Positions 1-64,000 of a stretch of 64,000 bases of DNA are shown here, piece by piece; the first letter of the stretch is position 1, and each line of letters begins with the position of its first letter. The stretch covers positions 5,444,165-5,508,164 of the forward strand of contig OY762209.1 of the NCBI GenBank assembly GCA_963665295.1. Reading direction: 5' to 3'. A program made the translations under genes and the position numbers. The DNA comes from Syntrophorhabdaceae bacterium. Its GTDB lineage: Bacteria; Desulfobacterota; Syntrophorhabdia; Syntrophorhabdales; Syntrophorhabdaceae. The notes beneath the pieces were generated by a model. The model was not told the DNA's origin and ran no database searches. It saw only the letters and a list, made by a program, of their open reading frames with translations.

Positions 1-1
1 G

Positions 2-148
2 CTAAGGAAAAAACGCGACGAGGCGATCAGGCATGAATTCACCGGCTCCAATTACCGGGACCTCGCGAAAAAATACCGCTTGACCGAGCGGTGGATTCGC
101 GAGATAGTAGATAACAGCCCCACCCATAATCAATCCCCCCTTTTCTGA
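2..148 (+). CDS. Mor/C-family transcription activator, C-terminal HTH (5' partial)
   Basis: Manual translation LRKKRDEAIRHEFTGSNYRDLAKKYRLTERWIREIV...LF* fits the Mor C-terminal pattern RD..I..EF.G.N..ELA.KY.L; located before the lysis genes. Confidence 0.8.
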   Translation, partial: LRKKRDEAIRHEFTGSNYRDLAKKYRLTERWIREIVDNSPTHNQSPLF

Positions 149-164
149 TTCTCTGAACAAAAAC

Positions 165-195
165 CCTGAAGTACACTTGTGAAGTGCTTCGGGGG
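165..195 (+). promoter_or_regulatory. candidate late-promoter activator binding site
   Basis: TGAAGT occurs twice and GAAGTAC..GTGCTTC forms an imperfect dyad, between the Mor/C gene and the lysis genes. Confidence 0.3.
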
Positions 196-254
196 ACTCC
201 CAAGAGCCCCCCGTGTTTTAATCTCTCATGACGCAAAACCCCCCTTTAATACCC

Positions 255-450
255 GGGAGCATGGAAGCCGTCCGACCCGGCCCCATGTTCCCACCTAACA
301 TGAAAAACCCACACACGCGGATAGAGCATAGGGTGCGGGGAGCGGCAGAAACGCCGCCCCCGACCCCTTAAACGGAGCCCGGCGTACCGGGCATAACGGG
401 AGTTTCCGGGGCCTCCCCGGGGCGCGCAAAGCTGCCCCGCTAACCCCCGG
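255..450 (+). ncRNA. putative structured leader RNA (four GC-rich hairpins) upstream of the endolysin
   Basis: Stems at 255-264/283-292, 331-346/353-366, 377-382/387-392 and 406-411/445-450 (the last enclosing 418-423/434-439). Confidence 0.45.
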
Positions 451-473
451 CGTAACAAAGAAAGGAGGAACGC

Positions 474-947
474 ATGAAAGACAATTTTGAACCCACGGTC
501 CTTTTTATCCTCAACGAGGAGCGGGGCTTTGTAGTGGATCACGCAGGGGCCACGAAGATGGGCCTCACCATAGGGCTTATGAAGGCGCTGAAGCTCGATC
601 TCAACCGGGACGGCGTGGTGGACGTGAAAGACGTCCACATGGTGGACGCCGAACTCGTGCGGAAGGTGTTCCGGACTGAATTCTGGGACCGGATTCACGG
701 GGACGATTTGCCTGCGGGCGTGGACCTTGTGACGGCTGATTTTTGTTACAATGCCGGTCCCCGGGCGGCGCTCACCATCGCCACCTACAACGATATCGAG
801 GTCTGTACCCTCCGCCGTCAGATGTATTACTGGACCCTCCGGCAGAATAACCCGGGGAAATACAAGGATGATTTCGACGGGTGGATAGGGCGCTCCCTCC
901 GTTGCTGGCAACGCGCTCTGGAACTTCAGGCAGGATACAAAAAATAG
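474..947 (+). CDS. endolysin, glycoside hydrolase family 108-like
   Basis: N-terminal EERGF..D.AGATKMGLT and LPAGVDL...DFCYNAGP motifs; strong RBS AAAGGAGG. Confidence 0.8.
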   Translation: MKDNFEPTVLFILNEERGFVVDHAGATKMGLTIGLMKALKLDLNRDGVVDVKDVHMVDAELVRKVFRTEFWDRIHGDDLPAGVDLVTADFCYNAGPRAALTIATYNDIEVCTLRRQMYYWTLRQNNPGKYKDDFDGWIGRSLRCWQRALELQAGYKK

Positions 948-959
948 AGGAGGCACGAT

Positions 960-1388
960 ATGAAACACCTTGTACGGAAACACGCGTTGGACTTCGTGAT
1001 TGTTTTGACTCTTTTTGCCATTGTGGCGTTTGGCCTGTTTAGCGGGTGCGCACCCACGGGTACCGGCATAAACAACCGGACTTGGGAGCAAACAGCAACC
1101 GACGCCTATCAGGCGACCGGGCTTGTGCTCTCAACGAGCAAGGCGACCCTCGACGCCCTGGCCGCTTCGGGCACCGTCGCCCCGGATAAAGCGGCCCAGT
1201 GCGAGGAAATCTACAAAATCGCCTATGACGCCTATATTGCGTGCGGCGATCTCCTCGCCACCGCGATCGAAACCACGGATACGGCCGAACGCGAGAATGC
1301 GATTGCCGCATATCAGGCCGCTCTTGCGAAGCTCCCGGGCCTCGTTGCCCAGGTGACGAAAGTTGTAGCGGAGGTTGAAAACAGATGA
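960..1388 (+). CDS. phage lipoprotein in the lysis cassette (possibly spanin-like)
   Basis: Hydrophobic signal with lipobox LFSG-C, helical Ala-rich body, RBS GAGGAGG. Confidence 0.65.
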   Translation: MKHLVRKHALDFVIVLTLFAIVAFGLFSGCAPTGTGINNRTWEQTATDAYQATGLVLSTSKATLDALAASGTVAPDKAAQCEEIYKIAYDAYIACGDLLATAIETTDTAERENAIAAYQAALAKLPGLVAQVTKVVAEVENR

Positions 1389-1603
1389 GTCTCGCGGCCG
1401 CAGTAGAACTGCTCGGATTGCTCCTTGCTCTCGCCACGCAGCTCCCCCAGGCGGTGGACGCGGTAGGACAGGTGATAAAACACATCGAGGCGCTGCTCGA
1501 CGGCACCGAAATGCCCATCGAGGACCGCTCTGTATTACTCGCCAAGATCAGGACCGCCCAGGCCATGCTGCCGAAGCCCGCAAGCACGGGAGGCGCCGCA
1601 TGA
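1385..1603 (+). CDS. small hydrophobic phage protein
   Basis: ATGA overlaps with both neighbouring genes; hydrophobic N-terminus. Confidence 0.6.
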   Translation: MSLAAAVELLGLLLALATQLPQAVDAVGQVIKHIEALLDGTEMPIEDRSVLLAKIRTAQAMLPKPASTGGAA

Positions 1604-2109
1604 ATAACCTTGACCGTTACGAGGCGTTGAAAGGCCAGCTCGAAACCGGGGACTTGCTTCTCTGGAAGTCCCATAGCGCCCTGGGGAGCGTCATTCGCCT
1701 TTTCTCCGGCGCGAACGTAAATCACGCGTCCCTCGTGTTCCGCATTGCTCCGTACGAGGGGTCGGAACACAGACGGTTTACTTCCGAGTCCCTGGAGCAC
1801 GGGGTTGTGTTGAACCTCCTTTCCAAGCGTCTCGCCGAATTCGACGGCGAGGTCTGGTGGTATCGCCTGAACGCCGATATGGCGGCACAGCGCGTCGCCA
1901 TAGGTGAGCGCGCCCTCCAGTATCTCGGCACGCCCTATGACTATGAGGCCCTTTTTCAGCAGGCCGTTGAACGCGTGCAGGCCGATCCGTCGCGGCTCTT
2001 TTGCTCGGAGTATTGCTTTATCTGCTACGGACTCGAAGGGATAGCGCCCAGGCCGGGCGACATGCCGGCCCTGGGACTCTTCCAGGAACCTATAAAACTC
2101 GTGGGGTGA
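1600..2109 (+). CDS. permuted papain-like amidase (YaeF/YiiX, permuted NlpC/P60)
   Basis: LETGDLLL, NHASL, LGTPYDY and LFCSEYC motifs with His before Cys; ATG at 1600 with GGAGG. Confidence 0.8.
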   Translation: MNNLDRYEALKGQLETGDLLLWKSHSALGSVIRLFSGANVNHASLVFRIAPYEGSEHRRFTSESLEHGVVLNLLSKRLAEFDGEVWWYRLNADMAAQRVAIGERALQYLGTPYDYEALFQQAVERVQADPSRLFCSEYCFICYGLEGIAPRPGDMPALGLFQEPIKLVG

Positions 2110-2113
2110 GACC

Positions 2114-2293
2114 ATGAAAAAGAACTGGAGAACCACACTCGCGGGCTGCATCATAGGGGCTCTTTACGCGGGCCTGACCGCCTTGCAGCAGGGGACCGTA
2201 AGCCTCCGGGACGTGGCTATCGCGGCCGGGTTCGGCGCGATAGGTGCCCTCGCGAAAGATTGGAAAGTCACGGGCGGGCAGGTGCAGCAGTGA
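2114..2293 (+). CDS. putative holin, 59 aa (not in the ORF track)
   Basis: MKKNWRTTLAGCIIGALYAGLTALQQGTVSLRDVAIAAGFGAIGALAKDWKVTGGQVQQ*: two hydrophobic segments with an NWxTT...AKD pattern; stop overlaps the next start. Confidence 0.65.
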   Translation: MKKNWRTTLAGCIIGALYAGLTALQQGTVSLRDVAIAAGFGAIGALAKDWKVTGGQVQQ

Positions 2294-2628
2294 ACGAACA
2301 CTGGCAGATCGTCGTCACGCTCGTCACGATAATGGCCGTCCTGGACGGCGCGTCTATCTGGGCAACCCGGTTCATCGTCGCCCGGTCATTTGCCGGGCAG
2401 CGGGATCAATATCGCGACCAGCTCGCGGAAGCAGCGCGGAAATGCGAGGAGCTTACCACTCAGCTCAACAACATCCAGGCCGTCGAAAAACAGGTCCTGG
2501 AACTGAAGGCAACGCTCCCCCTCGATTATGTCCGCAAGGAAGATTTCATCAGGCACGAAGTGGTGATAAACGCCAAGCTTGACAGAATATTTGACAGACT
2601 ACAAGGAGGAAACCTGTGCAGCAAATGA
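2290..2628 (+). CDS. membrane-anchored coiled-coil protein (Mu gp25 position)
   Basis: N-terminal TM, coiled coil, LPLDYVRKEDF motif; GTG start overlaps the holin stop. Confidence 0.65.
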   Translation: MNEHWQIVVTLVTIMAVLDGASIWATRFIVARSFAGQRDQYRDQLAEAARKCEELTTQLNNIQAVEKQVLELKATLPLDYVRKEDFIRHEVVINAKLDRIFDRLQGGNLCSK

Positions 2629-2930
2629 CGATTGACATTCAGAAAGCGCGGCGTGAAGAGTTGCGCTGGCTCATTCTACTCGCTCTCAATGCCGCGCGGC
2701 CCATGGGCACCTCTGAGGCGGTGATCAAGAACGCCATAGAGCCGGTAATACTCGACATTACGCAACACGAGGTGCGGAGCGAACTTGATTACCTTGAAGA
2801 GAGGAAGCTCGTCGCCACCTCCGACCGTGACGGTCTCGTTTGGCACGCGAAGATAAGCCGCTACGGCATCGATGTGGTCGAATACACCGTAACCTGCGAT
2901 CCCGGCATAAAGCGCCCGAGGCAGTGCTGA
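2616..2930 (+). CDS. Mu gp26-like winged-helix protein
   Basis: RREELRWLILLAL...ELDYLEERKLV...GIDVVEY..PGIKRP pattern; synteny. Confidence 0.75.
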   Translation: MQQMTIDIQKARREELRWLILLALNAARPMGTSEAVIKNAIEPVILDITQHEVRSELDYLEERKLVATSDRDGLVWHAKISRYGIDVVEYTVTCDPGIKRPRQC

Positions 2931-2931
2931 T

Positions 2932-3453
2932 ATGGCTCAACGCTCCAAAGTACTGAGCCTCCCGGACCCGGTAAAAAACGAGCTTGACAAGCGTCTCGTG
3001 CGCGGAGGGTTTTGCGATTACACGGCCCTGTCGGAGTGGCTCTGCGAACAGGGATACGAGATCAGCAAAAGCGCCATACACCGCTATGGACAGGCATTTG
3101 ACGAGCGCTTATCCGCGATAAGGGTGGCTACTGAGCAGGCCAGGGCGGTCACCGAAGCGGCGGGGGATGACCGGGGGGACCTGGGCGATGCTCTTACTAT
3201 GCTCGTGCAGGAAAAAACATTCCAGGCCCTCGTCGAAATGCAGAGTCTCAATCCCGAAAAGATCGACCTCACCAAGCTGGGCCGCATGGTCGCAGAACTC
3301 AACCGGGCGAGCGTGCAGCAAAAAAAGTGGATCGCCGAAGCCCGGGAAAAGACGAAAGCGACCGCCGAAGAAGTGGTCAAAGTCGCCAAGAAAGAGGGCC
3401 TTACGGAAGAGAAAGCACAGCAGATACGCCGCATGATACTGGGGATTGTGTAA
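2932..3453 (+). CDS. DUF3486 / Mu gp27-like putative small terminase subunit
   Basis: RSKV..LP, GYEISKSAIHRYG and C-terminal GLTEE..IRRMILGI motifs. Confidence 0.85.
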   Translation: MAQRSKVLSLPDPVKNELDKRLVRGGFCDYTALSEWLCEQGYEISKSAIHRYGQAFDERLSAIRVATEQARAVTEAAGDDRGDLGDALTMLVQEKTFQALVEMQSLNPEKIDLTKLGRMVAELNRASVQQKKWIAEAREKTKATAEEVVKVAKKEGLTEEKAQQIRRMILGIV

Positions 3454-3456
3454 CGC

Positions 3457-5013
3457 ATGGAAGAAACGTCACTCAGGAAAGAAATCTTACCCCGAACGGA
3501 ACCGGCCCCCGGGCTGCTCCTTGGATATCAGGCGTGCTGGGCCGCGGACCAAGCCTCTGTTAAGGTTTGCGAAAAATCGCGCCGGGTTGGCCTCTCCTGG
3601 GGAGAAGCGGCAGATTCGACCCTCTATGCCTCCGAGAAGGGAAACGGCGAAAAGAGGGACGTATGGTACATCGGATATAACAAGGACATGGCCCAGGAAT
3701 TTATTAATGACTGCGCCAAATGGGCGCGGGCATACGATAAAGCCGCCACGGCCATGGAGGTGGAAGAATATCAGGAAATAGACCGCGTGGAAAATGCCTC
3801 CGGGGAAGTGGTGGAGGAAAGAAACATTCTTGCCTACAGGATAACCCTCGCGTCCGGCTGGAGGATAACCGCCCTTTCGTCCCGCCCCTCGAACTTAAGA
3901 GGCAAGCAGGGCAGGATCATCATTGACGAGGCCGCGTTCCATGAGGACCTCGCGGGCCTTATCAAAGCGGCGCTCGCCATGCTTATCTGGGGCGGGCAGG
4001 TTCATATCATCAGCACCCATTTCGGGGACTCGAACCCCTTCAATACCCTTGTCCAGGACATAAGGGCGGGCAAGAAGGCTAAATACAGCCTTCACCGTAT
4101 AACCTTTGACGACGCCGTTGCAGACGGCCTTTACAGGCGGGTGTGCGAGGTCCTTCGCAAAGAGTGGACCGAGGCCGGGGAAAGCGAATGGAAACAGGAA
4201 ATCATCGAGAGTTATGGCGACGATGCGGATGAAGAACTGTTCTGCATCCCAAGTCAGGGTAGCGGTGTATGGCTCACCAGGGCGGTTATCGAAAAGTGCA
4301 TGTCCGATGAGATACCCGTGGTCCGCTACGAGCAACCGAAATCATTCGCGGAGATCGCGGACCATCTGCGCTTCGCAGAGGTGGCGGACTGGTGCAAGGG
4401 AACCCTTTTGCCTCTCCTCACAGAACTTGACCCGAACAGGAATTCGTTCTTCGGTGAGGACTTCGGCCGTACAGGGGACCTGACGGATATCGTGCCCCTT
4501 CAGGAACAGCAGAATACGACGTTCAGGGCCCCCTTTGTTTTGGAACTGAGGAATATCCCCTTCACCCAGCAAGAGCAGATCCTTTTTTACGTTGTTGACC
4601 GCCTGCCGCGTTTCCGGCACGGTGCTCTCGACGCCCGGGGAAACGGTCAGTTCCTCGCAGAAAGGGCAATGCAGAGATATGGCTCCTCCCGGATCTCCGA
4701 GGTGATGATATCCGAGAGCTGGTACAGGGAGGCAATGCCACGCTATAAGTCGGCCTTAGAGGACAAAGTCATTATGCTCCCCAAGGATTCGGACATCATG
4801 GAAGACCACCGGTTTATCAAGGTGGTCAAGGGCGTGGCAAAAGTCCCGGAAGGAAGAACCGCTGGCCAGGACAAAAAACAGCGCCACGGGGACGCGGCGA
4901 TCGCGGGGGCAATGGCATGGTTCGCCACCTATCAGGAATCATGCGGGCCGATCGAATTCGAGTCGACCGGCAGGATCCGGGAATCCTTCAGAATGGAGGG
5001 CTATCTCTCATGA
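3457..5013 (+). CDS. terminase large subunit (Mu gp28-like)
   Basis: EKSRRVGLSW Walker A, IIIDEAAF Walker B, ISTH motif, GEDFGR nuclease motif, RHGDAAIA. Confidence 0.95.
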   Translation: MEETSLRKEILPRTEPAPGLLLGYQACWAADQASVKVCEKSRRVGLSWGEAADSTLYASEKGNGEKRDVWYIGYNKDMAQEFINDCAKWARAYDKAATAMEVEEYQEIDRVENASGEVVEERNILAYRITLASGWRITALSSRPSNLRGKQGRIIIDEAAFHEDLAGLIKAALAMLIWGGQVHIISTHFGDSNPFNTLVQDIRAGKKAKYSLHRITFDDAVADGLYRRVCEVLRKEWTEAGESEWKQEIIESYGDDADEELFCIPSQGSGVWLTRAVIEKCMSDEIPVVRYEQPKSFAEIADHLRFAEVADWCKGTLLPLLTELDPNRNSFFGEDFGRTGDLTDIVPLQEQQNTTFRAPFVLELRNIPFTQQEQILFYVVDRLPRFRHGALDARGNGQFLAERAMQRYGSSRISEVMISESWYREAMPRYKSALEDKVIMLPKDSDIMEDHRFIKVVKGVAKVPEGRTAGQDKKQRHGDAAIAGAMAWFATYQESCGPIEFESTGRIRESFRMEGYLS

Positions 5014-5145
5014 AACGAAATATCAAAATATCGCCCACGGGCCGTACAACAGGCTCCGTGAGGGTAAACATACGGGTCAAGCCTGTATCGTGCGATGTGG
5101 GGGAGTTTCAACGGGGTTTCAACGGTACTACAGGGGAGAGGGCAA

Positions 5146-6648
5146 ATGGCAGATAAGCTAAAACCGGTCCTTGACGAGATCGCCACTGTGGAAAAGGATA
5201 TCTACCAGGACTACATTGGGAAGGTCCAGACCAACCCGGATAAGATATTGCGTTCCGAAGGACGCGGCAAGGGTATCGAGCTTTATGAGGATTTGCTCCG
5301 CGATGACCAAGTGGGATCGAACCTTAACACACGGAAACTCGCCGTAGTTGGCAAAGAATGGGAAGTCGTTCCCGCCTCCGAGAAAAGAGCGGATCAGAAG
5401 ATCGCCGATTTCGTCAAGGAAGTGCTCCTTGCGTGCAACTATGACGATGCGAGAAAGGCGCTCCTTTCCGGAATCGTCCTCGGCTTCAAACCCGCCGAGG
5501 TCATGTGGGAGTATTCCGAAGGGCAGGTATGGATAAAAGAAATCATCGGCAAGGCTTCCCGGAGGTTTGTATTCGACCTCACCCGTAGTCTTCGTCTCCT
5601 CACCCTTCAGAACATGATCGAAGGGGAGGAAGTCCCGGAATGTAAGTTCCTATGCTACACAAACGTATCTGACAACGGGAGCCCCTACGGGGACGCGCTT
5701 GGAAGGCTCCTCTACTGGCCCGTGTGGTTCAAGAAGAACGCGATCAAGTTCTGGATGGTCTTTGCCGACAAGTTCGGGAGTCCTACTGCAATAGGGAAGT
5801 ATCCCCCCGGCACGCCCCAGGCCCAACAGGACGCCCTTCTATCGGCGATCGACGCCATACAGCAGGAAGCGGCCATCAAGATACCCGATAACGTGGACAT
5901 ATCCCTCCTGGAGGCAACGCGGGGAGGATCGATAAGCTGCTATGACGGCCTCTGCGCGTTCATGAACGCGTCCATTTCCAAGGTCCTCCTTGGGCAAACC
6001 TTGACCACGGAGATAGGCGGTACAGGCAGCTATGCGGCGAGCCAGACCCATGAAACAGTCCGGGAGGACTATATCAAGGCGGACGCGGACTCCCTGTCGG
6101 CCGCGCTCAACCGCCAACTGGTGCGCTGGATCGTGGACTATAATTTCCCCGGCGTGACCCGGTACCCAAAGGTCTGGATCAGGACCGAGGGAGAGAAGGA
6201 CCTCAAGCCACTCGCGGACCGTGACAAGCTTATCATCGTAGACATGGGCGTGCCCGTAACCGCCGATTACATCTATAACACCTATGGGATTCCGAAGCCC
6301 GAGGACGGTGAGAAGCTTATAAATGCTCCTGCAAAGGAGCCTGTAAGCCCACAACCGGATCAGCCAAACCCACAAAATGATAAGTCCGCAAATTTTGGAG
6401 AGCAGACCTCCGGGATCGCCGCGCTTATCGAGGCGCAACGGAACATAGACGCTCTCACGGGTAATGCCGTGAAACAGGGTGAAATTGATCTCTCGGACCT
6501 GGAGAGAATTGTCGAGTCGGCGACGTCTTATGAGGATTTGCAGTCAAGGCTTGCAGAGGCGTACCGGTCTATCGGTCTGGCGGAATTTCAACAGACCCTT
6601 GAACGGGCGCTGTTCATGGCGGGCCTGAAAGGCAGGGCTCTCCCATGA
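5146..6648 (+). CDS. portal protein (Mu gp29 / DUF935)
   Basis: FADKFGSP..IGKYP and SKVLLGQTLTT..GSYAASQTH motifs. Confidence 0.93.
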   Translation: MADKLKPVLDEIATVEKDIYQDYIGKVQTNPDKILRSEGRGKGIELYEDLLRDDQVGSNLNTRKLAVVGKEWEVVPASEKRADQKIADFVKEVLLACNYDDARKALLSGIVLGFKPAEVMWEYSEGQVWIKEIIGKASRRFVFDLTRSLRLLTLQNMIEGEEVPECKFLCYTNVSDNGSPYGDALGRLLYWPVWFKKNAIKFWMVFADKFGSPTAIGKYPPGTPQAQQDALLSAIDAIQQEAAIKIPDNVDISLLEATRGGSISCYDGLCAFMNASISKVLLGQTLTTEIGGTGSYAASQTHETVREDYIKADADSLSAALNRQLVRWIVDYNFPGVTRYPKVWIRTEGEKDLKPLADRDKLIIVDMGVPVTADYIYNTYGIPKPEDGEKLINAPAKEPVSPQPDQPNPQNDKSANFGEQTSGIAALIEAQRNIDALTGNAVKQGEIDLSDLERIVESATSYEDLQSRLAEAYRSIGLAEFQQTLERALFMAGLKGRALP

Positions 6649-7790
6649 TCGAGTTCACCCCTCTTCCGTTTGATGAAGCAATCCGGTTTTTCGGGGATAA
6701 GGTAACCCTCGCTCCGGACAAATACAGAGCCCTCACCGCAGAGGCCAGGGCGAAGGCGTTCACGGTGGCGGGCGTGGCGAAGATGGACGTGTTGACGGAC
6801 CTCTACACGGGGATCGACAAGGCTATTTCGGAGGGGACCACTTTCGCGGATTTTCAAAAGTCGGTGACGGGCATAATGGAGAAGCGGGGATGGACGGGGA
6901 TGACGCCGTATCGTCTGGATAATGTCTTTCGCACCAACATACAACAGGCGTATCAGGCCGGGCACTTTCAGAAACAGATGGGGCTCGCCGACCGCCGTCC
7001 GTATTGGCAGTACGTGGCGGTGATGGATTCCCGCACCCGGCCCGCCCATGCGCGGATGAACGGTAAAGTGATGCGGTATGACGATCCATTCTGGGAAACG
7101 TCCTATCCGCCGAATGGTTTTAGATGTCGCTGCGCGGTGCGGGACTTGTCGGAGAGCGAGTTCGGGAGAGAAAAGTTGAACCTCACCGAAAATCAGGACT
7201 CCGTTGCCGACCCGGGGTTCGATACAAATCCGGGAGAAGCATACCGAGTGGACCTCGTCGCATGGGAAAAAGCGGAGAAAGCCCCTCGTCCGTTACAGGA
7301 AGCCTTCATGGACGCCATGGCAAAAGGGTCTCCCCGCAGGGCTGCCTTTGCAGATTGGGTTGACGAGATTGCCAAAGACAGAAAGGCGCGAGGAAAGACG
7401 AGTGTAATTGGATGGATGGACTCAGACACAATGAATTACCTGACTCGGAATGACGTGCACCTGTCATCACCGGTAATTACCGCTAATGACAAGAGAATAC
7501 TCCATACGATGCGAGAGGCAAAGGAGGCGAGAGGTAGCACTCTCTCCATCGAGGAGACAAAGGGCATCCCCGATGTTATCGCCGGATATGACGCGGTGCT
7601 GTGGGACACCGAAGACCCCGCCCTCGTGTATGTGTCGGCAGGGCGGGAACGCGACATCAAGATTGTCGTCAGAGTAAATTACAGGCTGAAAGGAGAACGG
7701 GAACCTGTCAATCTCCTTACGACCGCGGGGAAGGTTCAGAGAAAAAACCTCACAACGAAAAGATACCAGCTTATAAGAGGAGAATTATGA
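6645..7790 (+). CDS. MuF (gpF) minor head protein with a C-terminal extension resembling PBECR-type nuclease domains
   Basis: Y.AVMDSRTRPAH and YPPNGFRCRC MuF motifs end near GFDTNPG; about 170 extra C-terminal residues (ILHTMREAK...LWDTED.ALVYV...IVVRVNY...LLTTAGKV). Confidence 0.85.
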   Translation: MIEFTPLPFDEAIRFFGDKVTLAPDKYRALTAEARAKAFTVAGVAKMDVLTDLYTGIDKAISEGTTFADFQKSVTGIMEKRGWTGMTPYRLDNVFRTNIQQAYQAGHFQKQMGLADRRPYWQYVAVMDSRTRPAHARMNGKVMRYDDPFWETSYPPNGFRCRCAVRDLSESEFGREKLNLTENQDSVADPGFDTNPGEAYRVDLVAWEKAEKAPRPLQEAFMDAMAKGSPRRAAFADWVDEIAKDRKARGKTSVIGWMDSDTMNYLTRNDVHLSSPVITANDKRILHTMREAKEARGSTLSIEETKGIPDVIAGYDAVLWDTEDPALVYVSAGRERDIKIVVRVNYRLKGEREPVNLLTTAGKVQRKNLTTKRYQLIRGEL

Positions 7791-7897
7791 TGGGGCTGGA
7801 GGGGCGCCACATCCCTCATAGGGCGGTCAGCCTCGACGAAATCAAGGCCTCATGTCCAACTGGCCACGGCGACTTTCCAGTTGTCAGCCCCATCATT
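7787..7897 (-). ncRNA. putative antisense cloverleaf RNA (~110 nt)
   Basis: Perfect 12-bp closing stem 7787-7798/7885-7896 enclosing three hairpins; one C-A mismatch on the + strand is a G-U pair on the - strand; has its own promoter. Confidence 0.7.
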
Positions 7898-7903
7898 AGT
7901 CAA

Positions 7904-7931
7904 ATTATAACACAGCAAAAGGACGTGTCAA
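7904..7931 (-). promoter_or_regulatory. consensus sigma70 promoter, antisense to the late operon
   Basis: Minus strand reads TTGACA-16 nt-TATAAT with a TGn extended -10. Confidence 0.8.
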
Positions 7932-8366
7932 GTGGCCGATAGCTGGATAAGAGTTGAGATCAAAGACGAGGGGCTAAAAGACCTTCTCAAAAGCCTAAAG
8001 GAAAGAGTCGAGAACCCAGCCGAGGCGATGAAAGAAGTGGGTGCGATCGTCAGAAGCTCCATAATCAAGAATTTCCAGGAAAGCGGTCGCCCGGAGAAGT
8101 GGAAGCCGAAGAGAAAGCCCCGGCAAGGCAAAGTTCTCATCGACACCGCCCGGCTTCAGAACTCCATAAATTACAAAGCCTACGCGAACAGGGTGGAAAT
8201 AGGTCCGGATGCAGTAGTCTATGCCGCCATTCATCAGTTCGGAGGCAAAGCAGGCAGAGGCCATAAAGTCACGATTCCCGCCCGACCTTATCTCGCGGTT
8301 CAGGATGAGGATTGGTCGGAGATCAAGAGGGTAATCGAGAACTATCTCACGAGGAGGAACGCATAA
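7932..8366 (+). CDS. phage virion morphogenesis protein (Mu gpG-like)
   Basis: LIDTARLQNSI, YAAIHQFGG and IPARPYL motifs. Confidence 0.9.
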   Translation: MADSWIRVEIKDEGLKDLLKSLKERVENPAEAMKEVGAIVRSSIIKNFQESGRPEKWKPKRKPRQGKVLIDTARLQNSINYKAYANRVEIGPDAVVYAAIHQFGGKAGRGHKVTIPARPYLAVQDEDWSEIKRVIENYLTRRNA

Positions 8367-9439
8367 TGCCAGACTACATCGAGCGCCGGTTCCCCGTCTT
8401 TAAGGCGGGCACGCATAAGGATTCGGATGGCAAGGAACGGACCTGGACCCCGGCCGATCTGGACCATATGGTTTCGACCTACGATCCCACCCAGCATGAA
8501 GCTCCCGTGGTGATAGGTCACCCCAAAGACAATTCACCGGCGTTCGGGTGGGTCAAAAATCTATCCCGGGAAGGCGACGTGCTCCACGCTCACGCGGAAA
8601 TCTTCCCGGAGCTGGACGGCATGATACAGAAGGGGCTTTTCAAAAAGCGCTCCATTTCCCTCTATGAAGACGGGACGCTCAGGCACATAGGCTTTTTGGG
8701 GGCGAAGCCCCCTGCGGTTAAAGGACTCCCTGACATTCAGTTTGGGGAAGGAGTTGAAACCACCATCGAGTTTACAGACTCGAACACCAAAGAAGGAGGT
8801 AACCGGATGAAGTTTTTTGACTGGATCAGACAGACAGCAGGAAAAGAGGGGGTGACCCTCGAAGATTTACCCACGGCGGGGGGAACCTTTTCGGAAGAGG
8901 AACTGAAGCGAAGGATCGATGCGGCCCGCAAAGAGGAACGAGACAAAGCGACAGCGGAATTCTCGGAGGCGCAGAAAAAGACGTCCGATGATCTGAAAGC
9001 TCGTGAGGAACGGATACGCACACAGGAGCTGGAAACACGCAAAACCCTGACAGCCTCATTCTGCGAGGCCCTCCAGAAAGAGGGAAGGCTGACACCCGCA
9101 ATGATGAAGGTCGGCATGGGCATGACGAACTTTCTTGAGCAGATCGGCGCGATCGAGGCCACGATCGAATTCAACGAAGGAGAGAAGAAGCTCGCACAGA
9201 CACCCCTTGAGTTCATGCAGGCGTTTCTCCGGGGGCTCCCGAAGGCGATAGAATTTGGGGAAGTTGCGACGGATGACAAGGATACTGGGCCGAAAGGTCA
9301 GGCGGCAGAAAAACTTGATCGTCTGACCAAGGCAAAAATGGGGAGCGACAAGGCTTTATCCTACGGAGCCGCATTCACCGAAGTGCAGAGCGAAAACCCC
9401 GATCTTGCCCGCGATTATGCGGAAGAGATCGGCAGATAA
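8366..9439 (+). CDS. prohead protease / scaffold (Mu gpI position)
   Basis: EAPVVIGHP, PAFGWV, KKRSIS and LRHIGFLGAKPPAVKGL motifs; acidic helical C-terminal half. Confidence 0.88.
   Translation: MPDYIERRFPVFKAGTHKDSDGKERTWTPADLDHMVSTYDPTQHEAPVVIGHPKDNSPAFGWVKNLSREGDVLHAHAEIFPELDGMIQKGLFKKRSISLYEDGTLRHIGFLGAKPPAVKGLPDIQFGEGVETTIEFTDSNTKEGGNRMKFFDWIRQTAGKEGVTLEDLPTAGGTFSEEELKRRIDAARKEERDKATAEFSEAQKKTSDDLKAREERIRTQELETRKTLTASFCEALQKEGRLTPAMMKVGMGMTNFLEQIGAIEATIEFNEGEKKLAQTPLEFMQAFLRGLPKAIEFGEVATDDKDTGPKGQAAEKLDRLTKAKMGSDKALSYGAAFTEVQSENPDLARDYAEEIGR
8807..9439 (+). CDS. nested in-frame scaffolding protein (gpZ-like internal start)
   Basis: AAGGAGGT RBS 6 nt before an in-frame ATG at 8807. Confidence 0.6.
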   Translation: MKFFDWIRQTAGKEGVTLEDLPTAGGTFSEEELKRRIDAARKEERDKATAEFSEAQKKTSDDLKAREERIRTQELETRKTLTASFCEALQKEGRLTPAMMKVGMGMTNFLEQIGAIEATIEFNEGEKKLAQTPLEFMQAFLRGLPKAIEFGEVATDDKDTGPKGQAAEKLDRLTKAKMGSDKALSYGAAFTEVQSENPDLARDYAEEIGR

Positions 9440-9449
9440 GGAGGGACCG

Positions 9450-10211
9450 ATGAGCACGGAAAAGGCATTATGGGTGGAGTCCTACAAAGCAATCGAGGAT
9501 TTGAGTAACGACAAGTACCGCTTCGTGGTCCTCACCGCGACAGGCGTGAGACGGCCGGACAATGAAACGGAAATATGCCTCGGCATACTTCAGAACGCGC
9601 CCGCCATCAACGAGGCGGCTGTAGTCATGCTTGCGGGACGAAGCAAGCTCGAAATGAATGACGCCCTGGGCCTGGGCGCGTTCGTAAAAGCGGAATACGT
9701 CTCGGCAACGGACGCAGGCAAAGGAAAGACCGCGGCGGCTGACCTCTCTCACGCAAGGGGGTATGTCGTCGAGGCCAGCGGAGCGGAGGATGACCTGGGC
9801 TCCGTGATTCTGTTGGGGCCGGTCCCCGCGATCACGCAGGACGCATGGCAGCGAACCACGGTCACGACGGACGCGACAGCGGGGGCGAAAACCTACACGG
9901 CGGCTGAACTTGTCGGAGGTCTCATACTCCGGGATCCAGCGGGAGGCAACAGAAACGACGTCTCGCCTGCGGCCGCTGATATCGTTGCGGCTATCCAGGG
10001 CGCGGTGGTCAAAAGTTCATTTGAATTCACCATCCGCAACACAGCGGATGCGGCCGAAACCATTACCCTCACAGCAGGGGCAAGCGTCACGCTATCGGGC
10101 ACCATGACCATTGCGCAAAACAACAGCAAAAGATTTTTGGCCGTCGCGACCGATGTGGGCGCGGGAACGGAAGCCGTGACGATTTACAGTCTCGGCACAA
10201 TCGTACATTAA
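9450..10211 (+). CDS. capsid decoration/cement protein (DUF2190-like) with a C-terminal extension
   Basis: LGILQNAP..NEAAVV..GRSK and G.A.EA..A.DD pattern; lies between scaffold and capsid genes. Confidence 0.65.
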   Translation: MSTEKALWVESYKAIEDLSNDKYRFVVLTATGVRRPDNETEICLGILQNAPAINEAAVVMLAGRSKLEMNDALGLGAFVKAEYVSATDAGKGKTAAADLSHARGYVVEASGAEDDLGSVILLGPVPAITQDAWQRTTVTTDATAGAKTYTAAELVGGLILRDPAGGNRNDVSPAAADIVAAIQGAVVKSSFEFTIRNTADAAETITLTAGASVTLSGTMTIAQNNSKRFLAVATDVGAGTEAVTIYSLGTIVH

Positions 10212-10225
10212 GAGGAGGATAGGAT

Positions 10226-11215
10226 ATGGGTGGACCGAATGCAAAAGAGTTGATCGTAGCGGGGCCTCTCCAAAACGTGAGTCTCGCGTACCGCAACAAG
10301 TCGTATATAGGCGACAAGGTATTTCGTATCCTGGACAAGGTAGACCCGAGGGCAAAAATCGCCCGTTATCTCAAGGGATCGTGGTTCAGGGACGAAGCAG
10401 CTATAAGGGGAGCGGGCGGGGAAGCCCCTCGCGGAACGTATGAGGTGGACTTGCTGTCCCTGGCGACAAAAGAGTATGCGTTCGCAAAGGAAGTGACCGA
10501 TGAAGACAGACGGTTTGCGAAATCGCAGATGGCGCCACCTCTTAAACCAGACCAGGACGCCATTGAATTCACCGCGGACAAAATAGACCTTTCAAAAGAG
10601 CGCAGAGTGGCGAATCTGGTGAAGACTTCATCGTGGATAGACGGAAACGGGGCGGGCGGAGAGGACGCAGAGGGTCTGTGGTCGCCCGTGGGCGCGACAA
10701 ACACCTTTCTCGCGGATATCAAAAAAGGCAAAAAGGCCGTTCAGAGCGGGACGGGAGTGACGCCCAATGCGCTCATTCTTGATTACGCGACCTATATAGG
10801 CCTGACAGAGGTGGAGTCCATCCTGGACAAGATCAAATATACCCAGCGCGGCGTTTTAACGAGGGACCTCCTTGCCTCGCTTCTTGAACTGGAAGAGGTG
10901 CTCGTGGGTGAGGCCATAGTAAATACGGCGAAGGAGACCAAAGCAGGGACGGAATTCACCGCCTCCTACGTTTGGGAAGTGAATGCAGGCAAGGGCATGG
11001 GTTTTCTCTTCTATCGTCCGCCCGCCCCGGGGCTCAAGGTTCCTGCCGCAGGGTATCAGGCCCGCGTCGCCTACGAAGACGGTCAGTCGAGACGCACCAC
11101 AACCTGGAGGGAGGCAAGTCGTCACCAGGATGTATATGAGGTCGCGGAAGAGACGGACATCGTGCAGACCGGTGCCGACCTGGGCTACCTGTTCAAAGAT
11201 ACGTTCGCAACGTAG
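10226..11215 (+). CDS. major capsid protein
   Basis: LQNVSLAYRN..YIGDKVF start and terminal GYLFKD motif; 329 aa; synteny. Confidence 0.85.
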   Translation: MGGPNAKELIVAGPLQNVSLAYRNKSYIGDKVFRILDKVDPRAKIARYLKGSWFRDEAAIRGAGGEAPRGTYEVDLLSLATKEYAFAKEVTDEDRRFAKSQMAPPLKPDQDAIEFTADKIDLSKERRVANLVKTSSWIDGNGAGGEDAEGLWSPVGATNTFLADIKKGKKAVQSGTGVTPNALILDYATYIGLTEVESILDKIKYTQRGVLTRDLLASLLELEEVLVGEAIVNTAKETKAGTEFTASYVWEVNAGKGMGFLFYRPPAPGLKVPAAGYQARVAYEDGQSRRTTTWREASRHQDVYEVAEETDIVQTGADLGYLFKDTFAT

Positions 11216-11266
11216 GAATGAGGGGCCGGGAAACCCCGGCCCACCCTATGATGAATCGAGGAGATT

Positions 11267-11698
11267 ATGTATTGTACGATAGATGACATCAAGAAGCTCC
11301 TCCCGGAGGAGCTTCTGATTCAACTCACGGACGACGAGGGATTGAACCGGGTTAACGACGCCCGGGTCGATGAGGCGATCGCGCAGGCGGGCGCGGAGAT
11401 AGACTCGTACTGCGCGACAAAATATGCCGTTCCCTTCGCTACGGTCCCGCCGATCGTCAAGAAATGTTCCGTGGACATGGCGATTTACAACCTCTATTCC
11501 CGGCGCGTGGAAAAGACACCTGAAACGCGGGTGGACAGGTATAACAACGCGGTCAAGTTATTGAGCAATATCGCAAAAGGAGTGGTGTCGATCGGCGCGG
11601 ACCCGGCCCCCACGGAGCAAGCCACAGGAGATCAAATATCGGGAACGAAAGAAGCGAGTGACCGCGTTGTCACGCGATCGAAAATGAGGGGGTATTAA
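11267..11698 (+). CDS. head-tail adaptor, Mu gp36-like (DUF1320)
   Basis: YCTIDDI, LIQLTDD, EIDSY, RYNNAVKLL..IAKG motifs. Confidence 0.88.
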   Translation: MYCTIDDIKKLLPEELLIQLTDDEGLNRVNDARVDEAIAQAGAEIDSYCATKYAVPFATVPPIVKKCSVDMAIYNLYSRRVEKTPETRVDRYNNAVKLLSNIAKGVVSIGADPAPTEQATGDQISGTKEASDRVVTRSKMRGY

Positions 11699-12202
11699 AT
11701 GCCAGACACAATGGACCCGGGGTGGGGGAGAGACGAGTTCGGGGCGCAACCCTACGGCCAGTTTCTGGAAACCCTGCTTGCCATCGAGGAAGGGATCAAG
11801 GACGGAATAAGAGCCGCCATGCCCTATCTCAAGAAGGTCGAGACCTACGCGGGGCAACTCGAAGGCGAGATCGAAGAACTTACGATACTCTTTCCCGCGG
11901 TGTTCGTGAGCTATGGGGGGTCGGACTTTGAATGGATCGACGGACAGAGTTTTCAGAATGACCCGGTTTTCAAGGTTATTGTAGTGGCAAAGGACCTTAG
12001 AGGCCAGACCGGCATGCGCGGAGGCGAATACGGGTGCTACAGGATGATTATCGACACTCTGAATGCGATCGCGAATTGCACTTTCGGGAAAGAGATACAA
12101 CCCCTGAAGCCCGTAAAAGTCACGCCCCTCTTCATCAGCAAAGCGTTTGCCGCTTACGGCATAGATTTTCAAACGCAGTTTGATACAGCATACCCGCAAT
12201 AA
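11699..12202 (+). CDS. Mu gp37-like tail terminator (DUF1834-like)
   Basis: VETYAGQL and PAVFVSYGG motifs; synteny. Confidence 0.75.
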   Translation: MPDTMDPGWGRDEFGAQPYGQFLETLLAIEEGIKDGIRAAMPYLKKVETYAGQLEGEIEELTILFPAVFVSYGGSDFEWIDGQSFQNDPVFKVIVVAKDLRGQTGMRGGEYGCYRMIIDTLNAIANCTFGKEIQPLKPVKVTPLFISKAFAAYGIDFQTQFDTAYPQ

Positions 12203-12222
12203 CGGTAAGGGAGGTACGGCAT

Positions 12223-12411
12223 ATGGCCATGATAAGAGTAACGGCAAAGGTCGACGGAATCCACGCGACGAGCGGAAAGACCCTCGTAGCGGGCGAAGAA
12301 TGCGATATCGATGAGGGCGAGTTCGGCGACGAGGTCTTTGAGCGCGCGCCCGGGCCCGGTAAGACCCTGGGCAAGACGGGCATTACGACATCACAGGAGG
12401 ATAAAACATGA
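12223..12411 (+). CDS. small phage protein (gp38 position)
   Basis: RBS GGGAGG; stop overlaps the tail tube start. Confidence 0.55.
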   Translation: MAMIRVTAKVDGIHATSGKTLVAGEECDIDEGEFGDEVFERAPGPGKTLGKTGITTSQEDKT

Positions 12412-13466
12412 GCGGACTATCTGGCGCGGAAATAAAGGCCGCGCTGAAAAAAGCGGCTACATGGGGAACGGCGGTCGCCGCAGGAGCGGGTGACGGGATA
12501 CTCATACTCCCGTCGAGCTTCAAAAAGGACGTGGGTGCCGAAGTTGACGACAGCATGGGTACCTATTTCGCAAAAGACGGGCTTTTGGGCGCAATTAAAG
12601 TGGAGGGCGATCTCCCGGCATATCTCAGGTATGACAGCCTGGACGTCTTGATCGCCCAGGTCATGGGCACGGCGGGCGCGCCGACACAGCAGGGGAGCAC
12701 CACGGCCTATGCCTATACATATAAGCCTGCCACGAACGTGGATGGCAAGTTCTCAACATTCGCGAAGCACATGAAGGCGTATATCGAGGAGCATAGCAGC
12801 CTCAAGGTGATAGGCTTCACCATCAAAGGCGAAGTGGGCAAGGCCTTGCAGATCACTTTCAAGACGATATCCATTAATAAAGTGGTCGACAGCACCACAA
12901 ACACTACCACCACATTTAACAACGTCACTTTCACGGAAGTGGCGAACCGAGTGATGTATTCCCATGGGGTAATCCGGATGAACGCGGCCTCCGGTGCCGC
13001 CCTTGCCGCTGGGGACAAAATCTATCCGAGTTCCTTTGAATTTTCCTTTCAAAGAAAACTCAAGGGGGAGCACACGGGCCAGTATAGGTATACATCCGGG
13101 AGCAATAGCCAGGACCTCATAGACGAGCCGTGCAATGACGGCGCTCCGGAGATTACCCTAAAACTGGAGTTCGCGAGACACACCAGCACCACGTATCTTG
13201 CCGTTCTGGGCGGGGATACAAGGCAGAAGCTCGACATGACGTTCACGGGCGCGACCATAAGTGGCGCATACGCCCGGCAGTTCATGCTCCAGTTTCCGCA
13301 CCTTCAGCTCATCAACGATGACCCCGCCGATGCGGAGGGGAACATCAAAGAACCCCTTGAGTTCCGGGTTTACGGAGCTGCGACAGCCCCCACGGGCATG
13401 ACGGGGATCACCGATCCCTTTTGGGTCACCGGCATCAACCAGCGGTCTACGGACCCGCTGACATAG
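12408..13466 (+). CDS. tail tube protein
   Basis: 352 aa, Thr/Gly/Ala-rich and beta-like; lies before the chaperone and tape measure genes. Confidence 0.7.
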   Translation: MSGLSGAEIKAALKKAATWGTAVAAGAGDGILILPSSFKKDVGAEVDDSMGTYFAKDGLLGAIKVEGDLPAYLRYDSLDVLIAQVMGTAGAPTQQGSTTAYAYTYKPATNVDGKFSTFAKHMKAYIEEHSSLKVIGFTIKGEVGKALQITFKTISINKVVDSTTNTTTTFNNVTFTEVANRVMYSHGVIRMNAASGAALAAGDKIYPSSFEFSFQRKLKGEHTGQYRYTSGSNSQDLIDEPCNDGAPEITLKLEFARHTSTTYLAVLGGDTRQKLDMTFTGATISGAYARQFMLQFPHLQLINDDPADAEGNIKEPLEFRVYGAATAPTGMTGITDPFWVTGINQRSTDPLT

Positions 13467-13480
13467 CGAGAGGAGGAAAC

Positions 13481-13861
13481 ATGGAATTATCAGGATTGAA
13501 AAACGACACTTTACAGGCGTGGGTGCCCTTTGATGATGATACGGAGGTGCTCATCGCCTACGTGTCGCGGGAGGATTTGAGGGAGCTGAGAAAGCAGGCA
13601 ACATCCTTGAAGTTTCTCAAGCATCAGAAATCCGAGGAAACGGATGCGAAAGAGGCGGACAGGCTGTTGGGAAGAAAGGGCGTGAAGAACTGGCGCGCCC
13701 TGCCGGGCAGGCCGGGTTTTACCATGGGAGGTGAAGTCTTCGGGTACTCGCCTGAAAATTGTGACTTCCTTATGGAGAGGTTCAACGAGTTTGCAAATTT
13801 CGTGAATGAGGCGGCCATCGACTTCTCGAAGTTCGTGGAAGAGGCGAAAGAGCAGGACTGA
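13481..13861 (+). CDS. tail assembly chaperone
   Basis: RBS AGGAGG; between tube and tape measure genes; VKNWRAL motif. Confidence 0.65.
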   Translation: MELSGLKNDTLQAWVPFDDDTEVLIAYVSREDLRELRKQATSLKFLKHQKSEETDAKEADRLLGRKGVKNWRALPGRPGFTMGGEVFGYSPENCDFLMERFNEFANFVNEAAIDFSKFVEEAKEQD

Positions 13862-13905
13862 ATAACCTCCTCGCGCACATCAGGTCCAGGCTCGACTTCC
13901 CTGGC

Positions 13906-14172
13906 GTGTCATGTGAGGAGTGCGAGGCGGCGCGGCGGATAGATGGAGATATACCCGCCTGTGAAACGGAAAAGGGTTGCATCATTCCTCCCTTGGGAGA
14001 GACCGGGGCGCGGATCATGGCGATCCGGGAGAAGCTTGTGACGCTCAAGAACCTCGTTGATCCGGGAACGATCCTCGTGGCTTATGGGGTAACGAGGGAC
14101 GATTTGGAAATGTTGGCCAAAGTGGAACAGGTAATGAACGCACTCAAACCAAAAGGCACGGGAAATGTCTGA
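13906..14172 (+). CDS. tail chaperone downstream ORF (gpT-like, probably made by frameshift)
   Basis: CxxC..C..C motif; its frame is open from 13810, overlapping the chaperone in the -1 frame; no clear RBS. Confidence 0.55.
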   Translation: MSCEECEAARRIDGDIPACETEKGCIIPPLGETGARIMAIREKLVTLKNLVDPGTILVAYGVTRDDLEMLAKVEQVMNALKPKGTGNV

Positions 14173-17100
14173 GATAAGAATCGCGGTGGTAGTAGACGAC
14201 AATACCCGCCCGGGACTTAGCGCAGTCGAAAGCGGCGCTAAGTCCGCGTTCGCCTCCCTGGAAAGCTCAAGCAAGCAGGCGTCCATGCAGGTGTCGAGCG
14301 CCTTTGACGGTATGGCTTCCAGGTCCGTCGCGGCAGCGGAAGGGCAACGGGCGGCGCACCAGAGCGCCGCAGGCGCGTTAAAAGAGAATTGGCTTGCGGT
14401 CACTGCGGCTATCGCGGCGGCAGTGGCAACAGTTATCGGCATTATCAAAAGCCTCATCGACCAGGCGGCTCTTGCTGCGAGAGTGGAAACTCTCGCCGTG
14501 GTGGTAAACGTGGTGGGTCGGAATGCGGGCTATAGCGCGGTACAGATCAAAGGCTACGTGGATCAGGTCAAGGCCATGGGCATTACTACCCAAGCCTCTT
14601 TGACCTCGGTGACCAGAATGGCCCAGGCACACATCGACCTTGGAAAAGCATCTGCCCTGGCGAGGATCGCCCAGGACGCGGCGGTCATCGGCAATATCAA
14701 CAGCTCCCAGGCGCTGGAGACGCTGGTTCACGGCATCCAGGCGGGAGAAGTCGAGGTGCTCAGAACCATAGGTATTAATGTGAATTTTGAGCAGTCCTAT
14801 CAAAAGCTCGCTCAGACGCTCGGAAAGTCGACCGACGCCCTAAGCGAGAACGAAAAAATGACCGCCCGAACGAACGCCGTGCTTGCCCAAGGGAAGAACA
14901 TTTCCGGAGCCTATGCCGCCTCCATGGACACGGTGGGCAAACAGGCGCTCAGCCTGTCCCGTTATTCGGAAGAGGCTCAACTCAAGCTGGGCGAGTTGTT
15001 CAAACCCGCATATGCGGCCCTTATAAATATGGCCACCAATGCACTCCAGGGCATGAACGATAAATTGAGCGAATTGAACCGGGAGGGGAGTCTCGCAAAG
15101 TGGGGCGAGGCGGGAGCTTCGGCCCTGCTGTTTATAGGCAATAACGCGGTGCCCATCGCGCTTGGCGGGTTGACGATGATGGTGGCCACTGTAGCGAAGC
15201 TCGTCGGCCAGTTCGAGATTCTCAATGCGGTTTCAAAGGCAAATCTCGCGATCATGGCCCTCACTGCCGCCGCTGTTGTGGGTAACGAGATCGGACAATA
15301 TCTCGCGTCAAAGAAACCGGAGAATCAGGCTCTTGACGCGGCTAATTCATGGGTGGACGAAAACAGAACATTCGTGAAGGACCGATGGAACAAGATTCAA
15401 AAGGACTTGGACGCCTCAAATATTAAAGGCATCCAATCTGCGCAGGCCCTCGCCAAGGCAATTGAATCAAAGGAGATTGCCCGGTATACCGACGCATCCG
15501 GACAGACCCGATATAAAGACCTCCGAGTCGAACTGCAAATGACGAAGGAGATGATCGACAAGACCACCAAGGGATTCGCCGAGATGGGGTCCATGGTCGA
15601 CAAGGTGGGTGGCATGAATCTCAAGTTCGCGGGTAACGATCTTTCCGAGCAGATCAAGGCGGACGTGCTTGATATGCGGGCGCTTACCTTAGAATATCAG
15701 TCCTTATCGGACACCGTGAAGGTGGGATTCGACATCGACAAACAGGTTGCCCAGATCGACCGGATAGCGACGGCATATAGCTCCTATGGGCTAGTCATTG
15801 ACGACGTAAGCAGTAACCAGATTCAATGGCAAAAAGCCATTCTGGAAGAGATGAAATTGTACGAAACGAAACAATCAGCGATAGGAAAACAGACGGTCGC
15901 TGTTACGGAAGCTGAAATAAAGGGCCTTGAAGGCAAACTCGGAAATTACCGGGCCTACTATGAGGATTTGAAGAAGCTCCAGAAAACATTCTATGACGGG
16001 ATGGCGAAATCCATCCAGGACATTACTAAACTCGACAAAGATATGCTCGCGTCCCGGAAAACGACCGCCGCCCTTCTTCTCGATGTGCAGAACAAGGGCA
16101 ATCCGGCCACAAACGAAGTTGAAGAGTATAACCGCAAGGCCTCGCAGCTCGACGCACAGTATACGGAAGCTATGTCTATGTCTGGAGAGGAGAGGATCAA
16201 GGCCCTCCAGGATTATCAGCGGGCATGGGCGGAAATGGTCAAGGAGGTCAAATACACGGACGTTTCCCGGCAGCTCGTGTCTTCCGGGAGCGGTTTTAAC
16301 ATGTCGAGCGATTTTCAGGACGTGGCAGTCACAAAGACATACCGAAGTCTCGCGGAGTCGGCGAACGAAGCGGCGATCCGCATCTCTCAGGCGGGGGCGC
16401 TGATCGACGAGACACAACAAAAAATGCGCGCCGACGCGGAGGCGAACCTAACCAAGCAGAAAGAGGCCTATGACACAGTCACCGAGAGCATCAAAACCAT
16501 GGAAGCGGGCATAAAGGCCGTCGAGTCGGAGTTGCGTATCCTCGATGCGCAGCTCGAAAAACAGCGCACACTTACCATAGATGTATCCGGAGCCTTGGCG
16601 AACCTTAAGGCCCTGGTAGACCTGCAAAACCAGATCGGGAGCGGCATCGGGCAGAGTGCGGCCGTACCTCAGACGTCAGGCACAAGCTCGTACTCGATCA
16701 CCTATGATAATGAGCCCCTTGCATCGTATGCAAGCGGCACACCCTATGCCCCTCAAACGGGCATCTACCAGCTTCACCAGGGAGAGGCCGTCAAGACTGC
16801 GGAAGAGAACCGGTCCTCCCGGTCTTCGTCGTCCCCCGGGCAGGTCGACAATTTGCTTGGTGCGCTCGCAAGCCTTGCCGAGGCAAGAAATGCAATTCAA
16901 GTCATATACGGCATGTCCGGACAGGGTATGGCGACCTCTCCGGTTACGTCAGGACAAAGCACGAGCAACTACCCGTATGACATAGGCTCCAATTATGCGC
17001 CCGTACTCGATTCCTATGCCTCCGGAACCGATTACGTTCCGCAAACGGGCCTGTATGAGCTGCACATTGGAGAGCGAGTGGTAAAGGCAAGTGATAATGC

Positions 17101-17269
17101 CCGGACAGACTCAGGGAGACCGGATAACCCGATCCCGGCCGGCCCGTCCATTACCTTCTCTGCGGGTGCCATTGTCATCAATGGTGCCGATAAATCTCCC
17201 GAGGAGCTTGCCCGCCTCATCGTAAAGCCCCTCGACAGGGAACTCAAAAGACTGGGGTATAGATCATGA
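14165..17269 (+). CDS. tail tape measure protein
   Basis: 1034 aa, Ala-rich helical, with hydrophobic segments and C-terminal YASGT..P.TG..LH.GE motifs. Confidence 0.9.
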   Translation: MSEIRIAVVVDDNTRPGLSAVESGAKSAFASLESSSKQASMQVSSAFDGMASRSVAAAEGQRAAHQSAAGALKENWLAVTAAIAAAVATVIGIIKSLIDQAALAARVETLAVVVNVVGRNAGYSAVQIKGYVDQVKAMGITTQASLTSVTRMAQAHIDLGKASALARIAQDAAVIGNINSSQALETLVHGIQAGEVEVLRTIGINVNFEQSYQKLAQTLGKSTDALSENEKMTARTNAVLAQGKNISGAYAASMDTVGKQALSLSRYSEEAQLKLGELFKPAYAALINMATNALQGMNDKLSELNREGSLAKWGEAGASALLFIGNNAVPIALGGLTMMVATVAKLVGQFEILNAVSKANLAIMALTAAAVVGNEIGQYLASKKPENQALDAANSWVDENRTFVKDRWNKIQKDLDASNIKGIQSAQALAKAIESKEIARYTDASGQTRYKDLRVELQMTKEMIDKTTKGFAEMGSMVDKVGGMNLKFAGNDLSEQIKADVLDMRALTLEYQSLSDTVKVGFDIDKQVAQIDRIATAYSSYGLVIDDVSSNQIQWQKAILEEMKLYETKQSAIGKQTVAVTEAEIKGLEGKLGNYRAYYEDLKKLQKTFYDGMAKSIQDITKLDKDMLASRKTTAALLLDVQNKGNPATNEVEEYNRKASQLDAQYTEAMSMSGEERIKALQDYQRAWAEMVKEVKYTDVSRQLVSSGSGFNMSSDFQDVAVTKTYRSLAESANEAAIRISQAGALIDETQQKMRADAEANLTKQKEAYDTVTESIKTMEAGIKAVESELRILDAQLEKQRTLTIDVSGALANLKALVDLQNQIGSGIGQSAAVPQTSGTSSYSITYDNEPLASYASGTPYAPQTGIYQLHQGEAVKTAEENRSSRSSSSPGQVDNLLGALASLAEARNAIQVIYGMSGQGMATSPVTSGQSTSNYPYDIGSNYAPVLDSYASGTDYVPQTGLYELHIGERVVKASDNARTDSGRPDNPIPAGPSITFSAGAIVINGADKSPEELARLIVKPLDRELKRLGYRS

Positions 17270-19440
17270 AGACCTTTCCTGCAAATTTCACCACGGAGAA
17301 GAGCAAGAAGACGGGCGCGGCCCCCGTATGGTTACTCAAGTGCCCCTTCGCGACCGGGACCCTTTACTTAAGCGACGTGGTCTTTTCCGTCGCCTCCTGG
17401 AACGGGGGGATCGCCACGAAGTCATGGGTAAAGGAGTGGGGCGCGATCGATGAAGACATATCCGGGGATTTGAGCCTTACCAAGGTCTCGGATTTCTCGC
17501 TTCAGGTGATTATCGATCCGGGCGCGTCTCCCGACATCGAGACGATTATCAACGATCCTTTGAACGCCATAGAGACCACGGATATCGAACTCTATCTATG
17601 GTTCAGGGGCCTCGATCCTTCGACGGACCCGCCCCAACTCATGTGGGTAGGGAACATCACGGAGTACACGAAGCTCGACGAACTGGTTTATCAGCTCGAT
17701 CTTGTGGATCAGTCGGTAAAGCTCAACAAGTATGTGGGCACCCTTCTCAACCAGGACCTTTTCCCGAGGATGGACCCCGCCGATGTGGGCAAAATGGCCA
17801 ACATTATGATGGGCTCGGTAAAAGGGGTTCCCTGTCATGCCATTATTGCGGGGGGCGTGAGCACCCTCACTCAGGCCATGACAGCCACCGCTACCGGTTC
17901 ACGGACCGTAGCGGACGGATCGCGGTTTCCCGACACGGGCACCTTCTGGGTAAAGATCGGGGACGAGATCATAAAGTGTACCGGCGCGAGTCCCACGTAC
18001 ATCTATGTCGCGGCCAGGGGCGAATACGATACCACGCCCGCCGCCCACGCGGTAGACGAAGCGGTGGTCGAGTATGCCGCGTCCGGTTTCACCTACCTCG
18101 TGGCCGATCATCAGGTGGTGGAGATCGAGAACGTCTATGTGGACGGGGAACTGGTGACAGACGGCGTAACCAAATACCCCGGGGGGCACGGCGCGTGGAC
18201 CACGAAGGCGCAGGTGCTTTTGATACACGGCCCCTATGACCCGAGTCCGGAGTTTCTGAACCCTGCAAGTACAGCAGGCAATGCAAAGGACCTCTCCAAT
18301 TCCATCGACGGAGACGAATCCACTAGAACGGAGTTTGGCTCTAGCGCCGTTGCTCTCCAGGTCAATTTTTCTGCGTCCCCGAGAAAGGATGCGGTGATTA
18401 AACAGGAAGTGGAAGTGGTCCTTGAGGTGCCGAATAACCGGACCCTTAACGTAACAACGGGCTGGGCACCATCGAGCGTGACGAACACAGGCGGTATAAA
18501 ACGGGTGACCTTTACAAAGACAGGCGGCGCGAGGACGGATACTATCACATTTACGGGAACGGTGCAGCCCCCTACTGCGTATGTCTATGAGGTAAAACCC
18601 AAAAAGGTCTACGCCTACAAAATCAACGCCGGGGCTGAGACGGCCGCGAAAATCAACGTAGGGAGCGTCGTCACGGTGGATGTGCTTGCCACCGGCAACG
18701 CCTATCATTACCCCGATATAATCATCAAAAACTTCCTCGTCACTTACGCGGGATGGTCGACTGACAACTTTATCACAGATGCGGCCACTGTTTTCACCGA
18801 GTCGCCCATATACCACTTCTCGGTGCTCCTCAACGAGTATAAGACCCTCAAGGAGTGGCTCTCGAAAATGGCCTTTCAATGCAGGTGCTATTTCCGTTTC
18901 GCCCACGGGAAAGCCTATCTCCTCTATCGTCCGGACACAATTACGAGCGACAAAACAATCACGGACGCCGTGGTGCGCATGGAGGATAATTTCAAGACCA
19001 CGGTGAAAGTGGAGCGGTCCCGCCTCGATGAAGTGATCAATAAGATCAACCTGAGATTTTGCAGGGACTGGGCAAGATCGGGCAATGCCGCCTATAAGTA
19101 TCTCTGCCGGGGGGACGCGACCCACACGGGCGGATACGATGCGGCAAGCGTGGCCCGCTACGGGGAAAAAGAGAGGGCGGACCTCTTTAATTTCGACTTT
19201 GTGATCCTATCCGCCATGGCCGTCGATCTCCAGGCCTTTTATCTCGCCCGCTACAAAGACAGAAAGCGGATCGCGACGATGGAGATATTCCTCGATAATT
19301 CAGAACTCGAATTCGCGGACGGTGTTACTTTCGCGCCCCTCGGGAATATGCTTGCCGAGGTCCAAAAGGTTAACATCACGCCCGGGAGCGGAAGAGACAT
19401 GACAAACGACAAAATACAACTGGTAATAAAGGAGTATTGA
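17266..19440 (+). CDS. tail tip / hub protein
   Basis: 724 aa beta-rich protein directly after the tape measure gene; overlapping start and stop. Confidence 0.65.
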   Translation: MKTFPANFTTEKSKKTGAAPVWLLKCPFATGTLYLSDVVFSVASWNGGIATKSWVKEWGAIDEDISGDLSLTKVSDFSLQVIIDPGASPDIETIINDPLNAIETTDIELYLWFRGLDPSTDPPQLMWVGNITEYTKLDELVYQLDLVDQSVKLNKYVGTLLNQDLFPRMDPADVGKMANIMMGSVKGVPCHAIIAGGVSTLTQAMTATATGSRTVADGSRFPDTGTFWVKIGDEIIKCTGASPTYIYVAARGEYDTTPAAHAVDEAVVEYAASGFTYLVADHQVVEIENVYVDGELVTDGVTKYPGGHGAWTTKAQVLLIHGPYDPSPEFLNPASTAGNAKDLSNSIDGDESTRTEFGSSAVALQVNFSASPRKDAVIKQEVEVVLEVPNNRTLNVTTGWAPSSVTNTGGIKRVTFTKTGGARTDTITFTGTVQPPTAYVYEVKPKKVYAYKINAGAETAAKINVGSVVTVDVLATGNAYHYPDIIIKNFLVTYAGWSTDNFITDAATVFTESPIYHFSVLLNEYKTLKEWLSKMAFQCRCYFRFAHGKAYLLYRPDTITSDKTITDAVVRMEDNFKTTVKVERSRLDEVINKINLRFCRDWARSGNAAYKYLCRGDATHTGGYDAASVARYGEKERADLFNFDFVILSAMAVDLQAFYLARYKDRKRIATMEIFLDNSELEFADGVTFAPLGNMLAEVQKVNITPGSGRDMTNDKIQLVIKEY

Positions 19441-19874
19441 TGGCATTACCGGCAGATTCGGATTGGGGTGAAAGCGCCTGGGGAGGTTTCCTGTACGGAG
19501 CGGGGGGCCGTGGGATATTCGGTTACCCCTCCGACGATCCCACGGTGACGGTTGCGGTAAGGGTGCTCAGGGCGTACCATGACCCCGTGAAAAAGAAGCA
19601 ACCCGTGGATTACTCGAACGGGGGCGATCCCTATATCTACGTCAAGGGATTGACTGAATATTCCTTCGGGGTGCCCCTCAAGCTTTCCAGGGCGGATAAG
19701 GCGGCGCTGAAAGCGTTCTACGATACCTCGGCAGACGGCAAGGCCAACCAGGTCTATTACGCCGATCCGGAGGGGAACGAGCATATAGTGCGCATCATGA
19801 ACGATGAATTTGACTTCCCGGAAGAGGCATATGACAAATTCACGGGAACTCTCAACCTACGCAAGGAGGGATAA
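19437..19874 (+). CDS. minor (distal-type) tail protein
   Basis: 145 aa; coupled to both neighbours. Confidence 0.55.
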   Translation: MMALPADSDWGESAWGGFLYGAGGRGIFGYPSDDPTVTVAVRVLRAYHDPVKKKQPVDYSNGGDPYIYVKGLTEYSFGVPLKLSRADKAALKAFYDTSADGKANQVYYADPEGNEHIVRIMNDEFDFPEEAYDKFTGTLNLRKEG

Positions 19875-21641
19875 ATGGGATACGATGAAACAACAAATTT
19901 GAAGCTCAAGAAGCCCACGGTGGGCACGGTGAAGACCGAGTGGCCGGGCTACATCAACGGGAACTTCGACACTTTGGACGCGGAAGTCCAGGCACGGCAC
20001 AAAACGGGGGAGGTTTTTCCGGAGAACATAACTCCCGACGCCGATAACACCCGCTCCATAGGCTCGGCGATCAGGAGGTTTCTCGGCGGCTTCTTCAACG
20101 AGATTACCCTGGGCGGCGTGACGCGTTCGACTTGGCCGTCTCCCGGATCAGGATCACAGAGCATGGACGATACGTACAATAACGGGAGTCAGGTGGATGT
20201 GGACAACACGGACGAAGTGCGCCGCCTGGGGGCGGGCAAGAAGTTCAAGCTCGCAAACGCAGACGGGTCGATCACCTACATGGAAGCGGAGGGAGGGGTC
20301 GGGATTATGCTCACCCCTCACAATGACGTGACCCATGCCAACGAGATCGCCGGTGCGCGATTCGGCGAGTGGAGTCAGGGAACCCTCGAAAACGTGGGGG
20401 CCGATCTGGCCTCGAACGGGGGATTCACGGCCGATACAACGGGCTGGACCCCGGACCTTGCCACCCTTGCAAGCGTAGCCGGGGGGCAAAGCGGGAACTG
20501 CCTTGAAATGACCCGGTCAAGCTGGAGTATTCAGACGGCAAGGGCAGCGCTGACAGGGCTCACCATAGGGAAGCTGTACCGGATGACCGTGTATGTCAAG
20601 AGCGGTACCTCCGGCAATGAACCGTTCAATATATCCGTCCTCGACGCATTGGGCGCAACACGATATGGCCTCACATCCGGAGTATCATCCGGGTCCTGGG
20701 TGTCATATTCAGTGATCATTACCGCCCCCGCGACAAGCGTCATGTTATCCCTGGAGAAGAACACCGCCACCGCCGGAACCATGCTGTTTGACTCCGTCAC
20801 CTTCTACGAAGTGACGCCGGGCTGCGTGGGTGCGGATTCAAAGGGGCCCGACGGGTGGACGAAGGACGCCGGAATAAGCCTATATAGGGAATCTATTGCG
20901 CCTGGAGGCAGCATCTATTCGCTCAAGGCCATAGGGGTGGCTGCGCTGGGATATATATATCAGCATATACCATCCTTTCAGGGATTTGCCGGCAGGACAT
21001 GCGCCTACGGCATGTGGGTCACGACCTCGGCTGCAAATAAAGCCCGTCTGGGGATATATGACGGAATCACATGGAGTTGGTCTCCCTACCACACGGGAAG
21101 CGGTGATCGTGAGTGGCTGGAATGTCCCCTGGCAGTATCTGCCGCCAATACACAGCTCGTCGTGGCGATGACTCCCGGAACAGACAACACCGCCTGTTTC
21201 TCCCAGCCCATGTTGATCCTCGGCGCAGTGATCGGGGCAGGCAACTATGGCTCCCGCCCGGGAGAAACCATATGGCTCGACGCGCCGGTGGGGCTTTCGA
21301 CCCTTCATAACAAGGCAGGCCTCAGCACCACGGCCGCCACCGCCATCAGCCTGGAACCGGACGCGGGCGGGTTGATCGGGAAGGGCGTGAAGGCGGTCTA
21401 CTTGAGTATGGAGGCAAACGACAGCGCGAGCGCGGGAGGGGACTGTAGCGCCAACCTCGGTCCGGCAAGCGGCAATCAGCCCTTTTGTTGTTCACCCGCA
21501 GGACTCGCCGACAGCAGGGCGGCGCGGGCTCAAGGATGGGTGCCCCTGGCTGCGGACGGAAGCCTGACCTATGCCCTCACCGCCACGGGCTCGGCCACCC
21601 TGGCCGTCACAAAGGCCGGGATTGTCGCAGTACAGTATTAA
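19875..21641 (+). CDS. tail fibre / receptor-binding protein with carbohydrate-binding-like jelly-roll domains
   Basis: N-terminal TTNLKLKKP...INGNFDTLD anchor; NGGFTADTTGW..GKLYRMTVYVK..FDSV CBM-like segment. Confidence 0.7.
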   Translation: MGYDETTNLKLKKPTVGTVKTEWPGYINGNFDTLDAEVQARHKTGEVFPENITPDADNTRSIGSAIRRFLGGFFNEITLGGVTRSTWPSPGSGSQSMDDTYNNGSQVDVDNTDEVRRLGAGKKFKLANADGSITYMEAEGGVGIMLTPHNDVTHANEIAGARFGEWSQGTLENVGADLASNGGFTADTTGWTPDLATLASVAGGQSGNCLEMTRSSWSIQTARAALTGLTIGKLYRMTVYVKSGTSGNEPFNISVLDALGATRYGLTSGVSSGSWVSYSVIITAPATSVMLSLEKNTATAGTMLFDSVTFYEVTPGCVGADSKGPDGWTKDAGISLYRESIAPGGSIYSLKAIGVAALGYIYQHIPSFQGFAGRTCAYGMWVTTSAANKARLGIYDGITWSWSPYHTGSGDREWLECPLAVSAANTQLVVAMTPGTDNTACFSQPMLILGAVIGAGNYGSRPGETIWLDAPVGLSTLHNKAGLSTTAATAISLEPDAGGLIGKGVKAVYLSMEANDSASAGGDCSANLGPASGNQPFCCSPAGLADSRAARAQGWVPLAADGSLTYALTATGSATLAVTKAGIVAVQY

Positions 21642-21652
21642 GAGGAGGATAC

Positions 21653-22051
21653 ATGGATATTACAATCACCCCGAATGGCTTGAGACCCATAGACGATGCA
21701 AATCAGGTCACCTATTTTACCCTCGCGGCGGGCGGCACGGTCTATAAATGGCATGGGAACACCCCGAGGCTGGAGGGGCAGGCCCTTGCGGACTACCTCA
21801 CGGCCCACGCCGGGGAATACCTGTGCGGCATCCACCGGAAGATGTACGTGGAGGCGGCGATCTTACCCCGTACCGGCGAGTCGGAAGCCGAGGCCTGGAC
21901 CCGGTGGATTGCGGAAGGGTGCAGGAATACCCGGGAGATCGAGGTGATGGCGGACGGCGAGCGGACGAGCCGGCTCCTTGAAGAGGTGGTCCCGTTGAAA
22001 CCCTGGAAGGACACCCACCCGATGAGCGAAAACCCGGTGACGTGGACGTAG
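21653..22051 (+). CDS. hypothetical protein after the tail fibre (possible fibre chaperone)
   Basis: RBS GAGGAGG before ATG 21653. Confidence 0.6.
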   Translation: MDITITPNGLRPIDDANQVTYFTLAAGGTVYKWHGNTPRLEGQALADYLTAHAGEYLCGIHRKMYVEAAILPRTGESEAEAWTRWIAEGCRNTREIEVMADGERTSRLLEEVVPLKPWKDTHPMSENPVTWT

Positions 22052-22057
22052 GATAAA

Positions 22058-22138
22058 GCGGACAGCAGTTCAAGGGAGCTACGCTCCCTCAAAACCATGC
22101 GCTACCAACGCATGACGGGCAAGCCCGCTACCATCCGC
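22058..22138 (+). ncRNA. multistem RNA element upstream of the methylase remnant (D12-methyl-motif-like context)
   Basis: Closing stem GCGGA/TCCGC with hairpins 22073-22089, 22096-22114 and 22116-22127. Confidence 0.5.
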
Positions 22139-22141
22139 ACC

Positions 22142-22201
22142 CCGGCCGGGGCGGATAGAAAGAAAAAAGTCACCGAGCTACTGATCACGAATTTCAAGTA
22201 A
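22142..22201 (+). pseudogene. C-terminal remnant of a D12-class (Dam-like) DNA adenine methyltransferase
   Basis: Translates PAGADRKKKVTELLITNFK*, the typical ELLIxN(Y/F) terminus, at the mom/dam position of Mu-like phages. Confidence 0.6.
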
Positions 22202-22233
22202 AGCAGGTCTCAAAAAGGATACGATCCGGGGGA

Positions 22234-22319
22234 TTGCAATTTCTATCATCGATTTGCAATTCCCTATCACCCAAATGCAAACATTTTGGATGTTACTATC
22301 AAATGGCGCGCAATTTACT
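22234..22319. repeat. prophage right end: three candidate transposase-binding repeats
   Basis: CTATCA-N6/7-(T/C)GCAA starting at 22243, 22264 and 22296. Confidence 0.7.
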
Positions 22320-22479
22320 TAGATGCCGGGAGGCACTACCAGAGGGCATTTAGGTCCATTCTTGGTTTCCGATCTGAATTGGCCTGTCTATGGAAGTGTC
22401 TGAATTTATACGGGGAACGGTATAATGTTTGCCCCCGGCGACCTTTGTTCTTTTCTACAAATTAATTGGAGCCGCGGAA

Positions 22480-22618
22480 TAGGCGGCCGCACGGGACGGA
22501 CACTTCAGATGGGTCAGGCTGTGAAGGGAGGCTGGGCGTCGTCGTACTCAAGTACGACAGAGCACGCCTCCCTTTGCAGAGTGGCCTATATGGAGCGTCC
22601 GTTCCGTGCGGCCGCCTA
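22480..22618. repeat. rod-like palindromic repeat, copy A
   Basis: Long imperfect inverted repeat centred on CGTAC-TCAA-GTACG; homologous to 59953-60090. Confidence 0.85.
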
Positions 22619-22786
22619 AGGACTTGCATTACGGAAGCAACTTGCCCCATTTCAGCACCCAACCCACATTGCGCTCTTTTCCCGCTTTTCCGCTTTTCCC
22701 GCTTCTCCCCTTGCATTCGCAGAGGGATGAAGTAGAATATCATCAGGCTCTGAAGATCCATACGAACTCAACGCAAGGAGGATCAT

Positions 22787-24046
22787 ATGACCGTACGAAA
22801 GATCAACCCGGCTGACATGGCCATGCGACAGATCGAACTCGCGGCACAGCACCTCGACATCGACCACGGGGTGCTCGAAAAGATCAAGTACACGGAGCGG
22901 GACATTATCGTTCACTTTCCCGTAAAGATGGACGATGGCGTCGTGCAGGTCTTTACAGGCTATCGCATCCAGCACAACGACACCCGGGGACCTTTCAAGG
23001 GGGGACTCCGCTACCATCCCGACGTGGACCTCGACGAAGTGCGCGCCCTTGCCATGTGGATGACCTGGAAGTCCGCCGTGGTAAACATCCCCTTCGGCGG
23101 CGCAAAAGGCGGCGTGGCGTGCAATCCGAAATCCCTCTCCCCGGGCGAACTCGAAAGGATCACGCGGCGCTTTACCTGGGAAATATCCTCCTTCATCGGT
23201 CCCGAGCGGGATATCCCCGCTCCCGACGTATACACGAACCCCCAGGTCATGGCGTGGATCATGGATACCTACAGCATCCGCAAGGGCTATGCCGTCCCCG
23301 GCGTGGTCACGGGCAAGCCTATCTGCCTGGGCGGCTCCCTGGGACGCTTCGAAGCCACTGCCAAGGGGGTCTTCGTAACGGCCTCGGAGGCTGCAAAGCA
23401 CCTCAATATCCCCATGGAGTCGGCGAGGGTCGCCATCCAGGGGGCAGGCAACGTGGGAGGCGTGGCCGCCAGATTCTTCGAGCAGGCGGGGGCCAAAGTC
23501 ATCGCCATCAGCGATTCCAAGAACGGGTCCTATAACCCCCGGGGCCTCAACGTGAGCAGGGCCCTCGACTGCAAGGACCGCTACAGTTGCTTCATCGAGG
23601 AGGAAATAGGGGAAGCGGAGACCATCACGAACGAGGAACTGCTGGAACTGGAGTGCGACATACTCGTGCCCTGCGCCCTGGAGGGCCAGATCACCGGTGA
23701 GAACGCGCCGAACCTCAAGTGCAAGCTCGTGGTGGAAGGCGCCAACGGACCCACCACCCCCGACGCGGACGAAATCCTCTGTGATCGCGGGATATTTGTC
23801 GTGCCCGACATACTCGCCAACGCGGGAGGGGTGACGGTGTCTTACTTCGAGTGGGTCCAGAATCTGCAGGAACTATTGTGGAATGAAGAAGAGGTTTCCC
23901 AGCGCCTCACCAACATCATGTCCCGGAGCTTCTTCGAGGTACTCAGGATCAGTGAGGAGAAGAAGGTCAACATGAGAATAGCCGCCCTCATCCTGGGGAT
24001 CGGAAGGGTGGCCGAGGCAGTGCAACTGAGGGGCATCTTCCCGTGA
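22787..24046 (+). CDS. gdhA: Glu/Leu/Phe/Val dehydrogenase (glutamate dehydrogenase)
   Basis: GPFKGGLRY, GGAKGG, DIPAPD, QGAGNVG, EGANGP and NAGGVTVSYFEW motifs. Confidence 0.95.
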   Translation: MTVRKINPADMAMRQIELAAQHLDIDHGVLEKIKYTERDIIVHFPVKMDDGVVQVFTGYRIQHNDTRGPFKGGLRYHPDVDLDEVRALAMWMTWKSAVVNIPFGGAKGGVACNPKSLSPGELERITRRFTWEISSFIGPERDIPAPDVYTNPQVMAWIMDTYSIRKGYAVPGVVTGKPICLGGSLGRFEATAKGVFVTASEAAKHLNIPMESARVAIQGAGNVGGVAARFFEQAGAKVIAISDSKNGSYNPRGLNVSRALDCKDRYSCFIEEEIGEAETITNEELLELECDILVPCALEGQITGENAPNLKCKLVVEGANGPTTPDADEILCDRGIFVVPDILANAGGVTVSYFEWVQNLQELLWNEEEVSQRLTNIMSRSFFEVLRISEEKKVNMRIAALILGIGRVAEAVQLRGIFP

Positions 24047-24128
24047 TCACGGTTATGATAGTCATGGGCATCTGAATCCCTTCCCGGCCGTCACAAGGGG
24101 GGGGGATCATGGAAAAGGGCGGACCGCG

Positions 24129-25319
24129 TCAGGACTGCCCTTCCTCGCCCGACGGCCCCTTTCCCCCCGCCTTTGCCAGGGTCTCCTCGATCTCCTTCTT
24201 AATGTCGATCATAAGTATGTGACTCTCGGGCGTGTAGGCGGCGGTCTTTATCTCCGCGGCCCGCTTCAGGGCCCCGATGACGATTTCCGTTTTTTCCGCC
24301 TGCTCTTTCACCGCCTTGAGGGAGGCGAGCCTTACCTCTTCGGAGTCGGCACGTTCGCTTCGCCTCACCATCCCGCCGATTATGGCGTTCGCGTTGAGGA
24401 GGTAGTGAGACAGGGTGACCATGAGCTGATGGAGCGTTTCCAGGGCAATGGTCTTTCTCTCGTTTTCGAGTTCCGCCACCCGGAGGCGCTGTCTTTCGAC
24501 CTCCATCCTCGCCGTGATATCCCGGCAGATGCCCGCTGTCGCAGTTTCTCCTTCATAGGTGATGAGTTTCACCTTGTTCTCCGTATAGAGCCGGGACCCG
24601 TCCTTGAAGAGCCGGAGATAGACGTACTGGTCCCGTGTTTCCTCCATGGACATCCTCGCCTCGTACAGTTTCCTCAGTTCGGCCCTGGACTCGGGCGCCA
24701 CGAAAGAAAAGAAGGGTTTGCCGACCACTTCTTCAAGGGCGTAGCCGTGCATGTCGCAAAAAGCCTTGTTGGCAAAAACTATCACACCTTTCTGGTGGAC
24801 AAAATATCCGTCGTTGATCTCTTCCACCAGGACACGGTACTTTGCCTCCGATTCGGCCAGCTCCCTGGTCCTCTCCCCGATCTCGCATTCCAGGGCCTCG
24901 GCGCGTTTCCTGATTTCCCTTTCGTGGAGAGACTGGAAATAATCACTGAACTTCCTGATAGCGTAACTCATGCCGTCGTTGACCTTTTCGAGCGCCTCAA
25001 AGAGGGGCGGGCCCTCGAATTCCTTCATGAGGATCGGCAGGAGTACGGGCCTGTACAGCTCAAAAGCCATCTGCACTTCGGAGAGGGAAAAATCCCCTTC
25101 GAGTCTCAGCTTCGCGATCCTCTCGATAAGGGCGTCCATCTTCGAATGGTCTGCCTGGGTCAGGGTTGCGAAGAATGCATCGATCGCTTCCGAGATCGTG
25201 CTGACAAGCTCTTCGAGAGGCCGGCTTGAATAGCGTTCGCCCGCTTCCGTATGGAGACGCCGGGCCCATTCCTCCATAATCCCGCCCTTGTGCTTTTCAA
25301 GTATTTGCGCGAGGTCCAT
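24129..25319 (-). CDS. signalling protein: RsbRD-N-like globin domain, PAS, and degenerate HisKA without a HATPase domain
   Basis: IMEEW N-terminus, PAS (VFANKAFCDMHGY...RDIT), SHYLLN H-box-like motif, short C-terminus. Confidence 0.75.
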   Translation of the reverse strand: MDLAQILEKHKGGIMEEWARRLHTEAGERYSSRPLEELVSTISEAIDAFFATLTQADHSKMDALIERIAKLRLEGDFSLSEVQMAFELYRPVLLPILMKEFEGPPLFEALEKVNDGMSYAIRKFSDYFQSLHEREIRKRAEALECEIGERTRELAESEAKYRVLVEEINDGYFVHQKGVIVFANKAFCDMHGYALEEVVGKPFFSFVAPESRAELRKLYEARMSMEETRDQYVYLRLFKDGSRLYTENKVKLITYEGETATAGICRDITARMEVERQRLRVAELENERKTIALETLHQLMVTLSHYLLNANAIIGGMVRRSERADSEEVRLASLKAVKEQAEKTEIVIGALKRAAEIKTAAYTPESHILMIDIKKEIEETLAKAGGKGPSGEEGQS

Positions 25320-25442
25320 TCAAGTATCCTACGACGGAAAGGGCAGTCAGTCAAGGAGGAACGCGGGCGGGCGCCTGGCGCTTACCCTTGAAATAAGCGG
25401 TCACCGTGCATAAAATGAAGCAGAATCAGGGAGGTTGTTCAC

Positions 25443-25925
25443 GTGTCGCGTCAAACCCTCTGTCGGCTCACGGTAATCGTCATCCTCTGTGTCCTCGGGG
25501 CACATCCTGTATGCCCCGTCTCTCACGCAGTTGCGGGAAACCCGGCGGACAAGGAAGGGGAAACCATGGGCCGGGCCGGATACGAGAGGCTCCTTTTAAA
25601 AACTCAGAATGAGGGAACAGTGCGGGTCATCGTGCGCCTTGGCGTGCCCTTCTCTGCTGAGGCCGCCCCCTCCGCCCGCGACGCAACAGACCGGCGTTCC
25701 GCCATCACGAAGGCACAGGACAGGGTGTTGAGGGAACTGGCCGCCAGAGGACTGAAACCTGCTGCCTTACACAAGTACAGGTACACCCCCTATATGGCCA
25801 TGACAGTCGGCGCCGAGGCCCTCGAAGCCCTGGCAGCGTCTCCGGACGTGGCGGGCATCGAAGAGGATGTCCCGGCCAGGCCGTCCTCGTATCTTCAGTT
25901 TGATTTCACGTACTTTTTAGTGTAA
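25443..25925 (+). CDS. secreted peptidase inhibitor I9 / subtilisin propeptide-like protein
   Basis: Signal peptide, GTVRVIVRL...ALEALAASPDVAGIEED; no catalytic domain follows. Confidence 0.65.
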   Translation: MSRQTLCRLTVIVILCVLGAHPVCPVSHAVAGNPADKEGETMGRAGYERLLLKTQNEGTVRVIVRLGVPFSAEAAPSARDATDRRSAITKAQDRVLRELAARGLKPAALHKYRYTPYMAMTVGAEALEALAASPDVAGIEEDVPARPSSYLQFDFTYFLV

Positions 25926-26004
25926 ATTTACCAAAACACGGGGTCCTTCCAGTGCAGGAAGGCGACCCGTGCATGGCGGAAAACACGTGACCAAGCGAGA
26001 TAAC

Positions 26005-26805
26005 ATGGAATCCCCGGAACAGTTGACAGGCACCCAGCGCCCTACGCTGCCTTTGTCCGTATACATGATCACCCTCAATAACGGCAAGACCATCGAAAGA
26101 GCCCTTCAGAGCGCGGCAGGGTGGGCAAACGAGGTGGTGGTAGTCGACTCCCACAGCTCCGACGGCTCGCCCGAGATCATGAAACGCTATACAGACAGGG
26201 TCATTCAATACGAAAACAACAACTTCAGAGAAAAATACCAGTACGCACAGGACTGCTGCCGGAATCCGTGGGTCCTTTTTATCGACGCGGATGAGTGGCT
26301 CACAGAAGGCATCAAGGAAGAGATAGGCAGGGTAATCACGTCGGACACGGCATACTCCGGCTTCGTGGTGTCCCGGAGAAACATATATCTCGGAAGAGAG
26401 ATAAAATACGGCGGGTGGTATCCCGACGAGGAAATAAGGCTCTACAGGAAAGATAAGGGATACTGGAAAGGCGACCTCCACGCGAAGGTCACCATTGCCG
26501 ATAAAGTGGGGCGGCTGAAGAGTCATTACATGCACACCCCCTATTCCGATACGTCGGACCAGATAAAGACCATAGACCGTTATTCGGCCACCTATGCCCA
26601 TGACCTCCGCGCCCGGGGGCGAACCTTCCACCTGATCAACCTCCTTTTCAGGCCCCCTTATCGCTTCTTCAGGGATTACATCATGAAAAGGGGGTTCCTT
26701 GACGGATTGCCCGGCATCATCATCATCGCATGCACCATGTTCTACGTCTTCATGAAACACGCGAAGCTCTGGGAGATCGAGAGGGAAGACAAGACCCGCG
26801 ATTGA
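26005..26805 (+). CDS. glycosyltransferase family 2 (WaaE/KdtX-like)
   Basis: VVVDSHSSDG, WVLFIDADE and GFLDG.PG motifs. Confidence 0.9.
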   Translation: MESPEQLTGTQRPTLPLSVYMITLNNGKTIERALQSAAGWANEVVVVDSHSSDGSPEIMKRYTDRVIQYENNNFREKYQYAQDCCRNPWVLFIDADEWLTEGIKEEIGRVITSDTAYSGFVVSRRNIYLGREIKYGGWYPDEEIRLYRKDKGYWKGDLHAKVTIADKVGRLKSHYMHTPYSDTSDQIKTIDRYSATYAHDLRARGRTFHLINLLFRPPYRFFRDYIMKRGFLDGLPGIIIIACTMFYVFMKHAKLWEIEREDKTRD

Positions 26806-26831
26806 CAACATCCCCTCTGTATTGTTATAAG
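26802..26831 (+). promoter_or_regulatory. sigma70-type promoter for fdtA-fdtB
   Basis: TTGACA-18 nt-TATAAG with TGn. Confidence 0.5.
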
Positions 26832-26858
26832 GAATAAAATCAAACCCGGAGGCTGCAA

Positions 26859-27227
26859 TTGGCGTATTTCATCAAGTTCAAGACCAACTCGGACAGCAGG
26901 GGCCATTTGACGGTAATCGAAAAAGAGATACCCTTCGACATAAAACGGGTCTATTACATCTATGGTGTGGCGCCCGGGTCAATAAGGGGCCAACACCGCC
27001 ACCACAGGACCGTCCACGCCCTGGTCTGCCTTAAGGGCAGTTGCGACCTCTACATAAACGACGGCAAAAAGAAGGAAAGGATAACCTTGAGCGGCCCGGA
27101 CCAGGGCCTCATACTCCCGCCGGAAGACTGGCATTCAATGTATAATTTTTCTGAGGACGCGATCCTAATGGTGCTTGCCTCGGAGTACTATGACCCTGAT
27201 GAGTACATCGCGGAGGAATACCTGTGA
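26859..27227 (+). CDS. fdtA: dTDP-6-deoxy-3,4-keto-hexulose isomerase (FdtA/QdtA cupin)
   Basis: [23 protein letters not shown] and [10 protein letters not shown] motifs. Confidence 0.88.
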
Positions 27228-28309
27228 TCGAGTACGAGAACCTGGAGAGGGTCAACCGGATCTTTTTTGACGACTTTGTCGAAAGTTTCAAGGATACCCT
27301 GAAGAGGGGATGGTTTGTACTGGGCAGAAACGTGGAGGCCTTCGAGAAGGAATTCGCCCGGTATCTCGGGTGCCGCGCGTGCGTGGGGGTCGCCTCAGGA
27401 CTGGACGCCCTTACCCTCTCTTTAAGTGCCCTTGACCTGAAACGCACCGGGGAAGTCATCGTCCCGTCGAACACCTACATCGCCACGATCCTCGCGGTGG
27501 TCCACGCAGGCTTGAAGCCCATCCTCGTGGAGCCCGATATCCGCACATACAACATAGACCCTTCGAAGATCGAAGAGAAGATAACCTCCCGCACCAGGGC
27601 GATCCTCGTGACCCACCTCTACGGCAAGTCGTGTGATATGGACCCCATCATGGAAATCGCAGCTAAATTCGGCCTGAAGGTGGTCGAAGACTGTGCCCAG
27701 GCCCACGGCGCCGCGTACCGGGGGAAGATGGTCGGGGCTTTCGGGGATTTCGGTGCCTTCAGTTTTTACCCGACAAAGAACCTGGGGGCCCTGGGAGACG
27801 GCGGCGCGGTCACCACGGCAAACGAAGCAAACGCGGAGCTTATCAGGAAACTCCGGAATTACGGGTCCCTCGTCCGGTACCGTAACGACCTGGTGGGATT
27901 CAATTCAAGGCTCGATGAAGTGCAGGCAGGTTTTCTTTCCATCAAGTTGAAGAAACTCGACGAGATAAACGGCCATAAAAGGAAACTGGCCCTTCTCTAC
28001 AACGAACACCTGAAGGACGATTTTATCAAGCCCGCCCTAAGTAAGGATTGCTTCGACGTCTATCATATCTATTCAGTACGGCACCCCGACCGGAACAGGC
28101 TCAGGGAACACCTTCTCGACAAGGGCATAAAGACGGATATCCACTATCCGGTCCCACCCCACAGGCAGCCGGCCATGGAAGGTATCATCGACCAGGGACC
28201 TTACCCTATTTCCGAGGAGATCCACGAGACTATACTGAGCCTGCCCATATCGTACGCCCACAAGGAGGACGATATCATGGAGGTGATCGCGGTCATGAAC
28301 AGATTCTGA
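27224..28309 (+). CDS. fdtB: DegT/DnrJ/EryC1/StrS aminotransferase (FdtB/QdtB-like)
   Basis: [23 protein letters not shown] and NSRLDE motifs; coupled to fdtA. Confidence 0.85.
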
Positions 28310-28347
28310 CCCCCGGCCCGGCTTTCCCGCAATATTACCCCCGTCTA

Positions 28348-30213
28348 TTACCGTTTCCCGCCGAGGGTTTCCTTTATTATGCCCTCGTACCTCGGAACCA
28401 TGGCCCCGCCTTTTACCTCGTTGAGGTTCGCGTCGAAGACCCTGCCCGCCCTTTTTGCCGGATTGTACACGTACACATGGTCGTCTATGATCTGGACACC
28501 GTCCAGTCCTACCCCGCTTCCCTCGGAAAAGGAAAAGAAGGCATGTTCCTTCTCCTTTCTGTTGAGGTGCCCCGCAGGGAAACTTCCCCCCGCCATGAGG
28601 GGCCGCATGCTCGATCCTTCCATATTCCGGGGTATCTCTATGCCCATAATGTCGAGGAGGGTCGGAGCTATATCAGTATGGTCTGAAATATGGCCTATGG
28701 ACCCGCCCTTCTCATGGGGCACTTTTATCACGAGCGGAATTCTTCGCACAGGGACTTCCTTGAAAGAACGAAAAGGAGCGGACCGGGCCTTGTCCAGTCC
28801 CAGGAATAAGTTGTGGTCCGAGGTTATGACGATCACGGTCTCATCCAGGATCCCGTGCTTCTTCAGCTTCTCCACGATTTCCCCCACCAGTCCGTCGGCG
28901 CTCTTCAGGTCCTCGCAATATGCATGTTCTATGTCGTGCAATACGGGCACGGGCAGGTCGAACTTCCCCAGGTACCGGTTCACGTGGGGCTTCACCGAAG
29001 GGGATGATTCCTTTCTGTACAGGGGCGGGTGCACACCGGTGAGATGGACATGGAGAAAGAGCGGCTTTTGGCCTCGCTCTTTGAGGACCTCATCGAGGGA
29101 ACCGGCCACCTTGCCGCTCTCCTCGAAGGAATCCGCCACTATTTCGAACTCATTTCTCACCCTCGTATAGTAACGTTCGAAAAGAACGGTGATCCGCTTC
29201 AGCCTTATCATGGCGGTCCTGTCTCTGAAAATCTTCTGATCCACAAAGGAGAGGAAACTAAGGCCCGTCTTATCCCGATAACGCACGTTCTCCCCGAAAC
29301 CGAGCCGCTCCGGGGAGAGGCCCAGAAAGTGTATGTCGTACATGGGACCGAGTATATCGAAAATACTCTTCTGCCGCTGGCCATAGGCGTCAAACCAGGT
29401 GTATTTCCTGTGCGTGGTGGGGTAGAGAGACGTATAGATCGACACCACGGACGGAAAGGTAGGGAAACCGACCGGGTAGAAGCGGGTAAACACGTAACTG
29501 TCGCCGGCCAACCTGTCTATGTTGGGGGAAGTCCTCTCACCATACCCGTAGAGGGAAAAGTAATCGGCCATGGCGGAATCGATAAGTATGAGGACCACAT
29601 GGGGATACTTCCTGTTCGCCGCCTGCTCGGCGCCCTTGAATCCTGCGGATACCGGACGGGACAGGAACCCTGTGGCGACAACGAAGAGGAATGCGCCCGC
29701 GAGACCCACAAGGCACCACTTCGAGGCGGACCCGGTGAATGACCGCCGGTCGCTCCTGAACGCCTTTACGGTCAGAAGAAGGGGTACGCAAATGATTATG
29801 AGGATAAAGGGCAGCTTTATGAGCAACGGCATCTCTTCAGGCAGGTATCTCGCGAACACCGCTTTTCTCGCGAGGATCAGGAGGGAGCTTACCCACAGGC
29901 CGGACACTGCCAGGGTGTTGCCCGCGAAGAGGACCCGCGGGATCCTATCGACCACTCCGCCGAACATCACCCGCTTCGCCCCTATCAGCAGCAGTACCTG
30001 GATCAGATACAGGCCCAAGGCCGGGAGCGCAATGAGGACCACGATCGCCAGGGTCCCTCTCATGATTTCAAGGGTGGAAAGAAGTCTCGTCAGGTCCTGA
30101 TAATAGATCATCAACTCAGCGAGGGCCAGATAAAATATGAAGAGCAGGTAAAGGACGAGGACCGGGCGCGTTTCTTCGAAGCACGTCTTGACGGATTTCA
30201 GTCTTTCTCGCAT
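28348..30213 (-). CDS. membrane-anchored sulfatase-like / alkaline-phosphatase-superfamily transferase
   Basis: About five N-terminal TMs; HVVLILIDS, TFPSVVS (Thr nucleophile), ITSDH and DIAPTLL motifs. Confidence 0.8.
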   Translation of the reverse strand: MRERLKSVKTCFEETRPVLVLYLLFIFYLALAELMIYYQDLTRLLSTLEIMRGTLAIVVLIALPALGLYLIQVLLLIGAKRVMFGGVVDRIPRVLFAGNTLAVSGLWVSSLLILARKAVFARYLPEEMPLLIKLPFILIIICVPLLLTVKAFRSDRRSFTGSASKWCLVGLAGAFLFVVATGFLSRPVSAGFKGAEQAANRKYPHVVLILIDSAMADYFSLYGYGERTSPNIDRLAGDSYVFTRFYPVGFPTFPSVVSIYTSLYPTTHRKYTWFDAYGQRQKSIFDILGPMYDIHFLGLSPERLGFGENVRYRDKTGLSFLSFVDQKIFRDRTAMIRLKRITVLFERYYTRVRNEFEIVADSFEESGKVAGSLDEVLKERGQKPLFLHVHLTGVHPPLYRKESSPSVKPHVNRYLGKFDLPVPVLHDIEHAYCEDLKSADGLVGEIVEKLKKHGILDETVIVITSDHNLFLGLDKARSAPFRSFKEVPVRRIPLVIKVPHEKGGSIGHISDHTDIAPTLLDIMGIEIPRNMEGSSMRPLMAGGSFPAGHLNRKEKEHAFFSFSEGSGVGLDGVQIIDDHVYVYNPAKRAGRVFDANLNEVKGGAMVPRYEGIIKETLGGKR

Positions 30214-31553
30214 AGATAATACCTTCGGGTCGGCGTAAGGACATGTTCGCTCACGATCCTGAAGCGTTTCTCCAGGGCGCGGACAAAGTTTTCGGCCGTG
30301 TAGGCAGCGGGCATCACAGGCGCGATCTCCCGGCACATCTCGTCCCGGGCATCCACGAATTCGATGAGCAGGTGCCTGTCCGTCGTTTCGTCGGCAAAGT
30401 CGGCTACCCTCTCGAAGTCCTGCCACTGTCTCAAAACGAGGTGGTGCACGATAGCCGCCATAATGACAAGGTCGGCCTTGAACCGGCTGAAGAAATCGGC
30501 GTACTGGCGCAGGTTCCAGCCGAAACGAGGGGTGGGCGTAAGTATGTCCATGCACAGGGGAAGGACCCGCGCATTACGCTTCACGGCCTCCCGGAAGATA
30601 ATATCCGTGCATTCCCAACTGTTTTCCGCCGCCGTCACCCGGGCCCCTTCTTCCGCGGCCAGAAAGGAGAGTTGCCCCGTGTTGGCTCCTATATCGAGAA
30701 CCCGCGCGGGCCTGACGTCCTTCAGTACCTGCCGGGTGATCCGGGTCTTTTCCGAAATGTCCGTATTGTCGTAATAGGCGCTCCATGCGTCGCTCGCGGG
30801 CTTGATCTCAATGCCCTCCACCTTCTTCCTGAGCTTGAGGAAGAACCGGTTCCTCATGTTGCGGTCCATATATCGGGAGACGGACAATTTTCCGACGGAA
30901 GGGCAGAACCTTTCGGCAAAGTACGGCAGATCGAGGGTCATGAAATCCCGAAGCCTTTTCTTTAAGGGCAGAAGCCTGCGTATGTCCGGGTACTCGACTC
31001 CCGTGTAATAGTTGTAGAGCGCCATCCTGGAAAGGCGGTAAGACCCGAGGGAATAGAGGAGAAGGGGAAGGTAGAAGAGACGAAGAAACTGGTCATAGGG
31101 CTTCCAGAGGTAATCGCCGCTCACGGGCTCGATGGAGGTGAGGTCCACGAATACGGGGCGCGAGCAGTCGAAGACGATGTTGTAAGGGGTTGCATCCTGC
31201 AATGTCAGGTCCTGTTCCGTCAGTTCCCGCACCAGATCGAGGGTATGGAGCGCCGCGGTTTTGAGCATTGCAGGGGACCATTCAAAGGGATAGGAAACCG
31301 GTTCGATTCGGGGATGGTTGATGAGCAACCCTTCGCCGCCCCCTGCTTCGGCAATGGTGCTTTCTATGAGCCGGCCCCTGTCGATCAATCGTGGGATCAC
31401 ACCCCTTGCAAAGAGGTCCCTGTAGAAGGCGGCGTGCTCCGGGAATATGTGTCGCACCATCCCGTCGTCTTCCTGGAAGAGCCTTCCCCGGGGGTCGACA
31501 TAGGATGAGCTTACCGCCGACCTTCGTCCGCGTCCCTCCCCGGGAGAATTCAT
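30198..31553 (-). CDS. NoeA-like protein: kinase-like N-terminal half plus class I SAM methyltransferase
   Basis: SYPFEWS, DATPYNIVF..PVFVD, VLDIGANTG and LLIEFV motifs. Confidence 0.8.
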   Translation of the reverse strand: MNSPGEGRGRRSAVSSSYVDPRGRLFQEDDGMVRHIFPEHAAFYRDLFARGVIPRLIDRGRLIESTIAEAGGGEGLLINHPRIEPVSYPFEWSPAMLKTAALHTLDLVRELTEQDLTLQDATPYNIVFDCSRPVFVDLTSIEPVSGDYLWKPYDQFLRLFYLPLLLYSLGSYRLSRMALYNYYTGVEYPDIRRLLPLKKRLRDFMTLDLPYFAERFCPSVGKLSVSRYMDRNMRNRFFLKLRKKVEGIEIKPASDAWSAYYDNTDISEKTRITRQVLKDVRPARVLDIGANTGQLSFLAAEEGARVTAAENSWECTDIIFREAVKRNARVLPLCMDILTPTPRFGWNLRQYADFFSRFKADLVIMAAIVHHLVLRQWQDFERVADFADETTDRHLLIEFVDARDEMCREIAPVMPAAYTAENFVRALEKRFRIVSEHVLTPTRRYYLCEKD

Positions 31554-31747
31554 TTGACGATTGTTCGCCAGATCCTGCCGATGAAAGACTTGATCGATCT
31601 GAAGCAGGTCGCGACAACAAGGATTACGAGATTGAAGACTACAAAGATAATCTGCCCTATGGAACCGAAGGCGCTCGGATCCACGTACGCGTGAAGCGCA
31701 GTGCCTGATAGAAGAAACAGGTCCAGCGCGAGAAAGGCGGTGAGCAT
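31550..31747 (-). CDS. small membrane protein (AYxDP motif)
   Basis: Signal-like start, HAYVDPSAFGSIGQ, TM, basic tail; overlaps the NoeA-like start. Confidence 0.65.
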   Translation of the reverse strand: MLTAFLALDLFLLSGTALHAYVDPSAFGSIGQIIFVVFNLVILVVATCFRSIKSFIGRIWRTIVK

Positions 31748-31787
31748 AATTAGTATTATTTACTGCGCCCTTGGCCGAAATGTCAAG

Positions 31788-32228
31788 CTAATTCCCGGCA
31801 GGCCGTGCGGGACCGGTTTTATGCGATGCTCCTCTGAGGAGTATTTCCACCACTGGCCTGTCGGCCTGGGAAAAATCGTAGCCGGGAAGGTCCACCGGTT
31901 TGACCCATCGCATCTCCTCATGGTCGTTAAGAGTGAAAGTGCCCGAGATCACGGTTGCCCTGTACGCAAGGAGCCTGATGGTAAAATCGGGGGTGTAGCT
32001 GTGCTCGCTCGTGCAGATGAGACCGCCCACCTCCGCTATTATGGCAAGTTCTTCCTCGAGCTCCCGTTTCAGACACTGTTCCGGCGTTTCCCCTTCCTCG
32101 AGGGTGCCTCCGGGAAACTCCCAGTTTCCCGCATGCTGTTTTCCGCGCATCCTCCTCGCAATAAGCACGCACCCGTCTCTCTCGATCACCGCAGCGGTAA
32201 CAATCTTCGGGTTAGGCTTCCTCTTCAT
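31788..32228 (-). CDS. MutT/NudG-like Nudix hydrolase
   Basis: WEFPGG..EEGETPEQCLKRELEEEL Nudix box. Confidence 0.9.
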   Translation of the reverse strand: MKRKPNPKIVTAAVIERDGCVLIARRMRGKQHAGNWEFPGGTLEEGETPEQCLKRELEEELAIIAEVGGLICTSEHSYTPDFTIRLLAYRATVISGTFTLNDHEEMRWVKPVDLPGYDFSQADRPVVEILLRGASHKTGPARPAGN

Positions 32229-32351
32229 GACCCGCAATCCCCTTCTCGCCCGTCTCTTTAAGCCCTCTTCCGAGGCGCAAGTCCCTTTTCTCCGGCGAGA
32301 GACAAAATTAACATATAATGGGCAAAAACACTATAAGGCAGTCTCATCACC

Positions 32352-33428
32352 TCACAGCGAGTATTCGAAGTATCCCTTTGTGCACGGCTGTCCGGTGGAA
32401 AGGTACATTCTCCTTTCCGCCGGGACCATAATCACGGATGCCGTGGATACGCACGCAGCCTCACGGGGCATTGACTCGTCCAAATGACGGCATATGGAAT
32501 TTGGATATCCATCGTGGTCAGCGAGAAGGGTCATCATGATTTCGGGCGTGAGGGCTCCATAGTGTTCATGGATCAGCGTGCGGAGCCTGGGGGCGCGTTG
32601 AAATGAATCCGGCATGAATTGAAGCACCATGTCATGCTCTGCGTAACGACTTGTTTCATAATGGTTGGCGTGAACCAGTATTCCCCGGTCCGGCTCGAGG
32701 ACCGTGTAACCGTCGTAGACGCTTTCGATGCCGGCCATGGTGCCGTCGGCGTCAGCCAGATGATAGTAACCGATACCCCGCGCTCCGCGTTTTAGGATGT
32801 CAAATGCTTCCTGGAACGTATGCCTTCGCATGGCTGCATAGAGATAGAATGAAGCGGGTACATGGGTTGTTACCGGTCCCATGGGGCATACCGTGAGGGT
32901 TGTAGAATTTCCGATACCGGCGGAATTGAGATTATAGCAGGGGGAGCCAAAGAAGGTGATCGATAATTGCTCCAACCCGTCCGCATGTTTTATGTGCATC
33001 AAATCAAGACTGGCATCCGGATGCCAGTCTATATTCTGTCCCACTATGGTAAGGCCGTTTTTGGTTGCCGGACCGGCCACCGCAAAGGAAGTGCACATAC
33101 CGGCCAGGCCGGGATAATTGATGAACAATTCTATGTAGCAATTAATGGCAAAGACCTCATCAAAGGGAACACCGGCCCCGTCAGCGGTCCCCTGGATTCT
33201 CGCGATGCCCTCCGAATCGAAAATACGCGCGTTTGGAAGATATTTCCTTGCCCTCTCCAATACGAGGTCGCGATCGACACGACACTTGAGGGGACTCCTT
33301 TCCAGGGCCGAAACGAGGGTATCCATTCCCCTTCGTATATTGTCTTTCGACGCCTCTCCATACTGAAAACCTATCTCGTACGCAGTTCCGCTGCATTCAA
33401 TGACCTTTAACCCCTCCGTAACGTTCAT
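32352..33428 (-). CDS. C45 family autoproteolytic acyltransferase/peptidase
   Basis: GM-CTS cleavage site, GQNIDW, HANHY and SICRH motifs. Confidence 0.88.
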   Translation of the reverse strand: MNVTEGLKVIECSGTAYEIGFQYGEASKDNIRRGMDTLVSALERSPLKCRVDRDLVLERARKYLPNARIFDSEGIARIQGTADGAGVPFDEVFAINCYIELFINYPGLAGMCTSFAVAGPATKNGLTIVGQNIDWHPDASLDLMHIKHADGLEQLSITFFGSPCYNLNSAGIGNSTTLTVCPMGPVTTHVPASFYLYAAMRRHTFQEAFDILKRGARGIGYYHLADADGTMAGIESVYDGYTVLEPDRGILVHANHYETSRYAEHDMVLQFMPDSFQRAPRLRTLIHEHYGALTPEIMMTLLADHDGYPNSICRHLDESMPREAACVSTASVIMVPAERRMYLSTGQPCTKGYFEYSL

Positions 33429-33612
33429 CGAGCCTCCTGGTTTGTGTACAACCCGCACTGCGCCGCTATGAGAAATGACCTGTGTTTCCCACTCTTGTAT
33501 CACATCGGATGCAAATAGACAAATTCGGCGGATCTCCGGCGGGTATATGACATCGGTGACGTTTGAAGGAACCTTCCGGTCACGCCGGCGCTCCGTTCAC
33601 GGCAGGTCGGGA

Positions 33613-34482
33613 TCATCGGAAACCGATGAGGGCGATGGAAAGGATGGTGAGGACGAGGCCGATGACACGGGGGGTCGTCAGTCGCTCGCGGTAGATGAAT
33701 ACAGACAGGACGATGGCTACCACAAAATGCATGCTCACTATTGAGGCAACCAGCGAGAGGGGCCCCGCCGACAGGGCCTTGAGGAAGGCCAGGTAGCCTG
33801 CAAAATTGAGAATGCCTATGGCGAATCCCAGCGAAAAGGTAAACCCGTAACTATTTTTCGCAACAGAGGTGCGGAACCGGTTTCCGAACGCGGTGGAAGC
33901 CAGGGTCGCCATAGTGTATACGAGGGTCATGAAAGCTATCTTGCTCACGTGCATTGCGGCGTACTTACTCGAAATCAATGCCACGGTGCTTGCCGACAGG
34001 CAGACGGCGAGATAGACGAAACCCTGCCGCCCCCGGCCTTTGGCCGCCTCGTCCTTGCCCGGTCCCACCGTGAGGATCGGGATGGCGCCGACGGCGCAAA
34101 GGATGCCCGCAATCTGGCCGAAGGAAAGCCGGTCCTTCAGGAAGATAACGGAGAAGGCCGTCACGACCACCAGGTTCAGCCTCGTGATGGAATATACCGT
34201 GGTGGCGGGCAGATACTTGAGAGACTCTATATGGGTGACCGTAGCGATGAGGAAAGAAAGGCCGTTCAGCAGCGAAAGGGCGAGCAGGAGGCCGGGGCTT
34301 GCAACAGGCTCCCATCGGATCAGCCACAGGATGCCGCTTAATCCCGCCACGGTGGCGGTGAATGAAAAGGTAACCCATCCTGAGTGACATCCTCTCTCGG
34401 CGGATACCTTGTAAAGGAAGTTCTGTGCGCCCATAAGAAAGAATGCGGCCAGGGCATATGTGTACCAATCGGTCATGGTCAT
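33613..34482 (-). CDS. EamA/DMT family transporter
   Basis: About ten TMs in two repeats (FLKDRL and IYRERLT). Confidence 0.85.
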   Translation of the reverse strand: MTMTDWYTYALAAFFLMGAQNFLYKVSAERGCHSGWVTFSFTATVAGLSGILWLIRWEPVASPGLLLALSLLNGLSFLIATVTHIESLKYLPATTVYSITRLNLVVVTAFSVIFLKDRLSFGQIAGILCAVGAIPILTVGPGKDEAAKGRGRQGFVYLAVCLSASTVALISSKYAAMHVSKIAFMTLVYTMATLASTAFGNRFRTSVAKNSYGFTFSLGFAIGILNFAGYLAFLKALSAGPLSLVASIVSMHFVVAIVLSVFIYRERLTTPRVIGLVLTILSIALIGFR

Positions 34483-34757
34483 GCGCGCCTTTGCGGATGG
34501 AAGGCGGAAAGCGCATCCGCCCTCGGCACGTAAGTGTACCATGTTTCCACGATGCACACACGGGATTCATGGGGAAAACCTGCCGGGCCTTCACGGGATG
34601 GCGCTGTTCGCCCCGGGTCGGAAAGGCTGCGGCAGAGAAAAGACCCTGGAGCGGTGAGAGGCGCTGATCAGGATATCTCTCAACAATAGCCGCGGAGGCA
34701 TTGGGCGTGCCGGCCCGAAAGCCCCCTCTTCCACGGAGAAATGGCGCGTCTTGCCCG

Positions 34758-36218
34758 TTACCCCTTGAGCAATGAGAGTATCTGCTGGGGCATGGAGTTG
34801 GCCTGGGCGAGCATGGCGATGCCGGACTGCTGGAGTATCTGGTTTTTTGTGAAGTCCGCCATCTCCGCCGCGAAGTCGGCGTCCTTGATGGTCGACACCG
34901 ACGACTTGACGTTCTCGTTCATGGTCTCCACGTTTGCCACGTGGTAGCTGATCTGATTCATGGACGCGCCCAGGTTGCCCCGTTCGGTGGTGAGGTTGCT
35001 TATTGCCGTATCGATCCTGGTCATGTAGGCCTGGGCGCCGGTCTTGGAGGCGATACTGCCTCCGGCGAGGTTAAGCACATCGCTGCTGTCGTACTCGAAG
35101 TTTTTGATGCCCGTTGATATCTGGTTGGACGTAGCGTTGGTGTCGCCCAACTGGAAGTCGAAAGACGAGGCGGCGGAGCCGCCGGTAGTGGTGCTGTCGA
35201 CGTCGAAGTCGGCGTTGCCGTCTGCCGGGTCAATATGAGCGAGAGCGGCGCCGACCGTGATCTTTACGCCATAGTCGGTAAAGTCCACTACCTGATCGGG
35301 GCCGGAAACGTTGCTCACCACAAAAACCTGGGACATCCCGGTGTCCCGGTTTCCAAGTCTCACACTGGCGTCGTCGAAGCTGCCTATGAGCACCTTAACG
35401 TCGAAGTGCGCCGCCGTCGCGTTCGACACGTCGATATCCACGATGCCCTTTGCCGGGGACAGGTCCGAGCCCACGTTGCTCACGGTCCTCGTCGTCGTCC
35501 CCCCGCTTCCCCCCACGGTGAACCCCCCGCCCGCGGCGATGGCTGTAGCCGCGGAGCTGAGCGTCACCTTTATGCCGAAGGAGCTGAAATTCGCGGTCCC
35601 CTGGTGGAACCCGGTGAGGCCGGAGACGCCTACGATCTCGGTGCTGGTGCCGTTCGTGATGGTCACGGTGGCGGCCCCTGCCACAGCCGCGGTCATGGTG
35701 AGGGTGAAGGTGGAGCCCGCCGAGGTGGACGCGTTCGACACGTCGATACCCACGATGCCGTTTGCCGTGGTGAGGCTGGCGCCGGTGGAGGTAAGGGTTT
35801 TGGCGCCCTGGAGGAGCGAGGTGGTGCCGTATTTCGTGTTTTGGGCTATGTTGCTGATTTCTGTTTCGAGATAGCTCCTCTCGTTGTCGAGCGCCGTTCT
35901 GTCCGTGGTATTGTCGGAGGCCGCCTGGGTGGCGAGTTCCTTGAGCCTTGTTAAAATATTGGAGATCTGGTCCATGCCGCCTTCAGCGGTCTGGAGCATG
36001 GAAAGGGCCTGGTGGCCGTTATCGATCGATTTAGTCATGGAAACCGACTTTACGTTCAGCTTCGTGGCAATGGCGACACCCGCCGCGTCGTCGGAGGCCT
36101 TATTTATCTTGTAGCCGCTCGAGAGCCTTTCCAGGGCCTTCGACTGGGATGTGCCTGAAATTCCGAGCCATCGTTGTGTGTTCAGAGATGAGACGTTGGT
36201 ATTGACCCTGAAAGCCAC
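34758..36218 (-). CDS. fliC: flagellin
   Basis: FRVNTN, ERLSSGYKINKASDDAAG, IKDADFAAEMADFTKNQIL..AMLAQAN motifs. Confidence 0.95.
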   Translation of the reverse strand: MAFRVNTNVSSLNTQRWLGISGTSQSKALERLSSGYKINKASDDAAGVAIATKLNVKSVSMTKSIDNGHQALSMLQTAEGGMDQISNILTRLKELATQAASDNTTDRTALDNERSYLETEISNIAQNTKYGTTSLLQGAKTLTSTGASLTTANGIVGIDVSNASTSAGSTFTLTMTAAVAGAATVTITNGTSTEIVGVSGLTGFHQGTANFSSFGIKVTLSSAATAIAAGGGFTVGGSGGTTTRTVSNVGSDLSPAKGIVDIDVSNATAAHFDVKVLIGSFDDASVRLGNRDTGMSQVFVVSNVSGPDQVVDFTDYGVKITVGAALAHIDPADGNADFDVDSTTTGGSAASSFDFQLGDTNATSNQISTGIKNFEYDSSDVLNLAGGSIASKTGAQAYMTRIDTAISNLTTERGNLGASMNQISYHVANVETMNENVKSSVSTIKDADFAAEMADFTKNQILQQSGIAMLAQANSMPQQILSLLKG

Positions 36219-36295
36219 GGTAAACCTCCTGTTTATCGTTATCGGGCATCATGCCCTCTTCCCCTCACGGGAACTGTATTATGCCGAACTACTTC

Positions 36296-36323
36296 TTATC
36301 GGTCCGAACCCGACTCTTGCTTA
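36296..36323 (-). promoter_or_regulatory. sigma28 (FliA)-like promoter of the flagellin
   Basis: TAAG-16 nt-ACCGATAA on the minus strand (consensus TAAA-N15-GCCGATAA). Confidence 0.5.
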
Positions 36324-36597
36324 TTCAAAAGAAATTGCTTTTTACGCCTTCCCTTCTTCCCGAGAAGTCAAGAACTGCGTTGCGTCTTATTGCCATGCTT
36401 TTTATATAACTACCTTTTGTTTCTTCTTTTGTACTCTTTTATACCCGTTTCTATCCATGCATATATAATCGACCTGTATTGGCGAAACTTAATACTTTTG
36501 GTCACAAAATGTCTTTTTTTTCACAGTATCGGCCTGTTCCAGGAAGGAACCCGGGGTTTGGTTGTCGGTCCGGTACTCTTGCAGGCCTGCAAGGGGA

Positions 36598-39192
36598 TCA
36601 AAAAACGATGAAAAGGGCAAGGCACGTGAGGATGATGAGTATCTGGTGCAAACGGTAGGAAAGGGAATGAAGGCGATATTGACCGCGGAGCCTTCTCAGC
36701 AGGTACAGGGAAAGAGCGCCTCCCGCGAGAGCGAGCAGCGGGGGAAGGCCCTGAAGGATCGCCAGGTTTGATTCGGCCTGCAGCGGGCCGGCGTTGCCGA
36801 AGCCCAGGAGTTGCGACAGAAGGCGGGGGATTTCACTGCCCCGTGAGATGAATTGGCCGAAGTAGATATCGAAAAGTCCGAGGAAGGCCAGGGGCAGATA
36901 GGCGTATCCCGCATAGGTGAAGTCCTTGCTCCATGCAGCAAGTTTCTTTGTCCTCGACGCGAGGAACGCAAGGGCCGCAAACCCCACCGTCAGGGCAACG
37001 CCTGTGAGAAAATACTCCCCCCGTGTGTGGAAATGGATTTCAGGAATGGCCGGGACGGCAAAGGTCCTGTGATCGCCGAGCCACCTGAGCGTCTGCGAGG
37101 CAAGGACGGAACCCGTGAGAAGCACCACAAAGGCGGTTCGCGATAGATTCCAGCTCTTCATGGCGAGGACCCGCTGATGGGGGAATAATATATCGAGGTG
37201 TACCGATCTCTGTTTGCACTTCTTCGCGCAGCGGAAACAGAGAATGCAGTCGTGCCGCGTCCTCTCCGATGACGGGTGGATCCCCATGGGACAGTTCTTC
37301 TCCTTGAGGCAGGTGCGGTTCTCACATTGCCACACACAGACCCTGCTGTTGGCCCTCAGTTCCACGAGTGAAAGCACTGCGAGGTCACCCAGCATCCTCC
37401 CCATGGGACAGATATGAAGACACCATATCCTCTTTCCAAAAAGCAATGCCGTAATGATCGCACTGCCCGATATGGAGAGAAACACCAGTCCCGTAACGCG
37501 GCCATTGAGAAATGCCTCCGTCACATGCTCGATCCAGAAAATGGAGATAAACGCCGTAATGCCCGCCCATATTCCATATTTTTTCATCAACCCCGGGAAA
37601 GACAGGAACTTCTTCCGGCCATACACGAGAGTATTGCTTACCGCTGAGATAGGGCAGTAAGAGCAAAAACCCCTCCCGCTTACGACGACCGAAAGAAGGA
37701 GTGAGGGCCAGAGCAAGGACCAGGCGATGATGTTGCCCAGATTTTGCTCCCGGGGGCCGAAAAGGGTGTAGAAGATAAGGCAAAGGAACAGGGGGATCGT
37801 GAGATAACGGAGCATGCCCGGAAGAACCAGCCTGTGCCGGAAAAATTTGCTGAGCGCCAGTTTCCTCAACAGGTTTATTCCCGTCGACGGGGACAAGGAG
37901 TGCCTGATGTCGAGAAATATATGGTCTTCCTCTATGGTCTTGCCCTGGGAGGCTGATACGGCCTGGCTGATCACCGTATTCAATTCAGCGAAATTCAAAG
38001 GCCACCCGTAGCCGACGAGGGTTTTCATCGCACTCTTCGAGAACCTGCCGACGTGCCCCTGATTTCTGCGTTTATACCGGGTGAGGAACTCCTGCGCCAT
38101 GGCGGGGATATCCTCTCTTCTTTCCCGCAAGGGGATGATCCTCAGGGTCCGTTCTTGCAGCAACTCGAACAATTCCCTGTTGAACCTTCCCTGCTCAACC
38201 ATGGTCTCCAAATCGCGGGTGGTCGTTGAGATAATACGGACTTTGCTTGTCCGTTGCTGCTCGGAACCGACCCTGGAAAAGCGGGAGGTCTGAAGGTATC
38301 GCAAAAGCATGGTCTGGACCTTCGGGACCAGGTCTTCAACATGGTCGAGGACAAGGGTTCCCGTGTCGGCCAGATCGAGGTATCCCCTTCTCCAGCCCCA
38401 GGCATACACCGTGCTTCCCGCAACATGGCCGAAAAGGCCCGATTCCTGTGCCTCCTCGAGGGCTGAGGGCGTCGGCTCCCGGCGCACCTTCGGAGGCGTG
38501 GAGCAGTTCAGAGAGAGGAATGGGCGGTAGTTCGCGTTACTCTTGGAGATTATGAGCCGCGCGATAAAGACCCTTTCTGTCCCCGCTTCTCCGGAGATCA
38601 GCACGTTTGCATCAGTGGCGGCTATTTCCTCGACGAGCCTGTTCAAGTCTCTGGTCCACGTGGTAACCCCCGGGAGACACTCCTCATTCAGGGGCTCGCG
38701 GACGGAGAGGAGGCTGCGCGAAACCCCTTTCACTGACTTTACCCGCTCTCCCTGCCATTTCACCTTGGCCTTGGCAACACGTTTTTCCAGGAACTGCATC
38801 AGCCTTGAGCTGAACTCCGGGAAAACCACGTGCAAACCCGGATATCCTTCCTGGCCTATTTCCACAGCCAGTACCGGGGTAACCGCCTTAACGTGGGCTG
38901 AGCGCGGTTCCCCTGCAAGGAGTCCCAGTTCGCCGAAGAAGCTCCCTTCCTGCAAAGTGGCGATAGTATAGTCGTGACCCTCGGCATTGGTTAACGTAAC
39001 GGCGACCTTGCCCCTGAGGATAACAAACATGGAGTGCCCGGGCTCGCCCCGCAAAAAGACGTATTCCCCTGTATGAAAGATTCTCCGCGACACGTGTTCG
39101 GCAATGGCCGCTGCAGTCCCGGCGGATATGCCCTGGAAGAGGGATATCGTTTCCAGTTCTTCTTTTGAGATTGGATTATTGTCGGTCTTCAC
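36598..39192 (-). CDS. cNMP-binding / degenerate sigma54-type AAA+ / 4Fe-4S-binding membrane protein
   Basis: FFGELGLL..PRSA, AAA remnants, CxxCP motifs, CILCFRCAKKC and many TMs. Confidence 0.8.
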   Translation of the reverse strand: MKTDNNPISKEELETISLFQGISAGTAAAIAEHVSRRIFHTGEYVFLRGEPGHSMFVILRGKVAVTLTNAEGHDYTIATLQEGSFFGELGLLAGEPRSAHVKAVTPVLAVEIGQEGYPGLHVVFPEFSSRLMQFLEKRVAKAKVKWQGERVKSVKGVSRSLLSVREPLNEECLPGVTTWTRDLNRLVEEIAATDANVLISGEAGTERVFIARLIISKSNANYRPFLSLNCSTPPKVRREPTPSALEEAQESGLFGHVAGSTVYAWGWRRGYLDLADTGTLVLDHVEDLVPKVQTMLLRYLQTSRFSRVGSEQQRTSKVRIISTTTRDLETMVEQGRFNRELFELLQERTLRIIPLRERREDIPAMAQEFLTRYKRRNQGHVGRFSKSAMKTLVGYGWPLNFAELNTVISQAVSASQGKTIEEDHIFLDIRHSLSPSTGINLLRKLALSKFFRHRLVLPGMLRYLTIPLFLCLIFYTLFGPREQNLGNIIAWSLLWPSLLLSVVVSGRGFCSYCPISAVSNTLVYGRKKFLSFPGLMKKYGIWAGITAFISIFWIEHVTEAFLNGRVTGLVFLSISGSAIITALLFGKRIWCLHICPMGRMLGDLAVLSLVELRANSRVCVWQCENRTCLKEKNCPMGIHPSSERTRHDCILCFRCAKKCKQRSVHLDILFPHQRVLAMKSWNLSRTAFVVLLTGSVLASQTLRWLGDHRTFAVPAIPEIHFHTRGEYFLTGVALTVGFAALAFLASRTKKLAAWSKDFTYAGYAYLPLAFLGLFDIYFGQFISRGSEIPRLLSQLLGFGNAGPLQAESNLAILQGLPPLLALAGGALSLYLLRRLRGQYRLHSLSYRLHQILIILTCLALFIVF

Positions 39193-39439
39193 CCTTGAAA
39201 ATACCGTCGCAAAGGCCGCACGGAGATCGTCCCGCCCATGATCGAAAGTGTCCTGGCTGATGTGCCGATAGGGTCGTTGCTCCCCTGGACACCTTTATGC
39301 CTTATACGTCGTTCCCGCATAAAATTAGTAATATATCTTGCATCTTTTCGCAACTATTTGCAACTCTTCGCAAAGCAGGGTGATGAATGCGTGGTGTTAT
39401 GCGTGCGCCGGTTTCTTCTGCGCTGTGTCCCTTAGAGAC

Positions 39440-40447
39440 TCACGAACAACCCTCCGTGCATATACTGCACCGGGTCATCAGGCGCAGGTGTTCCGCATAA
39501 GGTTCCGATGCGAGAAAATCGACCATGCCTGTGTCCCGGATATTGCCGAGAGCTTTTGAATGGATGCACCCCCTTAAGTCACCGTGGGGGCTCACGAAAA
39601 TCAACCTGTCGCTCCGGCAATGGCCTTGCTGCCGCAACGGCCCTGCAAAATGGCGGTACCACCTTTGGATATCCGGGTATGGCAGAAAGATCCGTTCATC
39701 GCTTTTCGCCATCTGAAAAACGGTATCCACCGCCGCGAGCATAGAGGGAAGCATCTTCCCGCTGCAAGGAGGTTTGGCTTTATGGTAATTCGTGACATCG
39801 ATTCCATCGTATAAATGGACAGGGGAGACAAGAATACGGTCCAGATCAAGATTTTGCAAAAATTCAAGGGTCTCACCAATAGAACGGCAATTATCTTCCT
39901 GCAAAGTCAGGATGGCGCCGATTCTGGTTTCAATGCCCGGTCTCTTTTTGATGCGAAGCAAGGACAGCAGGTTGGAGGTCACGGCACGGTGAGCATCTAC
40001 TCCCCGGACGGCTCTTATCTCATCAGGATAAATGGAATCGTATGAAGTGAAGATGAAATGCCGGCGGTCCGACAGAGTCTTCAGCGTCTTCTGCATCTGT
40101 TCGGGCGTCACCCGGTATAAATTCGTGGTAAGTGAGACAAAGAGCCCGATCCGCGCACTATACTCCACTATCTCATTCAGGTCCGGCGACAGCGTCGGCT
40201 CTCCGCCGGACAGGACAAACCGGCGGCCGCCGGCAAAGCGGAAAGGCGCCAGCACCAGGTTTTTGATCTCTTCGGGAGTCATGCGGTCAAAATGACTGGT
40301 CCCATGACTTCGAGTCATGCACATGGGACATGCCATATTGCAACGATCTTCCAATTGAAAATGCAGCACCTTTGGCTGAGCAAAGAGAAGGTCCTTCAGG
40401 TTGCGCTTCAACCGGTATAACCTCCAGATGGGGCATCCTGCGTGCAC
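39440..40447 (-). CDS. radical SAM protein with SPASM/Twitch-like C-terminus (start uncertain)
   Basis: CNMACPMC, SGGEP and C...SPHGDLRGC...GNI...CSICTEGC motifs. Confidence 0.85.
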   Translation of the reverse strand: MHAGCPIWRLYRLKRNLKDLLFAQPKVLHFQLEDRCNMACPMCMTRSHGTSHFDRMTPEEIKNLVLAPFRFAGGRRFVLSGGEPTLSPDLNEIVEYSARIGLFVSLTTNLYRVTPEQMQKTLKTLSDRRHFIFTSYDSIYPDEIRAVRGVDAHRAVTSNLLSLLRIKKRPGIETRIGAILTLQEDNCRSIGETLEFLQNLDLDRILVSPVHLYDGIDVTNYHKAKPPCSGKMLPSMLAAVDTVFQMAKSDERIFLPYPDIQRWYRHFAGPLRQQGHCRSDRLIFVSPHGDLRGCIHSKALGNIRDTGMVDFLASEPYAEHLRLMTRCSICTEGCS

Positions 40448-41433
40448 ATATCGTCCATGACGAACCTGGCTGCCGAACGGAGACGGTCCAATCCCTCGGG
40501 GAGCCGGAGGCGGCGAACGGCCACTTTTGCCGCTATGCGGGCGCTGAGCGCCATTGCCTGTGCGGGTGGTCTTTCCAGCCAGGAATTGCCGTAAAGACAT
40601 CGGGCGACGGCGATGGCCGCCTGACTGCGCGACAAGGTTTCGATTCGCGGAACTCTGAGATCGGTACTGCGTCCCGACAAAACATAAATCGTCTTGAGAG
40701 GCGCCGGGCCATAATGAAAACCTCCCGGCAGGCGCAAGGCGTCTACCCATTTCTCCGGACATTCCGGTTCCGTTACGTATACGGGAAGCAGGGAACTTTC
40801 CGGCCAACCCAAAGCATCCGCCGTTTTCGGCGTGATCTTCAGTCGCGGGTACCCCGCTTGAACAAAAGGGTCGGTAGCATGCCAGACCAGGGCGCTCACA
40901 TCATCGGTATGGAACGGCAAACCTTCGACTGCCAGAGCGGCCGCCAGGCTGGATTTTCCTGCACCGCTCGAACCCATGAACAAGTAGGCCATGCCATTCT
41001 TCACCAGAGACGTAGCGTGCAGAACGGGCATCCCCCGGAGATGGAGGACGATGGCCATACCAACGGAGAACAGGCCCAACAGGCTGTCCCGCCATTCGGG
41101 ATAGCTCCGGCGGAGGGATATAATTGTTCCCCCGGGGTCATAGACAAATTCAAGGACATGTCTGTTGGGATTTTGAAAACGCAATACCCATCGCTTTCCC
41201 TGCCGCCGGTACACTTTGGTCATCGCGCCGGGCGGCTCGCCGTCAGGGAGGGGAATGAGGTCCTCAAAATGGATGTTCAGATCGACCGTGTCGGCTTCAA
41301 TGACCGGAAGAGGGAGGGACAGATTGCTTCGGACCCGCAAACCATAGAGAGAGTAGGTTGCCGCCCTGCCTGGGCACGTTGCTTCAACTTCCGGAGGGCG
41401 GCAATTTGTACAGTGGATCACGTCAGCATCCAT
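40408..41433 (-). CDS. HPr-kinase-like Ser kinase (lasso-peptide kinase type)
   Basis: YSLYGLRVRS, LHAT, GSSGAGKS Walker A and TDD motifs. Confidence 0.8.
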   Translation of the reverse strand: MDADVIHCTNCRPPEVEATCPGRAATYSLYGLRVRSNLSLPLPVIEADTVDLNIHFEDLIPLPDGEPPGAMTKVYRRQGKRWVLRFQNPNRHVLEFVYDPGGTIISLRRSYPEWRDSLLGLFSVGMAIVLHLRGMPVLHATSLVKNGMAYLFMGSSGAGKSSLAAALAVEGLPFHTDDVSALVWHATDPFVQAGYPRLKITPKTADALGWPESSLLPVYVTEPECPEKWVDALRLPGGFHYGPAPLKTIYVLSGRSTDLRVPRIETLSRSQAAIAVARCLYGNSWLERPPAQAMALSARIAAKVAVRRLRLPEGLDRLRSAARFVMDDMCTQDAPSGGYTG

Positions 41434-42376
41434 CGTTTTCACCATCAACATCGATTTGCTTCCGGTATTCCTGAAAAATGGCCTCGCATTCGTCCTCCAG
41501 GCCGATTGAACGTTCACAGGTTTCCTGCCATCGCAGGGCCATTTTCTTACGCAGAAGAGGGTCCGGGGACCGGGCCAGATCAACGAGCCATTGACCGGCC
41601 CGACGCAGTTCCCCAAGGCCCGTCAAGGGTTGCTTGTCCGAAACCCGCGCCAGGGGGAGATAATCGTGCAAAGGGGTGTGGGGGTACAGCTCATAGAAGT
41701 AACGGAAACGATACTTTTGGAAATCGGACCTGGTTTCCCGGTAGTACACCATGTGAGCCTGCTGATCATGGAAGCGGTATCGGAGAAGTGCTTCCTGTAT
41801 ATTGCCCATCCTGTACCTGGAGGCCAGACGCGTCCACATCTCGTAGTCTTCAAGCTTCGCCCTTGTGTTGTACGGATGTTCTTTCAGAATGCAGGCGCGC
41901 ATCATAACCGCCGACTGGGCCAGACCGTTGCGAAAGAGCAATTCCCGCCGGATATCTTCATGCTGTTCCGGATACCAGAAAACGCCCTGCCTTAGACCGA
42001 TTGTTTCAGCAAGGGCGCCGCATATATCCAATTCCGCCGATCGGATCCGGGCAAGCTGTGTTTGGAAACGATGGGGAAGAGCAACATCATCGGCGTCCAT
42101 GCGGGCGATCCAGGCCCCCCGTGCATGTCCCACGGCGGCATTGGCAGCTGAGGGGCTGCCGCCATGTTCCAAAAAGAGGGGGAGAATACGGTCATCCCTC
42201 CGGGCATAGTCACGGATGATATCCGCCGTCCGGTCTGTTGAGCCGTCGTCCACGATAACAAACTCAAAGTCCCCGAAGGTTTGTCCGAGAATGGATTCGA
42301 TGGCCTCCGCGACAAAGGACTCGCTGTTATAGGCGGGCATGACCGCCGAAATGGCCGGTGATTTGCGTCCTCTCAT
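41423..42376 (-). CDS. glycosyltransferase family 2
   Basis: SAVMPAYN, VDDGSTD, ARMDADD and EDYEMW motifs. Confidence 0.9.
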   Translation of the reverse strand: MRGRKSPAISAVMPAYNSESFVAEAIESILGQTFGDFEFVIVDDGSTDRTADIIRDYARRDDRILPLFLEHGGSPSAANAAVGHARGAWIARMDADDVALPHRFQTQLARIRSAELDICGALAETIGLRQGVFWYPEQHEDIRRELLFRNGLAQSAVMMRACILKEHPYNTRAKLEDYEMWTRLASRYRMGNIQEALLRYRFHDQQAHMVYYRETRSDFQKYRFRYFYELYPHTPLHDYLPLARVSDKQPLTGLGELRRAGQWLVDLARSPDPLLRKKMALRWQETCERSIGLEDECEAIFQEYRKQIDVDGENDGC

Positions 42377-42549
42377 GAATAAGCGAATGAGCCATCGTCA
42401 TTCAGGCCGGCACCGCCTGCAGTCTCCCGGTAATCCTCCTCCATGATCTCCGGTGTCTGCCAGGGCCGCTTGAGGGATGCGTCAATTGCCGTTGTCGTGG
42501 GAAGGTCCGTCGCCCCGGCGACTTTCCCGTCCGTACCGTTGTTCTTCAT
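42373..42549 (-). CDS. lasso peptide precursor (58 aa; predicted core GGAGLNDDGSFAYS)
   Basis: Leader WQTPEI (Y/WxxPxL-type), Thr at -2, Gly1, Asp7/Asp8, C-terminal Ser; RBS AGAGGAGG. Confidence 0.85.
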   Translation of the reverse strand: MKNNGTDGKVAGATDLPTTTAIDASLKRPWQTPEIMEEDYRETAGGAGLNDDGSFAYS

Positions 42550-42568
42550 CTTTTGCCTCCTCTTTTGT

Positions 42569-44506
42569 TTAGTTTGACAAATCCATAATGAAACGCCCCG
42601 CCATGACGCCCCGCAAAAGAAGCGACGCCGCCCGCCGGTTTGTTTCCGGAGTAACCGACCTGAGTAGAGATTGCCAGGCCTTCTGCATGGCAATCACATC
42701 GATATAGGATATGACCGTTCCGTGGGAAGCCAGGGAGCGCAGTTCCTCCTCCATTTCATCCCTATGATCCAGAAGCCTGAGACCTACATCGGCCGCCTGC
42801 TTGCCCCTGACGGCGTTGCCGCGCACCTCGTCGGGCAATATGCCCGCCGTCGCCCGCCGCGCCACCATCCGTTCCCCGCCGTCGCGGACATATTGCTCTT
42901 CGGGGATGCCGAAGCAAAACGTAAGCAACCAGGCGTCCGCGGTGGGGTCCCGAATGTCCATCCGAAATGCTGCGCCCAGGTGGTGATCGATATACGCCCC
43001 TGGAGCATTAACTTCTATGGTCCGGCGGCGTTCCCATTCGGGAGAACGGGGAGAGACAACGGTGAGGCCGTGGAACTCGTCGCGTATGGATTCTCTTAAG
43101 GCCATACGCCGGGCGAAGTCCGGGCTGACGGCGCTGTAGGCTCCCCAAGGAGGTTCAGTGGGGCGGAGAAGCCGCCGCCCGCTGTGCCACAGGGGGCCGA
43201 GCATCGGACCGAGCAGATGGCGGCGGACCGTCCGATACCAGGACAGTCCTTGTTTCGCTTTGTATGCGCGCAACGCCTGAATACCTTCACCAAAACGGCC
43301 CTGAAGGAGATTGAAATAGATCCTGTTGCTTCCGCCGGTCCAGGAGATGCCGCCGTTCCCCAGTTGCCCTGTAAGAAGGACCTTGATGCCCCGATTTTGC
43401 GCTTCCTGGTGCGTCGCGTGAATCCAGTACATATTGCCCGCTGCATGGAGGGGACAGCCGAAGATGCGGAGGCTGTCGCGGATCACCGCGAGGGGTGAGA
43501 CGCCTTCGGCCCGGATGGGTATATGCTCTATATTGTGATATTTTGCCGCCACAGTTTGAGCTATGGCCCACTCATCGGCCAACGCTCCGGGAACGAGATG
43601 ACCGGCCGGATAAAAAGGGACCGACGTAAAGGAGGTTAAGGTCCGTCCTGTACCGCGGAGGGCCTCCGCCGCCAGGGCCGTGACGGAACCTGAATCGAGA
43701 CCCGCGCTTAACTGGGACGCCACCGGTCCGTTGGAGTTAAGCCTTACCCTCACGGCCCGGCGGAAGTGGTCGAGGAAGCCTTCCAAGTATTCCTCATCTG
43801 AGGAAAGACGGATTTGCGGTACCTCGTCAAGACTCCAGTATTTGCTCAGGTGAATGGTCCGAGGCGTCAGACTCAGGCTGTGAGCGGGAAGGAGAAGCCG
43901 GACATCATTCCAGAAGGTATGGGACCACCTGTCTTCATTGCCGGGAAGGACCGCGAGATAGCGGGCAAGGTGCCCCTCGTCCAAGGTCCCACGAAATTCC
44001 GGCAAGGCCAGAATAGCCTTGGGAGTCGATGCAAAGGCAAAGACCGGGGGTTTACGGCAGTAAAACACGCCTGTATTGCCCAGGTGGTCGCGGGCGGCAA
44101 AGAGGCGACGGCGCTTCCCATCCCACGCAGCAAAAGACCAGTCACCAAAGAGATGTTTCGGAGCGTCTTCACTGAAGCGCTCAAAAGCAAGGGAGACAAG
44201 GCGGCCATCGGGAAGGGTGCGCCGAAGAGGCGTGGGAATGTGGAACAGGTCGCAAAGCTCATCCCGATTGTCCAGGCGGGCCGCGGCAACCATGAAAATA
44301 CGTGACTCCGGGTTTGAATAGGGCATCCGTTCACGCCGTCCCTCGGGAGTAGTACAGAGGTGAGCGTAGCCCAGCATGGCACAGCCCTCGACGCGGACCT
44401 CCATCCCGTCATGACCCCACCCGGCCATAGCCCTTTGCATGGCATCTATTCGATCCGGCTGCACCGGACGTCCGTCAAGATAGACCAGACCAAAAATGGC
44501 GCTCAT
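42569..44506 (-). CDS. lasso peptide cyclase (asparagine-synthetase-like, C protein)
   Basis: MSAIFG start (Ser in place of the glutaminase Cys), SQLSAGLDSG ATP-pyrophosphatase motif, LLTGQLG and DIRDPTAD. Confidence 0.85.
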   Translation of the reverse strand: MSAIFGLVYLDGRPVQPDRIDAMQRAMAGWGHDGMEVRVEGCAMLGYAHLCTTPEGRRERMPYSNPESRIFMVAAARLDNRDELCDLFHIPTPLRRTLPDGRLVSLAFERFSEDAPKHLFGDWSFAAWDGKRRRLFAARDHLGNTGVFYCRKPPVFAFASTPKAILALPEFRGTLDEGHLARYLAVLPGNEDRWSHTFWNDVRLLLPAHSLSLTPRTIHLSKYWSLDEVPQIRLSSDEEYLEGFLDHFRRAVRVRLNSNGPVASQLSAGLDSGSVTALAAEALRGTGRTLTSFTSVPFYPAGHLVPGALADEWAIAQTVAAKYHNIEHIPIRAEGVSPLAVIRDSLRIFGCPLHAAGNMYWIHATHQEAQNRGIKVLLTGQLGNGGISWTGGSNRIYFNLLQGRFGEGIQALRAYKAKQGLSWYRTVRRHLLGPMLGPLWHSGRRLLRPTEPPWGAYSAVSPDFARRMALRESIRDEFHGLTVVSPRSPEWERRRTIEVNAPGAYIDHHLGAAFRMDIRDPTADAWLLTFCFGIPEEQYVRDGGERMVARRATAGILPDEVRGNAVRGKQAADVGLRLLDHRDEMEEELRSLASHGTVISYIDVIAMQKAWQSLLRSVTPETNRRAASLLLRGVMAGRFIMDLSN

Positions 44507-44581
44507 GTACGCATCATCTTCCTAGGAAATCGTCGTACTAAAAACGCTCCAGCCCACTCACTTCCGTACCTGCATCACGCT

Positions 44582-44899
44582 TTATGGCGCTTTCCGGATC
44601 AACCCCTTTTCGTCCAGTTTTGACAGGAAGGTCAGGACTTCCACTCTGCACAACTCAGGTGGAACGTCGAAGGTTTCCAGTAATCCTGCACAAAGGGACT
44701 CAACCGTGACGGGGGCCTCAAGGGATCGCCAGATTATCGCCGCCATTTCATTAAGAGCATAGTATTTGCCTGCATCTACGTCGAACATTACCAGCTCCTC
44801 GTGAACCGGCGACGACAAAACGTCCGAAGCCCGAAGGATCTTTCCCTGTAGGTCCACCGCTTCCTTTTCCACGCCAAAGTGTATCACAATAATGCCCAT
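44582..44899 (-). CDS. PqqD-family RiPP recognition element (B1)
   Basis: ELVMFD..GKYYALNE.AAIIW..LE and FL..L..KGLI motifs. Confidence 0.88.
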   Translation of the reverse strand: MGIIVIHFGVEKEAVDLQGKILRASDVLSSPVHEELVMFDVDAGKYYALNEMAAIIWRSLEAPVTVESLCAGLLETFDVPPELCRVEVLTFLSKLDEKGLIRKAP

Positions 44900-44975
44900 G
44901 GTGCATCATGTTTTTGTAGGCATGTCTACCCGACAAACCTGCAGATCAGAGGTTATCGAACCGTCCCGTTGCTCC

Positions 44976-46832
44976 TTACGGTTTGGCGCTCTGGAGCGCG
45001 GTAAAATCCGTTCCCCCTATCTCCAGTATGCCCTTTCGCGTTGTGGTCCCTGTGTAGGCCGGCACCGTGACCACGACCGTGCCCTTGTTGTCGGTGAAGG
45101 GACCTTTCGTATAGGTGATCCAGTCCGTATCGTTCACTATGGTGGGCTCCGGGCAATCCGTAATGCCATGGCCCTTTGCCGTCACTTTCACGGACACACT
45201 CCCTTTCTTGCTTGTGAAGGTCTTCTTGGCCGGTGAGAGGGAATAAGTACAGAAGTTCTTCTCGAAGATGGTCCCTACCGTAACGTTGGCGCCGGAACGC
45301 ATGGTAACGGAGCACTTCCCGGTGCCTGAGCACGGCCCGGTCCAGCCCATGAAGACGGAGCCCGTGTCGGCGGTTGGGGTAAAGGATACGGTGGTAGTCA
45401 ACTTGTAATGCGCCTGACAAGTGGGACCGCAATTTATCGAGGCATCGGATGAGGTCACCGTACCGGCGCCAAGCCCCGATTTGGTGACGGAAAGAGTGGA
45501 GAGGGTCGATGAAAGGGGGAAGGTAACGACATCGGCGACTATAGGAGGGTCATAGACCGTAACGTCCGTGGAGTCGTCCGATGGAACGGAGCCAATGAAT
45601 ATCTCCTGCGCCGTCGCCGTGTTGCGCTCCGGGTCCACCGCGACCTTGAGGTAGCCTAGTTGCCGCGTTTCTCCGTACCGGTACCATTTCGCGTGGCGGT
45701 CATCAGGATTAAGGTCGTCAAATTTGCCGCCTGCATTGCCGACGACAAAATAGGGGATGCCGCTTACCGAGTACCTCTGGTAGCAATGGGTATGGCCCGC
45801 AAAATTCGCGCTGATGGGGTACCGATGGTACAGGGTCTCCCATGGCTGAAGGCGGGTATCGATCCCGGTCCTGCCGTAATCCCAGATGGGATGGTGATGT
45901 ATGGTGAACGTTCCTGCCATGCTGTTGTTCAGTTCCTGCGCGAGCCAGGCTGCCTGACTCTTCGCGAGGGCCAGGGAGGGCTGCGGATCGTCTCCGTTGG
46001 CCTTGTTCGGGTCCGGGGAGTTCAGGACGACGAACCTGACACCCGAGCAGTCAAAGGACCAGTTAAGTGCCCCGCCCTGCGCCGCGTTGAATGTCAGGTG
46101 GTACTGCGCGGCGTCCGTCGGAGGGCCCTCCGAATGTCCGAGATTGTGGTATTCATGGTTCCCGATAGCGTGAAAGATGGGAAATTTCGCGAGCATCCCA
46201 TCGGCAACCTGGAAATACACACTCCAGTACGGCTCCCAATCCCACCCCGCATAGTCGCCGCCGTCGAGGACGAAAAGGGGCTCCGTTTCATATTTGGCGA
46301 TAGCCTCCGCCACATACCTGAACCGCTTCTCCTGGGCATGGCTGTCACTGATTACAAGAAAGGTGAAGGGACCGCTCACCGGCATCGTCCTGAAGGTGCG
46401 GTTTCCGAACTGGTCGGCGCTGTCCGAGGGCTTCGCGTGGTACACATATGAGGTATTCGCATCGAGGTCCGTAAGCACCACGTGCTGGTAGGCTCCCGTT
46501 GTCCCGGAAGTGATCGTCTTTTGAAAGCTATGGTGCTCGTCGTAGTAGGCTGAAGTGGCGTACTCTACCGAGCCCGATCCTGTGTCCGCCCCTCGCCAGT
46601 TAATCGTGGCGGATGTTGCCGTGGTATTCGTTACCCAGGGAGCCCAATAGTCCACCTGGGCATGTACGCCCACAGGAATCAAAAAGGTGAGACAGAAGAG
46701 GAGCAAGACCGGTAGCAGCATCCCTGTCCGTATGGACATGTGGAGATTCACACGTCGCGGCACGCGGACTTCCCCGGGCAATTGCGCTGAAACTTCAAGA
46801 CCGGCAAATAGATGTTTTCTGCTCATGGGCAT
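44976..46832 (-). CDS. secreted purple-acid-phosphatase-like metallophosphoesterase with FN3, InlB-B-repeat-like and BACON-like domains
   Basis: SDSH, GGD, GNHE and AGHTH motifs; LSVTKSG.G.GTVTS...FMGWTGPC; AGGAGG before ATG 46832. Confidence 0.82.
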   Translation of the reverse strand: MPMSRKHLFAGLEVSAQLPGEVRVPRRVNLHMSIRTGMLLPVLLLFCLTFLIPVGVHAQVDYWAPWVTNTTATSATINWRGADTGSGSVEYATSAYYDEHHSFQKTITSGTTGAYQHVVLTDLDANTSYVYHAKPSDSADQFGNRTFRTMPVSGPFTFLVISDSHAQEKRFRYVAEAIAKYETEPLFVLDGGDYAGWDWEPYWSVYFQVADGMLAKFPIFHAIGNHEYHNLGHSEGPPTDAAQYHLTFNAAQGGALNWSFDCSGVRFVVLNSPDPNKANGDDPQPSLALAKSQAAWLAQELNNSMAGTFTIHHHPIWDYGRTGIDTRLQPWETLYHRYPISANFAGHTHCYQRYSVSGIPYFVVGNAGGKFDDLNPDDRHAKWYRYGETRQLGYLKVAVDPERNTATAQEIFIGSVPSDDSTDVTVYDPPIVADVVTFPLSSTLSTLSVTKSGLGAGTVTSSDASINCGPTCQAHYKLTTTVSFTPTADTGSVFMGWTGPCSGTGKCSVTMRSGANVTVGTIFEKNFCTYSLSPAKKTFTSKKGSVSVKVTAKGHGITDCPEPTIVNDTDWITYTKGPFTDNKGTVVVTVPAYTGTTTRKGILEIGGTDFTALQSAKP

Positions 46833-47104
46833 GACAATCCTCCTGGGACTTCCGAGTCGGGCTTCGACAAAACACAGGGCGATTCGCGTCGGGTGCACAG
46901 TCGTCAACCCCAATGCCCACGAAGACCGGGTCTCACTCCGGATTTCCGGTCCCGCAAGCCCCAAGTCGGCAGTCAGCGTTATGCAAAGGATAATATCACA
47001 AAACGGAGAAAGATTAACCTTTTTCTTGATGCTTACAATAGTCCCTGCGTAATCCGATATCCTCGGCAGCCCTGCGGGTCGGCCGGGGCCGGGCCTGCCG
47101 ACGG

Positions 47105-47809
47105 TTACCCCCCTTTCTTTACAAGCTCCCGAAAGCGCAGCGCCATTTCAGGGCCGGCCTCACCCTCGTGTTTGAAAAAGACAAAGGCCTTTTCCCAGTT
47201 TTGCGCGATGATCTTGTCCCTCCATCGGGCGAGTTCGGCGTCCGTGTAGTCGGAACGGCGCAGGCGCAGGTAGCCCCACGGGGCCGTGCTTATGATCTCC
47301 GTTGCGGGGTTCTCTTCCGAATCTCCCGTACACAGGCTGCGCCCCTCAGTGCGGAGGAGGTTTAAGACGCCCTCGTCGAGCCGGGACGGATTCCGGAACT
47401 CGAAGGCGATGGACATGGCGTTGGGGAGGAGGCCAAGAAAATCTTCGAGGAGTCTCCGGTCCGGGCGGAAGGTCGCGGGGAACTGGAAGAGTATCGGTCC
47501 GAGCCTTCCCAGGAGGACCGAGACCGTCCTGAGGAGGTACATGATCTCCGATTCCACGTTCTTCAACCTTTTGATGTGGGTGATGACCTGGGGCGCCTTG
47601 AGGGCGAATATGAAGCCTTCCGGCACCTGCCCGGCCCAGGATTCGAGGAGCCTTTCCGTGGGCATGCGGTAGAAGGTATTGTTGATCTCCACCGTATCGA
47701 ACCGCCCCGAATAGAAGCGAAGCATGTCCCCGGCTGAGGTCTTTGCGGGATAGAATACCCCTTTCCACTCCTTGTAGCCGTATCCGCTCGCACCGACATG
47801 AATCTTCAT
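47105..47809 (-). CDS. DUF72 family protein
   Basis: VGASGY.YKEWKG.FYP, VEINNTFYR and LFQFP motifs. Confidence 0.9.
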   Translation of the reverse strand: MKIHVGASGYGYKEWKGVFYPAKTSAGDMLRFYSGRFDTVEINNTFYRMPTERLLESWAGQVPEGFIFALKAPQVITHIKRLKNVESEIMYLLRTVSVLLGRLGPILFQFPATFRPDRRLLEDFLGLLPNAMSIAFEFRNPSRLDEGVLNLLRTEGRSLCTGDSEENPATEIISTAPWGYLRLRRSDYTDAELARWRDKIIAQNWEKAFVFFKHEGEAGPEMALRFRELVKKGG

Positions 47810-47841
47810 ATCCTGTCTCCCTCAATACCGCGCCCGGAAGG

Positions 47842-49428
47842 TCACGGTTTTTCGCGCGCCGTTTCGCGGGCGTCTTTATCCTCGCGGAGCCTTGAGAAGA
47901 CGGGCTGACGCATGATCCCCTCGTCGGTCCATCCATGGAAGGCGACTTCCACCACCACCTCCGGCTTTACCCAGGTGACCGGCCTGTTCGTCTCCGGCTC
48001 TTCCTTGAAAGGGCAATCTTTTTGTATCAGAGGATCGAGCTTCACCCGGATCTCTCTCCGGGCTTCGGCGCTGAACCCGCCTCCGGTGTGGCCGATAAAC
48101 ACAAGGTCGTCTCCTTCGAATACCCCGAGGACGAGGGCGCCGAAGGCGTTTCTCGTGCCCCCGGGCTCCGTGAACCCTGCGATTACGCCCTCCTGGGTGA
48201 GCTGCGTCTTCACCTTGAGCCATTGCCGGTTCCTCGCGCCCATGCGGTACGGGCTCTGAGAATGCTTGGCCATGACGCCTTCAAGCCCTTTTTCCTTGGC
48301 CACATTAAAGAAGAGGATACCCTCTTTCCATACGTGGTCGCTGAACTTTACCTTCGGGACGGAAGGGAGCACCTTCTTCAGGAGTTCCTTCCTCTTGACC
48401 AGAGGCCAGCCTGTCAGGTCACGGCCCTCAAAGTAAAGGAGATCGAACACATAGTAGAGCAAATGGCCCCTTCCGAGTTTCCGGTAATCCTGAAGCATCT
48501 GGAAATCAGGCTGCCCGCGGTCGTCCACCACGACGATCTCACCGTCGAGAACCGCGTCGAACCTGAACCTTCCGAGGGACTCCGTAACAGGGTGGAACTT
48601 CCGGTTAAAGGAGACCAGGTTCCGGGAATAGAGGGAAACCTTTCCATCCCTGATTTCGGCAATGGCCCGGTACCCGTCCCATTTCACCTCGAATATCCAG
48701 TCGGGGTCGTCAAAGGGCTCCCTGGTCAGGGTGGCGAGCATGGGTTTCACCTTCTCCGGCATGGGCGCAAGGGGCGCGTCGTTCAGATCCCCTCCTTCCA
48801 TCGCCTCCCGGAGGCGGACCCGATCCAGCTTTTGCCTGCCGGCCGGCCCCGCATACTCCGCCTCAGCCACCTCTTCCAGGGTCCTGCCGGACGCGACGGA
48901 GCGGTTCTTCCCGAGAACGTCCTCCGTGGAGGCATAGCGGTCTTTCTTCTTCAGGAGAAGCCAGGACTTTTCATCCATCCCCGTCTTCACGAGGTGGAAT
49001 TCACCCTGAGTCTTCTCCCCCTGGAGCACGAACTTCATATTCCCCTTTTTGAGTCCCTCGAGAAGCAATGCCTCACTCTCCAGCCCTTCCGTGTCTGAAG
49101 GGTGGCGGTATACGCCCCTGTCCCAGATGATCACACTTCCCGCACCGTAATTGTGTTCCGGGATCACACCCTCGAAATCCTTGTAATCGAAGGGATGGTC
49201 TTCGACCATGACGGCCAGCCTCTTGATGGAAGGGTCGAGGGACGGTCCCTTCGGTATAGCCCAGCTCTTCAGCACCCCTTCGAGTTCGAGTCTCAGGTCA
49301 TAGTGAAGGGCGTGGGCCGCGTGCTTATGGATAACAAAAATAAGCCGGTCCCCTGTGGGCCGGAAGACCGGCTTCGGTTCAGGGGTATTTTCGAATTTTC
49401 GTTTGGATTCGTAGTCCTTCAGTTCCAT
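47842..49428 (-). CDS. ligD: LigD phosphoesterase plus ATP-dependent ligase domains
   Basis: HAAHALHYDLRLE, SWAIPKGPS, EVKWDGYR, EGVMAK and WLKVK motifs. Confidence 0.92.
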   Translation of the reverse strand: MELKDYESKRKFENTPEPKPVFRPTGDRLIFVIHKHAAHALHYDLRLELEGVLKSWAIPKGPSLDPSIKRLAVMVEDHPFDYKDFEGVIPEHNYGAGSVIIWDRGVYRHPSDTEGLESEALLLEGLKKGNMKFVLQGEKTQGEFHLVKTGMDEKSWLLLKKKDRYASTEDVLGKNRSVASGRTLEEVAEAEYAGPAGRQKLDRVRLREAMEGGDLNDAPLAPMPEKVKPMLATLTREPFDDPDWIFEVKWDGYRAIAEIRDGKVSLYSRNLVSFNRKFHPVTESLGRFRFDAVLDGEIVVVDDRGQPDFQMLQDYRKLGRGHLLYYVFDLLYFEGRDLTGWPLVKRKELLKKVLPSVPKVKFSDHVWKEGILFFNVAKEKGLEGVMAKHSQSPYRMGARNRQWLKVKTQLTQEGVIAGFTEPGGTRNAFGALVLGVFEGDDLVFIGHTGGGFSAEARREIRVKLDPLIQKDCPFKEEPETNRPVTWVKPEVVVEVAFHGWTDEGIMRQPVFSRLREDKDARETAREKP

Positions 49429-49429
49429 A

Positions 49430-50335
49430 TCATAGATAGGGAAGGACCTGTTCCCTGGTCATCACTTCCCGGAACAGGTCGCCTTCCGTTTCGGCCCTCC
49501 TCACGGCCTCGGAATGGATGATTTCGAATTTCTCCGGGTCATTGCGGCCGGCCAGATCTCCAAGCTCCTGCCAGGCGAGAGGGAAGGAGGTCACGGGTCT
49601 TTCCCGGGCCCGCAGCGAATAGACGGAGACCATGGTCTTCGAACGGCCGTTCTGGGACCAGTTGATAAAGACCCTTCCTTTCCGGTCTTCCTTGGCCATC
49701 TTCGCGGTCACCAGGTCCGGGTAATTCCGTTGAAGCACCTCCGCCACGGCCTTCGAGAATTTTCTGGTCTCCTCGAAGGTAGTCTCTTTCCGGTTCAGGG
49801 GGACATATACGTGAAGGCCCTTTTTCCCCGAAGTCTTGGCCCAGCCCGTGAGCTTCAATCCGTAGAGCAGGTCCCGGAGTATGAGGGCCACCCGGGCGCA
49901 TTCAAGGATGCCTGCTCCTTCGCCGGGGTCGAGATCGAAGACCATGGAATCGGGCGTCAGGGGCGAATGGGTCCTGGCGAGGGGCACGTGCAGTTCGAGG
50001 GACGCGAGGTTCTCCACCCACATGAGCGTGTTGAGGTCGTTCACGAGACAGACCGTCATCCCCTCCCCGCCTTCCTGGGGGACCACCGCGGTCGCCACCC
50101 AGGATGGGCGGTGGGACGGACAGCGCTTTTCGAAAAAGTATTCCTTTGTCACCCCTTCGGGGTACCGTTTCAACGTGAGGGCCCGGTCTTTCAGATGGGG
50201 CAGGATAAACGGGGAGATACGACGGTAGTATTCGAGGATATGGGCCTTGGTGAAGCCATAGGAAGGGTAGAGGTCCTTTTCAAGGTTCGACAGGGGCAAC
50301 CGTATACCCTCAACATCCGCAATCCGCCTGTTCAC
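49430..50335 (-). CDS. ligD: stand-alone LigD polymerase (primase-polymerase) domain
   Basis: LSNLEK.LYP, RYPEG, FDLDPG, KTSGKKGLH and YSLRAR motifs. Confidence 0.9.
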   Translation of the reverse strand: MNRRIADVEGIRLPLSNLEKDLYPSYGFTKAHILEYYRRISPFILPHLKDRALTLKRYPEGVTKEYFFEKRCPSHRPSWVATAVVPQEGGEGMTVCLVNDLNTLMWVENLASLELHVPLARTHSPLTPDSMVFDLDPGEGAGILECARVALILRDLLYGLKLTGWAKTSGKKGLHVYVPLNRKETTFEETRKFSKAVAEVLQRNYPDLVTAKMAKEDRKGRVFINWSQNGRSKTMVSVYSLRARERPVTSFPLAWQELGDLAGRNDPEKFEIIHSEAVRRAETEGDLFREVMTREQVLPYL

Positions 50336-51177
50336 CGGTCTTCTTTCACCTTGCGCATGCTCTCCTCCAGCGCCGCCGTCAGGTCGATCAATTCTCCCCC
50401 CTCTTCCTCCGTAATTTCAGGGGCTTCCACAGGGCTCCTTTCCTCCGCCTTCTCCCTGAGAAGGGCGATGAGCCTCTTCCGGCGCTCGTCCCCATACCGG
50501 TCCGGTCTGAAGTCGGTGGTCATCTCCATTATGATCTTCTTCATCAGGGTTTTTGCCCCGGCTTCCACTGTTTCGTCTTCGGGCACGATCTCCTCATAGG
50601 GAAGTATCTCCCCGTGGTAATGAAGGGTGATCAGGGTGAGGACCCCCTCCGCGCTCCTCACCGCCACGAGGTACTCCCTTTCCCGGAGTACGAATTTCGC
50701 GAGCCCTGCCTTGCGCGTCCGGCGCATCACTTCGGCCAGGAGCCGGTACGCCTTTTCGCCCCCTTTCAGAGGGACGAGGTGGTAGGGGCGATCATAGTAG
50801 ATGGGGTCCACGTCCCCTATGTCGATGAAATCGATGATCTCGATGGTGCGGCTTCTCTCGGGCGACAGGGATTCCAGTTCCTCGTCGGTGATCATGACAT
50901 ACTCGCCGGGCCCGGTTTCATACCCCCTTATGATCTCATCGGAAGGGACCGTCCTTTCTTCTTTCGGGCAGACCATCTTTCTCAAAAGAGGGGAATAATC
51001 CTTGTTATGGAGCATGTGAAAAGAGACGCGGCCGGGCTCCACGGCCTTGATCAACTGTACGGGGATCGCCACGAGGCTGAAGCTTATGGTCCCGCTCCAT
51101 ATGGCCTGTGCCTCTGCCTCATCGCCGCCGCCTGAAGACATTTTCGATAGAAGGCCGACAGACCTTTCGTTCTTCAT
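50332..51177 (-). CDS. ku: Ku protein (NHEJ), copy 1
   Basis: IWSGTISFSLVAIPV, IIRGYE, DPIYYDRPY and IDLTAALEES motifs. Confidence 0.92.
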   Translation of the reverse strand: MKNERSVGLLSKMSSGGGDEAEAQAIWSGTISFSLVAIPVQLIKAVEPGRVSFHMLHNKDYSPLLRKMVCPKEERTVPSDEIIRGYETGPGEYVMITDEELESLSPERSRTIEIIDFIDIGDVDPIYYDRPYHLVPLKGGEKAYRLLAEVMRRTRKAGLAKFVLREREYLVAVRSAEGVLTLITLHYHGEILPYEEIVPEDETVEAGAKTLMKKIIMEMTTDFRPDRYGDERRKRLIALLREKAEERSPVEAPEITEEEGGELIDLTAALEESMRKVKEDR

Positions 51178-51948
51178 CTATGCCACCCTCTCGAGGCTCG
51201 ATTCAAGGGTCTCGAGCAGCTTGTCCGGAGATGTGGGCCTCAGGCGTTTCGGCTCACGGAGCGCAATCCTTTCCCCCCGCGATTTCCGGTCGATCAAATC
51301 CCGGAGTTTCAGTTCATGCTCGTCTTCGAATCTTTCGGGCTGAAAAGGGCTCGTCAACTGGTTGATCAGATCGATGCCTGCCTTCAGTTCCCTTTCCGAC
51401 AGGGAAATATCTTGCGGCTCAAGGGCCTTCACGGAAAGCACCTCGTGGGCGTACCTCAAGGTATGGAGACGGAGAATCCTCCCCCTCGCCAGTAACGCCC
51501 CCACATATGACCGCTTCCTCATGGTCCAGGTACATATACCTTCCACATCCATCTCCTTCAGGGCCTCGACCATGGCATTGTAGCCCTTCACACGGATCTC
51601 CGGCTCCAGGTAGTAAACCCGCTCCAGGAAGACGGGGTCGATCTGTCCGGTCTTCACGAACTCGTGGATCTCAATCATCCGGCTCTCTTCCGGCTCGGTC
51701 TGCTCCAGTTCCGAGGGATCGATAAGGATGTACCGGCCTTCCTCCACCTCAAACCCCCTGACCTGTTCCTCGGGAGGCACGGTCGTCTTTTCGTAGGCGC
51801 AGACCATCTGCTGTCTCAGCCTGGCATGATCGCGGTCGTGAAGAAGGTGGAACTGAATCCGCTCCTCCTTGACCGCGTTGTGCAGCTTGACCGGCACTTC
51901 GACGCTTCCCAACCGGATAACGCCCTTCCAGATTGATCTTCCCGCCAT
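51178..51948 (-). CDS. ku: Ku protein (NHEJ), copy 2
   Basis: SIWKGVI.LG.VEVPVKL, IDPVFLER.YYL and LLETLESSL motifs. Confidence 0.9.
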   Translation of the reverse strand: MAGRSIWKGVIRLGSVEVPVKLHNAVKEERIQFHLLHDRDHARLRQQMVCAYEKTTVPPEEQVRGFEVEEGRYILIDPSELEQTEPEESRMIEIHEFVKTGQIDPVFLERVYYLEPEIRVKGYNAMVEALKEMDVEGICTWTMRKRSYVGALLARGRILRLHTLRYAHEVLSVKALEPQDISLSERELKAGIDLINQLTSPFQPERFEDEHELKLRDLIDRKSRGERIALREPKRLRPTSPDKLLETLESSLERVA

Positions 51949-52342
51949 GGAGAACCCCTTCCCCTTTTCCAAGGCCCTTTTCGCCCATCTTTCCCGGCCC
52001 TGCTTGTAAAGAAGCTATTCACGAAATGTCCCCCTGTCAAATTCAACCGGTCCCCTGCCGGGACGATAAGGTCGGGGCCGCCCGGCAACCCTCGCCCGGT
52101 AAAGGTGCGGGGACGCTCCCGGAAACAAACGCCGCCGGGAATATGGTTCTCAGGAAAGGTGAACTAATGGTTCCCTTTTCTTTACCTCTGTGGTAAAGTT
52201 TAGTACGAGATAAGCCGCTCACCGACAGGAGGCCATTTGTTCACCATGATATGAGTTGGTTGCCACAGCGGAGATTCACGCCCCCCGACTTCTCTCACGT
52301 AAGGTTCTATGCAGGCCAAACAGTTCATGAAAGGAGATCGCC

Positions 52343-54376
52343 ATGCCCAAAAAAACCGTACTTCACGAATTTGTCGCTTATTTCCTTCTCCTCTTCGCCG
52401 TGAGCGCCATTTTCGTCCTCGCGCCGGGAGCCGCCTTCGCCCTTACCTCATATGACAAGCTGGCAAAAGGGCCTATCGACCTCGCCAAGTGGGACCTTTA
52501 CGAAACCGTACGGGTAATCGACATGTCGAGCCCCACTGAGGGCAAGCTGCAACTCGGCGTCAGGAGCGGCACCGCAACAGCGGGCCCGGTAACGAGCACC
52601 CTTCAGTTTGCGGACCCTTCAGCCAAAACACGCTTCGGAGCGACTATAACCCCTCTCGACTATGGCAACGCCGACACCGAGGACCCTGCGAACCCCGTGT
52701 CCGCAATAGGGGGAACCTTCTATAATGACGGCACCTCCGGTACGCCCGACGATTGCACCGGTGATGTGCTGGGACAAATCGGGGTAGGCAACAACCCGTC
52801 CGACCCGGCGAACCTCGCGGTTTACTGGAGCGTGGTAAGATTCACGTCCCCTGATTGCAGCACTTTCGACATCCTGGGTGCAGGTGGTTTCACGACCCCT
52901 CCGGTGGCGGTGGGCAACGCGTACCCTGTGAGCATGCAGTGGAACGGCAGCCAATTCTCCTTTACCTATGACAGTGGTGAAACCCAGACCTACACTCCGA
53001 CGGGGACCATAAACCCGCCTAACACGACATACAGGGGACTTTACAGCATGATATTCAACGGCGTCGGCAAGGAAGCCTATATTTCCTCGCACTTCGACAA
53101 CGTGACGGTAGACGCGGGGTCCTACGACCAGTTCAACATCGACCAGATCAATCCCGCCCTCTGGACCACCTATGAATTCGTAAGGGCCATAAGGGACTCG
53201 GAAAAGCATCTCGTCCTCCTCGCCCGGGGCACCACGGACTCCACGGGCGTCACCGAGTGCCTCCTTCCCATAGCGTCACCCGACAGCATCTGGACCATCC
53301 AGGCCACCGTAGCGGCCCCCATATTGGAATCTTCCGACGATACCATAGGACACGCCATAGCAGGTCTGGGCGGGAGATTCTTCAACGACGGTTCCCCGGG
53401 AGACGGCTACGTGGGTGATATAGGCGCTTTCGTCCGGCTTCAGACGTCGCCCGCCGGATTGATCGGCCGGTGGAAAGTCACGAGGTTTTACGGCGCCAGC
53501 GACGCAGAGCAGACAACAATCGCTGAGGGCACAGCCCCCAAACCCATCAAACTCGGAAAACCCTACAACATGTCCATAGCCTGGGACGGCGCGAAATTCA
53601 CTTTCATCGGGGGCAGCCAGACCATGTACTATACTCCCGACCAGTCTTACATGGCGAACGCGACCAACGCCAAGGCGCCCTTGAAAACGCTCTACAGCGC
53701 AGTGACAGACGGCGGGATCAATGCAAAGGCCATGGGCTATTTCACCAACGTAAGCGTAGCCGCGGGAAATACCGCGAGGTTCCTCACAGTGACCGTATCC
53801 GGGAGCGGCACCGTGAAGGGCAGCTCCACGGCCATAGTCTGCACGGGCGAAGGTGGTCACTGCTCTCAGGCATTTCAGGAAGGAAAGAAGGTGGTCCTTA
53901 CCGCAAAGGCGGGCACGGGATACGTCTTCAACAATTGGTCCGGGTGCACCACCACGTCGAAAACGGTCTGTACCCTTATAATGGACGGCTCCAAGGCGGT
54001 GACGGCCACATTCACGAGCAATCCGACCCTCGCCGTTTCGCCGACAAGCAAAAAGTTCGGCAACGTGAAGGCAGGCCTCAAAACAGCCACCGCGACCTTC
54101 TCCGTGACCAACAAGACGACCAAAGGCGTAACCCCTCTCACTATAGGGGCCGTCACCCTCACCCCCGACGCATCGAGCGCGGGTGAATTCGTTATCGTGC
54201 CCGGCTCCGACACGTGCTCAAACATCAACCCGCCTCTTGCGTCCAACAAGAAGTGCGCCTTCAAGGTTATGTTCCAGCCTCAGTCCGTTGGGCCAAAGTC
54301 GGCGACCGTCACCATCCCGTCGGATGACCCCACGACGCCTGAAACGGTAATCCAGCTTACGGGAACAGGGACGTAA
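52343..54376 (+). CDS. secreted/surface protein: two tandem lectin-like repeats, InlB-B-like repeat and C-terminal Ig-like (choice-of-anchor D type) domain
   Basis: Signal peptide AAFA; duplicated YD..I...W..YE.VR.I unit; GYVFNNWSGC; FGNVKAG...SDDP..L.GTG. Confidence 0.7.
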   Translation: MPKKTVLHEFVAYFLLLFAVSAIFVLAPGAAFALTSYDKLAKGPIDLAKWDLYETVRVIDMSSPTEGKLQLGVRSGTATAGPVTSTLQFADPSAKTRFGATITPLDYGNADTEDPANPVSAIGGTFYNDGTSGTPDDCTGDVLGQIGVGNNPSDPANLAVYWSVVRFTSPDCSTFDILGAGGFTTPPVAVGNAYPVSMQWNGSQFSFTYDSGETQTYTPTGTINPPNTTYRGLYSMIFNGVGKEAYISSHFDNVTVDAGSYDQFNIDQINPALWTTYEFVRAIRDSEKHLVLLARGTTDSTGVTECLLPIASPDSIWTIQATVAAPILESSDDTIGHAIAGLGGRFFNDGSPGDGYVGDIGAFVRLQTSPAGLIGRWKVTRFYGASDAEQTTIAEGTAPKPIKLGKPYNMSIAWDGAKFTFIGGSQTMYYTPDQSYMANATNAKAPLKTLYSAVTDGGINAKAMGYFTNVSVAAGNTARFLTVTVSGSGTVKGSSTAIVCTGEGGHCSQAFQEGKKVVLTAKAGTGYVFNNWSGCTTTSKTVCTLIMDGSKAVTATFTSNPTLAVSPTSKKFGNVKAGLKTATATFSVTNKTTKGVTPLTIGAVTLTPDASSAGEFVIVPGSDTCSNINPPLASNKKCAFKVMFQPQSVGPKSATVTIPSDDPTTPETVIQLTGTGT

Positions 54377-54392
54377 AGAAAGGATATCGATG

Positions 54393-54429
54393 AAAGGGGG
54401 CAGCGGTTTTCCGCCGCCCCCTTTTTTTT
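54393..54429 (+). terminator. intrinsic terminator
   Basis: GGGGGCAGCGG-TTTT-CCGCCGCCCCC followed by T8. Confidence 0.8.
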
Positions 54430-54526
54430 GCGAAGCAGATGGTTACATGGAGTGGGGACTCCGTATAACCATCGATCGGGTGATTTCAGCCCGGGTATTC
54501 GTGAACCCCGGGCCTCGGGGGAACGC

Positions 54527-54736
54527 TCAGCCTGTCACTTTGAACCCCGCGTCTTCCACGGCCTTTGCCATGGCTGCCTCGTCCGCTGAGCCGCTTACCG
54601 CGGCCTTTTTCCCCGCCAGGTCCACCTGCACGGCGGTTACGCCGGACACGCCTTTGAGGGCCTTTTCAACGGCCATCTTGCAGTGCATACATGTCATGCC
54701 TTCAATCTTGAGAACCTTCTCGCCCATCTTTTTCAC
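54527..54736 (-). CDS. copZ: copper chaperone (HMA domain)
   Basis: IEGMTCMHC motif. Confidence 0.9.
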   Translation of the reverse strand: MKKMGEKVLKIEGMTCMHCKMAVEKALKGVSGVTAVQVDLAGKKAAVSGSADEAAMAKAVEDAGFKVTG

Positions 54737-54802
54737 CTCCTCTTCCGGTAATCAGTCTTCAATCCCCATGGCGGCCCGGGGTCGCCATGCACGAAATTCC
54801 GT

Positions 54803-57331
54803 TCAATCCATCAGTTTCCTGCCGTAACCCTTGAGGAGCAGGGAATTGGTCACCACCGACACGGAGGAAAAGGCCATGGCAAGGCCTGCCCACTCCGGCG
54901 GCAGGAGCGTGCCCGTCAGGGGATAGAGGACGCCGGCAGCCACGGGAATGCCGATCACATTATAGATAAGGGCCCAAAAGAGGTTCTGTTTGATCTTGGT
55001 CAGGGTCTTCCTGCCCAACCGGATTGCCCTCTCCACGTCGAGGAGGTCATTTCTGACCAGGATTACGTCGCCCGTTTCCTTTGCCACGTCCGTTCCGGAC
55101 CCTATGGCGATACCGATATCCGCCTGTGCCAGGGCGGGGGCGTCATTGATCCCGTCGCCCACCATGGCGACCTTCAGCCCCTGCTCCTGGTACTTCCTCA
55201 CCACATTGATCTTGTCCTGGGGCAGTACTTCCGCCACCACCTCGTCGATTCCGACTTCCCGGCCTACCACGTGGGCGACTTTGCTGTTGTCCCCCGTAAC
55301 CATGAACGTTTTGAGGCCCAGGCCGTGGAGGCGTTCGATCGCCGTCCTCGAATGCTCCTTAAGCACGTCGGCCAGGGCGATCAGCCCGATGGAACGGCCG
55401 TCAAGGGCGACAAACATGGTCGTTTTTCCCGCTTCCGCGAGGTTATGAAATTCCTGTTCCATGTTGCTCACATCGATCCCATGCTTCTCCATGAGCTTCA
55501 TATTGCCGATAAACAAGGGGCTGTCGCGGAAGGAACAAAGGGTGCCATGGCCGCTCTCTTCCCTGCAGTCCCGGACTTCCTCGATGGCAAGGCCTTCTTT
55601 CCGGGCCCGGGCCACCACCGCCTGGGCCAGGGGATGTATCGAGGCGTTTTCCCCTGCCGCCGCTATCTGTAAAAGGTCCATTTGCCCGTAAGGGGCAACG
55701 GCCACGATATCCGTGACCTCGGGAGACCCCTTGGTAAGGGTCCCCGTCTTGTCGAAGCCGATAGCCTGGAGACTCGAGATGCTCTCCAGCACTGCCGCCG
55801 ATTTGAAGAGAATGCCGCGGTTGAGGCCCACCCCGCTGCCCACCATTATCGCCGTCGGGGTCGCGAGGCCCAGGGCGCAGGGACACGCAATGACCAGGAC
55901 CGCAATGCCCGCGGTAAGGGCAAAGACAAAGGAACCGTGAAGGGGGAAGTACCACGCCAGGAATGTAAGTATCGCCATGGCCACCACGGCTGGAACGAAA
56001 TAATTGGAAATAGTATCGGCCAGGCGCTGAATAGGGGGCTTGACACCCTGAGCCTCCTCCACCATCTTGATGATCCCGGAAAGGACCGTATCTTTCCCGG
56101 TCTTCGAGATCCTCACTTTGATGCTTCCCGTCCTGTTGATGGTGGCGCCTATGACGGCGCTCCCCGGTACTTTTTCCACCGGAATGGGCTCCCCTGTGAG
56201 CATGGATTCGTCAATGCTGGTTTCTCCTTCAACAATCTCGCCATCCACGGGAATCTTCTCTCCCGGCTTGACCAGGACCATGTCCCCTATTTTCACGTCC
56301 GACGCCGCCACGTCCTGTTCCTCGCCGTTTACGAGGAGACGCGCCTTGTCCGCCTGCAGCTCCAGAAGCCTCCTCAGAGCTTGTCCTGCCCGGCCTTTCG
56401 CTTTGGCTTCAAGGTACTTGCCGAAACGGACAAAGGTGATAAGTACGGCCGACGCGTCGAAGAATGTGGGCCCTTCGAAAAAGACATGGGGAAAGGTCGT
56501 GAGTACGCTGTAGCCGTAAGCGGCAGTGATCCCGATGGCCACCAGGACATCCATGTTGGCCGACCTGTTCCTCAGGGCGTGATAGGCCCCGCGATAGAAG
56601 GTCCACCCCGCAGTGAACTGCACAATGGTGGCCATGGCGAAGGTGCTGTACATCAGGAACAGGGACATGGGCAGGAACCACATCATGGGCATGATAGGCA
56701 GGGAGAAAAGGGCGCTTAAGATCAGCCAGTTGCGCTGGTTCGCGGCAAAGCGGTCTTCATCCTCCTCCACCTTGTCCAGGGGGATATAACCGGCATCTTT
56801 TACCTGGTCGAATATGCCTTTCAAATCGATTATGTGGGGATCGTAATCGACGGTCACCGTCTCGCTCGCAAAATTTACCGCAGCGGCCCGAACCCCCGGC
56901 GTCTTTCCAAGCCTCTTCTCTATGGTCAAGGCGCAATGGGCGCACGTCATCCCGCCCACCTTGAACTGCGACTTGGTTTCAGTTCCTGCGGCGTCGCCGG
57001 AAGGGCTTGCCTCCGCCGTCGCTTCCACGGCAGGGGACGGCTCCTCCTCCGTTACCTCGCCTCCCGCATGTCTCTTCTCCCTTTCCTCTCCGGGGACAGG
57101 GCTCGTGGAGTATCCCGCCTCTTCGATCGCCCGGACCACGTCGTCCATTCCTACCCGGTCTTCATCATAGGTAAGGAAGGCCTTTTCATCGGCTAGAGAA
57201 ACCCGGACGTCCTTCACGCCGTCGAGGCCTCCGATGGCTTTTGTCACCCGCGCCACGCAGTGCTCGCATGTCATCCCGTATACCGGGACTGCCGACTCCT
57301 GTTGATGTCCATTCCCTTTCGTATCAGTCAT
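54803..57331 (-). CDS. copA: Cu(I)-translocating P1B-type ATPase
   Basis: Two GMTCxHC motifs, TGE, CPC, DKTGT, GDGIND, YN and MAFSS. Confidence 0.95.
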
Positions 57332-57364
57332 GCCCTCATCTCCTTGAAACTTGTCGCCCTTTAC

Positions 57365-57697
57365 TCACCTGATCAGTTTGAACATGGTCTTCAGGACCTC
57401 GTCCACCACCTGCTCGTCGCCGGCCTGAAGCTGCTCCTTGACACAGGATTTCATATGTTTCTCCAGAAGAAGCCGTGCCACCCCGTGCAACGCCGACTGG
57501 GCCGAGGAAATCTGGTTCAGGATATCGTCGCAGTAAACGCTCCGCTCGATCATGCCCCTGATGCCCCGGAGCTGCCCCTCGATCCGGTTCAACCGGCTCG
57601 TCAGGTCCCGGATAGTCTGTTCGCCATGATGACTCCTGCGGACCCCATCCTCTGATTCCCCACTGCAACCGCAACAGGAAGTCTCCAATTCATCCAT
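57365..57697 (-). CDS. csoR: copper-sensing repressor CsoR
   Basis: RLNRIEGQLRGI, YCDDIL.Q and HMKSCV motifs. Confidence 0.92.
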   Translation of the reverse strand: MDELETSCCGCSGESEDGVRRSHHGEQTIRDLTSRLNRIEGQLRGIRGMIERSVYCDDILNQISSAQSALHGVARLLLEKHMKSCVKEQLQAGDEQVVDEVLKTMFKLIR

Positions 57698-57719
57698 GTT
57701 CTCACCTCCATCTTTCAAT

Positions 57720-57748
57720 ATACTATGCCCCCCTACCCTATTTGTCAA
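57720..57748 (-). promoter_or_regulatory. csoR-copA promoter with a CsoR-type G/C-tract operator in the spacer
   Basis: TTGACA-17 nt-TAGTAT; the spacer region reads ATAGGGTAGGGGGGCAT. Confidence 0.75.
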
Positions 57749-57816
57749 GGGGCCGGGGTATAGTTGCGGGATTCGATTGGAACGCCGGATTTATGGTTGG
57801 GTCAGGTTTGTCGCCG

Positions 57817-57921
57817 ACATCCGGTTCCCCCGCGGGTCCATGCCCCGAAGCTCGCTTTGGAATAGCCTTAAAGGTGTTATGTTCGTCTTTGATACTCCGC
57901 GGCTTGCCGCGGGGTAGTTCG
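57817..57921. repeat. palindromic IS200/IS605-end-like or REP-like remnant
   Basis: TACTCCGCGGC-TT-GCCGCGGGGTA hairpin followed by GTTC (57891-57920); GC-rich segment to its left; no transposase. Confidence 0.45.
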
Positions 57922-58101
57922 TTTCGTGCGGTCCCGGCTCCCTTGATTAATGTAACCGCCTCTGATAGACTCATTTTGCTGTGTGCCCTCCCCCTCCAAA
58001 CAGGCCTGTTGGAGCAGGGGGATAGAGGAGGAGGAAAAGGGAATGGGAAGTGAGGCCCATGCCGCGACGGCCGCAACCAATAGGTCCGGGGAGAACTGTC
58101 C

Positions 58102-58710
58102 ATGATAAACCATCGGGCAACGCGGGGCTATGGCCTCCTTGAGGGTTTCCTCGTGAACCTGAGGTGCAGGCAGGCCGAGAGGCACATACCTCCTGCTTAC
58201 AGGCAAGGGCGGGTCCTGGATGTGGGATGCGGCGCGAGTCCGTTCTTCCTTATACGAACGACCTTCGCAGAGAAATACGGCCTGGATAAGACCATCAATG
58301 ACCACCATAGCCAGGGTTCCCGGGAATACGGGATTACCCTTGTCCGTCACGATATCGAGGAGGACGGCAGCCTTCCCTTCACGGACGGGTATTTCGATGT
58401 AATAACCATGCTCGCAGTGTATGAACATATCGAGCACGACAGGTTGGTACACGTTCTGGAGGAAATCTACCGGGCATTGAAACCCGGCGGCATACACCTG
58501 GCCACCACCCCCACGGCGTGGACGAACCGTCTTCTGAAGAGAATGGCCCGCCTTCGTCTGGTGAGTCCGGCGGAGATCGCCGAGCACAAGGAAGCATACA
58601 CCCGTCCCCGCCTGCTATCCACCCTCCGGAAGACGCCCTTTTCCAGACATAAAGTAGAATGCGGCTACTTCGAGATGTCCATGAACCTCTGGGTAAAAGC
58701 CACAAAATAG
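58102..58710 (+). CDS. class I SAM-dependent methyltransferase
   Basis: VLDVGCG, LPF.DG.FD, YEHI and LKPGG motifs. Confidence 0.88.
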   Translation: MINHRATRGYGLLEGFLVNLRCRQAERHIPPAYRQGRVLDVGCGASPFFLIRTTFAEKYGLDKTINDHHSQGSREYGITLVRHDIEEDGSLPFTDGYFDVITMLAVYEHIEHDRLVHVLEEIYRALKPGGIHLATTPTAWTNRLLKRMARLRLVSPAEIAEHKEAYTRPRLLSTLRKTPFSRHKVECGYFEMSMNLWVKATK

Positions 58711-58908
58711 TGTCCAGCCCTTCACGTACTATTCCTCCCCCGAATGAGGTTTCCTTCTCACGACCCCTGTTGCCCACCGTTCCCCCACATCGGAATTTGT
58801 TTGACATCGATTCGGCTCAATAGGAGAATGAAAGAAAGAGTTTGACACCGGAAAGAGGGGGGAAGAGCTATTGACACATTTGCGAAATGAGACTCCGGGA
58901 GGTGTTCT

Positions 58909-59784
58909 GTGAATCGTCGGACATTTTTGTTGACCGCTGCAACGATTCCTCTTGTCCTCGCAGCCACCGCGAGGGCCTCCGAAAGCGCGCAAGCCGGCTC
59001 TCCACAAGCCAAATTCGCGAAGCTCGAAAGAGCTTCGGGTGGCCGCCTCGGCGTGTATGCGGTAAATATGGCTAATCGTGTGCAGATCGCCCATCGTGCA
59101 GATGAGCGTTTCCCCTTGTGTAGTACCTTCAAAGTGATCGTGGCAGCTGCGATATTGGCACGAAGTGCTCAAATCGACGGCCTATTGCAGCGCCGAATTC
59201 AATACGAGCAGAGCGATCTCGTCACCTACTCGCCCGTTTCCGAGAAACACGTGGCTGATGGAATGACCATCTTTGAACTTTGTGCATCCGCGATTCAGTA
59301 CAGCGACAACACATCGGCCAATCTACTAATGAGAATTCTTGGTGGGCCGCCCGCAGTGACGGCCTATGCGCGATCAATCGGAAATGGTGAGTTTCGCCTG
59401 GACCGATGGGAAACAGAATTGAACACCTGCATTCCCGGCGATCCTCGCGACACTTCTACCCCTGCTGCAATGGCCCTTACCCTGCAATCACTGGTTCTCG
59501 GCAATGCCTTGCCCCCTGCCCAGAGAAACCAGTTGAACGAGTGGCTACGCGGTAACACCACAGGTGCCAAACGTATTCGTGCCGTCATACCCGGCGGCTG
59601 GCAAATTGGTGACAAGACGGGCTCGGGTGACTATGGCACTGCAAACGACATCGCGGTGCTATGGCCGCCGGAACGTAAGCCGATCGTTCTCGCCATTTAC
59701 TACACGCGGGAGGAGCAAAATGCGAAACGGCGCGACGACGTGATTGCGGCGGCGGCTAAGATCGTCGTGGACGATTTCGGCTAA
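58909..59784 (+). CDS. class A serine beta-lactamase with a Tat signal peptide
   Basis: NRRTFL, STFK, SDN, ETELN and KTG motifs. Confidence 0.95.
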   Translation: MNRRTFLLTAATIPLVLAATARASESAQAGSPQAKFAKLERASGGRLGVYAVNMANRVQIAHRADERFPLCSTFKVIVAAAILARSAQIDGLLQRRIQYEQSDLVTYSPVSEKHVADGMTIFELCASAIQYSDNTSANLLMRILGGPPAVTAYARSIGNGEFRLDRWETELNTCIPGDPRDTSTPAAMALTLQSLVLGNALPPAQRNQLNEWLRGNTTGAKRIRAVIPGGWQIGDKTGSGDYGTANDIAVLWPPERKPIVLAIYYTREEQNAKRRDDVIAAAAKIVVDDFG

Positions 59785-59816
59785 ACCCGTGCAGTCAACT
59801 GAACTGGTGGATGCCG

Positions 59817-59876
59817 GCCCAACATCGGCATGGTGCCGACGGGCTATTCGCCCGCCGCACATGCCGGGCGTTAATA
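59817..59876 (+). mobile_element. integron attC-like recombination site
   Basis: R'' GCCCAAC, 5-nt spacer, L''/L' palindrome CGGCATG(G)TGC / GCACATGCCG with one unpaired base, central CGGGC/GCCCG, then R' GTTAATA. Confidence 0.75.
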
Positions 59877-59952
59877 TGGTGAGGAGGCCCTATTTCAAAT
59901 TGGTTCTTATTTCCGGCATCCTCTTAATAAGTTCAACAAGTGCCGGGTGGAG

Positions 59953-60090
59953 TAGGCGTAGGCACGGGGTGCGGGCTTCAGATAGGTTGGGCTGTGAAGG
60001 CGGGTAGGCCGACGGCGTACTCAAGTACGCCACAGGACCCCGCCTTTGCAGAGCGGCCTATATGGAGTTCGCACCCCGTGCCTATGCCTG
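59953..60090. repeat. rod-like palindromic repeat, copy B
   Basis: Homologous to 22480-22618, with compensatory changes in the stems. Confidence 0.85.
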
Positions 60091-60232
60091 ACCACTGACA
60101 CAACAAAACACACAAACTTCACAACCCCGCACCAGAACCCGCCGGACCTCCGCCTATTTCCGCAGACATGGACCCTGCGCTGCCCGAGGCTGTCCAAAGT
60201 CTGGAAATATCAGGACCTTTATGTTATAGTAC

Positions 60233-61000
60233 GTGATCTTGAGCGCCCACGGTCCCCAATCAACACATGCCCATACCGCCGATTCTCCCGGTGTCCACGC
60301 ACTGGCCCGGGACGGGGTCCACGAGAAAGTCCTCGCCTATCTCCAGGACAAACCCCGGGGCGCAATCCTCGACATTCCCACAGGGCTCGGGGCCCTCGCC
60401 CTGGTCCTCCACGAGATGGGCTTCCATGTCTCCTGCTGCGATATCGATACCTCCCAGTTCCGCGTACCCCAGCTACACGTTGACCCGGGCGACCTGAACG
60501 GGACGATCCCCTACGGAGACGGACAGTTCGATTTCGTCTGCTTTCTCGAGGCCATAGAGCATACGGAGAACCCCTACAACGCGGTTCGCGAGCTTGCGCG
60601 GGTACTGAAACCGGGGGGCACCCTCATTCTCAGCACCCCCAACTACCTCAACATCGAACGGAGACTGAAATTCCTCATCACCGGCTTTTTCACCAAACCC
60701 ATGAACCGCGAGACATTCCTGGGCAGCTGCCAGGGCAAGACCTACGGCATGCACCTGAGTCCCATCGGCTACACACTTATAAGATTCGCCCTTGAACACG
60801 CGGGGCTTACCATCAAGACGATCACCTACGATAAGAAGAAACCCAAGCAACTCTTTTTAAAACCCCTGGTCTGGCTGATCCGTTCCTACGGGCGGCTATG
60901 GTCGGAAAGAAAGCGGAGGCAGTACTGGCTTTCCGAGACATCGAGCAGCGAAATACTGGAAGGGGGAAATACGCTTATCATTTTTGCGGAAAGAATATGA
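60233..61000 (+). CDS. class I SAM-dependent methyltransferase
   Basis: ILDIPTGLG, EAIEH and RVLKPGG..LSTPN motifs. Confidence 0.85.
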   Translation: MILSAHGPQSTHAHTADSPGVHALARDGVHEKVLAYLQDKPRGAILDIPTGLGALALVLHEMGFHVSCCDIDTSQFRVPQLHVDPGDLNGTIPYGDGQFDFVCFLEAIEHTENPYNAVRELARVLKPGGTLILSTPNYLNIERRLKFLITGFFTKPMNRETFLGSCQGKTYGMHLSPIGYTLIRFALEHAGLTIKTITYDKKKPKQLFLKPLVWLIRSYGRLWSERKRRQYWLSETSSSEILEGGNTLIIFAERI

Positions 61001-61023
61001 TGGGCAATACAGGAGCCTCTATC

Positions 61024-62142
61024 GTGAAAATAAACATCTTTAACGTCGAAAGGGACCACGAGGGAATAAAAGACGAACTCGTCGGTATCTTTAACAAAGT
61101 GCTCACCGAAGGGGAATACATACTGGGCGATAGGCTCACACGGTTTGAAGATGCCTTTGCCGAGTATATCGGCGTAAAACACGCGGTGGGCGTCGCCAAC
61201 GGCACCGACGCGATCAGACTGGGCGGCCTCGCCCTCGGGCTCAAACCGGGAGACAAGGTCGTGACCACCCCCAACACCTACGTGGCCACCACCATGGCCC
61301 TCTCCACCCAGGGCATCATGCCGGTCTTTACGGACATAGAAAAGGAAAACTATAATATGGACCCGAAGGCGCTCGACGAAACCCTCGCCGCGCATAAAGA
61401 CGTGAAGGTCTGCATCCCCGTGCACCTCTACGGCCACGCGGCCCGGATGGACGAGATACTCGACGTGTGCGCGGCCCACGGGGTATACGTCCTCGAAGAC
61501 GCTTGTCAGGCCCACGGAGCCCTTTACGGAGACGAAAAGAAGAAGGTGGGGAGCCTCGGCAACGCGGCGGCCTTCAGTTTCTACCCCACAAAGAACCTCG
61601 GCTGCTACGGCGACGCGGGCATGGTCGTCACCGATTCCGACGAGACCTACGAAGAAGTCTTGAAGCTGAGGAACTTCGGTCAGGGAAAGGACAAGCACGT
61701 CCACCTGTCGGACGGATTCAACTCAAGGCTCGACAGCCTCCAGGCGGAAATCCTTACGTTTAAACTCGGACTCCTCAATGCTTGGAACGAGAAGAGGAGG
61801 GGCCTTGCGCGCCTCTATACGGAGGCCCTCGCCGGTCTGCCCGTCACCCTGCCCACCGAAGCTTCCTGGACGCGCCACGTATTTCACCTCTACGTGATCA
61901 GATCCGGGCAGAGGAAGGCCCTCATGGATTATCTTGTGGAAAAGGAGATTGGCACCCTGATACATTACCCGACGCCGATCCACCTCCAGCCCGCCTACCG
62001 TCACCTCGGGTACGGCACGGGCTCTTTCCCCAAGGCCGAGCAGGCTGCCCGGGAGATCATCAGCCTTCCCATGTACCCGTCCCTCCGCGAAGATGAAGTC
62101 TTTCGCGTATGCGATGCGATACGGTCGTTTTACCGCAAGTGA
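61024..62142 (+). CDS. DegT/DnrJ/EryC1/StrS aminotransferase
   Basis: EDACQAHG and [13 protein letters not shown] motifs; GTG start with AGGAG (ATG 60997 is an alternative). Confidence 0.9.
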   Translation: MKINIFNVERDHEGIKDELVGIFNKVLTEGEYILGDRLTRFEDAFAEYIGVKHAVGVANGTDAIRLGGLALGLKPGDKVVTTPNTYVATTMALSTQGIMPVFTDIEKENYNMDPKALDETLAAHKDVKVCIPVHLYGHAARMDEILDVCAAHGVYVLEDACQAHGALYGDEKKKVGSLGNAAAFSFYPTKNLGCYGDAGMVVTDSDETYEEVLKLRNFGQGKDKHVHLSDGFNSRLDSLQAEILTFKLGLLNAWNEKRRGLARLYTEALAGLPVTLPTEASWTRHVFHLYVIRSGQRKALMDYLVEKEIGTLIHYPTPIHLQPAYRHLGYGTGSFPKAEQAAREIISLPMYPSLREDEVFRVCDAIRSFYRK

Positions 62143-62147
62143 CGGCC

Positions 62148-63281
62148 ATGAAGATCCTTCACCTTTTCAGTGACTGGAAATGGACCGGTCCCGCGGAACC
62201 CACCGTCTCCCTCTGCGCGGCGTTGATTGCGGCAGGCGTGGACGTGACCATGGCATACCGCCCGACACCCATCGACTACCCCGACAGGACCGTGGGCAAG
62301 GAGGCCGGGAAGGCGAATTTAAAGCGCTTCGAGGGTTTCAGGCTCAACAGGTATTTTTCCCTCAAGGACTGGACTTTCGACATCCGGGCCATCAGGTCCT
62401 ACGTGAAGAGAGAGAAGATCGATATCGTCCATACGAACCTGTCTCACGACCATTTCACCGCCCTCCTTGCCTTCGCCTTCCGGGGTGCGGGACCGCAGAT
62501 CATACGGAGCGACCATAAACGGGACGGCCTTGAAAACAGCCCCTTCATGTCGAGGGCCTTTGCGAGGACCGACGGGCTCGTCACCTATAGTAAAACCATC
62601 ATGGAAAGGGATATCACCCACTTCCGGTTTCCCCGGGAGCGGACCTCGGTCATTCCCCCGGGGATTACGCCTTACCGCGGACCTGTGGATGATCTGAGAC
62701 CGGAACTGGGCATCGCGCCCGACGAAACGGTAATCGGGGTCATCGGGCGGCTGAAGCCCGACAGGGGTTATGACGTGATATTGAAGGCCTTCAAGGCCGT
62801 GCGGGAAAAGACGGGCAAGGCGAAGCTCGTCATAGTGGGTCGAAGTTCCCAGATCGAAAACAGCATCAAAAAGCCCCTCGAGGAGTTGGGCATCGCCGAT
62901 CATGTGGTCCTTGCCGGATACCGCGTGGAGGACTATTTCTCCATGATCGCCGCCTTCGATATTTTCGTCATGATGAGGGCGGGAAGCGATGGAAGCGCCC
63001 GGGCCCTTCGGGAAGTCATGGCCATGGGTAAACCTGCCGTGGTTTCCGACAAGGGCATGCTGCCCGAACTCGTGGAAGACGGCAAATCGGGCTTTGTGGC
63101 CGGGACCGATCCCCGCGTGGTGGCGGAAAGGATCACCACCCTCGTCACCGACAACGGACTCAGGAAGGCTTTCGGAGACTACGCAAAAGAGGCTGCTGTC
63201 ACAAAATGGTCCTATGCCGCGCAGGCCGATGCAATGGGACGATTCTACGAAACACTTCTTTCCATGGGCAGGAGAAAGTAG
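62148..63281 (+). CDS. glycosyltransferase family 4
   Basis: KILHL, IGRLK and EVMAMGKP.V.SD.G..PELV motifs. Confidence 0.88.
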   Translation: MKILHLFSDWKWTGPAEPTVSLCAALIAAGVDVTMAYRPTPIDYPDRTVGKEAGKANLKRFEGFRLNRYFSLKDWTFDIRAIRSYVKREKIDIVHTNLSHDHFTALLAFAFRGAGPQIIRSDHKRDGLENSPFMSRAFARTDGLVTYSKTIMERDITHFRFPRERTSVIPPGITPYRGPVDDLRPELGIAPDETVIGVIGRLKPDRGYDVILKAFKAVREKTGKAKLVIVGRSSQIENSIKKPLEELGIADHVVLAGYRVEDYFSMIAAFDIFVMMRAGSDGSARALREVMAMGKPAVVSDKGMLPELVEDGKSGFVAGTDPRVVAERITTLVTDNGLRKAFGDYAKEAAVTKWSYAAQADAMGRFYETLLSMGRRK

Positions 63282-63351
63282 CCCGCAGGTTTGGTCCTCA
63301 ATTTGCATAGAGTATGGCATAGCAAATAACTAACCCAGAGCGAGGTATACT

Positions 63352-63780
63352 ATGCCAGGATACGGAGAAGACAAAAAAACCACAGTAGACCTTGAAGATC
63401 TGCTTCAGGCAGTGCAGCATCAGGCCAGGAAGAAAGAAGGGCCCGTGAAACGGACCAGAGGGGAGTCGAGGTTCAAGGCTTCATTCTTCGTAAGCATGAT
63501 CATGGTAATGCTCGTCATTGCCCTCGGCACCATGGTGACCGTACTTAAAGCGGAAATCACTACCCTTAAGTCGGACCTGTCCGACCTCAAAAACCTCAAA
63601 GCGCAGATAGCCTCCCTGGATCCAAAGACGGAGATAGCCTCCGTTCAGACAAAGATCGACACAAAACTGGGTGAATCCAACAAGGAACAGGAAAAGATGA
63701 GAACCGACATCGCCCAGGTAATGGCGGCAGTGGATGAGCTGAAGAACTCAAAAAGGAAACCCGGACGGGTGGGCGGCTGA
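63352..63780 (+). CDS. single-TM coiled-coil hypothetical protein
   Basis: RBS GAGGT; one TM followed by heptad repeats. Confidence 0.65.
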   Translation: MPGYGEDKKTTVDLEDLLQAVQHQARKKEGPVKRTRGESRFKASFFVSMIMVMLVIALGTMVTVLKAEITTLKSDLSDLKNLKAQIASLDPKTEIASVQTKIDTKLGESNKEQEKMRTDIAQVMAAVDELKNSKRKPGRVGG

Positions 63781-63857
63781 TCACGGATTGGCACGGGTTG
63801 TCAAATATCCGACAGGGACACGCCCGTATGACGACACACCCTCTCCCATGATATTTC

Positions 63858-63891
63858 AGGGACCGGTCCGCAAGGCCCGGTCCCTTCTTTT
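63858..63891 (+). terminator. intrinsic terminator
   Basis: AGGGACCGG...GCAA loop...CCGGTCCCT followed by TCTTTT. Confidence 0.65.
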
Positions 63892-64000
63892 ATGATCCTC
63901 TTTTACGATCAGCTTTTACCCGATCCGTCGATTGTGTTAGGTCGGCTTTATATCTTCTGTGCCTTCAACAAGGCGGCCGCTTCCTCGGGCGTAACGGAAA

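Follow-up and report, generated by a model that had tools for sequence, protein, structure and literature searches.

An opposite-strand, tRNA-like RNA behind the PBECR-type nuclease domain of MuF in Mu-like prophages: a candidate RNA immunity factor

Background

MuF proteins of temperate phages can form toxin-immunity pairs. As described for MuF-C, Ct_MAD and PBECR (PMC5576092, PMC5512222; here and below, papers cited by identifier are represented by excerpts), the protein combines a MuF N-terminus with a C-terminal BECR domain bearing a His and a Thr, the gene lies in the head module of a temperate phage, and a partner gene follows directly downstream; a small putative immunity ORF follows most MuF toxins (PMC5576092). 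PBECR domains carry the His in the first helix and a Ser/Thr in the last strand, and MuF-C, classed as PBECR, is described as inactive in Mu and predicted to be active in orthologues (Iyer et al., PMC5512222). The same authors argue that PBECR domains may avoid host tRNA and suggest RNA binding for inactive MuF-C (PMC5512222), and the toxicity of Ct_MAD was left open by Jamet et al. (PMC5576092). A 2026 survey of BECR domains covers MuF-fused members and reports protein immunity for DUF6883 (10.64898/2026.08.28.747851).

The locus analysed here, in a 64,000-nt stretch of a Syntrophorhabdaceae genome (the window), resembles these pairs in domain make-up, head-module location and a directly following partner gene, with one difference: the partner is a small protein there and an opposite-strand structured RNA here (PMC5576092, PMC5512222). 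The excerpts of these two papers make no mention of an RNA partner of MuF-C/PBECR, and the terms "noncoding", "non-coding" and "type III" do not occur in the excerpted text of the 2026 survey (10.64898/2026.08.28.747851).

Type III toxin-antitoxin systems (ToxIN, CptIN, TenpIN; PMC5086642) likewise join an endoribonuclease to a non-coding RNA in which a loop pairs with a distant strand, the RNA being sometimes present in tandem copies. Their described layout is one promoter, RNA repeats upstream, a terminator and then the toxin (PMC5086642), whereas in the present system the RNA lies downstream, on the opposite strand, with its own promoter for each copy and usually as a single copy; its fold is tRNA-like and multi-helix, and the putative toxin is a BECR domain fused to a virion protein. 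By analogy, the RNA would work like a type III antitoxin, but the window locus departs from that family both in layout (RNA upstream, one transcript, terminator between) and in tandem short repeats: the window has a single copy, and the arrays found elsewhere consist of whole promoter-RNA units.

The YrlA Y RNAs (PMC4201824) likewise mimic tRNA, having D arms, T arms and an acceptor helix of increased length; they are partners of a protein and occur in phages too. D and T arms of this kind are present in some homologues of our RNA (L010, L029, L042 and L058), whereas the window RNA, like most members, replaces the D/T-loop contact by Watson-Crick kissing loops. Furthermore, the window RNA has no Rfam Y RNA match, its partner is a nuclease domain, and no Ro60 gene lies beside it, the neighbours being portal, muF, gpG and protease. 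On the protein side, the closest solved folds are the colicin D and CdiA-CT tRNases, which share the layout of a His in a helix plus a Thr (PMC5512222). They differ in having about 10% identity, protein immunity, and secretion instead of virion delivery. Short cloverleaf antisense phage RNAs made in the lysogen are known from P1 (C4) and P4 (CI). The present RNA is similarly a short, tRNA-shaped phage RNA, but it has no Rfam match, its conserved loops pair together and not with an mRNA target, and it is tied to a nuclease gene and not to the immunity region.

The literature searched, mostly as titles and the beginnings of abstracts, yielded no description of an RNA located downstream of PBECR or MuF genes. 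Catalogues of candidate structured RNAs that accompany large comparative screens could already list the motif, unnamed and without a function. As far as searched, the RNA half and the pairing of RNA with nuclease are new.

Results and discussion

The locus and the nuclease-like tail of MuF

The window locus belongs to a Mu-like prophage, whose head module it forms, with the gene order portal, muF, gpG, protease according to Pfam and PHROG; a Mu-type transposase, an AAA ATPase, a repressor-like HTH protein and Gam of the same prophage lie upstream of the window. The protein-coding features are the following:

5095 to 6648, plus strand: Mu-type portal gene (Pfam Portal_Mu, E 2e-111)
6645 to 7790, plus strand: muF, 381 aa (Pfam Phage_Mu_F, E 2e-25, residues 57-165; PHROG 220, minor head/DNA pilot)
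7269 to 7790, plus strand: C-terminal MuF-C/PBECR3-like BECR-fold domain of muF (from homology and predicted structure)
7932 to 8366, plus strand: gpG-like virion morphogenesis gene (Pfam Phage_tail_S, E 9e-24)

As in the MuF toxin-immunity layout, muF follows the portal gene and carries a C-terminal toxin-like domain. No small immunity ORF of at least 50 aa lies wholly inside the 141-nt gap between muF and gpG, which is occupied by the RNA and its promoter. A 113-aa plus-strand ORF (7601-7942) overlaps both muF and gpG and lacks a Pfam match. A small protein in the gap was rejected as a candidate, as this ORF and the short annotated ORFs of phages B3 and CAM-P21 match no family and have no sequence in common.

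The last 173 residues of MuF give a weak match to Pfam PBECR3 (E 0.013; 15.9 bits against a cut-off of 30), and one homologue (L167) passes Pfam MuF_C at 30.6. The tail is homologous to the C-termini of Mu gp30 (tblastn E 4e-7), B3 gp33, RS138, CAM-P21 and others among 57 phage records, and it matches 372 representative proteins at E <=0.001. A scan of viral contigs with the tail as a single protein found nothing, and a sequence search of solved structures returned one chance row. His287 (codon 7503-7505), Lys293 and Thr360 are conserved, the His and Lys at >=90% in 43 homologues.

The AF2 model of the tail (pLDDT 91) contains a predicted BECR core, composed of helix H74-81 and strands E109-113, E118-123, E129-138 and E147-156, with the His within the N-terminal helix and the Thr in the last core strand (H79 and T152 in tail numbering, both conserved in alignments A1 and A4). 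In a VIA structure ranking over 48,161 chains, the best matches were BrnT (Z 5.3), the colicin D tRNase (Z 5.0, rmsd 2.9 over 81 aa), CdiA-CT NC101 (Z 4.8) and RelE (Z 4.6); the top rows were mostly BECR toxins at middling scores (Z 4-5.3), and the solved neighbours are 5znm (Z 5.0), 1tfk (Z 4.4) and 5i4q (Z 4.8). Foldseek against the PDB gave no match at E <=0.001. No ToxN, CptN or TenpN family or structure is among the Pfam or VIA matches listed for the tail, which are BECR.

The model thus agrees with an earlier sequence-only reading of the window, which had expected a BECR-like fold in the tail. That reading had treated the tail as an exotic extension, and here it did not hold: the tail is the MuF-C domain, which phage Mu gp30 itself carries and which in all likelihood corresponds to the Ct_MAD domain described by Jamet et al., and the protein half is already known.

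The RNA gene and its promoter

The gap and its borders contain the following features, all on the minus strand:

7787 to 7896, minus strand: RNA gene, 110 nt, four helices (fold z -3.5; covariation in 42 distinct sequences)
7896-7885 with 7798-7787, minus strand: closing helix P1, 12 bp, perfect; its 3' arm overlaps the muF stop codon
7857 to 7883, minus strand: hairpin P2, 7 bp, in the D-arm position (both-side changes at 7 of 7 pairs)
7829 to 7849, minus strand: hairpin P3, 7-9 bp, in the anticodon-arm position (fold and homologue comparison)
7799 to 7817, minus strand: hairpin P4, 5 bp, stacked on P1 and placed like a T-arm (fold and covariation)
7904 to 7931, minus strand: sigma-70 consensus promoter TTGACA-16-TATAAT with an extended TG -10 (12 of 12 hexamer bases)

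The P2 loop, AAAGUCGCCGUGG, contains the kissing strand CGCCGU (7871-7866), which is complementary to GUGGCG (7810-7805) in the P4 loop; P3 can be extended to 9 bp by two further G-U pairs. The minus strand folds at -50.8 kcal/mol, a value equalled by none of 200 shuffles, and the plus-strand fold is less well defined (z -2.8, with disagreement between MFE and centroid). The promoter, with TTGACA at 7931-7926, a 16-nt spacer and TATAAT at 7909-7904, overlies the gpG ribosome-binding site. Perfect sites of this kind are expected 0.007 times per 64 kb and observed once; the 5.5-Mb genome contains 21, two of which front the RNA and its second copy. A chance fold or a chance promoter was ruled out by the shuffles, the expected site count and the covariation described below. 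The promoter, the closing stem with its three hairpins, the complementarity of the first and third loops and the lack of an immunity ORF had all been claimed in the sequence-only reading, and each was confirmed as proposed. No U-tract terminator was found at the 3' end of the RNA in the window sequence. If the RNA ends at P1, it overlaps the muF coding sequence by only 4 nt.

The search of Rfam suggested by that reading gave no family match. With Rfam 15, including its ribozyme, C4 and RAGATH models to the extent that it has them, the window has no match at the gathering threshold (three chance-level matches, E 3.5-9), six homologous phage loci have none, and 20 further loci yielded one unrelated sRNA-Xcc1 far from the RNA. 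ARAGORN called no tRNA in the window and none of these RNAs in 39 loci, where it reported one unrelated tRNA-Phe. By both programs, the window RNA lacks a canonical tRNA cloverleaf with an anticodon arm and a CCA-ready acceptor, and a known RNA family or tRNA was ruled out as an identity.

The RNA as a conserved family

Homologous loci were collected via the domain from viral, genome and metagenome contigs, from phage and plasmid records, and from three taxonomic draws of about 400 genomes each; a scan of Mu-like sequences gave 17 near-copies, which were treated as one cluster. A covariance model built from 15 sequences (R1) gave 46 matches in 86 sources and 20 more in 17 of 28 further sources, nearly all of them on the opposite strand directly behind the stop codon of the domain. 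Its errors were one wrong-strand match (L085) and one weak off-locus match (L024:80-180), together with six weak off-target matches in 29 control loci. R1 recognises the kissing class only: it missed most RNAs of the T class and all of the PBECR2 type described below, and found nothing in the whole genome G403, although G403 holds arrays. A blank from R1 was therefore not used alone as absence. In four sequencing runs, made up of contigs, only the other RNA copies of this genome were matched.

In an alignment of 42 distinct sequences, which was fitted to the structure and includes three rows later dropped (wrong-strand, off-locus and truncated), both-side changes occur at 27 of 32 helix pairs, and 89% of the paired cells can pair, compared to 64.5% in shuffles and 37-45% in slid controls. 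RNAalifold on an unfitted alignment recovers P1, P2 and P4, with compensatory changes in 13 of 18 pairs. P3 is the most variable part, free in sequence and length among the homologues, and the RNA has a few invariant bases alongside its pseudoknot-like loop pairing. At paired columns, G-U cells outnumber A-C cells by 75 to 16 in the minus-strand reading; this bias, together with T-loops on the minus strand, rules out an element of the plus-strand mRNA. A -10 hexamer matching at least 5 of 6 bases lies on the RNA strand, 60-170 nt behind the stop codon, in 33 of 57 RNA-bearing clusters, against 9/57 on the other strand, 4/57 in coding DNA and 0/8 in RNA-less clusters. At the level of sequence comparison, the RNA is a conserved, opposite-strand, self-promoted gene with tRNA-like topology that travels with His-bearing PBECR domains.

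Kissing loops, T arms and the two-hairpin form

For 26 distinct loop pairs, the score of P2 with its cognate P4 loop is 12.9, compared to 11.5 +/- 0.26 after permutation of the partners (p ~5e-5, a value inflated by kinship among the sequences) and 10.1 after shuffling of the letters. All six variants whose loops deviate from GGCG show better pairing with the cognate loop; in L008, for example, the loops are CGCUCAG/UUGAGCG, compared to CGCCGUG/UGUGGCG in the window. Column counts on automatic alignments gave both-side changes at only 0/4 and 1/6 kissing pairs, because the variant loops were out of register, and the loop test was therefore redone without columns. The loops of the L020 group, read by eye, are CGUGA/UCACG.

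In 15 of 67 clusters, about a quarter of the RNAs, a tRNA-like T arm replaces the kissing loops, an assignment based on single folds and the T-loop motif since the T-class alignments are too poor for pair counts. Several of these RNAs have a canonical GGUUCGAAUCC T-arm, some of them with a D loop; their closing helices are 8-13 bp long, their middle arms are free, and they are not called as tRNA. Members of the T class are scattered among the remaining RNAs across the domain tree, which forces at least four changes. Behind PBECR2 tails there is a third form, composed of two hairpins with complementary loops: among nine sequences the cognate loops score 16.8 against 12.3, and 59 of 362,880 permutations score as high, with two of the nine sequences scoring low. 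The true T-arm and two-hairpin architectures occupy the same slot without shared sequence. Covarying loops alone fit pairing within one molecule and between molecules equally and cannot tell the two apart; the members with true D/T loops point to an intramolecular elbow.

Linkage of the RNA with the domain

The domains of 117 loci were clustered at 80% identity into 70 clusters, of which three were dropped as frameshifted or as another family (L050, L160 and L165). The presence of the RNA was scored by R1, by the T-loop motif or by reading of predicted folds. At divergent loci the calls rest partly on such readings, and since single sequences fold there with modest scores (20 folds, z +1.0 to -4.2), they lean on position, promoter and loop pairing. 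Of the 67 scored clusters, 59 have the RNA: 56 with both His and RNA, 4 with His only, 3 with RNA only and 4 with neither. The association yields a Fisher p of 0.003, which is overstated because kin are not independent. In the taxonomic draws, the RNA was present in 16 of 19 scorable loci (L011, L165 and L173 were not scorable).

The RNA has been lost in at least six separate events on the domain tree. In Mu, JBD24, JBD18/JBD67 and L164/L166 both the His and the RNA are absent, and muF overlaps gpG; Mu, JBD24, JBD18 and JBD67 are viable phage records. Within Beetrevirus, B3 has the His and the RNA, and JBD18 and JBD67 have neither. The clusters with a His and no RNA are the Thalassospira L021 group, Ralstonia RS138/L154, YO088 and L009. 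In the L021 group the His, Lys and Thr are intact and the domain is followed by an ORF of 100-124 aa with only a weak DUF1488 lead (0.84); its sister, the L020 group, has the RNA. RS138/L154 shows a Lys to Gln change and YO088 a Thr to Ala change, and in these and L009 the His is kept but not the Lys or the Thr. The three His-less clusters that keep the RNA are L146 and L158 (with Arg) and L161.

Control loci were picked by the MuF domain alone, 21 of them viral and 29 from this phylum. Among the viral controls, 13 PBECR-type tails have a gap with a promoter and a foldable RNA, four short MuF genes overlap the next gene and have no RNA, three HExxH peptidase tails have no RNA, and one proved not to be a genuine MuF. 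At two of the HExxH peptidase loci (L068 and L070), the same slot is filled by an opposite-strand ORF of 73-100 aa. In the phylum controls, the RNA lies behind six of six PBECR-type tails and behind none of nine other toxin-like tails or 13 short MuF genes, with one split gene (L122) left aside. Two expectations of the sequence-only reading were thereby upheld: the RNA is conserved behind homologous domains, with covarying helices, and it is missing behind the short MuF genes of both control sets. The RNA-nuclease pairing is real, widespread and apparently undescribed.

Orphan copies and arrays

The same genome has a second copy of the RNA in a type I-E CRISPR array of 26 repeats, where 494 nt of phage DNA separate the final two repeats (C1, about 2446076-2446569); the other 24 spacers are 32-33 nt long. 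The insert comprises the last part of a related muF, the RNA with its promoter, and the beginning of gpG. Its muF part is frameshifted, with two one-base gaps and a stop (198/248 identical to the window). The RNA is 81/85 identical outside P3 and 16/25 within P3, where pairing is kept; the promoter region is 29/35 identical with both hexamers intact, and the gpG part 76/106. Most of muF is missing from a third prophage remnant, which keeps a 54-residue PBECR2-like stub, recognised by comparison with L066 and not by profile, together with a two-hairpin RNA and a TTGACA-16-TATACT promoter. The RNA therefore survives twice in this genome without an intact nuclease.

In L044 there are nine RNA copies, seven of them in tandem about 168 nt apart and each with a -10 box, among stand-alone domains; the domains of this genome, which has the largest array (L044 and L046), lack the Lys. 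L024, L168 and L174 encode long proteins that lack a MuF match and terminate in the domain; three, two and two RNAs, respectively, come after them. The L024 gene is toxin-like, and its three RNAs differ in their loops, each being self-complementary. L170 contains an RNA, an orphan C-terminal cassette and a second RNA. Arrays of toxin-immunity cassettes are known from polymorphic toxins. By analogy, the RNA arrays have the same layout, with the RNA in the apparent place of the immunity gene.

Alternative explanations

The strict pairing of RNA and domain would also be expected if the RNA were a positive partner of MuF, i.e., a cofactor, activator or scaffold that forms an RNP with it and is perhaps packaged in the manner of a prohead RNA. 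The phi29 pRNA, in which loops pair between molecules, offers a comparison, and the loop covariation is compatible with such pairing, as are the three His-less domains that keep the RNA and the RNA binding suggested for inactive MuF-C (Iyer et al., PMC5512222). Nevertheless, Mu, JBD24, JBD18 and JBD67 and the short-MuF phages do without the RNA, orphan copies are kept without a usable protein, and the true D/T loops point to an elbow within one molecule; we consider a positive partner unlikely. A cis-antisense silencer of type I-like action would shut down leaky late transcription in the lysogen, either by transcribing convergently or by pairing across the 3' end of muF and the ribosome-binding site of gpG. 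It accounts for the convergent layout, the strong promoter and the fact that the stop codon and the region of the gpG start are overlapped; since no terminator was found, the primary transcript may run antisense into muF, as this explanation would have it. Such a silencer needs no conserved tertiary fold, yet covariation is seen in the helices and between the loops, tRNA D/T loops are retained in some members, and tandem, separately promoted copies and the CRISPR-array orphans have no cis target, so that this role is quite unlikely.

The tRNA-like shape, the host-type promoter, which would be useful straight after infection, and the capture of the RNA gene by the host are equally in keeping with an anti-defence decoy that soaks up host anticodon nucleases or tRNA-sensing defences, its link to PBECR being only one of position in an accessory slot. 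This is improbable, as the RNA occupies the slot after PBECR-type tails only and not after short MuF genes or other toxins, the arm in the anticodon position is the least conserved part, and the RNA accompanies the domain into non-MuF genes. Small ribozymes are reported to be enriched near Mu-like phage genes (PMC10085705), and a pseudoknot-like loop pairing together with a few invariant bases would suit a self-cleaving ribozyme or other processing element; with no Rfam ribozyme match in the window or 26 homologous loci, and with two other architectures filling the slot without shared sequence, we regard this as highly improbable. The roles could finally be reversed, the RNA being a toxic tRNA mimic that jams translation and the nuclease its antidote, and the joint loss of the two fits this too; but copies with perfect promoters persist without an adjacent intact nuclease, and arrays reach nine copies, which makes the reversal hardly credible.

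A proposed function

From the gene anatomy, strand, secondary structure, loop covariation, domain linkage, joint loss and orphan retention, all evident in the sequences, we infer expression, RNase activity, binding and a direction of effect as follows. The RNA is probably (a probability of roughly 0.6) the immunity factor, or antitoxin, of a virion-borne, tRNase-like PBECR domain fused to MuF. The domain would be a tRNase resembling colicin D that is produced late and enters the virion together with MuF. The RNA would be transcribed from its host-type promoter independently of the late operon; as this promoter faces away from that operon, expression is possible in the lysogen and at once after DNA entry. 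The RNA may bind the domain unproductively, mimicking a tRNA but having too long an acceptor helix and lacking both a CCA end and a fixed anticodon, a shape that suits a decoy for a tRNase, or may alternatively serve as a sacrificial substrate. Holders of the RNA gene would be protected from their own toxin and that of incoming kin.

An antitoxin would explain why the RNA goes with the nuclease instead of with MuF, why it is shed upon active-site decay, kept after loss of the nuclease and multiplied with different sequences, and, through protection against kin toxins, why hosts keep orphan copies. The sequence-only reading had proposed a tRNA mimic acting as antitoxin, decoy or cofactor; among these, the orphan copies, the arrays and the joint loss with the His favour the antitoxin. 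Several observations count against it: the fold scores are middling (Z 5.0-5.3) and the PBECR3 match is below the cut-off; four His-bearing clusters lack the RNA and three His-less ones have it; the domains of the genome with the L044/L046 array lack the Lys; and avoidance of host tRNA has been argued by Iyer et al. (PMC5512222).

We propose more tentatively, and with more doubt than confidence, a class of polymorphic toxins in which a tRNA-mimic RNA and not a protein serves as the immunity factor. A phage-injected PBECR tRNase would be neutralised only if the RNA gene is transcribed, and because neutralisation would need transcription of the phage RNA gene, a host that destroys the incoming DNA would be poisoned. 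Lysogens, and hosts that collect RNA genes in tandem arrays or CRISPR-array inserts, would be immune to kin toxins. The elbow of the RNA would have been built in several ways, from captured tRNA D/T loops, as four-helix kissing loops, and as a two-hairpin kissing RNA for PBECR2.

Conclusions

The RNA provides a concrete partner for the MuF-C/Ct_MAD/PBECR domains, whose toxicity had been left open and which until now lacked an immunity gene. The Pseudomonas phage B3, with the His and the RNA, and JBD18/JBD67, with neither, constitute a natural pair for laboratory work. If the antitoxin reading is true, RNA antitoxins would gain a new nuclease fold and a new gene layout and would reach effectors delivered by virions, and an RNA would fill the immunity slot of polymorphic toxins. 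Whatever the mechanism, these bacterial tRNA mimics form an uncatalogued family, in which a natural series leads from true D/T loops to kissing loops.

RNAs and reading frames behind other MuF tails

A separate class of RNA is found behind the PBECR2 tails (loci L066, L067, L073-L076, L113, L115, L117 and L118). It consists of two hairpins and the closing helix is absent; the loops are complementary over 6-8 bp, their sequence being free. Another subfamily of PBECR3-like tails (L111, L112, L082, L085 and L165) likewise has a promoter on the opposite strand together with an RNA that folds; the covariance model of the kissing class does not recognise this RNA. An Rfam match at locus L042 and, in the bacterium's own genome (chromosome G000:C1), a third Mu-like prophage remnant lie at the following positions:

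L042:4034-4121, Rfam sRNA-Xcc1 match (54.2 bits)
L087:4394-4700 (G000:C1 about 1748400-1748700), third Mu-like prophage remnant

The sRNA-Xcc1 match follows a T-class RNA downstream at a distance of about 1.5 kb, inside a Mu-like head module. Within the remnant, a portal gene fused to a PBECR2-like stub is followed by a two-hairpin RNA with its promoter and then by a gpG fragment, which carries a 200-nt deletion.

In Thalassospira loci (L021:2516-2857 and its relatives L022, L023, L030 and L036), a long hairpin and an ORF of 100-124 aa stand in place of the RNA. The ORF, for which DUF1488 is a weak lead, is a candidate protein immunity. The MuF proteins of L068 and L070 bear HExxH peptidase tails and are followed by ORFs of 73-100 aa on the minus strand, opposite to muF; these occupy the slot that elsewhere holds the RNA and are candidates for immunity proteins, and a Pfam search with the L068 ORF gave no match. 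MuF proteins with phospholipase-A2-like tails (L131 and L134) are followed by small ORFs resembling membrane proteins.

Other features of the own genome

Further features were located in the prophage lysis region of the window and in a type I-E CRISPR array:

window:1603-2109, permuted papain-like gene (Peptidase_C92), prophage lysis region
L088:5077-5570 (G000:C1 about 2446076-2446569), 494-nt phage fragment flanked exactly by two CRISPR repeats
L088:4588-4620 and L088:5016-5047, self-matching spacers of the same array

The Peptidase_C92 gene adjoins a Glyco_hydro_108 lysin. The phage fragment occupies the trailer end of the array, and may have arisen by a long acquisition or by recombination between spacers and phage. 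Matches to the two spacers occur elsewhere in the own chromosome, at a distance of about 40-70 kb, one at 33/33 nt (C1:2487342-2487374) and one at 30/32 nt (C1:2512974-2513005); judging from these matches, self- or prophage-targeting is possible.

Possibly altered or fused, and stand-alone, nuclease-like domains

In phage RS138 (L001:2700-2975), the frame of the annotated muF shifts directly past the His motif, and in a close relative (L154) the gene is in frame; a sequencing error or inactivation is possible in RS138. Protein P0151 (525 aa) combines segments resembling MFS transporters with a MuF-C-like domain, and may represent either a fusion or an assembly artefact. Genome G403 (L044, L046, L148 and L150) contains 11 matches to the nuclease-like domain, mostly stand-alone genes of 160-180 aa without MuF, together with many RNA copies arranged in tandem. 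These sets of domain and RNA look like a unit that has dispersed and is either selfish or collects immunity.
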